The notes under the pieces are model-generated. The model did no database searches, was not told where the DNA came from, and worked only from the letters and a program-made list of their open reading frames with translations. DNA of 64,000 nt from Guillardia theta CCMP2712 (Eukaryota > Protista > Cryptophyta): contig NW_005434667.1 of the NCBI RefSeq assembly GCF_000315625.1, forward strand, positions 735,061-799,060, in the 5' to 3' direction. Both the position numbers and the translations under genes were made by a program. Below are positions 1 to 64,000 of the stretch, one piece after another. Within the stretch, counting starts at the first letter, position 1. The number at the start of each line of letters is the position of its first letter.

Positions 1-2351
1 AGCAGACCGATCCCCCGTACACATCACACTGACTTCCCGTCCACTGTGCATCACATAGACAACTTTGCGTTGAGTTGAGGCCAGGGACGCAGGTTCCGTG
101 CCCTCCGCAGTCGAGCGCACAAGAGGCATTCGCATTGACGGAGCAATCCACGCCACCCCACCCGCTATCGCACACGCAGACAGCAGTAGAAACGTTGGTA
201 GTGCAAACCCCGTGTCCTGAGCAGTCTCTAACGCACCCAGTGACGCTGCAGTCCCCGCCTACCCATCCAAGATCGCAGAGACAGACCCCTACCCGACCCT
301 CGAGACCTATCTGATGCTGGTAAGACAGCGAGGACGCGTGCTCGTCGAACAGCGGAAGACCGAGAGACGTCGCTGGTACACCCGTGAAGCAGCCAAGGAC
401 ATAATTCCAGTTCGTCTCGATCGCTTCGACCCCATCGATCACGAACGTGTATGGCAGACTGGAGTCGACTTGCACCGCTGTGCGGACATGGTAACGATAC
501 GTCCCATCCGCGAGCTGGCGACCATTGCAAACATCGAGTTGGACATCGACGTCCTGCTTTGACCCTGCAAGAGGCCCGTAGATAGGGTATCCGTCCAGCG
601 CGTAGCCCAGCAGGGTCTCCTGGTTCACCTTGGTGTTGCAGCCAAACAAGGGATGGTGATAGTGCCACATGCCGGTGGAGGAGGCGTGGCCGTAGCAAGG
701 GACAGCATTGAGCCCTTCCATCGCGTTGCTTCCATCAGTGAGCAGTGGCCCGAAGATAGGGATCCCATTCAGAGCCACTGCAATCATACCATACTTGGGG
801 AGAGCGAATCTTTTGCCAATGTTTCTTGGGACTGAATGAAGAACGAACCTCCAGCTGAAATCGCAAAGGGGCATGCTTGCACTCGACGCCACAAAGTGGT
901 TGGGAATTCCGTTCGATATGATCTGACGCCTGTCTGCTGAGTCCAGGATCTCAACATTGCTCTGGTGCAGACTTGGTATTCCAAATAAATCTCGCTCGCA
1001 ATTGTCCACCATGTCCATCTTGCTCTTATACCTTGCATTGTGTAAAGACTGATCGTCGAAGATCCAAATATCAGGAAGGAGATCCGATCCGGACCAAAAC
1101 ACGTTTGCTGCACTGTCGAGACAGGTACCATGTCCGGAGCAGTTGTGCTGTTGCCCTAGCCCGCAAGAGATTGCCGGGAGCGAACAGTCAATAGCATAGT
1201 AGCCAGGGTCGCACTCGCAGGTTCTGTTATTCGTACAAATCCCATGAGCAGAGCAATTGTTGAAACATTGCGAGCTCTCACATCCTAAGCCGGAGAATCC
1301 AAAATCACAGGCACATGTTGCATTCGTGCACAAACCATGGCCACTGCAATTGAATGGACAGTCAACAGGCGAGGTGCAATCTACCCCACTCCATCCGAGA
1401 TCACATATGCATGTTCCGTTTTGACAGCTCCCCCTGCCCGAGCAAGATCCTGCACAAGTGCTGCTCGCAACAAAGATCTCACAACCTATTCCAGTCCATT
1501 GAATGTCGCAAGAGCAAGTCCCATTATTACAGGAGCCATGACCACTGCATGAATTGTAACATGACATAGTGTTACAATCCACACCTTCATAGCCGTTTTG
1601 ACAAGTACAGACTCCATCAGAGCAAGTGCCATGGCCAGAGCAATTGTTATAGCACATCTGATTCGAACAATCGCTTCCAGACCAGCCCAAGTCACAATTA
1701 CATTGCCCTGTACTTGAGTCGCAAATCCCATGTTGAGAACAGTTGTTGAGACACAAAGCTAAGGAACAATCTGGCCCAGTAAACCAGAGATCACATACAC
1801 AAATCCCATCTGCATTTGGAAGGCCTACATGACAACAAAACATCAGCATATGAAGCAGCAAGCAAGTTTTATCTACCATGATTTGAGCACTTTTGTGCAG
1901 CGTCGATCACTTCGCATCCTAACCCCAGATATCCCTTGTCACAAGTACAGATTCCCCCAGGGAGACACAAACCATGACCGCTACAATTCCCTGACCCCAG
2001 ACAGATCGCCTGTGAGCATATGGTACCAGTGTACCCTGAATCACATATACATCCTCCCGCACTGGAGCAGGAGCCATGGCCTGAACAGTTACTTGGACAC
2101 AAGGACTGCGAGCAGTTAGCTGAAGTCCATCCTGGACTACACAGGCATCTTGGGCCTCGTTGGCATATTCCATGCCCATAGCAGAATCCTAGATCCTCAC
2201 ATGTACGAACTCTCTCGCATCGCCCACCGGCAAAACCTAATCCGCAATTTACATTGTAGCCTGGCTGCTGGATCACTTGCGACGTTGTGTCACTCGTGCA
2301 ACAAAGAGCCAATATCAGAAAAGCACTTGAGGAGATCGTGTACCCTTTCAT
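1..2351 (-). CDS. Secreted/surface tenascin-type EGF-repeat protein with an internal YHYH domain (3' end runs off the window)
   Basis: Signal-like start MKGYTISSSAFLILALCC; repeated CxxxCSGHGxC...CxCxxG(W/Y/F)xGxxC units; short intron near 1826-1875, then an open frame to base 1. Between about 930 and 380 the frame reads IISNGIPNH...IAVALNGIPIFGP...CYGH...WHYHHP...LLGYALDGYPIYGP...LDVCNGR...GTYRYHV...YVLGCFTG. Confidence 0.85.
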
Positions 2352-2744
2352 GCCTGAGGGTCTAACTAAATACAATCTTCAGCGCTTGTTATCTTACAGA
2401 GAATTGATTTGAAACATGGAAAGCCGAAATGCTCGTCGGTGGCTCCGATTTACCCCTGAGACAGCAACAGGTACTTTGAAGACCCTCATCACACAAGAAA
2501 GAATAATGGGAACGAGGCAGCCCAATGAGCCTGAACGACCGATCAACGATGAACTGAACTATTTTGTTGTGAACACATCATCATGTTTAGTCGTTTCAGC
2601 AACCTCCCAGGCTGTTCAGACCGCTCCTCCCTTGTCTCTTCATCTATCTCCCCCGTCGCATCCTTTTCGCTTGCTCCTCCTCTACCTTAGCCTCCGCCCC
2701 TCGCCTGCCGACCGCCATTGCGGTCCGTTGACCGGCACTCATCC

Positions 2745-2865
2745 CCTACTGCGGGACCCCACCCCTATACCCTTGAAACCCCCTACTTTGTCACCAATAC
2801 TTTGCACCCCTCCCAGTAAACAAAAAACACTTTTAATGTATACCGAGGGGGGCTCACCCACTTGA
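2745..2865. promoter_or_regulatory. Putative bidirectional promoter with CCCCTAC/ACCCC motif cluster
   Basis: Non-coding gap between divergent EGF (-) and MATH (+) genes with several CCCCTA(C/T) motifs; the same motif recurs at other divergent gaps. Confidence 0.4.
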
Positions 2866-2970
2866 CATTTTATTTCCGTGAAATGAGGGAAGGAGGGAGA
2901 AACGAAGGAAGGGACTGAAGAGGAGGAGGAGGAGAAGAGGAGAGGAGGGAGGGGAGGGGTCTGAAGAGAT

Positions 2971-5900
2971 ATGAAGAGACAGTTCGTGAATGATGTGACA
3001 TACAAGAAGACGGGAGACTTCACTACGACCACATGGACAGTGGGCCCCTTCAGGCAGTTGTCCTTCGGGGATAGCGTTTCGTCGAGCAAGCCTGTTCCTG
3101 CAGGAGACAATGAATGGAAGTTCACCTTGTTCCCAAAGGGACTCACCGACCCCGATTGGATCTCTCTCTACATCACCAATATTGATCTGGAGCTCGCAGA
3201 CGCGAGCAGCGAGGCTGGCAGCAAGAAGCGAGCCATTGCAAGCATCAAAGTTACATTCGAGCCGAATTCTTTGGAGAAAGATGACGACAAGAAGAAGAAG
3301 GAGGGGATGAATGACAACGCTAGTGTCACATCAAGTGCCCGTTCCCGCAGCAGCGCAGGTTCATCCCTGTCCAAACTGTCGAAGATGACTGGAAGCACGG
3401 GACGTTCATCGTCAGGATCTCGAGTCTCTGGCTCGCAAGGTTCTGCCGGGAGCAAGGGGAGCAATGCAGCAGCAGCAGCAGCAGCCGTCCTGATCGAGAA
3501 GTCGCTCTCCCAGCAGTTCTCAGCTGCTGAGCCGAGCTGGGGATTCGAGCAATTCTTGGAAATGGACAAGGTGCTTTGGCAGAATGTGCTGGATATGCGC
3601 ACACTGAACTTCTGTTGGTAGGTGTACAACGTGAAGACATTGTTCATGGGCAATGTGCCTGGCAAGACGTCTGCTGAAAAGGCCGCCAACGTTCAAGATG
3701 GAACCCTGACGATGACTATCGACATCCTTGCGATCACTGGGCTGAACTTCGAGGTTAAGATGGAATTGTTGTTTCCACGTGGAGCGGTGGTTTGACCAGC
3801 AGCTTTTCCTCCAGATACCGGAGAACGACCCAGACATTACGGATGGAGGTCAGCAGAGAACGAAATGGGCCATCGTGGATTTCAAGGTGTTGGAAACTTG
3901 AACCTTGTTCGATTCCTGGCGTCCTCCCTGAATGCAACGCAGACGCTGGCGAACAAGATCGCTGCCAATCAGAAAGTCTCTTCAGCCATATTCCGTTCGG
4001 ACGGAGATTGGTACCTTGACATGTATCCCAACGGGTACTGGGGGAGTGAAGAGATCCCTGAGGAGAAGTATGTCTCGATCTATCTGCACTCTTCCAGGAA
4101 GCAGATTGAGATGGCGGATACCCTGAAGCGGTCGTACAAGATAGGGATTTTGAAAGCAAACCCCCTGAAGCCTGAATTCTATGAGGCCCTTGGAGAAGAC
4201 CCAAAAGTCTACTACCCACCAGACGCATCGTCGTTCACCAACACCTTCAACGGTTTGAGGAAATCGTTTGGAAGGCAGAAGTTCATCAAGTTGAAAGAAA
4301 TCATCAATGGACGAGAAATAGACAAGAAGGTCTGTAGATCGCACACTGAAAGTGAGAATGCCAGTGAGCTCTGCTTGCAGGTCTTGGCGTCGATCGATGA
4401 AGAACTGATCCCCAAGCAGCAGGAGCTGAAGAACGAGCTGGTTCAGGGAAACTACAACAAGGGAGGGACGGTGGTCTTCATCTTGGACATGGCCGTGACC
4501 GATATCGAGACGTCGATGATTCAGGAGATGCTCTGGGTCCTCCCAACGTTCGGAGCAAAGGTTCTGCAGCAGTGCCCAGAGACAAACGTCAAGTTGTCTC
4601 AGTCCGGCATGTTCGGAGGGTCCGTAGAGTCTTCGAGGTGCTACTTCTGCGGCAGGTTATTTGCCTTGTCGGCCTTGGATGTCGATAAGGCGACGAGGAT
4701 GCCGCAGTTTGGCTATGAGATCGGCAAAGAGCTGATCATGGACATCCTGATGAGGGAGGAGGAGAACAAGCTGCAGGCGGTCTTGCGATCGCTAAACCCG
4801 TCGCAGCAGCTTATAGCGGTCAACAAAGTCATCTCGAAGTCGATCAAGAAGTATCAGAAGCAGGTGAAGAAGGATGAGGTGGCTGCAGACGACAATAGCA
4901 GCATGGACGACAGCGACGAGGACGACGGCACTAAGACGTTGAACCCTCTGAGAAACCGCAAGCGCGAGAAGGAGCTCGCGCGGCAGCTGATATTTGAAAA
5001 GAAGCTAGAGGCGCTGAGGGCTGAATTAGAAGACGCTCACTTCGCAAAGCCAGTCTGCTCGCGATGCAGAGAAGCGTGCAAGGCTCTCGATGCTTGTAAG
5101 ATCATGACAGGCAGGACCGTCCGCGCGCAGACGTTGGTCAACTTGGGCAATCCTGACGGCTCCACGGCGACTCCTCGTGGTAACAACACAACTGCAGCAG
5201 ATACCTCCATCAAGGATGTGTCCGCCATAGTGTCCCCACGATCCTCCTCAGTCAGATCCTGGAAGTCTGGCTCGTCTCGGACGTACGGGTTCCGCATGGG
5301 ATGGAAAGAGAAACTGTGAGACTTGTTGCCTTCATGCCTTCCTCCTTCCCTCCTGCCCACCTCCTCTCCTATCGCTGATAGTCGATGTGCAGGGACAAGT
5401 GCATGAAGACTATCGAGAGCGTGAAAGAATCGATGTCGAATATAGACTGTGCGCCGACGAGGGAGATGAGGAAGCAGCCCAAGGTCGCGGCGATCGGAGG
5501 GGCGAAGGAGCGGGAGGGTGTCGGGTACAATGCGATGGTTCTGGTGCAGGGTGGGAGGTATGGAGACCCTCCAGAGCTGGCGAAGAGATGCAACGGGCGA
5601 GTGAATGCGAGCAACCCATTCAGTGACGACGACACCATCTCCCGCGATGCTTTCTGCGACGTCAGGTTTGACAGGAGGGAGAACTCAAAGACTCCCGAGC
5701 AGGTTCACTGCCTGCTCACTGGCAAGGTCTTCTGCAAGACGTGCGCTAGGTTCAAGGTGTCGATCCCAGAGCTCGAAGATGATCCGGAGTCTACCAAGAA
5801 GACCATTGTCCCTGCTTGCTTCGACGCCTACCTTGAAAGAACCTCGATCGCTTCTGGTCATCACACCCTGCATCCCTCTCCCTCCCTCCCTCTCTCCCTA

Positions 5901-6192
5901 CCTCCCTCCACCTTTCTCGCTCTTCCTCTCCCTCCCTTTCTTGCGCTCAAGCTCCCCTCCAGGCCTGATCCGCTACAAGTCGGATAAGCCACCAGCTGCC
6001 GAAGACGGCCTGAACCGAGCAGTGATGCCGCCGGCGCAGGAGGAGGAAGAGGAGGATGACGAGGTGATTGAAATCTCAGTATTTATTTTAAAGTTTAACG
6101 GCTACGAATCCGATTCGCAGGGCTTCCTCGAGATCATCCGGAAGATTCCGTTCTGTGGAGAGAAGATTGCAGATCAGATCAATCCAGAATGA
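2971..6192 (+). CDS. Tandem MATH (TRAF-like) domain protein with coiled coil and degenerate FYVE-like zinc finger
   Basis: MATH1: TWTVGPF...WKFTLFPKG...WISLYI...SWGFEQF. MATH2 after introns: KWAIVDFK...WYLDMYPNGY...YVSIYLH...SFGRQKFI. C-terminal VHCLLTGKVFCKTC...VPACFDAY resembles FYVE. Several GT-AG introns. Confidence 0.75.
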
Positions 6193-6236
6193 GTCGGTCG
6201 TGAGTGTGAAGTAAGACACTAAGTCATGTTGAGATG

Positions 6237-8094
<1,858 letters not shown>

Positions 8095-8418
8095 GTCTCA
8101 ATTAGGAAGAAGTTGTTGAACGACCTGCGATGATGAGCATGTTACAAGCACAACAATCTGACAGGTTGGATCGCAAACCATTGTGGGGTCATCCTTCTCT
8201 GCATCTTTCTCCTATGAAACTACTTGTTCATGATCTAAATCTCATACCTCCTGTCCTCCTTATCTTTCCAACGCTGCTCTATTCTATCACGCTGCCCATC
8301 AACATCGCCACAACTGCCCTGCCCTCCTCGCCTTTGTCATTTGCTTGCCACATCGCCCCATCCTACCCATCCCTTGATCTCCTCCATCGTGGTCGCGTTC
8401 CTGTTCAAGTCTCGACAC

Positions 8419-8460
8419 GTCCCCGTCCCCGTCCCCGTCCCCGTCCCCGTCCCCGTCCCC
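8419..8460. repeat. (GTCCCC)7 microsatellite
   Basis: Seven perfect hexamer copies. Confidence 0.95.
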
Positions 8461-8773
8461 GCTCGCTCCTGCTTCTGGTCCTAATCTATCTCGCTTTTGT
8501 CCTCTTCGTCCTCGTCCCCATGGCCCGCCATACAGGCGCTCCGACCAACGATTCATGACAGGAAATGGGAAACGTTGAGTCGTCGTGTGGGTCTCAGAGG
8601 GGGTGGGTAGAGAAGATCCTTACGGAAGGGGTAGGGGTGGCCCAAAAGTGTGGGGGCGGAAAGCATGATGGTTGCGATCATGGCGAACAGGGAAGGACGA
8701 TGCTCGTGATGGCAGGAATCATTGACTGAAAGCTCGACTAGCCAACTCTTGAGGGTTCCTGTCAACTCAGATC

Positions 8774-9640
8774 ATGAAGCGCTATACTCTTTTCCTGTTA
8801 ATCTTCGCTGTCTCCCTTTTGTATTGTCCGGGATTCGTTTCGTCTAATCTTGATTTATCCTCCTCCTCCTCCAAACATGTTTTTGTGCATCACTTCAATG
8901 CTCGAGACTCCTACAGCTTGATTCAGAAATACAGGAAAAGATCTCAGTGCGACCAGGCAGTCTGCTTGAGAAGTCTCCGGGGTGGAAGCAAGCAACGGTC
9001 ACCAACTAATGCTACTATCATGAAGGTGTTGAATTTCAGCGAAACAGATAGCAATATTTTGTTCAATCGAACCAATTCTTCTGCACCCAAGTATGCATGG
9101 GATGCTAAGAAGAAAGTCTGGATATTGCATAAGCGTCCAACGGACAACTGGTCGGTGGAGAGCTTGAAGTCACGTTGGAATTTTGCACCAGACGAATGCC
9201 TGGTCTTCCGGCACAGGAAACCTGACAAGTGGCAGGAAATTCCTGGCGCTCCTGGCTGGCTGGGCTGCCTGGAGTTCTGCATGTTTGTGACGCCCATCAT
9301 GAACTTTGTGCTCTTCATGATCCGCGGGTTCAACGTCTGCGCTGTCTGCGGGAAGAAACGTAGCCAACACCCGCTGAGGAGCTCGAGGGATGCGGATCGT
9401 GCTTTCTGGGAAGCGGTTGTAGACAGGGACATCGAGCTGGCAGTGAGAATTGTGCGAGGGGGGCTGGAATGTCCTCCCGGAGGACACAACTTCTGTCTCG
9501 TGACCTTCCTCATCGCCAACTACTGCAAAGACGCGTTCAAGAACGTCCCTGACCTGGACCAAGAAATGGCCCACTACCACCTGAACCATCCGCCAGAGTT
9601 TAAGAGAGGATGGTTCGGTTACTACAACCCTTACCTTTGA
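8774..9640 (+). CDS. Hypothetical protein with signal peptide, Ser/His-rich leader ending in LRSLRGG, a hydrophobic segment and CxxC
   Basis: Single 288-aa ORF; hydrophobic N-terminus MKRYTLFLLIFAVSLLYC; VCAVCGK motif. Confidence 0.7.
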   Translation: MKRYTLFLLIFAVSLLYCPGFVSSNLDLSSSSSKHVFVHHFNARDSYSLIQKYRKRSQCDQAVCLRSLRGGSKQRSPTNATIMKVLNFSETDSNILFNRTNSSAPKYAWDAKKKVWILHKRPTDNWSVESLKSRWNFAPDECLVFRHRKPDKWQEIPGAPGWLGCLEFCMFVTPIMNFVLFMIRGFNVCAVCGKKRSQHPLRSSRDADRAFWEAVVDRDIELAVRIVRGGLECPPGGHNFCLVTFLIANYCKDAFKNVPDLDQEMAHYHLNHPPEFKRGWFGYYNPYL

Positions 9641-10139
9641 CTCGATGGATGTCTTGCGAATACAAGATGCATTCCCACAAGCTCCGATACCTCAACCCTT
9701 AGCTCTAGGGTGCGTAGACTCTGATCAATACTGATGCAGCGATACGATGCAAGTCCACGTCATGCTGATGGTGCGGAGATGTTGTTTGAGAATCACGAAT
9801 TTGTAGCATCCTCGTACACTTTCATTATTATTCAACATATGAACTCGTTCAGTGCGTGGTCCTTGGCCCGCTGAATCAACTTTGCTCTGTTGAAGGAAAG
9901 AAGCACATCACTGCAGCATCGGATTCATCAAGAGAAGCTGTCACTCTAGCAACTGTCATTGCTACCATTGCTACGACCAGATCGAGTTGACTAGCTAGTA
10001 GTAGTCTTGTGAGAACATAAGAGCTGGTTCGATGTCGGACGAATAGGCAATTTCCTGTTAAAGTTTTAGGCAGAAAAGCTTGAAAAGAGGTTTAAATTTA
10101 CTGAAATGTGACTAAAATAACTCGTCCAACGGCTGAGCA

Positions 10140-10989
10140 ATGCTGTCGGGGAGCGACGAAGAAACGTATGAAGGTGAGGAAGAGGACGAGGAGAAGGGGG
10201 GGGGAGAGAGAAAGTTTTCCCCTCGGATAATTCATTTCTTCGCCAGGGAATGTGCAGGATGCACAGAACACGTCTGAAATCAAGTTCGAAGAAGAAGAAG
10301 GTGAATCGGAGTTGACTCCCGATGGCTTGGCGTACAGGGTCACCACCATAGATGCGGAGATAGAGAAGTAACCATCCTCTCGTCATCACGGTTGACTGAC
10401 GACGTGTGAAGGTTCTTGGAAGTTGACAGCTGGAACCATCAGCACGGCTTCGAGGATGTCGGGGACGATGTCGAGGAGAAGTACGTGGAGGAGCTGAAGA
10501 CTGCCATTGTGAGTGCAGGAGGACAGTGCTGATCCTATCCGCGAGACTGAACGGTGGTTGGCACCGGTAGGCTGCAGGGGACGAGAGGAGAGGCAACATT
10601 AAGAAGGGTTTCGAGGAGGAAACGTCGAGGCTCGTTAGCATGGAGATGGAGATCCAGGCGCTGGTGCAGGACTTGGAGCGAGTGGCGAAGGATGCGAACA
10701 CAGCGTATGAGGAGGAAGCTTCAGCGGGGAAACCTGCCAGCACAAGCGAGCAAGTGAACCCTTACTTGGAGTACAGGAACATCTCAGGTGGTCACGAAGT
10801 GACAGAGGGGGGAGGAGGAGGAGCTGATGATTTCTTGATGGTGTAGGGGAGGACAAGAAGGTGGACGACGGGCATACACGAAGCAAGATAGCTCGTCTCA
10901 AGGCAGAGAACGACATTCTGAGAGAATGCCTGAAACAGGGAGGGAGAGGCAACTTCTCCGCCTTTGTCGACATGGTCGCAGGGAGATAA
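10140..10989 (+). CDS. Small acidic coiled-coil hypothetical protein (multi-exon)
   Basis: MLSGSDEETYE start; exons flanked by GT/AG; ...MEIQALVQDLERVAK...IARLKAENDILRECL...VAGR*. One internal junction is not resolved. Confidence 0.5.
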
Positions 10990-11076
10990 CTCGAGCAGAC
11001 GGCGAGATTTTATTCATTCATAACAACATTTGACATCTTCAGCATGCATTTACATCTCAAACACAACAAGATCTCC

Positions 11077-14000
11077 TCATCCCTTGTGATACACAGACCT
11101 CAACTTCTCCAGCAAGTCCAGGATGACGTCCTGATCGCAGTCAAGAATGTCCTCTGCTCTCATTGCCATGAGTGTCCTGGGCCTGCGGGCAAGGTTCAGC
11201 CTCTTCCTCCCCTCCCCTCCCCTCTCCTCACATCGATGGCCTCAACGCGAACGCACTGATAGCCTTCCTGATGTTGTGGAGTGAAGCTGCGCGCGTGCGA
11301 GGACGAGCGTCCCATCCCTTGACATCATCTCGTGAGGAGAGGAGGAAAACGAAATTGCAAGACCTTCATGCGGCGAGTGCCTGCCAGAGGCTCGCAGAGG
11401 CAAGCGAGCTCGCAAAGCAGCACTCCGTCACTCTGACAGGGAGGGAGGAGGAGAAGGAGGAGAGAAAGAGAAAGCAGTGACAGGCCGACAGGTGCACAAG
11501 TGTGTGTAGAGCAGGACAAGCGAGTATAAGAGTGTGAGAAACGAAATGAAGAGGCAAGCAACAACGAGAGATGAGGGTATAGGGAGAAAGAAACGAGATG
11601 GCGGAAGAAAGTCAGGTCTGGCGAGGAGAAAAGAGACTGGAAGATCGCAATCAATGACTCACCCACTCTCTGCAGAAGTTGCTGATGGTCGAGGTCCCGT
11701 CCAACACGATCCGCGGCCAAGAGATCGGGAGCTTGCTTATCCACCGCTGTACCCCCCGCATCTTGTCGAGCGAGCTCAAGACTCTCCAGCGATCCTGCGA
11801 GCTGCTCCGTGGTCGAGACTTGTTCTCCTCCGCTTCCTTGCTTTCCTCGTCCTTCTTGTCCTCCCATCCCCTCCACTTGTGTTGCGATCTTCCTCCTTGA
11901 CTGTAGCGATCTGCGACGAGGAGGGAGGAGGAGGAGGAGGAGGAGGAGGCTGAGCGCGGGCCCATCATATCGCTGATGCGGTGGAAGTGACTTCCTCTCT
12001 CTGCCACGTTGACCTCTTGCGGACAGGAACATCTGAGGAGCTCTCCTTGCCGTCTGGAAGTTGGTCAGCCTGATGGATAGGGGAAGAAAAACAAGGAAGA
12101 GCCGGAAGAGGAAGAGGCGGAAGAGGGAGAGGAAGAGAAGGAGGAGCAAGAGGAGGAAGAGGAAGGTGAGAAAGAAGAGGGAAGGGATGAGAGAAATCGG
12201 GTTCAGGAGGGAGTAAGGGAGTGAAACTGCATGTACCCAAGGAAGGGAACTTCAACTCCCCTTCGCAGGATCCTCAGACCTGACGAAGCAGGAGAGTCAC
12301 GAAAGTGGACGAAAGGGTCAGAAGGACGAGGAGCAAGAAGAGCAGAAAAAGCGCGAGAACAAAGAGAAGGGCATCCATGAGGAAGGGGAGGAGGAGGAGG
12401 AGGGGAGGGACCGGGGGCAAGGCCGTGGTAGCATCGCATCAGGTCCTCCAGAAGAGCCAGCAGTGCCTCCTTGTTGCCTTCTACAACCTGGTCGAGCGGC
12501 AATGAGACTCGCACTGCTGCGCCGCCGCCTTTCTCACCTTGTCGATGAACTTCAGGAACCGATGCCCAACCGTCTGCACCTTGGCCAGCTGCTCGCAGAC
12601 GTTCCTGGGGACAAGGAGGGATGAGCGGGGAGAACGCAGACAGGGACAAAGGTCACATCATGTTCCTCGCCGCGAGCATCCTCGACTTGACCGAGTGATT
12701 CACCGCGATCTTCTTCCCCGTCGCGAAGCTGGCGATCTCGGCAAGTGCAACTCCGTCCAGCAGCGCCGCGAACAAGCTGTTGATGGTGAAGGCTGCGGTC
12801 ATAGACGTCTGGGGGTGCTGGTGATGACGATAGGGTGTCATCTCCACCCCATACTTCGAGAAGTCGATGGGAAGCTCCTTCAGCCAGCGCACCAGCGCGA
12901 TCTCCAGCAGCGCCTTCTGGTCCTTGCTGTAAAGCAGGATAGCATCCGCCGCCTCCTTCCCGTCCTTGAGGCTCTTCGAGCTTGACAGCATGCCGTCTCC
13001 GCAGTCCTCCGGGGAGAGAAGAGAGCGGTGGACGTTGGAGTACTCCTTCTTGAGAGAGTAGAGGAGGGACCAGATAGCGTTCTCGTCTCCCTGCACAAGT
13101 TTGCTGACGTCTAGATTCCTCTGCAGCTTGGAGAAAATTCTCAGGGCGATCTCGACGTTGTTCTCTGCCTCCACAACGTTCCTCGGCTGCCACACAACGC
13201 CGCTCATGCTGCTCTTCTCAAGGATCTGCCGCAACTAGTCAAGCAGGATGGCTATCATGTCCTCCCCTCCCCACCTGCGCCAGTCGGGCGAGCAGGACGC
13301 CGTTGCGAAAGGGATCTTCGATCAGCGACAGGTGCAGGCGCGAGAGGTCGGCGAACTCAAACCTGCAAGGACGGTGAGCGAGTGTGTGAGAGGCAGGAGG
13401 CTGAGCTGACGTCCTGCTGAGGTACTGGTGGAGGTTCAGCTGCTGCAGCCACTTCAGAACTTCCCTCCTTATGGTCTTGATCCCGAGGTAGTGATGATGA
13501 TCGAGGATGTCGCAGGGAGCATCTTCTGGCATCTTTGATGACGTGGCATTGCAGAGGTCGGAGGACTCGCCTACCGTCGGATCATTGTCATTCCTCCATT
13601 TGTCATGCTGTGCCTGTCTCTTTCAGTGCCCGATTAGTGAAGGAGAGACCTCACTCTCACCTTCCTCCCTAGCTGCTGGTGATTTCGAGCCTCCAGACCT
13701 TCTTCATGATTAGACGATTCGAGCGAACACGCACGTCCGTCTCATCTCACTCTTTCGTTTCGTCGAGAAGCACCGCGCAAGGACGTTCAGGAGCCTCCAG
13801 GCAACGAAAGAGCTCTCCTCCACCAACGAGTTCTCGTCCCACAGGCAGTCACTGCGCGACAGATTTCTCCACAGGACTTCTCGGTGCCCACGGAATTTCT
13901 GCCGAGATCAGAAGCGTCAAAGGGAGGTTGCGTGGGAGGGGATGGTATTGACCTGCAAGGCGATCCTAATGTTGTTCAGCCTTTGCGCCTGCCCTCCAAA

Positions 14001-15378
14001 TCAGCAGCGAGCATCAGCAACGACAATTACCTTTTGTTTGGGCGACTGCGCTACTCCCCGCACTTCCTCACCACAGACAACCTCGGCGATATGACACAGG
14101 ACCAAACCGTCTGCAAACATCTTCCCGAAGTCCTTCACTTTGACGGTCCGCGACATGGCGATTTCCCTGAGAGAGCTCTTCTTTTCCATGATGCTCTCGA
14201 ACCAAGACCTTGCCTGTTTGTCTCCCACTTCAACAAAATGATCCTGATCAAACGTCGATGAATTGGGAGGCTTCGGATAGACTGCATCGATTGCTCGTTC
14301 CGGCTGCCTTGGGGGTTCTTCACTCCTCCTGCTCTCCTGCAGCAGCACATCTCTGCCTGAGGCTCGATGCTGCTTCCTCCCTCTCACTTCTCCATCGTAG
14401 CTCCTCCTCTCTTCTCTGCCAGCTCCCCCGAGACGAGCCTCGTCGTAGCAATGTCGCTGCTCGGCCATCGGAGGTTCTCGACTGACTTGCTCCTCCACCC
14501 GCTGCTCCATCACTGACTGCTGGACCATCTCCGACCTCGAGTCGCTGATTCTCGTGGGGAACCTGCGAATGTTCTGATCCTTGGCATCAACAACTGCATC
14601 AGGCGGCAGGCTGCTGTCACCCTTCACCATAGCCGCCCTCTGCAGTCCGGGTTCGAATTGCGCATGGAGATTCTTGTTTCCATCATCCTCGTTTCTGAGT
14701 GAGAGGTCAGGCTGGTGTGCATATGGACGATGCCTTTCGCTCTCAGGCTCCATATGATAACTTCTCTCAAGTAACTCTCGCGTGTTGCTCCTTCCTCTCG
14801 AGCTAGAGTCTCTTCCAACCACCTGCGACCGCGTCACCTGTGTGCCCGACTGGGAGAGTAGAGTAGCAAGAAAGTACGTTTGTTCTTGTCGGAAGAGAGA
14901 TGTTGATGCTTGGCGGCAAGTGTTTTTCATCCTGTTTCATCTCGTCTAGGAATCTTGATCGATTTGCGTCGGAATAAACACAAGACTTGATCAGGAAGAG
15001 CAGCTGCAGTATCGAATCGTCGTCCCAACCATAGCTCATGCACTTGTGGAATGAGGAGGGGATGTCGATGCCGCTCTTTGAGCAGGTAATGGACAGAGCT
15101 TCATTGAGCAGCTCCTGGTCTCCCGGATGTTCGTAGGAGTGAGAAAGTTTGAACATGGAAGGATCTGCATTGCAGAACACCTTGACAAGTCCTTCAGTTC
15201 CAACACACTGTAACTCAGACACAGAGTGTGTCATACTCACCACTTCTACCACCTCTCTGAGTGTCTTGCCGCTTCGAAGGTCTTCCACATCACTTGCAAC
15301 CATCCCTGAAGGGATACCAAGAGTGTTCAACCAGCAAAAGAGTTTCTCGGTTTCCCATCCTTGCAAGATCATTCTCAC
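11077..15378 (-). CDS. Multi-calponin-homology (CH) domain protein
   Basis: Repeated CH signatures: WLNTLG...DLRSGKTL; WFESI...FADGLVLCHIAE; WLQQL...FRNGVLLARL...NNVEIAL...LVQGDENAIWSLL; WLKEL...LLDGVALAEI. Final exon AEDILDCDQDVILDLLEKL...HKG*. Confidence 0.75.
14596..14690. repeat. 95-bp direct repeat, copy 1 (inside a CH-gene exon)
   Basis: Matches 15698-15792 at 90 of 95 positions by eye. Confidence 0.9.
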
Positions 15379-15697
15379 GGCCCTCCTCTTGCACTACCTT
15401 CCTTCCTATCTTCCTGCTCTCAGCCTCAACATCTGTGCCTCATCCTCCTCATACTCTACCATCTTGTTACTCTGGTCTTATTCGTCTTCGCTTGCCCCGC
15501 CCCATCCCTCCATGCATGGTTTCGAAGGCGCCGTTGATTGGAATCCCGTCAATAAACTGAACAGTATTTTCTAGCAGTTCCAATTTCCAGGGACAAATAT
15601 TATATAGTGGATCATGCTTTTCAGACAATGGTTCCAGCAATAGAACGTGGGAGAAATTGTACGGTCTTCCGACGATCCTGAGTTTCCGGGAAGCACC

Positions 15698-15792
15698 GCA
15701 TCAGGCGGCAGGCTGCTGTCACCCTTCACCATAGCCGCCCTCTGCAGTCCGGGTTCGGATTACGTGTGGAGATTCTTGTTTTCATCATCCTC
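15698..15792. repeat. 95-bp direct repeat, copy 2 (upstream of the CH gene)
   Basis: gcatcaggcggcaggctgctgtcacccttcaccatagccgccctctgcagtccgggttcg... shared with 14596-14690. Confidence 0.9.
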
Positions 15793-16028
15793 CGGCGTTC
15801 AGAGTCTGATGAGTCGCGAACGGCGCGTGAAAATCCGGAAGTTGCAGACTGAGGAGAGGCCTCACCATGAAGTTCAAGCCGCCCGGTTGCAAGCAATGAT
15901 CGGAAGTCGGAAGTGAAATGAGGAATAGCGTATTACGCTTGTCGCCTTGCAAATGGGTGATTTTACAGATACTCTTACTACCACGGTTGACATTATCAAT
16001 TACAAGTATGAAACAAAATTGGAAGGGA

Positions 16029-16934
16029 TCACGTTGGCGGCCCGACGTTCTTACTTTGGCTTTTTCTTGTCGCCACCATACCTGCAGAATGAGGGTGAGG
16101 GAACAATGAGCCAGGGAAGAACATTTCTGACCTCGAGGCGTACGCAGACATCAACTTCTCAAGGCGACGAGTCTTAGAGTCCTCATCCTCTTCGTCTCCT
16201 TGTGGTTTCACTTGTTGGTTCAGGTCTGCGCCCTTTTCTCCTGTCCGGATCCTGCTGTCTTTGACATCCTTTCCCCAAGCCGTTGTTCCGATTCCAGCAT
16301 ACTTGGACATCTTCGGTTGTACCAAGTCAGACTTGGTCTTCATGCTGTCTGCGAGAGTTTCATTAGAGTGCCTTTTGGCATAACCTCCGATCAGTTGCAG
16401 CACTCGAGTGTTGTCTGGGGGCGGAAGAACCTCACTTGAGGCCTCAGTGGCCACGTCTTCCACTTCAAACACTGGAGTCTCCATGGAAACCGTTTCTTTT
16501 CTAGCCTTCTTCGGTTTCCCAGAAAATTTGACAATCATTGTCTGATAGAAGGAAGCAAGCCGATGGTACAAATCCTTCAAGAAGCCCTTCATGTATGACA
16601 TGAAACTGTCGATGACGCCTGCAAGACTGGTCGACTTTGGTCTAGCCCCGTAGGACTGCAAGATCTGATTTTTTCTTGAGTTCTCCTTGATCTTGAGGCC
16701 TAAGGACGTCGTCAGCTTCTGGCTAACATACGCCTTCGATTTCGAATTCCCATCAGAGGAGTGCAACTGTTGAACCAACCCAACGCTTTTGTGCCTTCCA
16801 GCTTTGTACCATTGATCATGAAGACAATCCAAACTTCCCTTTTTCCCTAGGTTTGAAATGTACAAGGGAGAGGAGGTGAAAGAAGAAGCTATTTCAAGGG
16901 CGGCAAGGGCGAGAAAAAATCGGAGCAATGTCAT
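16029..16934 (-). CDS. Probable plastid-targeted hypothetical protein (bipartite leader)
   Basis: MTLLRFFLALAALEIASS|FTSSP: signal peptide followed by +1 Phe, the ASAF-type stromal import motif of red-derived complex plastids. The 3' end is uncertain. Confidence 0.6.
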   Translation of the reverse strand: MTLLRFFLALAALEIASSFTSSPLYISNLGKKGSLDCLHDQWYKAGRHKSVGLVQQLHSSDGNSKSKAYVSQKLTTSLGLKIKENSRKNQILQSYGARPKSTSLAGVIDSFMSYMKGFLKDLYHRLASFYQTMIVKFSGKPKKARKETVSMETPVFEVEDVATEASSEVLPPPDNTRVLQLIGGYAKRHSNETLADSMKTKSDLVQPKMSKYAGIGTTAWGKDVKDSRIRTGEKGADLNQQVKPQGDEEDEDSKTRRLEKLMSAYASRSEMFFPGSLFPHPHSAGMVATRKSQSKNVGPPT

Positions 16935-17284
16935 GGTATTCGGTGTCCGCGGGTTCCAGAGATCTACAAACACCACCTGCACAAGTATGAAGTTACGAAC
17001 TTGAACCTATCAAAAGGATATGTCTCTGCGATAAAGCCCCATCACACACATCAAAAGGACAGCAGCGAGGATGAGTCTCCGGGTCAAGACTAGGGGAGGC
17101 ACTGGAATAAGGGGCAACCCAGCGGTAGGGATGCGGACAGAAGAAGTACAAAGAGAAGATGTAGATTAAGACGAGCTAAAGAGACTGTGTCAGAAAAACT
17201 CCTTGTGTACTGCAGATCAAAGATTGGAATGTGAGGGAGTAACGATTAGGTAGACAACACGAAGGACGAGGAGAGAGGAACATC

Positions 17285-17640
17285 AGGGTTAGAGGATCAT
17301 GACCATGGTTGGGTGACCCAACTCAAGTTAAGGAAGGGAAGAACGCCACTAGGAGGCTTCGCTCCTGCATGGCTTCCACCGCAACCACGCCGCTGGTATG
17401 GGGCGCAGTGCCTCCTGCATTTTCTCGGACAAAGTTCTAGGGGTAGGGTGTATATGATTCTCGAGGGTAGGGGGTAGGTGAGTTGTGAAAAATACCCGTT
17501 GCATTGATACAGCCAGTGACAGTCTGGAACCACGTGGGGTAGTTTCTAGTGGGGTAGGGTGAGGGGTCCCGGGAGGCCACTAGGGGGTAGTAGTACCCCA
17601 CGATCATGAGGGGAAAGTTACGGGTACCTCGGGATGCTGT
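17285..17640. promoter_or_regulatory. Putative bidirectional promoter with dense GGG(G)TAG cluster
   Basis: At least six GGGTAG copies between divergent genes, followed by an AT-rich tract. Confidence 0.45.
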
Positions 17641-18036
17641 CATAAAAGTGTTTTTGAATGTACAGTTAGGCTGTTAATAAATAATATGCTAGGTATGATT
17701 GATTTATTGGGTTACAATATCTTTATATATTTTTTAACAATCTTGAAGGATTATTAAATTGTATTTTTATTTGTACATGATGATAATTAAAAAAGTATTT
17801 GAGTTGTACTGATTCACCCAAAACATTTTTAAAGGTCGTTTGTACCGGAGTTTCGCTTTCTACGTCCATGTGCGGCTTTCATCGGGGAAGGTCTGTGAGT
17901 TAAGAGGCGGCGAGGAGCGCAAAGACGCAGGGGAAGTCAATGAGCTGAATAAGAACAAGCATGTCCTCTATCTCTTGCAAGAATGACATCCAATCTTTGA
18001 TGATTTGAATGATACTGCTCGTCACCGAGTCGAAAG

Positions 18037-19955
18037 ATGCAATGCCACGGCAGACGTGTCCAATACTCGTTGAATTCAGAGCAGTCCAGCGCAGTTCCCA
18101 AGCCCCCTCTTGCTTCGAAACCATCTTTTTCGAGACCTCAAACTTCGAGAAGATATGCTGAACGCTCATCGACTGCCATGAGCGGGACTGATGATGATGA
18201 AAATAACCTCAACGGATTACAAAGACAATCACAGTACCAATGTAGAGAAAGTAACAATCTCAACATCAAGAATTTGCTCGAGTTTCTGAGCTTCAAAAAA
18301 GACATTGTCAGACGTCCTCTCTCGGAAAGATGCTCCAACAGCTCCGTCATTGTGCCTCAGCCAGACCGAGGGAGGGATAAGAGCAGTCCACGTGTGGACG
18401 ACGTACAGAAGCATGCGACTGTTGCTGATTCGAAGACATCGAGGGCCTCAAGACCTCCAAAGGTCACTGGAAAATCATGGATCGTTGTGGATGGCGAATC
18501 AGGAGCAATCATGGGAGGGAAAAGCGAGGTGAGGATTCGAACTTAGCTGGTCAAACTTGGCGGTTGACTTGAACTGACAGAGGCTCAACCGCGGGATAGC
18601 AAGCTTGACAAAGGCACCAATGCGCATTGTTCGTGCATGATTGCTATGTTGACAGTAGTTGGTGCAGATTATGACTTGCCACATTGTCATCAAGCTCGCC
18701 GAGGTCCAGCCAGGTTGGGAAGTGATTTCACTTGCACCTAAAGGCTGACTTTCCTGCTTCAGAGATCCTACAAGAGTGCATCGTCGTGAGTGAAAAGGCT
18801 GAGAAAATCATCGGGACTTCAGCTAAATTGCGAGCAGGCATAGCGTGAAACTGTGGCCCCCTTTCCCTTACATGTCCGAGCAGGAGATCGAGTACAGGTC
18901 TTGGACGCCTTGTATGGATTGATGCTCCCTTCCGGCAATGACGCAGCAGTGGCGATTGCACAACACTTTGCCGCACGCTTGCACGCTCGGAGGATTCTGT
19001 ACAGGAAGTCTTTAAGGTGGAACCTTCCCAGCGCATCTCCACTAGGGTGACCGGTTTGACATGGGCAGGGATCGAGGGATCCAAGTGGGGGGGATGATGA
19101 GGCACGAGTTTGCGGCCAAACTGTTGAGCTTACCTCTGAGCAGCGAAACAAGGTCAGGCTGGTTTGAGAACTTGTGTCAGCTACGACTTCTGATGATATC
19201 CTTGCAGCATGGAAGGGTTAGGGCTTGCGTACATGTCAAACGATTCTTCCCTCTTGCCCTGGGTGACTGAGATGAACACCATGGCGTTCGTTCTCGGAAT
19301 GAGTTCGACCAACTTCGAAAATCCTCATGGTGACTTACCATCACTCATTCAGTTGTCTGATAGGTTGCTGCTTGCAGGGTTGAGCAGCAAGTTGCACAAA
19401 TCTACAGCATTTGATGTCGCCAAGCTGTCGGTGTGAAACATGATTGAATGCAATGGTCCTTTGTCAGCACTGTGACCGACATGCAGGTCGAGGCGTTGCG
19501 ATCTGATTTGTTTCGAAAGATTGTCAATACTCAGAGCCATGCTGTCAATATCATGAACGCTAGAGACTCGTCCACCAGAGTACTGGTGTGGAAGAATACC
19601 AACGAACTCCTTCAAGAGGGATATTCAGGTATCAAGACTGGAACTACTCCAACGACAGGTAGCTTTCTGTCATGATCTCTCTTCAAGTCAGTAAGTACCA
19701 TGTGACATCAGGATATTCCTTGGCATCTGAATACACTTTTGATGTCGAGCTCACAGGTTGTTTGTATTCGAAGGGGATGGGTAGTGATCATGTCACAGGT
19801 GAAAGAAAAAGTTTGATATGCATCCTTCTCGGATCGAGGACCAAGGAAGATAGGTAAACGAGGTTTGTTGATACGATTGTAGTGAATGATTTTCAATCAG
19901 GACAAATGACACAAGAAGGTTGATATCATGGGCAAAGTCTCTTCATAGTTCATGA
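18037..19955 (+). CDS. D-alanyl-D-alanine carboxypeptidase family (peptidase S11, PBP5/DacA-like) protein, intron-rich
   Basis: ASLTK (SxxK, ~18599-18613) spliced to IMT; [15 protein letters not shown] (SxN, 18931); [13 protein letters not shown]; STAFDVAKL; WKNTNELL; GIKTGTT (KTG, ~19634). About 10 introns; start codon uncertain. Confidence 0.9.
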
Positions 19956-20020
19956 TTGTATACTAGTAATGACATTATTGAAATTATTTACAAGCATGTG
20001 TACATGTCTCAGGACATCAC

Positions 20021-23000
20021 TCATCGCAGCGGATGAAAAGGAACGCAGGAAGGCTCTAGCACTAAATAGAGATTCCCTGGAGAGTTCACTCCTGTAGTCA
20101 AATCTATGAAGCGCGTCACTGAACGAACGGGAACATCGCATTCAAAGATTTTCATGTCGTTGAGAGATATTGTCTGAGAGTCTGAACAGGTGCAAGGTCA
20201 GAGACTTGTCAAGCAGAGAATGTACAATCTACCTCTCGTGCCATCAAGCTTTCCCAACACATGACAAGTTCCACGGGTGGTAACGAGGACAGAAGCGTTA
20301 CCTCCGTCATGCGCGTGGAATGTGGAAATCGACTGTATCGGCATCACCTTCTTTGTCTGGGGATGTTCAATATCCGCCAATCTCGTGGGAGTTCGAACCA
20401 TTTTCCCAGCAGACTCTCCGAGCACTCCTGCCTCGTTCCTTCCACACCCCAAGACAGTCCGATCGGAGGTCAAGAACAGCGAGTGCTCGAGCCCTGCGCT
20501 GGCCTGGATGACCCTCACGTTTCTGACGGAGCGAATCAACTTGGGTAGGAAAACTTTCTCAGCTGCATCCTCCCCTGCCAGTCCGAGTTGCCCGTACTGA
20601 TTGAGTCCGCACGAGTACACCCTGCCGTGCTTCGACAGCAGCAGGGTGTGGTGCGGAGATACAGAAGACTCCATGAAGTCTATTTCATCGCCGGAAACTT
20701 CGATTCGAGTAGGCTTCCTGCAGTAAAGCTCGAACCCGTTTTCTGCTCCCTCTAGAGTCTCCTTCCTCTGCAGCTTCGACTGGTCCAACCCCAGCTGACC
20801 AAAAGTTCCCTTCCCGCAGGTCCAGGCCCGGCCAGCTTCTGCAAAGTTTTGTGAGCAAGGAGAGTCAAGATAAGCCTGGGCCTCCGGACTCACCGTCAAT
20901 CAAGATCGAATGGTTGCCGGCAGCAGAGATATGAGTGAACGGCTGCTCTGAATCCGACGACAAGAAGAAAGGAACGTAAATGATGTTTGAATTCCTCTGG
21001 GCGTTCTCAACCTGAGATGCTCATCATCAAGACACTCTTGTGGATCCCAGCAGAGCCTCACCTGATGAATCTGGTTGATAATCTTCGACCTCTCCTTGTC
21101 GTTGCTCACTGAGATGTTTGCGAGGCTTTGCAGGAGTTCCCCCCGCTCCTTCTCCAGCGCCTCCGACTCTTGCGTCTCAGGCAGCCCGAGCTGTCCCCAA
21201 GAGTTGTCTCCGAACGCGATGATCCGTCCCCCAGCGCTCAGCAGCAGCGAGTGAACGTCTCCGGCAGCTACGGACTTGATCTGCATGTTCACGATGGAGT
21301 TCCCGCCAACCGCATACTCGATCTGCTTCGGAGACTCCACCACCTCCCGAGACTTCAAGCCACATTGCCCTCGTTCTGATGAGCCCCACACCCAGATGCT
21401 GCCATCAGAGCACAAGATGAGGCCATGGTGGCAACCACACGATACTTGACGAACTGACAACCTGGGCAACGTGATCTCTGCGGTTCGAGACACAGTGTTG
21501 TAGCACCAAAGCTCACCAGTCGTCAGAAACTTCTTTTCTTTGGACATGACATTCTGTACGAATTCACTCCGGAAGCCTTTCGTTGATAATATTCGAACCT
21601 TGTTATCGTATGAAATACATGAAAGGAAGGGATCTGAAGAAGTCGCTAATTTGTAAATCCCGCCTCCAAATCCTTTGACCTCTTTGATACAATCCATGCA
21701 TTCAAGGCTCCAGATTCTCAACGTGTCCTCACCCCCTCCAGAATAAACGAAGCCGTTTCGATAGACGAGAGATCGCACATAGCTGAATGTCTTCGAGACT
21801 TCTGTGAGAGATTGCACATGTTCCTCTAACGTAGAGATGTAGTCTTTCAACAACAGCTTGCCTTCTTCAGTCAGGACCGTAGAAAGCTCTTTTTTAGTCC
21901 TTTCAAGGTCGTTCTGAGCATCATTCAAGCTTTTGTATGGTGAGAGCGTGGCATAGAGGGTGTCTTCTATGCTGCCAAGCATGTACTGGTTGAAATTCTT
22001 GTTGTCCAAATCCCACAGCCTGATTTCACCACTTACTCCTCCAGTAAACAAAATTTGTCGAGCGGTCTCATATGAACTGATTTTGCACATATCCAACTTA
22101 AGATCCATGGCATAGACCGTATCGCTACAGCCATCTAATTGGCCAACTGTATGATTGCATTCTGGATCCCATAACTTGATTATTCCATCTTCTCCAGCGC
22201 TGTAAATTCTTGAGCCATTGGTGATGATTGAATGTACGTAACATGCATGGCCAGAAAGGACACAAGAACAAACCAACGTGGTATACCCTCTCGAATCACT
22301 ATCAGAGTTGGTTGCAGAATCTTCACTGTGTCTCCACAGCCTGATGGTCATATCCAAACTTCCACTGCATAGAAATTTCCCCGAGAAATCTGTTTTGTTG
22401 TTTGGTTCACCTGCGATAGCAAGGGCTGTGACAGCATCAGCATGACCTTCAAGGATTTGTAGGCATGACATCCTTTTCTCTACATCCCATACACGGATAG
22501 TTCTGTCCAGTGAGCCCGAGAATAAGAACTTGTCCATATACAGTGTCATACAAGTGATCACTTGATCATGGCCTTTTAGCTCATATTGCCTACAGAAGTC
22601 AAAAATTATTGTATCCAGACAGTATATCTTGATCGTGACTTCATTGTTAGCCACGTATACTTTGCTTTTGTTCATGATGATACTTCCATCTATCTTGGTG
22701 TCCAGGTTTCCTTCGCAATTGATTTCCCACAATAACTCAGTAAATGCATATTTCAACATCTTTTCGTGTTTTGACTTCATGACATTCTTATCGAATTCCA
22801 ACTTTGCCTCTAATTGTCCAATTCTATCCAACTCTATTTCTTCTCGCCTCTCTTTTTCGGCAATAGCCTTGCTTTTCGCTTTTTCATTCCTTGCTATTTC
22901 TGCTTTTTCCTTGATGTTGCTTTCAAGGGAGGCAAGCGAATGTTTGCATTCATGCACTGCTTCCTTCGCAAGAAGCAGGTCTGAAACAGATGGATAGATT

Positions 23001-24352
23001 TCCTCATCATGCCTCAAGATTTCCTTCAATACGTCCTCCAGAACAGGAATTCCCCTGGTTAGCAGCCTTTCTCTTATTTGTATCAATTTGTATCCAACCT
23101 CTGCAATAAGTAATCGATATTTTGCTGTTGAAATGCTTTTACAAGCTGAATTATTTAGCGAACCATCCAAGTGTAGGCATCGGATTTCATGTTTGATCAA
23201 ACTGATGCGTTGTGCAGCTTGTACGGAAGAAGTATCAACTGGTTTCAGAACTGCAAATTCTTGTTGAAGATAGGAAATTCTTTCTTCGCCTCTTTGAACA
23301 GCATTGACAGCGTTTTGATTTACAAGGGGGAGAGTTTTTTGGACATTCAAGGCCTTCTCGAAAGTTGCCTGGGGTCTGCGACGTAAGAGCTCGTAATAGT
23401 CCAGGACAAATCTTCTATGCTGTTGAAGATTGTCGAGAATTGCTGCAGGATTTTCACCATCATTTGTCCCCATTGAGTCTGCATAACCCATCACATGTGT
23501 GGTATAGTTTTCAAGAATCTCGCAGGTTTTGTTCATCAAAGTCATATAAACAAGAATAATTTCACCCGACCCAAAGATGAATTTTCTTATGTTTCTTAGA
23601 TCTGTTAAAAGCCAACACAACTCATTCCAGGCTTCTTGTTTGATCAGTTCTTCTACTTGAACAGAGAACTCAACGGCAGCCTTATTGTCATATGTGTCAG
23701 CATTCCTGTCCACGTGACTGCTCTCCGCCTTTTTCCACTCACTCTCGAGAACATACCGACCGCTCGTCCTGTCCTGCTTCAATTTGTTGTAAAATTTGGT
23801 TGTGAAACGCAGCTTATTCTTGTTGGGTTTAGTCTTCAGAAGCTCACTTGAAGAAACCAGAAAATCCTTGAACTTCGAAGATGTCAGTGTGGTGCGATAA
23901 TCTTGCAGATCATGAATGGTGGAAAGGCTCAAGAACCGATGTGCTGCAGGTGATATTCTTCCTCTTCCTGCTACTGGAATTTCCGGCAATTTCGTCTGAT
24001 CTGCACTGCCATAGAGTATTGGCGCCGGGTTTCTTTTCGCTCCTGATCGTTTAACAGGCTTGGCGAAGCCCTTCTGTCCAACATTGAATTGCCTACTTCG
24101 AGACTGCAGGGGAAAAGAACATGGTGACAACAAGCCAAGCCTCAAACGGCAACCTTTTCACCTTTCGACTGGCGTAATCATCTCCGGAAGCTAAAGGGTC
24201 TCCTCCCATCTCTTCATTCTCCTGCCGAATCTGTCAGAGGAAGCATCAAACTCTGGTAGAGTCATATCCCAGCTCCTTACATCGCGAAGAGCATCGAGAA
24301 ACGCTTCTGGGTCTCCCTCAGGCAGCCCCCACGCTGCCGGACTCTCCGCCAT
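20021..24352 (-). CDS. Coiled-coil + WD40 repeat + RCC1 repeat protein
   Basis: WD40: LKGHDQVITC...FSGSLDRTIRVWD, LEGHADAVT...SGSLDMTIRLW. RCC1: VSCGCHH...WVWGSSERGQCG, VAAGDVHSL...FGDNSWGQLG, YSCGLNQYGQLG. Start MAESPAAWG at 24352 joins through two GT-AG introns. Confidence 0.85.
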
Positions 24353-24359
24353 GCGGTTG

Positions 24360-24670
24360 CAAGACAGTGAGGCGGGGCGGGCCTACTACCGACGGTACCG
24401 ATCGGACCCGGGCTTGCCGTACGCCGGCCCCGGGGCACCTTACGCGCCGGACTCGCCCCCGGCCCGGCGCAGGGCCCCGGCCCCCCGGCAGGCCCGGCCG
24501 CCGGGCCGCCCCGACCGCCACGGCCGGGCGCCCCTGTGAACTTTGTCACACCTCGGGTTCGCACAGCCGCGCCCCCACTGTGACTTCCGAAGTTCGCCAA
24601 ACCTCCGCCGGGTCACTGTGCCACGCCCGGGCTAGCGGAGCGCCCACTGATCCGGGCCGGCCTCGGATCA
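24360..24670. promoter_or_regulatory. CCGG/GGCC-rich GC island at a divergent gene junction
   Basis: Extremely GC-rich 300 bp directly between the start codons at 24352 (-) and 24803 (+). Confidence 0.5.
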
Positions 24671-24802
24671 AACTTGATCAGGTAGTTTATTGGTGATGGA
24701 GGTTTGATGTCTCTCGTTTGGACCTATAGACTCAGTGAGGTGAGCTTGAAGTCGTTCATCAACAAATCGCAGTCGGAATGCACTGAGAGAGCGTTAGTTA
24801 GG

Positions 24803-27238
24803 ATGGGGCGCGGGAGGAAGTCGGGTAAGGGAGACAGGAGGGGAGACAGGAGGGGGAGGGAAGGGCGAGAATTGAGAGGGGGGGGAAGCACGAGAGTAGT
24901 TGGAGCAGGGTTAAAGCCCGTTCGAAATTTTAATGGCCATAACTATGGAGGAAACAGCAGCGGCGAAGATGATGCTGAGGGCGAAGATGAAGGGGATATG
25001 GAAAAGGAGATGGTTGAAATCGAAGAACAAGGAGGATTTTTGGAAGACCAGGAGTTTGATGATGGTATGCATGATGCCGATGAAACAAAATCACCCGAAA
25101 GAGATGAAATTGAAGCTGCGACAAACAAGTCCATTGCGTCCGTTGAAGTAGATGAGATTGCACTTGACTTGACCGAAGAAGAAGTGAAGTCAGAAGCTAC
25201 ACTCGCGACATCAGAATCATCTGACAGACCGACGATACTGCAAGAAACTACTGACTTTATCCTCTCCATTCCAAGTTTCCTCGTTGATTCGCTTATCGCT
25301 AGTTCAGCCGGTGGAAGGGATAAACTTAGTTTCACCCATGTCCCGAGCACAGAAGTTGAGCTTGCCAGGTTGGACGAAGGCAGTACTTCTGATGAATCGA
25401 GTGGGGAAGAGACGTCGGAAGAGGGATCTGAAGGTAGCCTCTTGGAAGCCGGCGAGGATTTCTTGACAGACTCTGATGGGTCTGAAGAGATTGCGAAGTT
25501 GGAAGCAGGCGATGAACAGCAGACAAGGACGGAAACTGCAGGATCGTCCCGGCGGGACACGACAAACAAAAACTTTCTTAAGTGTTTTTCTGCCACAGTG
25601 TGTGCCATTATATTGATTGTCGCGGTCAACTCTATCCGTGGCTTGTCGATCTGGGGCGACCCGCACCCGATGAAGCACGATCTCTCCTATTATGCGGCAA
25701 AATATGACAAGAAGCCTCAGATCCCTCCGAACAGGTCCGAGATCCCCGTTCACCAAGGGCAAACATCGAACGTGTCTAGCCCTGGCAAACCTCATCCTCC
25801 TGTCATTAGCGTGGAGGACACCTGGCAAAAGGCTGTTTGTCACCGTTGTTCTCTTTCGTGTTTGTCTGGCCTACCATGCAATCCAATGTATCCAGAGATT
25901 CAAGCTACTTATGGGTTTGGATTCACTCTGGTTTGCAGCTACTGAACTATCTACAGGCAGGCGGACTGCGCGTACACCAACGCTGTCGATGTCTCTTTCA
26001 TTGTGATCGCACCTGGCAGCGTCACAAATTCCTCGATCATATTGATTCAGGTGAGACGCGAAGACCGTTTGTCTTCATTTCTGATCATGCATTCGTCAGA
26101 AACAATTGGACGTGTTGGCGTCCTTTCCCTGGAAAGCCAGCGAGGTCACAGCGGAGGCAGTCATTTTGACATGGAGAAACCAATCGGACGAGAGGCATCT
26201 ACATGAGAGGCTGAACATTCATTGCGTGCAGGACTATGAAACAAGGTTCCTACAGGTCAGTCTTGTTCGGATTTGAGCAGAAGGCTCAACAGTCGTTTTC
26301 AGGTCCCCATGTACTTGATAAATAGGTTGGTTCCAGACGGAAGAATTCACAATCTTTATTTTTTGGCTCGGAATATCGCTATGAGACGAGCGAGGTCTCT
26401 TCATTCACTTGTGACTGTGTCTGAGCAACTCATGGGAGTGCAGGGGTAGGCGCTTTATTCTTCTCACCGAGGGATCTCTTCTCAGCCTGGCTAATCTGTT
26501 CGAGATCTCCGGTACGGCTGAAGAATATCGTAAACGAGTGTACGAGGTGACAACGATGTGATCCATGCGTGCCATTGATATCCTTTGGATTAGATCAACC
26601 ATACAGCTTTCATCGTTCCTTCTCAACGATTTAATTGTGGAAAGATCATTCAAAACGATTCGATACCAGTAGGCCTATGCTCGATGTCAGCCCAGCAAAA
26701 CCAAGATATTGCACGTTTGTTCCCAGTGGTCCTTCCTCAAGGAGTGTTGGTCGTTACATGTCCCAGCATCTTTAGGTATACACAGTCAGCGATTCTGACA
26801 TCAGTGCTGATGACTGAATAGAATACGGGGATACACTGAGACGCCCCTTGACGGTGGATTGGACAAGGAGATGATTTGTAGATTAAGGTATGCTCTACAC
26901 CAAACTTCTGGTGTTACGGTGATGCCATGCCAACAGGTACATGTATGATATACGAGTTAAGAAGCTTGATGGAGCCTGTGGTTTTGTTGACTTGAACATT
27001 GGAAGGCAAAGTCAGTGAATGCTCATCGTTCTACATCAATTCTTACATGTTCTCAGACAATGCGATTGGGGAATTGCAATCATCGGAGAATTACACTTTC
27101 AGCAATGCGATGTGTGACCTTCTCATGAACGGAAATCTTCTCGCAGCTTTCCAAAGGATCTCGAAAGTCGTCACCAAGAATTGGGGCTTCCCAGATGTGG
27201 GCATGTTCGAGCGGAAATATCGCAACAGGATTCCTTGA
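24803..27238 (+). CDS. Type II membrane protein with acidic N-terminus and GT-A/GT2-like lumenal domain
   Basis: Acidic region, single TM (FSATVCAIILIVAV), Cys-rich linker. Spliced LARNIAMRRARGRRFILLT resembles the GT2 ARN..R.A.G.F.L motif, but the DxD is not conserved. Confidence 0.5.
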
Positions 27239-27440
27239 CCTCGGCTGTTCTTCTTCTACCCACGAAACTTCAACCTCTAACAATGTTCTGTATTTTAGTT
27301 GGTAATGTTAACCATGTTCGAAAGTGCATACACTTCTTAAAGAGAAGATGGGCTGTGGGCTTCTATTCCCCTAACCTGACTGACTAACCCATCAAGGACT
27401 CTCATTCCAACGAAGTTCTATTTGTCTTCACATCAGCCAA

Positions 27441-28416
27441 TTAATCGTCAGACTCGTCCGCGTCGTTGTCATCTCCCTGCAATGCAGGTCAAACCAACCA
27501 GGTTCGTCAGTTACTCCTCTTCTTGAAACTCTTACCTCCTCCTCATCATCGTCATCCTGTAGGGTATTTGGTCAAACATTTTGACAGGCACTTGCATCGA
27601 CTTCACACCTCATCTTCGTCGATAGACACCTCCTGCTCTTCCATACGCTTCCTGTGCTCCTCAAACTCCTTTTGACGAGCTTCGTTCAACTTTTTCTGGT
27701 CAACAAAAAACTCCCTGTCAATTACTACAGGAGTGAAAAACAAGCTTTGGTCGGACCATGTACTCTGTCATCTGCCCGTGAGGGAAGTTTTTGCAGGTGT
27801 TACCATCAGCATCCTGCCAATCTTCCTGTGCTCCTGCATCAATCAGCATCTTGATCGCCTGGGAGTCTTGTAAGTGTCGTGCAGAGTACACAACATGCGT
27901 CCTGACCTCCTCGTTCTTGGCCTCATGAGCCCAGAACAAAGGACCGCGGCCGTCAGCAGATCTCAACATAGCATTGCCGTCGTCTTCTTCCAGAAGTTTC
28001 TGTTCCCGATCAGGTTGCTGCTACAAGAGCAGAAGGATTACCTTGAGCTCATCGTTTTCGTTGGAGGTGATCACCCTCCACAACCTACAGACAGCAAGTC
28101 AACGCGCACATGGAGTGAAAACGGAAGATTCGGCAACAGAGGAAAGTGGGTGATGAGCATGAATCAGCAGGCATGCGACAGCGATGGCTCGAGCCAAGAG
28201 AGGATTCAATGATCAGACTGAGATATCTTCACAGGTGCGAGCAACGAGCACAACAACGACATAGACAGGAAAGATGGAGTTAGGACAGTAGTGGGGATCC
28301 TCGGGATCCTCCTACGAGATATCCTACTTGGTCGTGACCTCAGTGTCCTTCCAACTGGGGTCAAGCTCAGCCGCCACCGCACGGCATAGGAGAAGGAGAA
28401 GAATGAAGCGCGACAT
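27441..28416 (-). CDS. Signal-peptide ankyrin-repeat protein with acidic tail
   Basis: MSRFILLLLLCRAVAA|ELDPSWKDTEVTTKLWRVITSN...RSADGRGPLFWAHE...AIKMLIDAGA...DADGNT; ends DNDADESDD*. Confidence 0.7.
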
Positions 28417-28797
28417 AGGCGAGGATGGTGCTGGGCACCGAGGGTGGTAACGTAAATGGGTGGGGTGGACCAAATCCATTGTGTGAGTATACCCCCAAGT
28501 TTCGGTAAATTTCATGTGTATATTACCGGTACTTGAAAAGAGTGAGGGGTTGTCCAATAATTGCTGTGGGTGTAGGATGTGAGGAGGGTAGGGTCTCTGA
28601 TGACCTGGCGAGAAATAAAGTACCGGTACTTTGTATGTTAATGTTAGGGGTACTATCAATGACCCGAGTATGTACGGGGTCCAAATTGAGCCCCAGTTGG
28701 GGTAGTGAGGTCGTGCGGATTTTCGGACCGTTGCTTTCCGTTACTACCAAAACTTCAGGCGTTATGAAGAGCGTTAGAGCCATTTTCGTGAAGCGCA

Positions 28798-29327
28798 ATG
28801 GCAGATGAGCGGAGCATCCGACCGGCAGGAGAGGGCGTGAGGCGACTACATGCTGGACTAGACCCACGAACAGGTGGTGTATATGTAGATGAAGACTCAG
28901 ACGACCTCTTCTCACGACATGTGAGCTGTAAATTTCTATATACAGGGTTCGCGTTGATCGTTGGACACAGGAAATCGAGCTTTTCATGCTTCGTGGACAT
29001 GGACACGGAGATGTGCAGAATGAGGGAGATGATATTGAGGGGCATGATGAAGAGGATATGTCAGCTCAAAATGATGTACGAATGAGCAACGAGGAGGGGT
29101 TGACTGTCGTTAACTTCCAAGGATGCCCACCAGAAGTCCTCTCACGTATCAGAGTTGAAATCTTGCAAGAGAATGAAGGAGAAGATTGCTCTATATGCTT
29201 ATCTACGATATTTCAAGGAAATCTAATGGCCATTCTTCCGTGCTCTCACCGATTCCATGAACAGTGTGTCTTGCGATGGCTGAATCAGAGCAGAGCCTGC
29301 CCGTATTGTCGGTCAAGGATCAGTTGA
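28798..29327 (+). CDS. RING-H2 E3 ubiquitin ligase
   Basis: CSICL...LPCSHRFHEQCVLRWL...CPYCR; two exons (intron from 28921). Confidence 0.9.
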
Positions 29328-32300
29328 AGTTGTACAGTTTGTGATTGTTTCAATAATGTATGAGTAATTTACAGTCATCCTGCTTTCCTGGGCTTTATGA
29401 ACACAGCACCGTTCAACCGCTAGAAGATATGCATTTTCCTTGCAGAGAGGAATACGTACTCGATCATATATGATGACTTTCGACAATGAGTCTTTTCCTG
29501 CGGTCCATGGTGTGAGCAAACAGTTTTGAGATCGCATCTCCGGTTGTTGTCTTCTCTGCCCTGTGAGCATCATAAGGTCAAACCTCACAAGTTCCTTGAA
29601 GTACGTGAGATTGAGGAGGGATACAGGAAGCCCTCGACAGGTTTTGCCGAGACTGAGATTTCCCTTAGACGGCTTTGACGAGAAGCTTCCTTGAAGTCAA
29701 ACTGAGAACACCTTGAAGCATCGTCTCACCTGCTCATGTTCTTCGCTGCGTCTTTGAGGATCTTCTGCTGCCTGAGCCACAGTGAAAGGGGGTAGCGACA
29801 AGGTTGTGAGGGCTTGAGAAAGAAAGATGACAAGACAGATGAAATACCCGTTGACGTCCACTTTTAGTTCGTATGACGCTGGCTGAGATTCCGTGATGAT
29901 CTAATACTCTGTTAAACGACAAGGTGTGGGACGAAGAAAGTTACTGTGATATAAAACTTTGAAGCTTTGTAAGATGGATGGGTTGGTTTGACCACAATCA
30001 CTTTGTCTGCTCCGATGTAGTTTGCTTTCCAAGTGTGTTTCTGCTCGCAGGGATGCGCCTGAAAGCTGTCAGGCACGAACAGGTGACTGCAACCCTCCTG
30101 CTACCTCAACATCGCAGTACATGTTGAGAGAACCTCCCGGGGACACGGTGAAGATAAAGCATCGGGGAATGGTCAGCTTGTGTACATGAAGGGAGAGATC
30201 AAGCTCGTAGTTGATGCACGACGATTCCAGCAGATGTCCCTTGACTGAAGTCTTGTTCATGCTCAACAAAGACCGTGTACTATCAAATGTGATCTTGTTC
30301 GTGACAAAGTCTTCGGGAGACAATCTCACAAATCCTGTCGCAAATCACTTCAAATTTCCAATACAACATGAGAAAGACCAGTCCACGGCCTCCAGCTACG
30401 ATTTCCCTTCGAACGATTCAGTGCAGCTCTGTAAAGGAAGCAAAAGGTTAATGTGGTGCCGTCCACGGACAGGACAGAAAGTACTCGAAGTCGAGACTCT
30501 TGGCTGTCGCCATCATTCCCTGCAGTCGATCATGCGAGCTCACAGGTCTTGTTGAGCCATATTCTTCCTCAAGTCTCAGACTGGTGTCGCTGCCTTGAGA
30601 CGGAAGGGTTTCCGGTCGCTCATCCTTGCTTCTAACGGTTGTCGACTTGAGATGCTGGAGCTTCAGGATTGACTTGGGCGGGGAAGACCAGTCAATTGTA
30701 GCTGCTTGATACTGTCGCGTTCCTCTGGGACTCGTGATCTGAACCTTCCTCCGTGTTTGGCTATCTTCCAATGTCAGCAAGATCACCGTCTTCCCTCCAT
30801 CGAACTTTGAATCGAAAGGTTTGTCGAGCATACCCTCCACCTTGACCACTCCGCTCAGCTCGTGTTCTGCTAGTATGACTACAAGCTTGTATTCTCGTTG
30901 TCGCCTATTCACAAATTCATGGAAATCGAAACCGGCTTCCTCTTGTTCGACAATCTTGTCTGACTCATCGTCGTTTTGCTGCTCTTTCTGTTGTGTTGGG
31001 TTTAGAGATTGCAAAAAACTTTGAAATTTCATTTTTCGCTTCAAGTCAATTTTCCGAGACGAGCCCAAGAGATTCTGAGTTTCAACTTGACCTTGTTTTC
31101 TGTCGCTGCAAGACAATTTCAATCGAAGAAGTCCAGTTTCCGGTCTAGACTGAGATGTCAAATATTCGTCAAGAGAAGCCTCTTGAGCCCTCTCATTCAA
31201 TTTGGCATATTTTACATTCTGAAAGTAAGAATTTGGAATCTTCTGCTTGATTTCCATCAGAGTATAGAGAGTCCTCACGTCACTTGTTTTTGACAGATCA
31301 AACTCGTAATTTCCAAGGATCCTCAAGGTGTCTGGGCACAATCCAGGACCAAGTCGCCTCTGCAAAATCTCGACCGAAGGTTTGTTGAAGCAAGACAGAA
31401 GAATGACAGGGATCTGGCGCTCTCTATCTTTCAAGCGAGAAAACATTGCAATGAAGTGCTCAATCTTTTCTTGGTCGTCGACGACATCTTCCAAGAGTGT
31501 CACAGCATGTCGGCCTTCAAACAGCTTCGAAAACCAGTTAGTGACACCAAGCATGAACAATTCATACATACGAATGTTCCACAAGCTTCGCGGATCAAAA
31601 ACATTCTGTCGGCACTTGAATTTGCATGCAGGAAAAGCTTTCTCAGTCGTCTGAAATCCTCCTTGGATATTGTTGGAATATCTGCAATCTCAAGGTCGAT
31701 GAAATCGAATCGAAGTACTCCATTATCGGGAAGAGACAATTTGTCGTTCCAGTTGATTGCTAATCGTTGCCCATCCAAGCTTTCATTCCTCCAATTCTCC
31801 CCTCCGCTGCGGTAGCCATGCTCTATCAGAGGCTTCAAGTTGGATCTGTGTTCGTGATTAGCCAAGTCGAATACGTAAGGTCCCGTTAAGCACGAGGAAT
31901 TTAATGTCTCGCTCTGCAAATCGATTGAATTCAACCCACAGTGATCGAGCTGTGCCTTCAAACCCTTGATCTTTGCCACCTGCATGATACTCCTGACTCC
32001 GTTGCGCAATGGATTCCATCGCATGATAATGCATTCAAGTCCTGAATTAGCTTTCAAGCTGCTCGAAATCTCTTCGCAACATTCTTCTGGAAGATTACAA
32101 TTAGAGACGTCGAGAAAGCGAAGTTTCCCATTTCGCCTCAGCATTTCAGTCATGGCTATTCCGCCTCCATGACCGATGTAGTTCCAATTCAACGAAAATT
32201 CTTCGATGCACAAGTTCTCTTCTAAACTTTGAAACAGACTGACGCTTCCTTGCTGCAAAATGTGATTCCAAGATAAGTCTAGGATCTTCAAAGTAAGATT

Positions 32301-34154
32301 TCCTCTCAATGCATTAGCCAAGAAACACGCGCCATTGTTTGAGATTCGGTTGTTGGAAAGATTCAACTCCTCCAAGTAACAAGTGTGGAGGATTTGAGAC
32401 AAGTACTCCACCCCTCGATCTCCAAGATGATTCGAAGACATGTCGAGGTGCTTCAACGGATGATTGTCTAGTGCAATTCCCAACGCTCTTCCAACGCCAT
32501 GGGTCAAGCTAGTCTGAGACAGATTCAGACTCTCAATTCTTCTGTTGGCAGCCAATGCATCCAATAATCCTGGCGTATCTTCTTTGTGACTAACGCAACC
32601 TGAATCCGTGATCGGGTTGTGGGACAAGTCGATTCTTGTCAAGACGTTGGATCTCATAATTGCTGCACTCACTGCCTGTGTCTGGGTTGCAGTGACCCCT
32701 ACGCCTTGTAACGCGAGAGTCTCTTTGCCGCTTTGCAGATCATGCAATACAGGATAAATCGGGCGGATTCCCAGAGTCATGCAACATTTCAAATAAGTTG
32801 CAACTCCATCAGAATTATGTTGGTAGTACTTCTCATCATAGGTAGCAACATGTCGCAACACTCCATTCCAATCTCTGATCCCTCTGATCTTCCTGGAATC
32901 ATCAAGCAGCGGGACCTCATGCAATCGACGGCGAGAAGGACTGTTTTGACTGTCAAACGACGAGTCTGTAGATGAGTATTGAGAGTTCAAATACCCTATC
33001 AGAGCGTCTTGATCAAAAGATAAGTTAGATGGCGTCCCTTCTGCTATCGTTACGCTGAGATTTAACAGGGGGCGGAGCAATATTGGATTCATTTGGATGA
33101 TGCGATAGATGGATGCTTCTGGTATTTGCAGGATTGTTGTATCGCCAATGCATTTCAGCTGACAGTCATTTCTAGTATCATTACTAACTATCGGATTCCA
33201 GATCAAGCTTTTCTCTGTAAATACCTTACCAGGCACATTATCCAGCATGAGATGCATTTCTCCGCTAAGAACCTATCAATCATTAGAAATCCAGATCAAG
33301 ATAAGAACAATGAAACCAAGATCAGAAATCCTGTTGTGTCGGAAAAAACAGTTTCATCACCCAATGTTCTGTATCGAGACTCGCTTGCAATCATTTGAAT
33401 ATGGTCCCGATCCCATTCTGCAAAGCACTGATGGTTCACCAAAGCCTGAACTACACCAAAACATCACAACTCGTTTGCCTGTGTCGACACATGTCTACCT
33501 TCGGTGGAGTGCTCGGATGAATCATCATCGATTTCCTGATTCTTCTTTTGTTGATCAGCTTGAACTTTGAGGAGATATCTCAGCATCTCCAGGTTCTGCC
33601 GTTCTTTAGCTTCTTGAATTGCATCAATGCTCATTTTGTTTCGGATTCGTAAAGAAGCTCCGGCAACGAGCAGAGATTTTGCAATGTCCACATGACCCAG
33701 ACTGCTGGCAAGAATCAAAGCAGTATTTCCGTTCTGATCAGTGTCGTCGAGCACATGCCTCCTGGCGTTTCTATCTTGCATTCTGTCCAATGCATACTGT
33801 AGAATATCTCCCCGGCAATACTCCACACATACCATCAAAAAGCTCTTTCCTTGCTCGTTGCGGATTCTACAGATATCTTCCATGGTCCCAACCTTGAGCG
33901 TTTCGAACAGGTATTGTAAGACATCATCAGACCCCTGCTCCACCGCGGCGAGCAGACATTTCCTGTTCTCCGACTGCCTGGTACAGATTTCGCTGCTGAG
34001 CGGGCAGTTGCATGACATCAGTGTTTTTGCCTCCCGGCTTCGAGCCGCCCAGCCTATCTACCTCAAGTTAGCTGCTGCAGGTGCTGAGCTCCTCCCTGCC
34101 CTTCATTTTCCCCTGTCCGCCGTCCTCTCCCTCCTGTGCTGCTCTTGCTTCCAT
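29313..34154 (-). CDS. Large ankyrin + degenerate cNMP-binding + RNI-like LRR protein (ends uncertain)
   Basis: ANK: DQNGNTALILASSLGHVDIAKSLLVAGA. cNMP-like: CFAEWDRDHIQMIASES...DTTILQIP. LRR: LDMSSNHLGDRG, LNLSNNRISNNGA, LDLSWNHI. Long C-terminal part continues through short exons. Confidence 0.7.
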
Positions 34155-34317
34155 GCCGTACGGTCAGGCACTAGCTACCCACGGCCCGACATGCACCGCC
34201 CCGCTAAAGTCACGGTGGTAAAGTCATGGCCCAAGTTGGCCGGGCAGTTCTTTGAAACTTTGAAACGTTGAAACTTTGATTCCAAACTTTTAACGTCACA
34301 AGTTCGATCGAATCCAA

Positions 34318-36629
34318 CACGGGGGTGGAACTGCTATATTCGATCTGACAGACGGGCCAACCCCTAGTGTGGGAATTAACTGGTACAAATATTTAGTTAA
34401 ATACCCCCCCTCCTTTCCTCATCGCGCCTCCATGCAGAGCGTTCGGGGCACTATGGCGGGGGATTTAGGGGGTGCTGCATGCCATGGCAGGGTGTCACGA
34501 GAAAATTCAAATCAAATTTTTGGCGGGCAAAGCTATGTTGTCCTACACCATGGGCAGGCCGAGGCCTCCAGCGAAGAAAATATGCTCATCATGCCACAGA
34601 CGACGAGAAATGACCAGCATTCGAAAGTGGCATGGTGTGTCTATGTGCACAACTTGTGTTGCAAGGTTGAAAAAACACAAGGATTGCAATGATCTTGAGC
34701 AGATCTTGCTCTCTCAATGGGATGATGCCTTGGTTTTCAAGCTGTTGGATTTCTTGCAATGCCATGGCCATGCAACTTTATCTGTGGAGTGTGAAGACGA
34801 GAATCTTTTAGTTTCAGCGACCCATTACCTCAAGTGGAGTCTTCGTTCTGTATCCTTGTATGAAGTCCAGAACAAACTAAAGGTCCTCGGAGATGTCTAT
34901 GGGCCTACATCAGAAGGATTTTCGAGATGTTTTCTCCAGCACTACATGCAGGTTTTCGAACAACAAGCATCTGGCAAATCACATGGAGGCACAAAGGCCA
35001 TTTATGAGCACTTGAATCGACTTCGTACACGTATTGGCAACATTCACAGGAAGAATCGAAACCTTCTTTCTCGCATGGAAGAATGGTCTAGTGCTCACTT
35101 CGAGAATTTGAATTCATTGCAAACTACTATACACGATTACTTTGTGAAGTAAGTCTGAGATGTTGCTTTCTTTCCATGCCAGTGACCTGACGATCATTGT
35201 ACAGGTATGCAAGAATGTCGGATGAACATGTTGACACAAGTGAGAGTCTTCCAAACAAGCATGCCAAGGCGCAATCCGAACTGTTCATTCAGACAGTCCT
35301 TGAAACTTTTAGAACCCTTGACAGCCACACCCGATGTGACATGATTAGAAGGATTTTGAGTGAACACGACTCTCTGTGTCAAACACATGACAAGAATACA
35401 GAGCATGAGGTATCTGCGATATGTAAATTCGAAAATGCTGTTTCAAATCTGCATGCTGCTGGATTGCCGGATATACTTTCGGAGTTAGTAATCTTTGCCA
35501 GAAACGACATCCAAGCTTTCAAAAGCACACATAGAATCATGCCTTACCTCGTCATGGATTGGTGTCATCAGAGCTTCAGAGCGAAAGATTCGAGGGGCAT
35601 GAGATTCTCTCCGGAGGTTTTGAAAAAAGAGAGATACGTATTGTATCCACAATCGGTGGATATCATGCTGAAGATGTTCAGTGACAAGGCCATCAGTCTA
35701 CTAAAGGCAGAAGGACATGAAGCGACAGCAAGAATGGCAGAGGCTATGTCTGGCCTGCACAAAGCATTCGATGAAAGAGGGCTGAAAGTTTCAGAGAGGA
35801 TACGTCTCGTTCAAGAGGGTCGAAAATGGCTATTGGAAGGCATCAACTGGACCAGTGTCAGCCAAAAACATGTCAAGGGACTATCATCTGTAACATTTGA
35901 AGGCTTCATACTTGCAATTGATACTCATCTGCAAGTACAACAGTATGTGAGGGATAAGAATCATGCGCTGGGTGATAGAGACTATGACTTCAATTCACGA
36001 ACTCTCTGCACGGATAGTGTAGAGAATCTGTGGTCCTTGATCGGCCATCTGAACAAGAAGGATTTTCTGAGAAAATTCAATCAGGCATGCATAGAATTAT
36101 CTAAAAAGGTGGATCCAAACCTGCCTTTTGTATACGAGCATTCGAAGAAGCGAATTGTCCTGAGCAAACCGCACGACCGTGAAGCTTTCAATGCACGGGA
36201 TGGATCTGATAATGATGTGGAGCCACACAATAGTACGCAGAAGAACAATCGAAAGCGAGTATATGCTAAATCAGGGCAATGGGATGAAGGATTAACAGGT
36301 AATATGCAACGGTTCCGGGGATTGCGTAGCATTGCTGGCTGCAAGTAGAAAAAAGAGAGATACATATTGTGGAAAATATTAAACACTGCTACGATGCAAT
36401 TCAAATGATTGATACCATGATATAGATTTTACAATTTCCTGATAGGCTATGGTGGTTTCACGATTGTCATCATTGCACAGGCTGAGTAAATCATCCTTAA
36501 ACCTGGTCGCCGCCTTGCTGCCATTGCGATTTCCTGCAAACTCACCCACCCCCTCCTGAAAAGGTACCCCCAAAATATCATACAAAAATACCGGTACTAG
36601 ACCCTTTTATTGGGAGTTCCTCCCCCGTG
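34318..36629. mobile_element. Class II (TIR) DNA transposon, 2312 bp, P-element-like
   Basis: Left TIR CACGGGGGTGGAACT (34318-34332); right TIR AGTTCCTCCCCCGTG (36615-36629), 14/15 match; perfect flanking 9-bp direct repeat CGAATCCAA (34309-34317 and 36630-36638); contains a transposase-like gene. Confidence 0.9.
34550..36348 (+). CDS. Transposase-derived protein (580 aa after one intron), N-terminal C2C2 zinc finger, P-superfamily-like C-terminal half
   Basis: MGRPR...CSSC...CTTC; GT-AG intron 35149-35204 joins the two ORFs in frame; SRGMRFSPEV, PQSV...FS, AFDERGL, TDSVENLWS (candidate third catalytic residue E). Confidence 0.7.
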
Positions 36630-36848
36630 CGAATCCAAATGATTATTCCATGGTTCAGGCATCATCCGCGTCTCCACTCCAAGGCCCCTTGTATCATGTG
36701 CGCGCAGGAGCAACGATGGCAGGGGCGCCGCTGGAGGGAGAGCGGAGAGGGAGGGAGGAAGAAAGAGAGGAGGAATGATGATATGGAGGGAGGGAGGTAA
36801 TCCAACGGATTGATGTCGCTGCCGACCTCAAGGAGTTGCCACATCCCC

Positions 36849-38333
36849 ATGCTGAGGGACTTGCTCCTCCTCACTCTAGCGGCGAATGCGATCGCGTCAC
36901 ATTCGACGTCGGTTGCTAAGATGCAACCAAGCTCTCTGGCTAGAGACAGAAGAATGATGCCGAATGGGCTCGAAAGTAATACTGTCGGAGACGCAAACAC
37001 CTCGCCTTTCATCGAAGGATTGAAGAACAGCTTGGCATCGGGACTGGCTTCTGCTGCAGGAAAGGTAAGTAGATGAAAGAGTTGCTCGCTTCCCCTTCCC
37101 CTGGTCCCATCATCACTGATTCGAGATACTTGAAAGACATTGTTGCATCCCTTTGACGTCATCAAGACTATTGAGCAAAGAAGCCATGAGAAGCTGGTGT
37201 TACACGGCCCTGTGCTCACTGTGTTGGTGATTCGTGCTCTTAAACAGGGAGTATGGGAGGCTGGTAGACGCGTTGTGAAGGAAAGCGGATTCTGTTCTCT
37301 GTTTACGAGGTCGTTGTTTGCATCTTGCTGCGAGTGTTCTTGTGATCATATCGACAGGGGTCTCGATGTGACACTGATAGGGTCTGTCCCCTCGACGGCT
37401 GTCTATTTTGGGGTTTATCAATTCTTGAAACGGAAGTTTACCCAGCAACTTGGTCTGGAGTACAAGTTGACAGCAGTTGCCTTGAGCGCATCCACTGCAA
37501 ACTTCATTGCAGCCTTCTTCAGGGTGCCAACGGAGATCGTCAAGCAGCGAGTGCAAGCTGGGATGTACCCAGATGCAACCTCTGCACTGAAGCTGTGAGT
37601 AGACATGTTCTGTATCGGAGGGGCGTGATTGAGTACAGAATCTTTGCCGATGGAGGTTTTCTGGCGTTTTTCGAATTGCGCTCTGTGATGGTGCAAGTTT
37701 TTCGTGATATTCCTTATGCCGTTGTGATGCTTCTAACCTACGAGGTAAACATTTCTTGGAGCAAATGTGTTCTGATAAGCATGCAGATCCTGCATAGCCT
37801 TTTCAGAACAAATGTTTTCGGTAGCAGCAGAGGTGTTGTACACCGAGTATGACTTGGGTGGTAGAAACGGAAGCAAAGCAAGGGAGGGGGGACGATAGCA
37901 ATCTTGCGGCTAAAACAGCAACAGCAAGCGTGAAGGTAGTGCCATTTTGATCGTGACCAGAGCAATCTGATCCTTGGTAGGGTCTCTGGATCGGCGCGAC
38001 TGCAGGAGCTCTTGGAGCCCTGGTGACAACGCCGTTAGATGTGGTCAAGACACGATGGTTGGTAGACCGCAAGCAGTATCGGTAGCTCAACCTGATTTCT
38101 GATTTTTACTTTTGACGTCAACTTGATAGAGGATTGGTGGACGTCATCGTACGAACATGGTTACACGAAGGTCCTGCCGCTTTCTTCAAGGGGGTGATGT
38201 GGACTTCGTGGTGCATGCACTATCTCTGATCTTGAACCAGGCTGTTCCACGTGTAGCTCAGAAAATTCCCTCTAGTTCCATATTCTTCCTCCTTTACGAG
38301 CTCTTCAGAACCATTTTTGGTGTGAAGCGATGA
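36849..38333 (+). CDS. Mitochondrial carrier family (SLC25) protein, SAM-carrier-like, with signal-peptide-like leader
   Basis: Three Px[D/E]xxK motifs (PFDVIKT, PTEIVKQ, PLDVVKTR), RDIPY, FFKG..PR; leader MLRDLLLLTLAANAIA. Confidence 0.85.
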
Positions 38334-38589
38334 CATGCAAGAGAAACTAGACGGAAACTATCGATCGCTTTTGGATGAATACTCCTCTATTATTGATATT
38401 TCGCCAAGACGACCCCGGACCCAAACATGCTTGCTACTTGATCTTACTTTCCACAAGAAAACAAAATCTGGCTTTTGAACATTTTGACAGAACTCTATTT
38501 CACCCTACAAAAGCCACGCTGGCGCCGGATTCATCACCACTAAGAATTTCTCGCTGTCGCTTGAAATCTTCAGTTCACATTTGCCTTTA

Positions 38590-40408
38590 TCACCTCCGCC
38601 AAGTCGGGCCACTTGGCTGCTTCAACTGCATGAGTTTCCGTTGTCGAATCGGTGCAGGATTTTGAATCCAGAAGATCTCAGGCTTTGTTTTGGTCTGTTG
38701 ATCCAATCAGATAACAAGTATACAAGATCTTGAACCACATCGTCACCTTATAGAACAGATCTTCTAGCCGCTTCGGAGCAGCGGACACCTGGAGAAACAA
38801 TGGTCAACTACAGGATTCAGGAAAGAAAAGGCGAAGCCAAACTTACCCCTGGAAAGGAAGATTTTGGAGGAGCATCTGGCGGGAAGCCTCTACCTCTCTG
38901 GATCCTCCCGCTGCCCCCCGACGGTGGTCCTGAATCACCAACAGGACCTGATGAGCCAAATCCTGGGGCAGATCTGCGAGGAGCTGTGTCCATTGGACAA
39001 ATAAGCAAACATCGCCAACTCAAGAGGTACTTCTGGCAAGATTACCTTCGTTTGACGAGCCAAACGATCGTTGGTCACCTCCACCTGATCACAGCTATCA
39101 GATCTGCTCTCCTAATCCTGAATCATGTACCTGGAATGCGGCCCAATCGTGAGGAAATTGATCCAGACGGCTCCTTCTCGACAATCTTCTCAGCGTCGTC
39201 GCGGGTTGTGAAAGATATTTGCAACCTAGAGAACTATCAACTTATAGCCCAGCATTTGGCATAGGTCTTAAACCTTCCAGGTGTGTGAGAATTCGCGGGC
39301 CAGAATACATCATAAAATTCCGACCTCACAGCTGCAGCATCCTGTTATCGTGGTTACATCAAGAACCAAAAGACTTGATATAGGAATACCTCTTCTGTTT
39401 CAAACTCTGCAAAGCACAATGATTTGATCCTATTCAACCAAAACCATGTGATTTCCCTGTTTCCTTGTTCACTAAGGGCTTCTCGCAGCTGCTTATCAGT
39501 AAAAGGTCTTTTCAAACCTTCAATCTAAAAAATGCGAGTTTATCAAAGAAAGTTAGGTATTGTCATGTCGAGGTCACAGACTGAAGAGCGCATTCGCCAA
39601 GGGGATTACCTTGAGCACATTAGTCGGATCCTCCTCCGGAGGGTCCCGTCTAGGCATCTCTTCAGCAGCAATTTCCTCGGTCACTGCTGCATATCTCGAG
39701 TTGCCACGACCGCGAACCCCCTGCGGAAAATCAGATCACGACTAGAAGACATCGATAGTATACATCTGGTCTCCTTCTAACATTTCGAGAATCAGAGTCA
39801 TCCTGAGATCTGTTGCGGTCAACCTGATTTCATAGGCCATATGTTAGAGCAGGACGTCAGAAACCAGCGCAACCTACCTGGTTGTCATCGCTCCTCTCAG
39901 TACCAAACCTCTCTTCTCTCGAACGCTTCAATCGATTGGTTCCCTCCTGGAATTTCTCGTTTTCAGAAATTCGCAAGAGTCATTGATTCAATTAAACCTC
40001 GGGTTTGGTCGTGGATATGACTCTCTTGCCTCCACCTTCCTCATTCCCTGTGCACAAGTAAACAACAGATCATTAAAGATTTTTCAGGAATGGAAAAAGA
40101 ATTCGCATACAACCAGGTGCAACGGGACAGTCAGTGCGGAACGAAGATCTTCTCAAAGATGAGAAGAACAGGAGGGCGGATCACAAATATGAAGTTGGAG
40201 GCATGACAGTGATTCTCGTGGAGGAACGATCATGGCAGGAAATTTTGACATGGAAAGAAGAGGAGGACAAGGGGCAGGAGGGAGAGAGGTCAACAAGGCA
40301 CATGCTGTATATCAAGAGAGAAATGTAACATAACAGTGGAAGGTGGATATTAAAGAGATCGCCATCCTTGCATGCGTTACCTGATCCTGCCGATGCTGCG
40401 TCTGGCAT
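38590..40408 (-). CDS. ACIN1: Acinus-like ASAP/EJC splicing factor (RRM + RSB motif)
   Basis: RRM IEGLKRPFTDKQLRE...FWLNRIKSLCFAEF...FWP; spliced RSB motif LEDLFYK|TKTKPEIFW. Start exon uncertain. Confidence 0.75.
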
Positions 40409-40886
40409 GGCAGCGGCTTCTGCTTTTTTTCCAGAGGGGGAAGCACGATTTCAAAACTTAAAATCATATATTTGAAACTTGACCTCAAAATCTGAAATGA
40501 TTGATTCTGAGCCCCTCTTTTCCCCTTTGAATGTGTCGGGTGGGTAATAGATTTCAAGCAGAGATTCGGATAGAACTCCCAAAAGCGGTTGTGGTTTGAT
40601 AGGGTAGGGTTTTAGCACGGGGGTCCTCTGACCACCCGGTTCATTAAGGATGGAAAAGGAAAACTTACCTGGGTGGATTGAGACCCATGTGCAAATTTGG
40701 GGGGGTAGGGTCATGCTCGCATGCACCCTACCTTATAAGTATAAATTTATATTATAAAATTTCTACCAATATCAGTACCAAACAAACTTCGCTCGTAGTA
40801 CATTGGAGTTTTAAACATGAAAAAAAATGATTTAAAAACTTTCCTTTTTAAAACTCCGCCTTGGACTTCGCGCTTCCTAGCCCGTC

Positions 40887-42472
40887 ATGTTGCGATGGCG
40901 CGACAGGGAGAACGACATGGTGGAGGAGCTGCCCAAGAACGACGGAGCTTTCTCCCTTCTCCAGCTTCCTAAGGAGCTCTACGAGAAGGTAGGAGAGCGA
41001 AGGGTTGAAAGCTGCAGAAGAGCTTCCCTCTGAGTACCTCCTTGTTCCAGATCTCGTCGGACTCCGAGGTGGTGTTCAAGTTTGTTGGAAGAGATGATGA
41101 AGAAGCCGTGTTGATCACTGAAGACAAGACGTATTCTGTTCGAAAGGGGGAGACGTCGAACATGCAAGTGTGTTTGTCTTTGGCTGTCTATATCTTGTAA
41201 ACACCCTATGCAGATCCTAATCCATTCGAGCATGGACGAGATGTTAGCAAGGCACAACAAGGAAAATCGTCAGATTGATGATGGTAAGTCTATGTTGTCT
41301 TGACCCATGCTGAAATTGACCTCGGAGTAGAGTGTTCGAGCTGTACAAATGCTATTGTCAATGTCATGAGTCAGTTCGAGCTCAGTATCACGAAGCCGCG
41401 ATTGCGAAACCTACCCGCCTACCTGTCGCGGTACGAGTACGAGGGACCAGATGTAGATGAAAACTCGAGTGAAGAAGAAAAGTCAAGGCGGTTGAGCAGA
41501 AAGGATCTGGAGTCCATGCTTCAAGCAAGCCCCAAGGAGATTGAGGAAGAACTTGACAAGCTGGGTGCCCTTGAAATAGATGGCAAGGTTTTTTTTTGAG
41601 CCCGATGAGTCTAGACACTATTGCTGATATTTTACAGATGTGCCTCATGAGCCAAGTATACGAGTCGCAGCTCATGACTTTATTCCTGTCCACAGCAGTT
41701 CTCAATTCATGGGACTTCAACTCTGTCACCCTAGAACAATGTCTGTCAGCTAGCGATTTATCGGAATATCCGATGTAACATGCTATACCCTCCTGCACAC
41801 ATTTTTCCATGACCCGTGATTCCAGACATGTAATCACTAAATTTTTCAAGAAGTACACGCAGCCGATTGAATCCAATATGGAAATCGATAGTTTTGAAAA
41901 AACTCCAAGGAAATTGGACATAAATGCGCTGGCGCTCTTTCGGTGAGGAACTCGATGGATATCGGAGAAACCTCACAGCACTGAAATGGCATCCCTGCAG
42001 TGCCGACGAACTTCTGAGCAAGATCTCGCCCTCTGTAAGGTTTACTGTGGAGGAGTTTATCACGGCATGGACTACCATGCTTCCAGCTGGGGTGAGTCCG
42101 TTTCAGGGTTGTCTTCGCAACTAAGATTCAGCAGACGACCGTCAATATGGACATGCTGAGAGGAAAGGCGATTGCCGAGAACAAGGGGGGTCAGGTGAAT
42201 GATATGCGAACATGCAAGTGGTTTGTGAACTGCGGATCCAGAGTTTCGTGAAACGTTTTCATTCGGAGGATTTGAGCATGGACGTCAAGCAGAGATTCAA
42301 ACAAATTTTCCAGCAAAACTCGTTTTGGACTCGTGCAGACCTTCTGCCATACCTGGAGGGAATTGTTGGACCTGGAGCCACTGCGGATCAGCTGCTATTG
42401 AAGCATGCGAGGATGAACAGACAAACAGGTCCAAGTGGGGAAGAAATCAGAACATATTCGGCGAGATATTAG
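40887..42472 (+). CDS. DCC1: Sister chromatid cohesion protein DCC1 (Ctf18-RFC subunit)
   Basis: FSLLQLP...GRDDEEAVLITEDKTYSVRKGETSN; LQASPKEIEEEL..LGALEIDG; C-terminal RFKQIFQQNSFWTRADLLPYL...LLLKHAR. Confidence 0.9.
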
Positions 42473-42638
42473 AGCAATGCTTGTTGTACCAGTTATCATT
42501 ATTAGATAAAATACTTAGAAAACCTTTATAGTAAGGAGATAAGCCCCATCCAAGGGTGCACAGCATTTTTCGAATCAAGAAGGAAATCGAACCGAACAAG
42601 TGGACTCCATTTGCCCACAAAGCTGTGGGCTGGCGCCC

Positions 42639-43929
42639 TTATTGAGACTTGGCTTTCTTGGACGCCTTCTCTGGTTTCTCTGGTTTTGCACTCTTGCTGC
42701 TTGATGTCTTCGATTTTTTCAAAGTTTTCTCCTTCACTGGCGCCTCAGGCTTGTCTGCATCATACCTGCAATTCGCAATCAACATAACTAAGTTTCACAT
42801 CTCGTTTCATTCACTTGGCCCTTTCTTCGGCATATTTCTCCTTCAGCTTAGCTGCTTCCTTTTCATAAACCTGTGCCATTAAGCTAAGAAAATACTTGAG
42901 ATCAACAAACATCAACCTCTTTCTGCTGTGCAGACATTCCGTTCCAGTCCGCAGCAATCTTAAAAATGGGAGATTTCAGTCAAGCACTTATTCAAAGTGA
43001 TCGATCTCGTTACCTTCTTGCCCATCTCAGCAAAGGTCAATTCAGGGTTGGCACTCTTGATCTTATCTCGGACCTTCTGCGACATCAGCAGGAAGCAGGA
43101 GAACCTGATGAGATATTGCCTGGTTGGAATAAATCATGAAAGCTGACAGTGGCCGTTTTGGTGCGTTCGGATCCTTGGCGGGTTTTCCTGAGGAGCCTGT
43201 TCTCAAATTTTGAAGGTGAAGGAATCAAAGGGAACCTTCTTTCTTCTTCTTGGCTTTCTCTGTCCTTTCTTTCCGAACTTCTTCTGGGACCTGAAGAAAT
43301 CGTGAAAAAAAACACTTCACAGCATTCAAAAAAAGTGAAACCTTGGCCTCGTATTCTGCCTTCTCCTTCTCATATTCTGATTTGAGTTTCGCAGCCTCAT
43401 TTTCGAACTTCTTCTTTCCATCTGCAACACGACATCAAAACAAGTTTCGTGGATATAAGACAATAAGTACCCGCACTCAAAACTTTCCACTTGTCACCGA
43501 TTACTTTTGAAATCTCTGTCATCTTGGATGAAGCAATTGAGCACATAACAACACAAAAACATAATAATAACAAACCTTCATTTCAGGATTTTTCTTTACG
43601 ATGTCTGCCCTCACTTCATTCGCGTAAAGCATGTATGCGGACAAGGCACGCTTAGGCGCTTGAATATCCTAAAGTTTGCAGATCACGATGCAAGATGTCA
43701 GGGTAAATATCTTTGATGTTATTATCACCTTGTACTTATCATCTTCTGCATTCTTTTTCTTTGATGCTCCTCCTCTCAGATGCAAGTTGTTTCTGTTCAG
43801 GGTCCTGCTGCATTGCGAACCACTACTCTTCTGGTATGCGTTCACAGAGCTGATCGATGCAAGAGTAATCGTTGCACAAACGACGAAGAAAACACACTTT
43901 GCGTTAGAGACCATCTTGCCGGGGATCAT
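42639..43929 (-). CDS. Two-HMG-box DNA-binding protein with signal peptide and leader ending LHLRGG
   Basis: Leader MVSNAKCVFFVVCATITLASISSVNA|YQ...NLHLRGG. Box 1 APKRALSAYMLYANEVR...NPEMKMTEISKVIGDKWK. Box 2 DPNAPKRPLSAFM...VRDKIKSANPELTFAEMGKKIAADW. Lys-rich tail. Confidence 0.9.
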
Positions 43930-44632
43930 TTGTTTCTTTGAATAGACTTCAAAGAAGTCTTCAGAAGCAAAATCCAGGGACGACTCCGATAATGGTTGCC
44001 TCCAATAGTAGCTTTTCCTTGGGCCTTGTATTAGCCTTTGTCACAAGGATAGACGTGTTCAACTCTTCTGGACCTGCTTGTCTCTAATATCTGTATCCTC
44101 CTCTCTTCACCTCCTCTCCCTTGTGCTCTTCTGTCTTCTTTCGCTGCGCCTTCACCTCGCCCGGTCTGCGTCTCAGACTCGCATTTTCAAACCTCGTACC
44201 CGCTAATCAGAACTACCCCACCCCATCATATCCCTACCCTACTCAAGACTACCCCTCAATTCCATTCTTGCTGGATACTTTTTCTCAAGCAACAGATCAC
44301 TTCAACCAGAATAAAAGGGGGTGGGGTAGGTTGACGAAGGGAAATCTTGGGGCAGCGATCGTCTACTACGTGGCTGGAGAACTATCCCCGATCAATGGGG
44401 CGATCCTAACTCAGGCATCTTTGTATGTCCTGGTAGCTATGGCGTGCTTTGGCCGCTAGTCGTTTGTGAGATGAGCGAGAAAGATCAGTGATGGGTGTTG
44501 GAGGCAATCGAGCATTGAATATCGTTGTTCTTACTGATTGTTTTCTATCCAGACTGCTGGCAACCTGTCAAAGTGCACGGACTTCAGTTGACTGAATAGA
44601 GACTCCTTGGACACGTGGTTGCTAAGTTAAGC

Positions 44633-46000
44633 ATGGATCAAGCAAAGAAAGAAGTCATCTTGAGGGTGACGTTGGCTCGTACGACAGTGAAGGGTTCTCT
44701 GATCCCCAGCAGGTAGCGAAAGAGATCGTCGGGTCAAAACTCGTTGTTTTTAGCAAATCCACATGCGGGTTCTGCAGGTCTCCTTGGGCCTCATTGCTTT
44801 TGCTGCTCATGACATGCCATAATCTTCAGGGAGGCGAAAGAAATTCTCACGGATATGCTGGGCATGAATGCAAGTGCTATGAGGTTGTCTCGATGCTTTC
44901 CTGGCCGCTGTCCGTGGACATGGAGTGACTGGAGTTGCCTCAGAGTCGTCGAGCTTGACCTCATCGACAACGGAAGTGACATTCAACAAGTGTTGAGAAT
45001 GATGACTGGGATCGCAACGGTACCTCTCGCCCTCTTTGTCTCAGATGGTGCTGACCGGGCTGAAAGGTTCCCAACATTTTCATCGGTGGGAAGAGCGTGG
45101 GTGGCTGCTCGGAACTGAAAGAGCTGAAGGGGAAGGGCGTTCTCCATCGCTTGCTGTGTGAGGTATCAGCGATCCGTTCTTAAGGCTTTCTTGTTCCTTT
45201 ATGAGAGACTATAGGCCAGTCTTCAGCCTCTCAAGCCAGGAGATAAGATTCCCAACGTTCAAGTACAAGTGCTTCGATCTTCGAAGGATGGCAAGCTAGT
45301 GGCTGAACAAGTCGAAAGCTTGAAACTGTTTGAAGGTCGGGAAACCCGTGCTGCAAGTGCATTATATGACTGTCTCTCTGCCTTGCAAACAGGGAAAACA
45401 AGTGTTCTGTTCGGAGTTCCAGCAGCATACTCTCCATCGTGTTCGGAGAGACACTTGCCCAGTTACATTCAACATTTCGATGAGTTGAAATCCAAGGGAG
45501 TGGATCAAGTGTTCTGCATTTCGGTCAACGATGGTGAGCAGTGTCATCCATGATAGTGGATCTCGTTAATTCTTCGCCAAGCATTCGTTATGAAGGCCTG
45601 GGCCTCTAGCCATGACATGGACAAAAGGATTTCCTTCATTGCCGACGGTATTCCCCCCCGTCATCTGACGGCGATTTAAGTCCTGCCTCGTGATCAGGGA
45701 ATGGAGAGTTGATCGAAAAGATGGGTCTAGCACAAGATTCCAGAAAAGCAGGTGAGCCCGTGACTTTGCGGGGGACAGTGTAGCTGAAAGGTGTGCAGGG
45801 ATGGGAATGAGGTCAAGGAGGTTCGCATGCATTGTGAGGTCAGAGCGACTTGTTCCATTTCTGTGGAGCGTATTGACACTCTCTTTACTCTTAACTTTAT
45901 GTTCAGGGATGGTGTTGTTGAGTACATGGCTATCGACAAACCAATGCAGACGGACATTTCTTTAGCTGATCGAATGATTCCTCATCTCTCCAAGTTGTAA
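44633..46000 (+). CDS. Glutaredoxin (CGFC) fused N-terminally to a type II (PRX5-like) peroxiredoxin
   Basis: VVFSKSTCGFC...TVPNIFIGGKSVGGCS; intron 45163-45214 joins in frame to PGDKIPNV...LFGVPAAYSPSCSERHLPSY...CISVNDAFVMKAW...ADGNG...GMRSRRFA. Confidence 0.85.
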
Positions 46001-46104
46001 GCTCCGGCAACAGCTCGTCATTTTTTGGAATCCGCGGCCTCTGATTCTTTCTCATCAGCCTATTAACATGTTAGATTATCATGCTTGAACTTAATGTTCA
46101 AAAA

Positions 46105-47000
46105 TCAATTCTGAACAACCAGGGCTCGTTTCCTTGCATTCTGTTGTTTTTGTTTCTCAGCCTTGGCTAGTTTGACTTCGTCATCCTGGACGCGTTGCAC
46201 GAAATCAGATGCAGAAATTTCAATTTCACGCAATAAGAAACTCTCCCTCCATTCACAAAGTGACAGAAAGCTCAACTCGAAGAAATCACCTCGTGCACAG
46301 GATTCAACGGCAAGGGGGCTGGTCCAGGCTGGATTGAGAAGGAACGGAGCTGGAGCAACACACGGTTACAAATGTCAAGTGACGAAATCATTTACAGACC
46401 TCATCATCTCGGAAATGCCGAAACTCTATTTCGTTATCTTTGTTGGCCTGCACGGTTTCAGTCCCTCACACTGTCTGAGGTGTGGACTTCTCACTCTATT
46501 CATGTACGCTTTAATTAATGGAGCAATTTGCCCTCTGATATCTGGAGCATTGTAGCGTGTTTTGCACACATCCTGAGCATTGTAAGGTGTTGAACAAGGA
46601 CAACCAGAAAGAGGGGAGCAACCGGCAAGAATAAATGGAGCTCTTGGTCTTCAGGTACCTCTGACAGTTCCCTCATCGCAATATCTAATCCAGCCTGAAA
46701 AAGGACGTCACATCATTGAAACTGCTCCATCCAGTCGTGTGCATGGAGTTGTAAAAGATTGAAACATGCGAGCTTGCACAGTTAGAAGATGCTACACAAA
46801 CTCGAGGAATCAACGGCATGAACGGCAGGGCATTGACGGAAGTTCAACAAGAAAGCAGAAAGAAATCAAAAGCAGAGGATCTCATTAGTGAAAATCTTGC
46901 AATGAGAATAGATGATACCACAACGAGAGCATAGCAAGAGCATGACAAGACTTTCCTGGTTGAACAGCTGCTCATGAGATGTTGCTCCCCCGTCTGCCAT
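46105..47000 (-). CDS. Small multi-exon hypothetical protein
   Basis: MADGGATSHEQ start; several GT-AG-bounded small exons ending ...ARKRALVVQN*. No recognised domain. Confidence 0.35.
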
Positions 47001-47084
47001 TGCGCTTGGCCTGTGCGCTCCTAGGGCCTCATCCCCCCACCTTGAACCATTTAAAACATCATCGCCCTCATTCCAAGTTCAACT

Positions 47085-47300
47085 GGGCCCGCCCGGGACC
47101 GTCGCAGCCGGGACGGTCCTGCCGGGAGTCCCGCCGCCCATGATGAGCTCCCGCAGCAGTCCCTCAGTGCCTCCCCGGCGGAGGGCTGAGCGGTCCTGGA
47201 CGGCGGCCGGGCAGTCCGAGCCGGGTGAGGGTCAGAGTCCGAGCGGCCGGGGCCAACAGTAAGTTACTGCGGCCGGGCCCGCCGCGCCGGGCCCGGGCAG
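47085..47300. promoter_or_regulatory. CCGG/GGCC-rich GC island at a divergent gene junction
   Basis: GC-rich island between starts at 47000 (-) and 47363 (+). Confidence 0.5.
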
Positions 47301-47362
47301 CGGTCAATCATTTTCTGCTGCCTTACCTTGTGGTCTATTCGCATGCTCTGAGGCAGGTGGCA

Positions 47363-49395
47363 ATGAGCCGCAGTTGGGCTACTGAAGCTGCCGTTGAGAC
47401 CGGTGAGATGGCGATGGAGACTGAGGAAGACCAGGGCGAGGAGCACGCAGAGACGAAGACAAGCGACAAGACAAGCGTGTGATGCTGATGATAGATGAAG
47501 ACAGTAGAGCCTCGGATCGACAGAGCAGATAGTAGATGTTGACAGGATCTGAAAGACTCGACACAAAGCGCATTCCTCTGCCTCCTTGTTTGCGATCTCA
47601 GGCATTGAACATTTGACAGACTGAGCCGAGAGGATAGTGATAGACAAGAGTTTGAGAGGCAGACATGTTCAGATGATGAGGTGCTGCTGTGCTGATGTTT
47701 TGCTGGAAGGCTCATGTTAGAGCTGCAAGATGGCGTCATGTATCGGAGCCGTGAACAAGTCTGATGGAGAAACAATTGAAGTTGCAGCCGCTGCCAGCTT
47801 CAGTGTCGACTTGAGTTCAAGTGCGCAAAAGCGAGCAGAGGTCACGATCAGGGCGTGTTCGAACCTGGCGAGGACAGCAGCTCAACGGGGAAACTTTCAG
47901 AATGCGAGGAGTTTTTGTTGCTTCGCTTCTTCTATTCTTGATGAACTGATGGATGAATCTCGACGTGACCTCCGGTCACCAGACAGACATGAACAATCAG
48001 GTCCATACGTCGAAGGCATTGTTTGCAGCCCATCCTTGCATGACGGTAACCCCACCACTGTAAAGAGGAAAGAGAGCTGATAGATGGTGACAGGCACATT
48101 AGAGGCTAGCAGAGTTACCAACACGTGGGTTGCGCTTCTTGTGTTGACTCCCCTCCTCATGTTCTAGAAGGTCCAGTGAAGAATTCTCTGAGTGCAAGGA
48201 GAGGAAGGTCGATGACTCGAGACTGAGCCTGGCTGAAACGAGGCAAGTGGAACCGGCGAAGCTGATTGAGGTGAGCCTGACCTCGGACGTCAGTCACGTA
48301 TGAATTTTCTCAAGTGTGAACTTTCTTGCCAGGACCCAGGAAATCTCAACGATGGGGCCAGGAAAGATCGGAACGAGAGGGCAAGACGTGATGGAAGAAA
48401 CTTCAAAGGAGCTCGCGATCAGAGGGTGATGTTGCAAGTGAGGATGTGGGTGAAGGAAGACGAAGCTAGTTCACCTCGCAAACAGGTCTTGTGCTCATCT
48501 GATCGTCTCACCCTAACACACCGGACAGCATGCAGCAGCTGCAGCGAGCGACGAGAGCAGATGCGAGGACGAGGAGGCGAACGCCATGAGCTATCGGGCT
48601 ATCCATCAGACGGCGTCGAAGATCTGCGAGGACTTAAACTTTGAGTCATTGTTACTGAAGACGAAGCAAGAGGCCTCGTCGAGGATTCAACGAGCTGTGA
48701 GAGTGTATTGCTCTCGCAAGATTTGCTCGAGGAGGAAGAGTGCGGCGATCCTCGGGAGTCACGTCAAGACTTGGTTGCTCATGTCTGACTGGACGGTCAG
48801 GAGAGGAGCTGCCCACTGCTTGCTAGCGGGTGTGAAGAGATTTTTTAGGGAGAGGAGCTTCAGGGCTATACAGCTGGAACGCGAGTCAAGCGTGATCGTG
48901 ATACGGGAACGCATCATAGCACGGGTGATGCAGGACAGGTACCAGAGACTGCAATGTCGGCAGCAACTCGCGATTCAGAAACTGAGAGGGAGATTGCGAT
49001 GTAACAAGTGCCGGAGGATTTATCAAGAGATCCTTGCATACAGGAGGAGAGCAGGGGAGATCCTTCAAGCAGCGGCCCTGAGGTTGTCAGCGCAGAGGGA
49101 CTTCCCCTATCTCAAGATGGACATGCGCTCCGGTGAAAGTTTCTCATCCAAGATCAACAACATCCTCACCGGGCTCAGTGCGTGCGAGGACAAATTGTAC
49201 TCGATGAGATGGAGGGCGGGCGAGGGAGCGACAAGTGTGAAGGAAGGTTGCGTCATCATCCAACGAGTCTGGCGGGGCCACCGGACAAGGATGAAGATCC
49301 GTCGCTGCTTCCAGACACTTGCTGCCATCAGAGTCCAACGGGTGTACCGGGGACATGCAGCAAGAGCGAGGCTGCGGAAAGCGCTCGGCCTCTGA
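47363..49395 (+). CDS. IQ-motif (calmodulin-binding) protein
   Basis: IQRAVRVY, IIQRVWRGHRTR, VQRVYRGHAAR plus degenerate IQ repeats; the 5' exons are less certain. Confidence 0.7.
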
Positions 49396-49491
49396 CAGGG
49401 TCCGACGGTCTAGCACTGGCAGTGCACAACGCCAGACTGTGTTGGGCCCCAGATCCTCCTGGTGATCTTAGTGCTGGAATGAAAGCCTGCC

Positions 49492-51847
49492 TCAGTCCGA
49501 GAGCACATGGAACATGCGTACCTGAAGCCGAAGATGTGCTCCGGTAGCGTCGTAAAGATCGGACGCACCTGCGAGCGTGTTTGCGTTAGTAGGGAGTACG
49601 AAGAAGAGCAGGAAGATGAGGAGTGAGATAGGAGGGGTTGGTGTTGTTGGAGGAGGAGATCTCAGGGTACAGACGTCTCTTCCATCGTCTGAGCTCACCT
49701 GAAGGGCCCCTGGAACGCTCCTCCGGGCAGACAGCACCTGTAGCTGCACGACCGTCCCCTCCAGCCCGATCATCTTGTCGAGGATCTGCCATGTCATTCT
49801 GTGTCAGCGGACGAGGAGAGGAGGCGAAGCCCCAGCACATACCCCGATGTAGTCCAGCTCTGCCGTCCTAACGCCATCGACCTAGAGGCCTCTAGAGTAA
49901 GAGGAGCCCGGCAGCAGGCGAGGCAAATGCGTACAGCCATGAGCACGTCCCCTATCGCCAGCCTCCCATCTAAGAACGCTGGGCTGGAGGAGGTGAAGCT
50001 CAGGCTGGAGGTAAGCATCAATAGCTCGCATGTCACCTGCCCGGAGTCAAGTTGATGATCATGAAGGGGATGGTGTGGGAGATCTCGAGGCCTGGGACCT
50101 GATGATCAGCAGGTGAGATGCTCCAAGTCAGGAGCCTCACCGATCCCATGGCACAGAGGCAGCTCCGTCATCATAGTCACCGGCAACTCGTCCTAGGACA
50201 CGGCAAGTCAGACAAACATGGGAAGGACAGCTGTTGTCATGTACGTTTCTTGAGGGAGTTCTGACTAGAGGAGCCTCCGCGGACAACAAGGGAGAGAAGC
50301 TTGAGTTAGACTGGGGGGAAGCTCTCTGTTTCCATTTCCTCTCCTCCGCTACAGTCAATTTCAGCACGGACGATGTAATCGACCTGACACGTCACCGAGT
50401 TCGTTTTCAAGTTGAACCAAGAGAGTTCTCTGCGCTTTCATGATTGATTCCATCTTATCCAGCTGTGATGAGGTTATCAGAGGGCAATCAAAGTGTCCAA
50501 GTTTGGACCTGACTCTGCAGATCTTTCTTCTCTTCCTCCAGGAGCGTCTTTGCCATCTTCTCGGCTGCCAGCTCAACTATCGTTTGCAGATCAAAGGCTG
50601 ATCAGAGCTCCAACCATTCCCCATACCGAGAGTTTTGTTTTGAGAATTCGTCTCGTCAAGACTTATGATCGTTGTGTTCTCTGCGGATGAAACAAACTCA
50701 GGATTCCCCTGACTGTGTTCCGGTGTCAAAGGCGATCTGACCTGCTTTCACGCTTCTGCTGGAATTTCCTGGCACTCTGGCCTTTCCAAGTTGCAGTTCT
50801 TTCCTGCAGCAGAATTCAACACGTAAGAAAGGACATTTGGGGTCTGCACATCAAAGACTGCTCCCTCTGCAAGCTTTCAGCCAGGTCTCTTCTCAAGAAT
50901 TGAATGATCTGGCAGGAAAGGTCTCAACGGCCGGGAAGTGAATCCGGACATACCTGATGTAGCTCAGTCTCATGAGCAACTGCAGCAGCTCATTTCTTCA
51001 GCGTGTCATCACAACCATTTGCCGATTCTCACCATGCCGAATCAACTCAGACTCCAAGGACTCCGACAAGGAATTGAGGTAATTCATCTGCATCATCCGA
51101 GTCAGACAGGCTGTCAGCCCCGATGCTGCGCACATCTAGCAAGGTCTCCTGCTGCAAGGTGCTGTCCATTCCCACACCTTGAAGAACCAGGCAAGTCAGC
51201 AGAAAGGACCGGGGTTCGTCCGCTTGTACTCTGCAGAGCTTCTTCCTGTGGTTTGGGCTGAGCACAAGTTTCAGAATGGAGCAGTGGAGGGGTTGGAAAG
51301 GTCTACCCCGATGGCGCTTTGCAACGTTGAGCATGCCTGATGGGTATCACCATGATGAGACGATGACGCTTCAAGTGAAGTTGGTACCTTGGTTGCAAGA
51401 TCCTTGATATCTTTGTTCTGCTGATCAACGCGCGAGGATACTTTGTAACAAATTTCATCAGGTCATGTAGACATGCAACTAAAACATGCAGACCAAGGAA
51501 ACGATCACTTGCAACCTGATAAGTCAGCTCAAGGCACTTTTCAATATCCTGAACGATCCTGTCATTACCATGTTGTACAATCATCACCATCATACCGCAA
51601 ACTCCTTGGGGTTCCCCGACCGTTGGCTCTCTTGCTGCACGCGGAGGTTGTAGAGGCGGTCGAAGAGCTCCTGGAGGTGCAGCATGGCAGGGGAGGTGTC
51701 GCTGCGCAGCTCCACTTCGAAGACGTCTGCGTTCCTCTGGACCAGGAGCTGCTTACGTCATCAGGGCCCCGAAGACATACAGACGTAGCTCACTTTGATG
51801 TCCTCTGCTCGTTGGAGGTTGAAAGAAACGTCCTGATTTCCATTCAT
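49492..51847 (-). CDS. Coiled-coil + PDZ domain protein
   Basis: Spliced IPFMIINLTPG/SPAFLDGRLAIGDVLMA/VDGV...ILDKMIGLEGTVVQLQ is a PDZ fold. Ends uncertain. Confidence 0.6.
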
Positions 51848-52286
51848 CTCTACTATCCTATCACCGCTGTTTATAGCATCAGCTATATGTCAAGGGAGCA
51901 ATGTCTTGCCTTCTTAACTTCGCAGCAAAACCCGGCCCTCCTGGGATGACGCTTTCTATCAATGATCCGTTCAACACAAGCCCCAGCGACGCTGGGCAGT
52001 TCTCTTCTTCTTGCGTTGGGACTTTTTCCGTCTGCAAATGAATGCAATAAGACAAGTTTCAAACAGAACCAAGGAGATTCCAATCACCAGGACATCTTGG
52101 TTGATGCGAGCCAAGATAGACATGCAAGAGTTCATACTCTCCAGCAGCGCCTTGTCTTGTTGGCTCCTACTCTCAAAGTCCCCGCTGATCAAATGGTTCA
52201 GCATGGATGCATTTTTCATTCTTGGGGATCCGTATGGCGCTCCTACGCAGACGTCAGGTTTCTCGACTTTGATTGAGTAGCTTTTG

Positions 52287-52466
<180 letters not shown>

Positions 52467-52809
52467 ATCTATCCATCCTTCCTTCCTTCTCACACTTTTC
52501 GCTCAGCATTCTCATTTTCGACTATCTTTCAAATATTCTTGACAGGCGGGACTCCGGTTTTTGACTACAGAGCGATTCCGGACTGGCGAGCCTATATCTA
52601 TTCAGTATATTACCGGCGCCCGGCCGCCGACGGTATACGGCCGGCCCAGGCCCGGGCGGCGGCCTCGGGGCCCGACTGCCAGGACGAGAGTCTACTAGTG
52701 GCCTGAGCATTGAGAGCGGCTCTCGGAGGGGTGATACTAGGTTCTCAGTTTTTAACAAAAACATCAGCATTATCATCACATTCAGAGTCATCTCGATGCG
52801 GCTTCTCCT

Positions 52810-54812
52810 TCATATTGCGCACAAGATCTGAGCAAAGCATTCAGGAGCCTCCCTCGCGCAGACGGTGCTCACCTGGAACCGAGCCATCCTCCTTGGGCCC
52901 GACGTGCAGTAGTAGGAGACGTTAGCAAGGGCCGAGGCGGCGAGAGCTGCACATCGCTCCTGAGGGCTGGGGAGGGTCAGCAGGCTACTGAGCCTCCCCT
53001 TGCACGAACATGTACCTGTCTAACAGGCCGGTCATGGCAAGTAAAGCGCCCTCTTGCTGGATGATGATGTCCGCCATCTCCCTGTGCGTTTCGGTCAGGT
53101 GAGACCATCACAACGCTCATGATCTCCAGCACGCACCCTGACTTGGACGCCATCTTGAGGATCAGGGCGATTTCTCCTTTCAGTCTGCCAGGTGTCAGAC
53201 AAGGGATTTGACAAGCTCCTGCCGCCTACTTGTCATTCACCCAGTCCCAGCAGATGATGGCCACAAGCTTTTCAATCACGCTGCACCGCAACAACTGGAA
53301 GATGTCAGAGCAGCAGGGGGCGAGGGAGATGTCCTTGGCACCTCCGACTTGAGCAGGAGCGAGTAAGAATCAGGTTCGTCGCTCCAAAAGAGAGCCTCCA
53401 TGATCTCTTTGTCAACAACGAAGCATTGCAAGGCAACAACTGAAGCTGGGATTGTATCCATGTCCTGAAGTAGAGGATGAATTCTGTGTGGTATGAATGA
53501 AAGCATTTCTACCCGGAGGACGTAGGCAAGAGCTGGAACGATCCCACATTTGATCATGTCGATGCTGACCGTTTTCGTTCAGCAGAAAGTTGGGAATGAA
53601 TTGAGATGATACCGTGCTCTCTGCTGTCTTGCCTTCTTCTTGACGTCTTTGAGAACTTTGGTCTTTGATTCAACATTTCCTAAAAATTTCAATCACCTAC
53701 AGCACAATGAAGGTGCTCTGCAGCAGCAAGCATGTTTTTGACCTGTACAGAGAACATTTACGTATTCTTTATATGTTTCTTCAGATGAGGTTTCGCCTAC
53801 GAGAGACATCGTACATGTTATTCCAACATCGAATGATTCAAAAACACTTGATGGTCTACCTCGTTTCGGTGGCGATTCATGCGAGGATTGAGAAGTAGCA
53901 GAATGAAGGGACGGCGACGACATGGAGTTTGTCCACTCATTTTCACGATGCTTTTGATGCATGGTCGAAGTGTTAGCTTTTGTAACACTGCTTGATTGCG
54001 GAGAAGATGGCTTCAGTGGAGATCCTGGTGGCAAGCTCATATAGCCAGCAAAATCGTCTCCATTTCCTGGACAAACATGAATCAAACCGTGTCCTTCGCG
54101 CCTCCATGGTCCACAACCCGTGTTAGAATGGCTAGGAGGTTTGCCCACAGACAGTAAACCCTGTCTCCAGTCTCTATCGGACGACGCGGCGCCCACGCCA
54201 ACTATCTTGATCGGAACAGTTCGATTCGAGCTCACGTCCACGGCCAAAATCTGCAATGACTGATGAGTGGGCAATCCTCCAACAACCCCTTCCTCTAACC
54301 TCGTTCGATTTCTTGGTCCAACTGTTCTCATACTGTGCCTCTTGGTCCTGATGTTCCTGGTCTGACGTCGGAGAGATCGATCGGAACACATTCGGGCTCG
54401 TGGGTGAAGGATCAGAAAATGCAAGATCGTTTTCGGTTTGCTTTCTGTCCCATTCTTCCACTTCCGAGATGGAATAGTAAGGATCCTGGACTATGGCCGG
54501 AGCATCATCGAAAGCTTGGTCTGCGACCTTCAAATCACTTTCCGTTGATTCCCTGAGGAAAGACCCATTGCCGCGCTCAGAGACGTCGTATTGGTTGAAT
54601 CGATCGTGAAGGCTGGTATCAACTGGTGCAGCAAGGTCTTTCGACTCTTCCCAGGCATTTGTTTGATTCACACTCGAGTACTCCAAGGGAATGGAATGGT
54701 TGACAGGCTCATCCTCATCTATGTCGACGCTGCAAACCTTCGTCGATGGTGGCTCGAAATCAACTACATCATAACTGCAAAACATGATATCAGAAGACAA
54801 AAGATTGCCCAT
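52810..54812 (-). CDS. Disordered N-terminus + armadillo-like C-terminus; possible N-myristoylation (MGNLLS)
   Basis: MIKCGIVPALAYVL, VIEKLVAII, IIIQQEGALLAMTGLL, AALAASALANV are ARM-like helices; MGxxxS start. Confidence 0.55.
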
Positions 54813-56519
54813 GACCAAGCCCTCCGTTCCTCTCTGCCAGCTTTCTCTCTCACCCGTCATCTTCATTCTCATCCACCTGTACTCTCCTCCTCCTCAGCAG
54901 CGCTGCCAGTCTTTCATCCATCCCCCCAGCGCTCAACTTGCCATCGCCATACTCCGTCGACACTCCGTCGACTGCAGTAGTCACATCAAGTTGCCCATGC
55001 AGCTGTACCCCCGTCGAAAACACCCCCACCGCCCATTCCTCAGAATCTTACCAATGGAGTACCCACCAACTAGGAACCCCCACCCCACTCATCAGATGAC
55101 GTCAGACCTCAAGAGCCGAAGCCAGAACATAACCGTCAATCCAGGCACGTAACGGGCCGGGCCGCCCGGCCCAGGCTCCGGCGGGGAGCCGAGTCGAAAG
55201 GTGAGTAGCAGTCTGCTGACTGATCGGACAGTTGCACTTAGCTTCAGTGCTCAAAGGGATCGGAATCCTGGAGATGGATGTCCTTGACTACACGAATATA
55301 TGAGAGTCGGAGTTGGAGGGACCGTGATCGTCTGTCGGAGCAGTGAGTTATATGGATATTGCTTTGCTGCGAGCATTTCAAGATGGATGAGGATAACTTT
55401 ATTCATCCTTGGTATATCTGAAACCCCTTGCCAACAAGAGACAATACGAGGTTCGGGTTGAATCGCTCAACCTCGTAGATGTTGAGTTAAGAGTAACGCT
55501 GCTTGCGTGAAATTCAATATCATATGAAACATCGCCTGTCAGCATTTTGTGCCAACGGTGCCTTTACAGGGCAAGAGCTCCCTACAAACAAATGATGGAA
55601 TCCAGAATTGATACGAGTTGAGTCTCGCTTAAAACTTGGGAGTTCTCTTTCGATGAATGATCTACATGAATGTTGCATACATCACGTCATGACACGAATG
55701 TAGACAAGCTGTACTGTCTAACATTGTGAAGACCTCAATGGTGGTATATTTGAAACATCCATGGAATACATAGCAGCATTGTTGGGCATCCATATCACCA
55801 TTATAGATTCAATGTGACCATTCACTGGTTTGAAAACACTTAGAATGATTGTGGGAGTGCACATGCTTGATACAACTTCACATCTGGGCATGTGCCTGCA
55901 TGGCTAAATTCATTATCCCTACAATCCTTTACGCTTCAAACTTGCATTTATCCACTTTCATTGCTTGATATCGCAAATGAATAGATCTTATAAATTCGTG
56001 CAATGATTGTTTTATGGGGACACAACTAGGATTCAAGTGTCCTAAGTGTTATCAGTGTTTTAACTATAATTCATGAAATCAACCATCATCTAGTGTTATC
56101 ATGCACCATGCATGTTGAAAGGTATGGGATGTAAATCAGACATTGTCTGTAATCAGACACTGACTGTAATCAGACATTTTCGGAAAATGATTGTGGAATA
56201 TACGGATTAGAATCAACTGGAAGTCTCGCATTCCACTCTGAGATGTAAAAGTATGCAACAAGATATGAAGTACATTATTGTATCACCGGAGCTTGGCTCA
56301 CCAAAAATCTCGCAGCAAAAATGTAGAACATCTGAAAAATCCTTTTGATCTCCCTCGGACATCCTAAGGCTTCTTCCATTCTTTCTAGCCGATCTTTCTC
56401 CCTGTGACTGTTGAATCCTCCTTGTCTATCCACTTATCCCTCTCCTTCCTCGTCGCTCGATAACCCAATTTCTTCCCAGGATGAGCGGTTGTAGAAGTAG
56501 CCTGTAAAAGCCTTTATGC

Positions 56520-56880
56520 GTACCCCACCCCCGGGTTTCCACTGAAGATGTGAGGGGTGATCATTTTCGTCCGGTAGGTAGGGGTAGTTTGACTACCCCT
56601 ACCTTAGCCTGGGGATCGACCGAAGTTGACTGGGTACTCTAGAGAGGGTGGTATATGTCATGTTAGGGGAATGAGGGGAAGGGAATGAGGGGTCTTCTGC
56701 GGATCTGCCTCTTACTACCCACCCTTCATAGAGTGAACATTGTTGAATATCTGGGGTGGTATTTCAGGAAGTTGAGGAGTATATGGTAGGGTAGTTGCAG
56801 GGGACTGTGGGTAAGTATCCCGCAACCAATGAAGGGGTAGGACGATTCCTCGTGGGGTGGATGCCAGAAGGGGGTGATAT
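56520..56880. promoter_or_regulatory. GGGGTAG-rich upstream region with a perfect 13-bp inverted repeat
   Basis: AGGTAGGGGTAGT-ttg-ACTACCCCTACCT at 56576-56604; several other GGG(G)TA motifs upstream of the carrier gene. Confidence 0.45.
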
Positions 56881-57056
56881 GTAGATGGATAGTGTCATAC
56901 ATATTCAAATTACACTTTATCACTATTGGCAAAATTCCTCGCTTTGTAGGTTCCTGGGACAGATCAGCTGTGTTCTGATTTTTCTATCTTTCTGAGGGGG
57001 TGAAGGTAGTTGCAAGGTGGGTGGGGTTTTCGTTGTGGTACGCAGTGGGGGCTGGA

Positions 57057-58472
57057 ATGGTCGAAATGCAGCGACAATGGCGGCGGCTTCGGGGAGGCAG
57101 CAGAGCAGTCAGGATGCTGGGGATGCTGGCCATGGTGGCAGGTGTAGCAGGAGGATCAGTAGGAACCCTCCCCGCAGCTCCTTCCCCAGGAGTTGACTTC
57201 TCTGGGGTCGTGGAGGGCGTGAAGGAGTTTCTAAAGGGAGGAGTAGCCAATGGGTTGGGAGCGTTCTCAGTTTTCCCCATCGATCTCGCAAAGACTCGCA
57301 TCCAGGATCAGAGGATTGTTGCAGGAAGTGAGGTGATGTATAAGAACATCTTCGACACCATTGCAAAGGTCGCGTCCAAGGAGGGGATCCCAGCTCTCTA
57401 CAGCGGGGTAACCCCAGTTCTGATCGGTGCAGCTCCGGAGGGTGCCATGCAGATCGGAACGAACAACGTTGTTCGCAGCAAGTTGGCAGAGATGAGGGGT
57501 ACCACGATAGACAAGCTCCCTCTCTCTCACGACATGTTCGCCGGAGCATGCGGAGGTTTAGCTCAAGTTGTTGTCAGCACACCCATGGACAGGGTGAAGA
57601 TTTTGCAGCAAGTGATGGGGAAGGAGTCAGGAAATGCTATGCAGATTGTGCAGCAAGTTGGCCTCTCTGGGTTGTACCAAGGAGCCAAGGCTTGCGTGCT
57701 CCGTGACGTCTTCTTTGCGGCCCTCTACTTCCCCATCTACTACCGTGTCAAGTCAGCGTTGCAGGAGGTCGGATCCAAGAAGGGGCAGAAGAGACAAGAG
57801 AACTTGTTGGACGCTCTGGTTGCTGGACTTGCTGCGGTGAGCTCCTTCCTTTCCTTCCTTCCTTCCCTTCCTTCCATCCTGCCACCCTCGCCCTCCATTT
57901 TAGATCTGTCCTCTCATCTGCCCCCCTGCCGCTCCTCCTGATTGGCTGTCGATGTGCAGGGAGTGCCTGCAGCGTCGCTCACGTGCCCCTTCGATGTGAT
58001 CAAGACGAGGATGCAGTCCTGTGGCGTTGGAACGAAGGGCTGCGACGTAATGGTTGCCAGGTGAAGGACCGCTTTATTGCCGGCGCTAGGACGCTGACGT
58101 CTCTTGCTCTCCTCGCTGACATCTCGTTCTCCCAGCATCCGTTCCACTGCTGCCGAGCTATGGGCAGAGGGCCAGGCGAGAGCCTTTTTCAAGGGCCTGA
58201 CTGGACGTGTTGGACGCGTTGCTCCTCAGGTGAGGCACTCCCGGTCAAGGAGGGTGAGGAAGGAAGACGGCGAATAGGGACAGGGGAGGGAGCAAGGAAG
58301 GGGGCAGGGGGCAGGGGGCAGGGGGAAGGGGGAAGGGGGAAGGTTGGCACAGGAAGGGGGAAGGGCAACTGGCAGGGGCAGGGGCAGGGGACTAACGATT
58401 TCTTTCCAGCTCGCGATCTGCCTTGTGGTGGTGGAAGCGCTCAACATCGCGTTTCCTCCCAAGGGAAAGTGA
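57057..58472 (+). CDS. Mitochondrial carrier family protein, aspartate/glutamate-carrier-like, no EF hands, hydrophobic leader
   Basis: FPIDLAKTRIQ, IGAAPE, TPMDRVKI, ACVLRDVFFAALYFPIY, CPFDVIKTRMQ, RVGRVAPQ; three introns; ends PPKGK*. Confidence 0.85.
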
Positions 58473-58720
58473 TAGGGAGAAGACGGACAATATTGCATCA
58501 CGTCAGTTTATTTTTTGCAATGAAGTCTGGACGACGGAAGCGAGATGAAGCGTGTCCCGATGAGGTGATGTTAACATGGGCTGGCCGAGGAGAAGCGATG
58601 CGGCGATGGCCTAAACCAGGATGATGACGATGATGAAGATGTCGCTAGTGGAGGAGGATGTTGAGTAGGAGGAAGGATGGGAAGGATGAATACTCCTTGT
58701 CTGTCCTTCGGGAAGTTCTA

Positions 58721-63869
<5,149 letters not shown>

Positions 63870-63969
63870 NNNNNNNNNNNNNNNNNNNNNNNNNNNNNNN
63901 NNNNNNNNNNNNNNNNNNNNNNNNNNNNNNNNNNNNNNNNNNNNNNNNNNNNNNNNNNNNNNNNNNNNN
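63870..63969. other. Assembly gap (100 N)
   Basis: Run of N. Confidence 1.
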
Positions 63970-64000
63970 GCAGTTTGGGAGAGGGGAAGGAGGAGAGGGG

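Follow-up and report, generated by a model that had tools for sequence, protein, structure and literature searches.

[quoted passage not shown]

Introduction

The last six residues of ubiquitin are LRLRGG. Within a stretch of 64,000 nucleotides of the Guillardia theta CCMP2712 genome (contig NW_005434667.1, positions 735,061 to 799,060 of the forward strand; hereafter the window), a gene localized at 8774–9640 encodes a signal-peptide protein, the leader of which is closed by a very similar motif, LRSLRGG. This raises the question of whether a ubiquitin-tail-like end is a working part of the leader and, if so, which proteins carry it and what kind of enzyme could read it. The sorting of proteins between the periplastid compartment and the plastid is known in outline only, i.e., by the absence of an aromatic residue at position +1, and we know of no account of how or where periplastid leaders are removed. 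A signal peptide brings periplastid proteins into the endoplasmic reticulum (ER), and SELMA, a ubiquitin-dependent machinery derived from ERAD, then takes them across the next membrane (PMC12412216, PMC5487736). An LRLRGG mark in such a ubiquitin-run translocon system gives a sequence rule with which the periplastid and nucleomorph proteome can be listed, as well as a precise candidate cut site and a short list of enzyme families.

In the full-text literature that was searched, which lacks many subscription papers, no description of LRGG or LRLRGG as a leader mark was found, and the nearest published remark concerns a single RGG in the Toxoplasma protein PUBL (PMC5487736). The LRGG leader end is probably a site, not described before, at which proteins bound for the relict cytoplasm of the endosymbiont are processed or sorted.

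The Gene at 8774–9640 and Its Leader

The gene occupies positions 8774–9640 of the forward strand and encodes 288 amino acids plus a stop codon in a single exon, as indicated by the list of open reading frames (ORFs), a public JGI contig and a transcript product of Hanusia phi. After the preceding in-frame stop codon, the first ATG is that at 8774; the ORF ends at 9640. As the JGI contig (1010 nt) is 100% identical to and colinear with positions 8673–9682 of the window, the gene is intronless. The contig extends 101 nt upstream of the ATG and 42 nt downstream of the stop codon, and its ends look like those of an mRNA. The closest homologue of the encoded protein is the Hanusia phi transcript product, which is colinear with it over the full length (73% identity). 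As regards the surroundings of the gene, an intergenic (CCCCGT)n microsatellite (8421–8462) lies about 300 nt upstream, and the adjoining ORF (7267–8094, reverse strand) resembles a guanylate kinase, judging by eye from its P-loop GxxGxGK and an HTTR motif.

Residues 1–24 (8774–8845, forward strand) constitute the signal peptide, as recognized from Kyte-Doolittle hydrophobicity and the alignment of homologues. Its hydrophobic core (residues 6–17; best 9-residue window of 3.0 on the Kyte-Doolittle scale) is preceded by K2 and R3, small residues occupy positions −3 and −1, and V22 and S24 are invariant across the four aligned homologues. It should be noted that signal peptides in this work were called by a hydrophobicity rule, which is a heuristic, in place of a trained predictor. 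The signal peptide is probably cut at VSS|N (site judged by eye), with Asn, which is not aromatic, at +1. It is followed by a variable spacer resembling a transit peptide in its composition (residues 25–64; 8846–8965, forward strand), which is rich in Ser, His, Arg and Lys and cannot be aligned among the homologues. Past the hydrophobic core the leader contains 11 Ser/Thr, 7 Lys/Arg (plus His) and 3 Asp/Glu. It thus shares two features with the periplastid class, namely an ER signal peptide (heuristic call) and a hydroxylated, net-positive and acid-poor transit-like region.

The leader ends with LRSLRGG (residues 65–71; 8966–8986, forward strand), which was read directly from the codons TTG AGA AGT CTC CGG GGT GGA. 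When compared with the ubiquitin tail LRLRGG, the last four residues are the same and one residue is inserted in the hexapeptide. The leader copies only the tail of ubiquitin and not its fold: no beta-grasp fold precedes the motif, as there was no Pfam ubiquitin match and residues 25–71 were unstructured in an AlphaFold2 (AF2) model (pLDDT 22–32, with the spacer below 30). The order of elements given in the preliminary description, namely a signal peptide, a Ser/His-rich stretch and LRSLRGG at 8966–8986, is exact. The same description placed the presumed mature protein immediately after the motif; the protein indeed continues there, but its conserved domain starts only about 35 residues past GG (at Y107). 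The intervening variable linker (residues 72–106; 8987–9091, forward strand) carries, according to the translation, four N-x-S/T sequons (N79, N87, N98 and N101), all within the 25 residues straight after the motif, and the Hanusia phi protein also has four in this region. These sequons may hint at glycosylation of the protein en route through the ER.

Conservation of the LRGG Motif in the Cargo Family

The cargo family was collected independently of the motif. A profile of the conserved domain was compared with 1.84 billion representative proteins, which yielded 20 clusters only; among these relatives cryptophyte identity is certain for Hanusia phi only, and the other homologues are metagenomic. 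LRGG was found ahead of the domain in 13 of the 17 members having an N-terminal extension, and one further member had LRLRGC. When each leader was shuffled 2000 times, on average 0.24 and at most 3 of the 16 scored leaders had LRGG.

The motif lies 15–70 residues past the signal peptide and 35–140 residues ahead of the domain. The residues separating GG from the folded domain are variable, and the motif does not abut the domain. The rest of the leader is unalignable across the family, and in two distant homologues the motif occupies another alignment column than in Guillardia and Hanusia. As its position floats, it is the motif itself that is conserved and not an alignment column. The family consensus is L-R-L-R-G-G, with position −5 relaxed (S, H, G, V, A or Y) in a third of the members. 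Similarly, metagenomic strains of one member vary at −5 (A or S) and retain LRGG. In one metagenomic member, tandem motifs are present within residues 57–80 (LVLRGG and, 8 residues on, LRLRGG). No further clear leaders were recognized in the genes adjoining a homologue on the metagenomic contigs.

Genome-Wide Recurrence of the Motif

In the next step, the genome (87 Mb) was scanned with a DNA pattern for (L/F)(R/S)(L/F)(R/S)GG, which stands for LRLRGG. It gave 353 matches, compared with 92 for LRLRGA and 140 for RLRLGG, two controls of the same composition, and the excess of LRLRGG over these controls is therefore 210–260. GGNGG words are common in the G. theta genome, and the backward control pattern gave 255 matches.

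The first 20 LRLRGG matches were inspected within 10 kb of surrounding sequence, the total sampled DNA being only 264 kb. LRGG was read in 18 of them, and a start codon with a signal peptide was located in the same open frame, 31–111 residues upstream, in 12 of these 18 loci according to the hydrophobicity rule and in 13 of 18 by eye. A random position has such a context in 2.9% (all frames) or 8.2% (long ORFs) of cases, which gives P of about 1e-9. The other five LRGG loci had no Met with a signal peptide in frame and may represent cases with an upstream exon or chance matches. Moreover, about 20 other LRGG words occurring in the six frames of the 264 kb sample had no signal-peptide context. 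When 13/20 is extrapolated to the 353 matches, about 230 leaders are expected, a figure in line with the excess over the controls. As both leaders of the window (with S and H at −5) fall outside the pattern, the class must be larger than the pattern count. The codons of the motif vary from gene to gene, and thus the motif is maintained gene by gene and has not spread as a DNA cassette.

These results support the view that LRGG is an end-mark kept by selection and found again and again on the signal-peptide leaders of unrelated proteins. The association of the motif with leaders, proposed in the preliminary description, goes beyond chance by three measures (13/17 versus 0.24 in the family shuffles, 353 versus 92 and 140 in the pattern counts, and 12–13 of 18 sampled loci), and its reservation that two cases were suggestive only was an understatement. 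A reading of LRGG as a chance or low-complexity artefact, to which the brevity of the motif (four residues) and the abundance of GGNGG words with the backward control of 255 might lend some credit, is rejected by these same shuffles, counts and loci and is extremely improbable.

A separate observation concerns a gene of the mitochondrial carrier family within the window (57054–57930, forward strand), the N-terminus of which reads M..RRLRGG, with the motif preceding the sole N-terminal hydrophobic stretch. This could be a chance occurrence in a long basic n-region or a leader with its signal peptide in an upstream exon.

The anatomy of the leader class was computed on 15 leaders. The spacers past the hydrophobic core comprise 11–85 residues (median of about 25), with 15% Ser, 12% Arg and 3.6% Lys, and 8 of the 15 leaders have no Lys between the signal peptide and the motif. 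The residue following GG is varied, and Pro was found there in none of the 15. Two sampled leaders read H-V-L-R-L-R-G-G and the HMG leader of the window reads L-H-L-R-G-G, which recalls L-H-L-V-L-R-L-R-G-G of ubiquitin, although these are too few cases.

Cargoes of the LRGG Leaders

The second leader of the window (43768–43929, reverse strand) was recognized by direct reading and consists of a signal peptide, a spacer of about 23 residues and LHLRGG at 43785–43768, and an HMG-box exon follows downstream after an intron on the same strand. The preliminary description had pointed to this unrelated HMG gene as having the same layout, which holds true. One possible signal-peptide cut in this leader, VNA|Y, would put Tyr at +1.

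Among the sampled loci, a leader-bearing EF-1alpha was found on contig 3 near 1065284 (L015:4832–5140, reverse strand) with the GTP_EFTU profile, which begins at the fourth residue past GG. In this protein LRLRGG is directly abutted by GKEK, which is the native N-terminus of EF-1alpha once Met is removed. Public metagenome contigs were scanned for the junction L-x-L-R-G-G-G-K-E-K and 85 DNA stretches matched; among the 80 listed there was one true EF-1alpha, the remainder being chance matches. In this metagenomic orthologue (contig L071:1287–1598, reverse strand) the junction LRLRGG|GKEK is kept, while the 20 leader residues preceding the motif are only about one-third identical. Further cargoes of LRGG leaders include a SAM methyltransferase and a RETICULATA-like protein.

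An EF-1alpha with an ER signal peptide would be useless in the secretory lumen; as the periplastid compartment of cryptophytes contains 80S ribosomes, this compartment is its sensible destination. The EF-1alpha and HMG-box cargoes make sense only in the periplastid compartment or the nucleomorph. Together with the cryptophyte origin of the closest homologue of the gene at 8774–9640, they bear out the link to a complex plastid of red algal origin that had been proposed for the motif.

Within the 264 kb sample, LRGG was absent from plastid-type leaders, i.e., ASA|F on a light-harvesting protein and ASA|W on another protein (L017:9313, forward strand, and L012:1057, reverse strand), and from several secreted EGF-like proteins with signal peptides. 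Within the window itself, two Cys-rich, EGF-like secreted proteins (1–2351, reverse strand) have signal peptides without LRGG. The numbers are small, and the split between plastid or secreted proteins and LRGG proteins fits what would be expected if LRGG marked the periplastid class.

Proposed Role of the Motif and Candidate Enzymes

Taking these data together, we lean towards regarding the stretch 8774–8986 as a periplastid-class bipartite import leader that is ended by a ubiquitin-tail mark and cut after GG by a tail-reading cysteine protease. The signal peptide would take the protein into the ER, and the loose, positively charged spacer would carry it over the periplastid membrane via SELMA. 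The leader would be closed by LRSLRGG, a mark whose consensus, both genome-wide and among related algae, is LRLRGG. A periplastid cysteine protease reading the extended tail of ubiquitin would then cut past the second Gly, releasing the mature protein. The parts of this proposal differ in strength. It is very probable that the LRGG motif has a function within the leader, and the LRGG-leader class is likely to go to the periplastid compartment or the nucleomorph. For cleavage after GG by a protease of the deubiquitinase type, where we infer both the cut and the kind of enzyme, the chances are at best even.

Three features are consistent with cleavage after GG by a ubiquitin-tail protease: the motif is the full hexapeptide, GG is strictly needed, and EF-1alpha has its native end at GG+1. 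Enzymes of the USP and UCH types, as well as viral papain-like proteases, read the extended tail of ubiquitin. Three points speak against a deubiquitinase. Most deubiquitinases require the folded ubiquitin body, which is absent here; a similar RGG in Toxoplasma PUBL is neither processed nor required (PMC5487736); and the leaders devoid of Lys are at odds with the idea that ubiquitin attached to leader lysines leaves along with the leader.

ptDUP, the one periplastid deubiquitinase known from the literature, is missing from cryptophytes, where its authors expect "an alternative enzyme" (PMC12412216); the LRGG mark may explain this absence. A putative deubiquitinase that contains an Ufm1-peptidase domain, and to which no role has been assigned, is encoded in each of the four sequenced cryptophyte nucleomorphs (PMC6559170), and this nucleomorph-encoded protein (Gt2_270 in that paper) is a candidate for the putative leader-removing protease. 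In the nuclear genome there is one Peptidase_C78 gene, and on contigs 1–22 no USP-family gene was located within 5 kb of the LRLRGG matches listed. In its most general form, the proposal would be that cryptophytes tag proteins bound for the periplastid compartment or the nucleomorph with a ubiquitin tail and that a dedicated tail protease residing there removes the leader after SELMA transport, which we put forward tentatively, the odds being somewhat against it. If this were true, the sequence motif alone would suffice to define the periplastid proteome of several hundred genes, and the ERAD-derived importer would have co-opted both ubiquitin conjugation and the processing of ubiquitin precursors.

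Alternative Readings

The motif might remain uncut and serve as a sorting or retention signal, which either holds the protein in the periplastid compartment or provides a handle for ubiquitin-binding parts of SELMA. Several observations speak for it: the motif distinguishes non-plastid-type leaders from the ASA|F and ASA|W leaders in the sample, some spacers, of 11–12 residues only, could not hold a classical transit peptide, in which case the motif may itself be the signal, and the orphan cargo family has a long variable stretch past GG. Furthermore, the RGG that lies ahead of the ubiquitin-like domain of Toxoplasma PUBL was considered a deubiquitinase site and turned out to be neither processed nor required (PMC5487736). 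However, the native N-terminus of EF-1alpha lies exactly at GG+1 in two species, which is predicted by a cut site and not by a tag, and retention of a leader of 40–110 residues on EF-1alpha or an HMG box seems costly. We consider this reading unlikely, although it is the strongest of the alternatives.

Nearly as much weight, and still little, can be given to a cut at LRGG by a processing peptidase other than a deubiquitinase, i.e., a periplastid counterpart of the stromal and mitochondrial metallopeptidases or another endopeptidase. The likeness to the ubiquitin tail (Arg at −3 and small residues at −1 and −2) would then be convergent. Most deubiquitinases cleave short linear LRGG peptides poorly, which, along with the lack of a ubiquitin fold ahead of the motif, the lack of ptDUP in cryptophytes and the relaxed −5 position in a third of the family members, is in favor of such an enzyme. 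On the other hand, the consensus is the full hexapeptide LRLRGG and not RGG alone, and GG is not exchangeable for GA genome-wide (353 versus 92), as predicted by the narrow cleft of a ubiquitin-type protease. No metallopeptidase with LRLRGG specificity is known to us.

With regard to the gene at 8774–9640 alone, it is improbable that its product is a membrane glycoprotein of the ER or secretory pathway in which LRSLRGG is an inherited decoration without a role. The four sequons clustered past the motif here and in Hanusia phi are what such a protein might carry, the hydrophobic helix at residues 162–186 could be a membrane anchor, and no known cargo function ties the protein to the periplastid compartment. 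Against this, LRGG is retained in 13 of 17 family members despite its shifting position and changing surroundings, the helix contains Glu and His, which is not membrane-like, in several homologues, and glycosylated proteins are known to enter the complex plastids of diatoms.

Three other explanations were considered and rejected. Signal peptidase is not expected to cut at LRGG, since Arg at −3 violates the −3/−1 rule. An RxLR or PEXEL reading, in which the conserved core would be R-x-L-R or R-x-L-x-E/Q/D, fails because the HMG-box gene and most family members do not have Arg at the required place, the conserved core being L-R-G-G. A double-glycine leader processed by a C39 peptidase was discarded as PF03412 has no match in the nuclear genome, whereas control genomes do match.

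Comparison with Known Leader Systems

The preferred reading, a periplastid-class leader ended by a ubiquitin-tail mark, was compared with systems that share some of its features. Among these are the periplastid-class signals of complex plastids derived from red algae, in which the +1 residue is non-aromatic (as would hold here for the likely cut VSS|N). They likewise consist of a signal peptide and a Ser/Arg-rich, acid-poor spacer, carry cargoes of cytosolic or nuclear types and occur in algae using SELMA. In their published definition, however, no conserved terminal motif was found, whereas the leaders described here end with the ubiquitin tail and have spacers of down to 11 residues.

In linear ubiquitin fusions (polyubiquitin, Ub-L40 and Ub-S27a), which deubiquitinases cleave after LRLRGG, the hexapeptide is also localized directly ahead of the released protein and GG is strictly needed, and a cut in EF-1alpha would similarly yield the native N-terminus. 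They differ in that in LRGG leaders a signal peptide and a disordered spacer replace the ubiquitin fold, and the compartment concerned is the periplastid space. In Toxoplasma PUBL, as here, a complex-plastid leader is followed by RGG, but this is a single protein and RGG was not reported as a general feature of leaders.

PEXEL/TEXEL motifs (processed by plasmepsin V and ASP5) and oomycete RxLR motifs resemble LRGG in that a short motif 15–70 residues past the signal peptide marks a sorting class. PEXEL is also a cut site, as we presume LRGG to be. RSLR of the gene at 8774–9640 fits R-x-L-R, but this fit is not general for the LRGG class; moreover, the consensus differs, the PEXEL enzyme is an aspartic protease of the ER, and the destination is outside the cell. 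Finally, the double-glycine leaders of bacteriocins and cyanobacterial peptides (peptidase C39) share the end of the leader (a hydrophobic residue, any residue and G-G) and are cut after GG by a papain-like cysteine protease; unlike LRGG leaders, they have no signal peptide, and Peptidase_C39 is absent from the G. theta nuclear genome.

The Orphan Cargo Domain

The conserved domain of the protein (residues 107–288; 9092–9637, forward strand) was delimited with the use of the family alignment and an AF2 model. This cargo is an orphan with no recognized domain or fold: there was no Pfam match and no ESM Atlas match, and comparison with PDB sequence profiles gave nothing usable (best E-value of 0.72). 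The AF2 model built from 4 sequences was unusable (pLDDT 36), and the one built from 15 sequences reached a pLDDT of 68.5. With the latter model, Foldseek found no usable fold match (best E-value of 1.4), and a VIA-wide structure search gave only trivial helical hairpins (best Z of 3.6). Judging from the leader alone, we infer that the product of 8774–9640 is likely to be periplastid, residing in the compartment or in one of its membranes, and the LRGG leader thus places this orphan family among the likely periplastid proteins.

The domain is composed of a small beta hairpin, a long hydrophobic helix (approximately residues 162–186) and a helical C-terminal part. The helix is not clearly a membrane span, because Glu and His occur in it in several homologues. 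The domain contains an invariant C-A-V-C..R..H motif, and a conserved P-[YF]-L was found at the very C-terminus (9629–9637), which may be a second sorting or binding signal.

Follow-up and report, generated by a model that had tools for sequence, protein, structure and literature searches.

Location and structure of the element

The window, a stretch of 64,000 nucleotides (G000:C7:735061-799060), derives from the 87-Mb, 669-contig genome of Guillardia theta. It contains a transposable element of 2,312 bp on the plus strand (34318-36629). To its left lies a minus-strand ankyrin-repeat gene (start at 34018), and to its right a plus-strand mitochondrial-carrier gene with a Pfam match in the ORF at 37140-37598. 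Because the ankyrin gene lies on the minus and the carrier gene on the plus strand, the insertion is intergenic, between two divergently oriented host genes whose expression it may alter. The first-pass annotation of this DNA had placed the insertion in a divergent promoter, which is plausible given the orientation of these genes, although the promoter itself is putative. Three tandem 8-bp units, TTGAAAC(T/G), are present in the same intergenic region at 34252-34279, approximately 40 bp upstream of the insertion site, and may represent a candidate promoter element. The GC content of the element (0.41-0.47) is lower than that of the adjacent 500 bp (0.54-0.55), as had been stated earlier for its flanks, but the difference does not extend to the wider neighbourhood (0.42-0.50).

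The element is flanked by a perfect 9-bp target site duplication (TSD), CGAATCCAA at 34309-34317 and its identical copy at 36630-36638. Its termini, CACGG..CCGTG, are formed by terminal inverted repeats (TIRs) of 15 nt, CACGGGGGTGGAACT at 34318-34332 and AGTTCCTCCCCCGTG at 36615-36629, which are complementary at 14 of 15 positions; the 9-bp TSD and the 15-bp TIRs with CA..TG ends had been described correctly in the first pass. The 5′ subterminal region and leader (34333-34549) is conserved among the subfamilies of the element and differs from the 3′ end, where the untranslated and subterminal region extends from 36350 to 36614. Family-conserved subterminal motifs were observed at 34318-34440 and 36507-36629, and also in loci L033 and L036, among them CGGGCCAACC and AGTTAAATACCCC near the 5′ terminus and GCAGGAAATCGCAATGGC near the 3′ terminus. 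Such motifs are likely to be binding sites of the transposase.

The element carries a single two-exon gene on the plus strand. Exon 1 (34550-35148) begins with the ATG at 34550, comprises 199 codons plus 2 nt and encodes a C4 zinc finger, a helical domain and long C-terminal helices; the codons of the CxxC-x17-CxxC finger, from C12 to C36, are located at 34583-34657. It is followed by a GT..AG intron of 56 nt (35149-35204; donor GTAAGT at 35149, acceptor TACAG before 35205), found at the same position in subfamily B and in the full-length copy on contig C3. Exon 2 of the window copy (35205-36349) contains 380 codons and ends with the TAG at 36347-36349. The spliced frame thus amounts to 580 codons with zero stops, in agreement with the single 580-aa ORF reported before. 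We infer from the sequence that the two exons would be joined by splicing. No transcript across the exon 1/exon 2 junction was found, and the MMETSP protein P0002 begins inside exon 2 and therefore does not test the splice. An in-frame TAA at 35150-35152 spans the exon-intron boundary, and an unspliced mRNA would yield a 200-aa protein consisting of the zinc finger and the helical region. By analogy, such a product could be compared with the repressor that the P element makes by intron retention.

The window copy carries an internal deletion

When the genome was searched with the element, the only end-to-end match of the window copy was the copy itself. Other copies matched element positions 1-1306 and 1328-2312, with approximately 1.75 kb between the two segments. 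The clearest case is the copy on contig C3 (G000:C3:360938-364973; L031:501-4536), with a length of 4,036 bp and a separate 9-bp TSD, CCGACCCCC. It is 99.5% identical to the window copy over positions 1-1306 and 98.7% identical over positions 1328-2312, and the proposal of a young insertion was borne out by these values. In the window copy, 577 codons (SFAST... to ...GTAD) have been replaced by eight codons, KKERYVLY, at a junction of 24 nt (35623-35646). The deletion measures about 1.7-1.75 kb, and the fusion stays in frame. The junction contains a filler of 21-24 nt (approximately 21 of its 24 nt) that repeats the element's own sequence just 3′ of the stop codon. This template is located at 36348-36370, where 22 of 23 nt match; the match is exact in the copies on contigs C68 and C18. 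The window copy is an internal-deletion derivative of the 4,036-bp element.

In the C3 copy, exon 2 stays open for 956 codons from the splice site onward, which gives a native protein of approximately 1,156 aa. The window copy lacks exon 2 residues 147-723, including D382, D410, D458 and H674, and the deletion has removed most of the RNase H core. Retained are the zinc finger, exon 2 residues 1-146, the last part of the insertion domain (35647-36036, from QSVDIMLKMFS to TDSVENLWS), E849 and the tail. The codon for this glutamate, which is equivalent to E531 of the P element by profile alignment, is found within TDSVENLWS at 36022-36024. Since the FDG aspartate (D458) and the H674 motif are lost, the 580-aa product would be devoid of catalytic function and, as judged from its sequence, cannot be a working transposase. 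The ORF had been taken for the transposase of the element in the first-pass annotation; it has to be regarded instead as the in-frame fusion left by a deletion of approximately 1.73 kb. The true transposase of the family is encoded by other copies, such as the one on contig C3, and the gene model in the window should be annotated as a transposon remnant, being neither a host gene nor a working transposase. This copy could be expected to move only with transposase supplied in trans.

Family members, target site duplications and mobility

The terminus pattern of the element occurred 41 times in the genome, compared with zero occurrences of a reversed control pattern. This difference, together with the 9-bp TSDs at seven copies, shows that the pattern is not due to chance. 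Perfect 9-bp TSDs were found at the window copy and at the copies on contigs C3, C83, C20, C172, C19 and C80, which belong to three subfamilies. These were all of the copies in which both flanks could be read unambiguously (7 of 7), the copy on C86 being ambiguous. The collection of copies and of their TSD lengths, suggested in the first-pass annotation as a check, thus yielded six further copies with perfect duplications.

Subfamily A includes one intact copy of 4,036 bp (C3), and subfamily B also includes one intact copy of 4,036 bp (C86), which is 80% identical. Subfamily C consists of four copies of exactly 3,972 bp each, for example L036:1214-5185 with the TSD GGTCTGCTG; its exon 1 is 34% identical to that of the window copy by alignment and 37% by the genome search, and its exon 2 is 58% identical. 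The terminal 15 nt are shared by all three subfamilies. The single mismatch between the TIR arms (T/A at position 9) is common to all subfamily-A copies, so it is a trait of the family and not a sign of decay. Copies truncated at the 5′ end were found on C18, C68 and C67, and at least six further internal-deletion copies with differing breakpoints were found on C19, C11, C64, C106, C71 and C357. At locus L032 (G000:C18:304194-308891), the truncated copy on C18 adjoins unrelated coding-like sequence upstream of element position 343. A stretch of 424 bp on C11 (G000:C11:1091652-1092075) has a family terminus at each end, the two being inverted relative to each other, and constitutes a MITE-sized derivative.

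Two subfamily-B copies, on C172 (L023/L030, G000:C172:35019-38332) and C20 (L034, G000:C20:640212-643525), are each 3,314 bp long and 100% identical. They share one common internal deletion, whereas their flanks are unrelated and their 9-bp TSDs differ (GGCAGGCGG and GCACTGGCC). The identity of the two copies at different sites shows that a deletion derivative has been moved very recently by an enzyme acting in trans, a fate that is also open to the window copy. The family is transcribed, as indicated by GUITHDRAFT_113559 of Guillardia theta CCMP2712, one of the best protein matches (99% identity), and by the product of a Guillardia MMETSP transcript (98% identity). A word-based homologue search returned only Guillardia proteins and one marginal match. 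Searches of published papers gave no description of a P-like element of Guillardia. As the family is apparently active now, it could be developed into a tool for insertional mutagenesis or transgenesis in Guillardia.

The full-length protein and its relation to P transposase

Exon 1 and exon 2 were used separately in all protein searches. With Pfam, only chance-level matches were obtained for both exons of the window copy and for the full-length exon 2. Neither phmmer with the full-length exon 2 nor a profile restricted to Guillardia sequences gave a match in the PDB. Six-frame searches of the genome revealed no match to PF21787 and one weak match to PF21788, the P-type insertion domain (E 0.1). 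This sole match, L037 (G000:C32:155512-155796), contains one internal stop and lies outside the transposon family.

A profile of four Guillardia sequences was compared with 1.84 billion representatives and gave 117 matches, with two conserved blocks. An alignment of 61 sequences (A2), which included distant relatives, had the consensus ...SD.DR...PVAY...FDGQ...D..HLL.N.R...QS...A...FS...E.FF. When the A2 profile was compared with the PDB, Drosophila P transposase was the sole significant family (6p5a_A, E 6.1e-6). In this comparison H674, K677 and R680 of the Guillardia protein were paired with H342, K345 and R348 of P transposase. The DDE triad of P transposase consists of D230, D303 and E531. 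D458, in the FDG motif, corresponds to D303 by offset. For the first aspartate of the triad there are only candidates. D382 (QDEL) lies at the offset of D230; this residue is Asn in the apparently active subfamily C, and in the structure model it falls within a helix. The conserved D410 maps to about residue 257 of P transposase, according to the Pfam match in relatives and to structural offsets. Across the 61 relatives, D458 and E849 were each conserved in 98% and H674 was invariant. Two of the motifs on which the first-pass assignment to the P superfamily had been founded, QSV..FS and TDSVENLWS, proved to be well chosen: QSVDIMLKMFS was paired with residues 399-410 of P transposase and, in a weak second stretch, E849 in VENLW was paired with the catalytic residue E531 (PMC7776569) in VEHFF.

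In a fold search with the predicted structure, P transposase scored 13 Z units above Mutator/MULE, hAT and Transib/RAG-like transposases and was aligned through the insertion domain, and no MULE-type structure was among the matches; the structure comparison that had been proposed thus also pointed to P transposase. Over the first 400 residues of exon 2 the model was poor. The predicted core is an RNase H fold split by an alpha-helical insertion domain and is most similar to P transposase. Since the Guillardia protein itself gave no Pfam match and no direct PDB match, the link to P rests on the predicted structure and on the widened profile. Both support a place for the full-length protein within the P superfamily, as the first-pass annotation had suggested for a divergent P-related family, and catalysis of the P-element type would be expected.

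Exon 1 contains four zinc-finger cysteines (C12, C15, C33 and C36). These are conserved in all three subfamilies (34-65% identical), with a spacer of 17 residues in subfamilies A and B and of 19 in subfamily C. A THAP domain is typical of the P superfamily, while the catalytic core is its defining feature. No Pfam match to THAP was obtained in exon 1 even at E 10, and none of the 17 relatives scanned contained this domain, so that the CxxC-x17-CxxC finger had rightly been called non-THAP. Long helices were predicted at residues 148-198 of exon 1. A search of the ESM Atlas with exon 1 gave scores of at most 0.84 and was uninformative. Overall, the P superfamily is the most fitting place for the family, as a divergent variant that lacks THAP.

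Origin of the window copy and alternative explanations

With good confidence, the element in the window can be read as a non-autonomous copy with an internal deletion, from a young cut-and-paste family of Guillardia theta whose full-length element is of the P type. The full-length element has a length of 4,036 bp, 15-bp TIRs, asymmetric subterminal regions and one two-exon gene. Its protein begins with the C4 zinc finger, followed by a helical region and by a predicted catalytic domain of the RNase H type, into which an alpha-helical insertion domain is set as in P-element transposase. Integration would occur with a 9-bp stagger and give rise to the 9-bp TSD. When gap repair is interrupted after excision and the template is switched, templated filler is what usually marks the deletion junction, as in P, Ac/Ds and Mu elements. 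A full-length copy was probably inserted between the ankyrin and carrier genes. It may have lost its interior later, either in such an interrupted repair or while it was being copied, and the 577 codons would then have given way to filler copied from the 3′ region of the element itself. An already-deleted element may instead have been inserted at this site. As both ends are intact, the non-autonomous copy should still be movable by transposase from full-length copies such as C3.

The in-frame product might act as a repressor of the family, similar to the KP and type II repressors that are made by internally deleted P elements (PMC7776569). Such a protein could bind the ends through its zinc finger or poison multimers of the transposase. 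This idea draws on the P-element precedent, on the frame kept across the junction and on the retention of the zinc finger, the helical domain and the helices at residues 148-198, which could multimerise. It is nevertheless unlikely: the window copy is single, with no detectable amplification or selection, no transcript of it is known, and other deletion derivatives are out of frame. Chance alone places the junction in frame in one of three deletions.

A place in a different superfamily with a split RNase H domain or 9-bp TSDs (Mutator/MULE, hAT or Transib/RAG-like), the resemblance to P being due to convergence or to a modelling artefact, is very unlikely. Mutator/MULE elements have TSDs of 9-11 bp; hAT elements have TSDs of 8 bp, a C-terminal dimerisation domain and a Hermes-like fold; and Transib elements have TSDs of 5 bp and a RAG1-like core. 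Mutator/MULE was rejected, since the TSD length fits but neither a MULE Pfam match nor, as mentioned, a MULE-type structure was obtained. The hAT and Transib/RAG1-like assignments were also rejected: the family does not fit either set of features, and its TSD is neither 8 bp nor 5 bp long. Against all three also stand the 13 Z units separating P transposase from the rest in an alignment that runs through the insertion domain, the sole significant PDB sequence match of the family profile, and P-type PF21787 as the sole transposase Pfam family in the relatives.

That the 2.3-kb element is complete and autonomous, with the 580-aa protein as a compact novel P-like transposase, is extremely improbable despite its intact ends, perfect TSD and open spliced frame, and was rejected because the 577 codons missing exactly at the junction, which copies of about 99% identity possess, include D458 and H674, conserved in 98% and all of the relatives, respectively, while the structure is unique to this copy, the junction carries templated filler and an in-frame junction has a prior of one in three.

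Comparison with known transposition systems

Compared with the Drosophila P element (6p5a/6pe2), THAP9 and zebrafish Pdre, the Guillardia protein has a CxxC-x17-CxxC finger in place of the THAP domain. At approximately 1,156 aa it is longer than P transposase (751 aa), with about 200 extra residues between the FDG aspartate (D458) and the HLLKN motif, and it is missed by the Pfam models of the P family. At the position of D339 of P transposase, the Guillardia protein has Cys. In P, the cofactor GTP is bound by the insertion domain, but the guanine-specificity motif NKSD (376-379) falls in an insert relative to the profile, and an NKxD motif is absent from the aligned Guillardia stretch. As NKSD has no counterpart, the sequence gives no support for GTP dependence, which bears on how far P transposase is representative in requiring GTP. 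The Guillardia elements have a TSD of 9 bp and a TIR of 15 bp, in contrast to 8 bp and 31 bp in the Drosophila P element.

The 9-bp TSD had been regarded as a departure from the P superfamily, in which TSDs of 7-8 bp are usual. This view could not be maintained, as the P element of Drosophila buzzatii and its MITE BuT5 make TSDs of 8-9 bp (PMC3698922). The D. buzzatii lineage also mobilises non-autonomous derivatives, and its P element has a THAP-bearing transposase of 822 aa, 3-bp TIRs and seven exons (PMC3698922). It resembles the Guillardia family in being a divergent P lineage with 9-bp TSDs whose non-autonomous derivatives are mobilised, but no sequence similarity between the two could be detected beyond the superfamily level.

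The nearest relatives outside Guillardia are proteins bearing YqaJ or HHH_3 domains (E 1e-30 to 1e-8), which share the SD.DR, FDGQ, D..HLL.N.R, QS...A...FS and E.FF blocks. The YqaJ (lambda-exonuclease-like) or helix-hairpin-helix domain of these relatives is absent from the Guillardia protein. The closest of them derive from marine metagenomes and contain an HHH_3/ComEA-like helix-hairpin-helix domain. Relatives combining YqaJ with a TNP-like RNase H domain occur in animals, for example in the snail Batillaria attramentaria (KAK7507914.1), and some relatives score high enough for PF21787 (P-type RNase H N-terminal domain). P0017, P0020, P0028, P0038 and others are distant relatives from animals and metagenomes in which YqaJ is fused to a P-like core. 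A profile of the YqaJ-type relatives matched lambda exonucleases and not P transposase, and so gave no guide to the position of the first catalytic aspartate.

Tentatively, and with somewhat less than even confidence, the Guillardia elements, the marine-protist proteins and the YqaJ-fused animal proteins may be considered a lineage, as yet uncatalogued, that branches deep within the P superfamily and in which the THAP domain has been exchanged for other DNA-binding modules, the GTP-specificity motif lost and a large insertion acquired in the catalytic domain, and of which the Guillardia subfamilies would be active now. If so, a natural transposon system would be available for a cryptophyte alga. 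The family brings a cryptophyte into the range of P-type transposition and has a different DNA-binding head.
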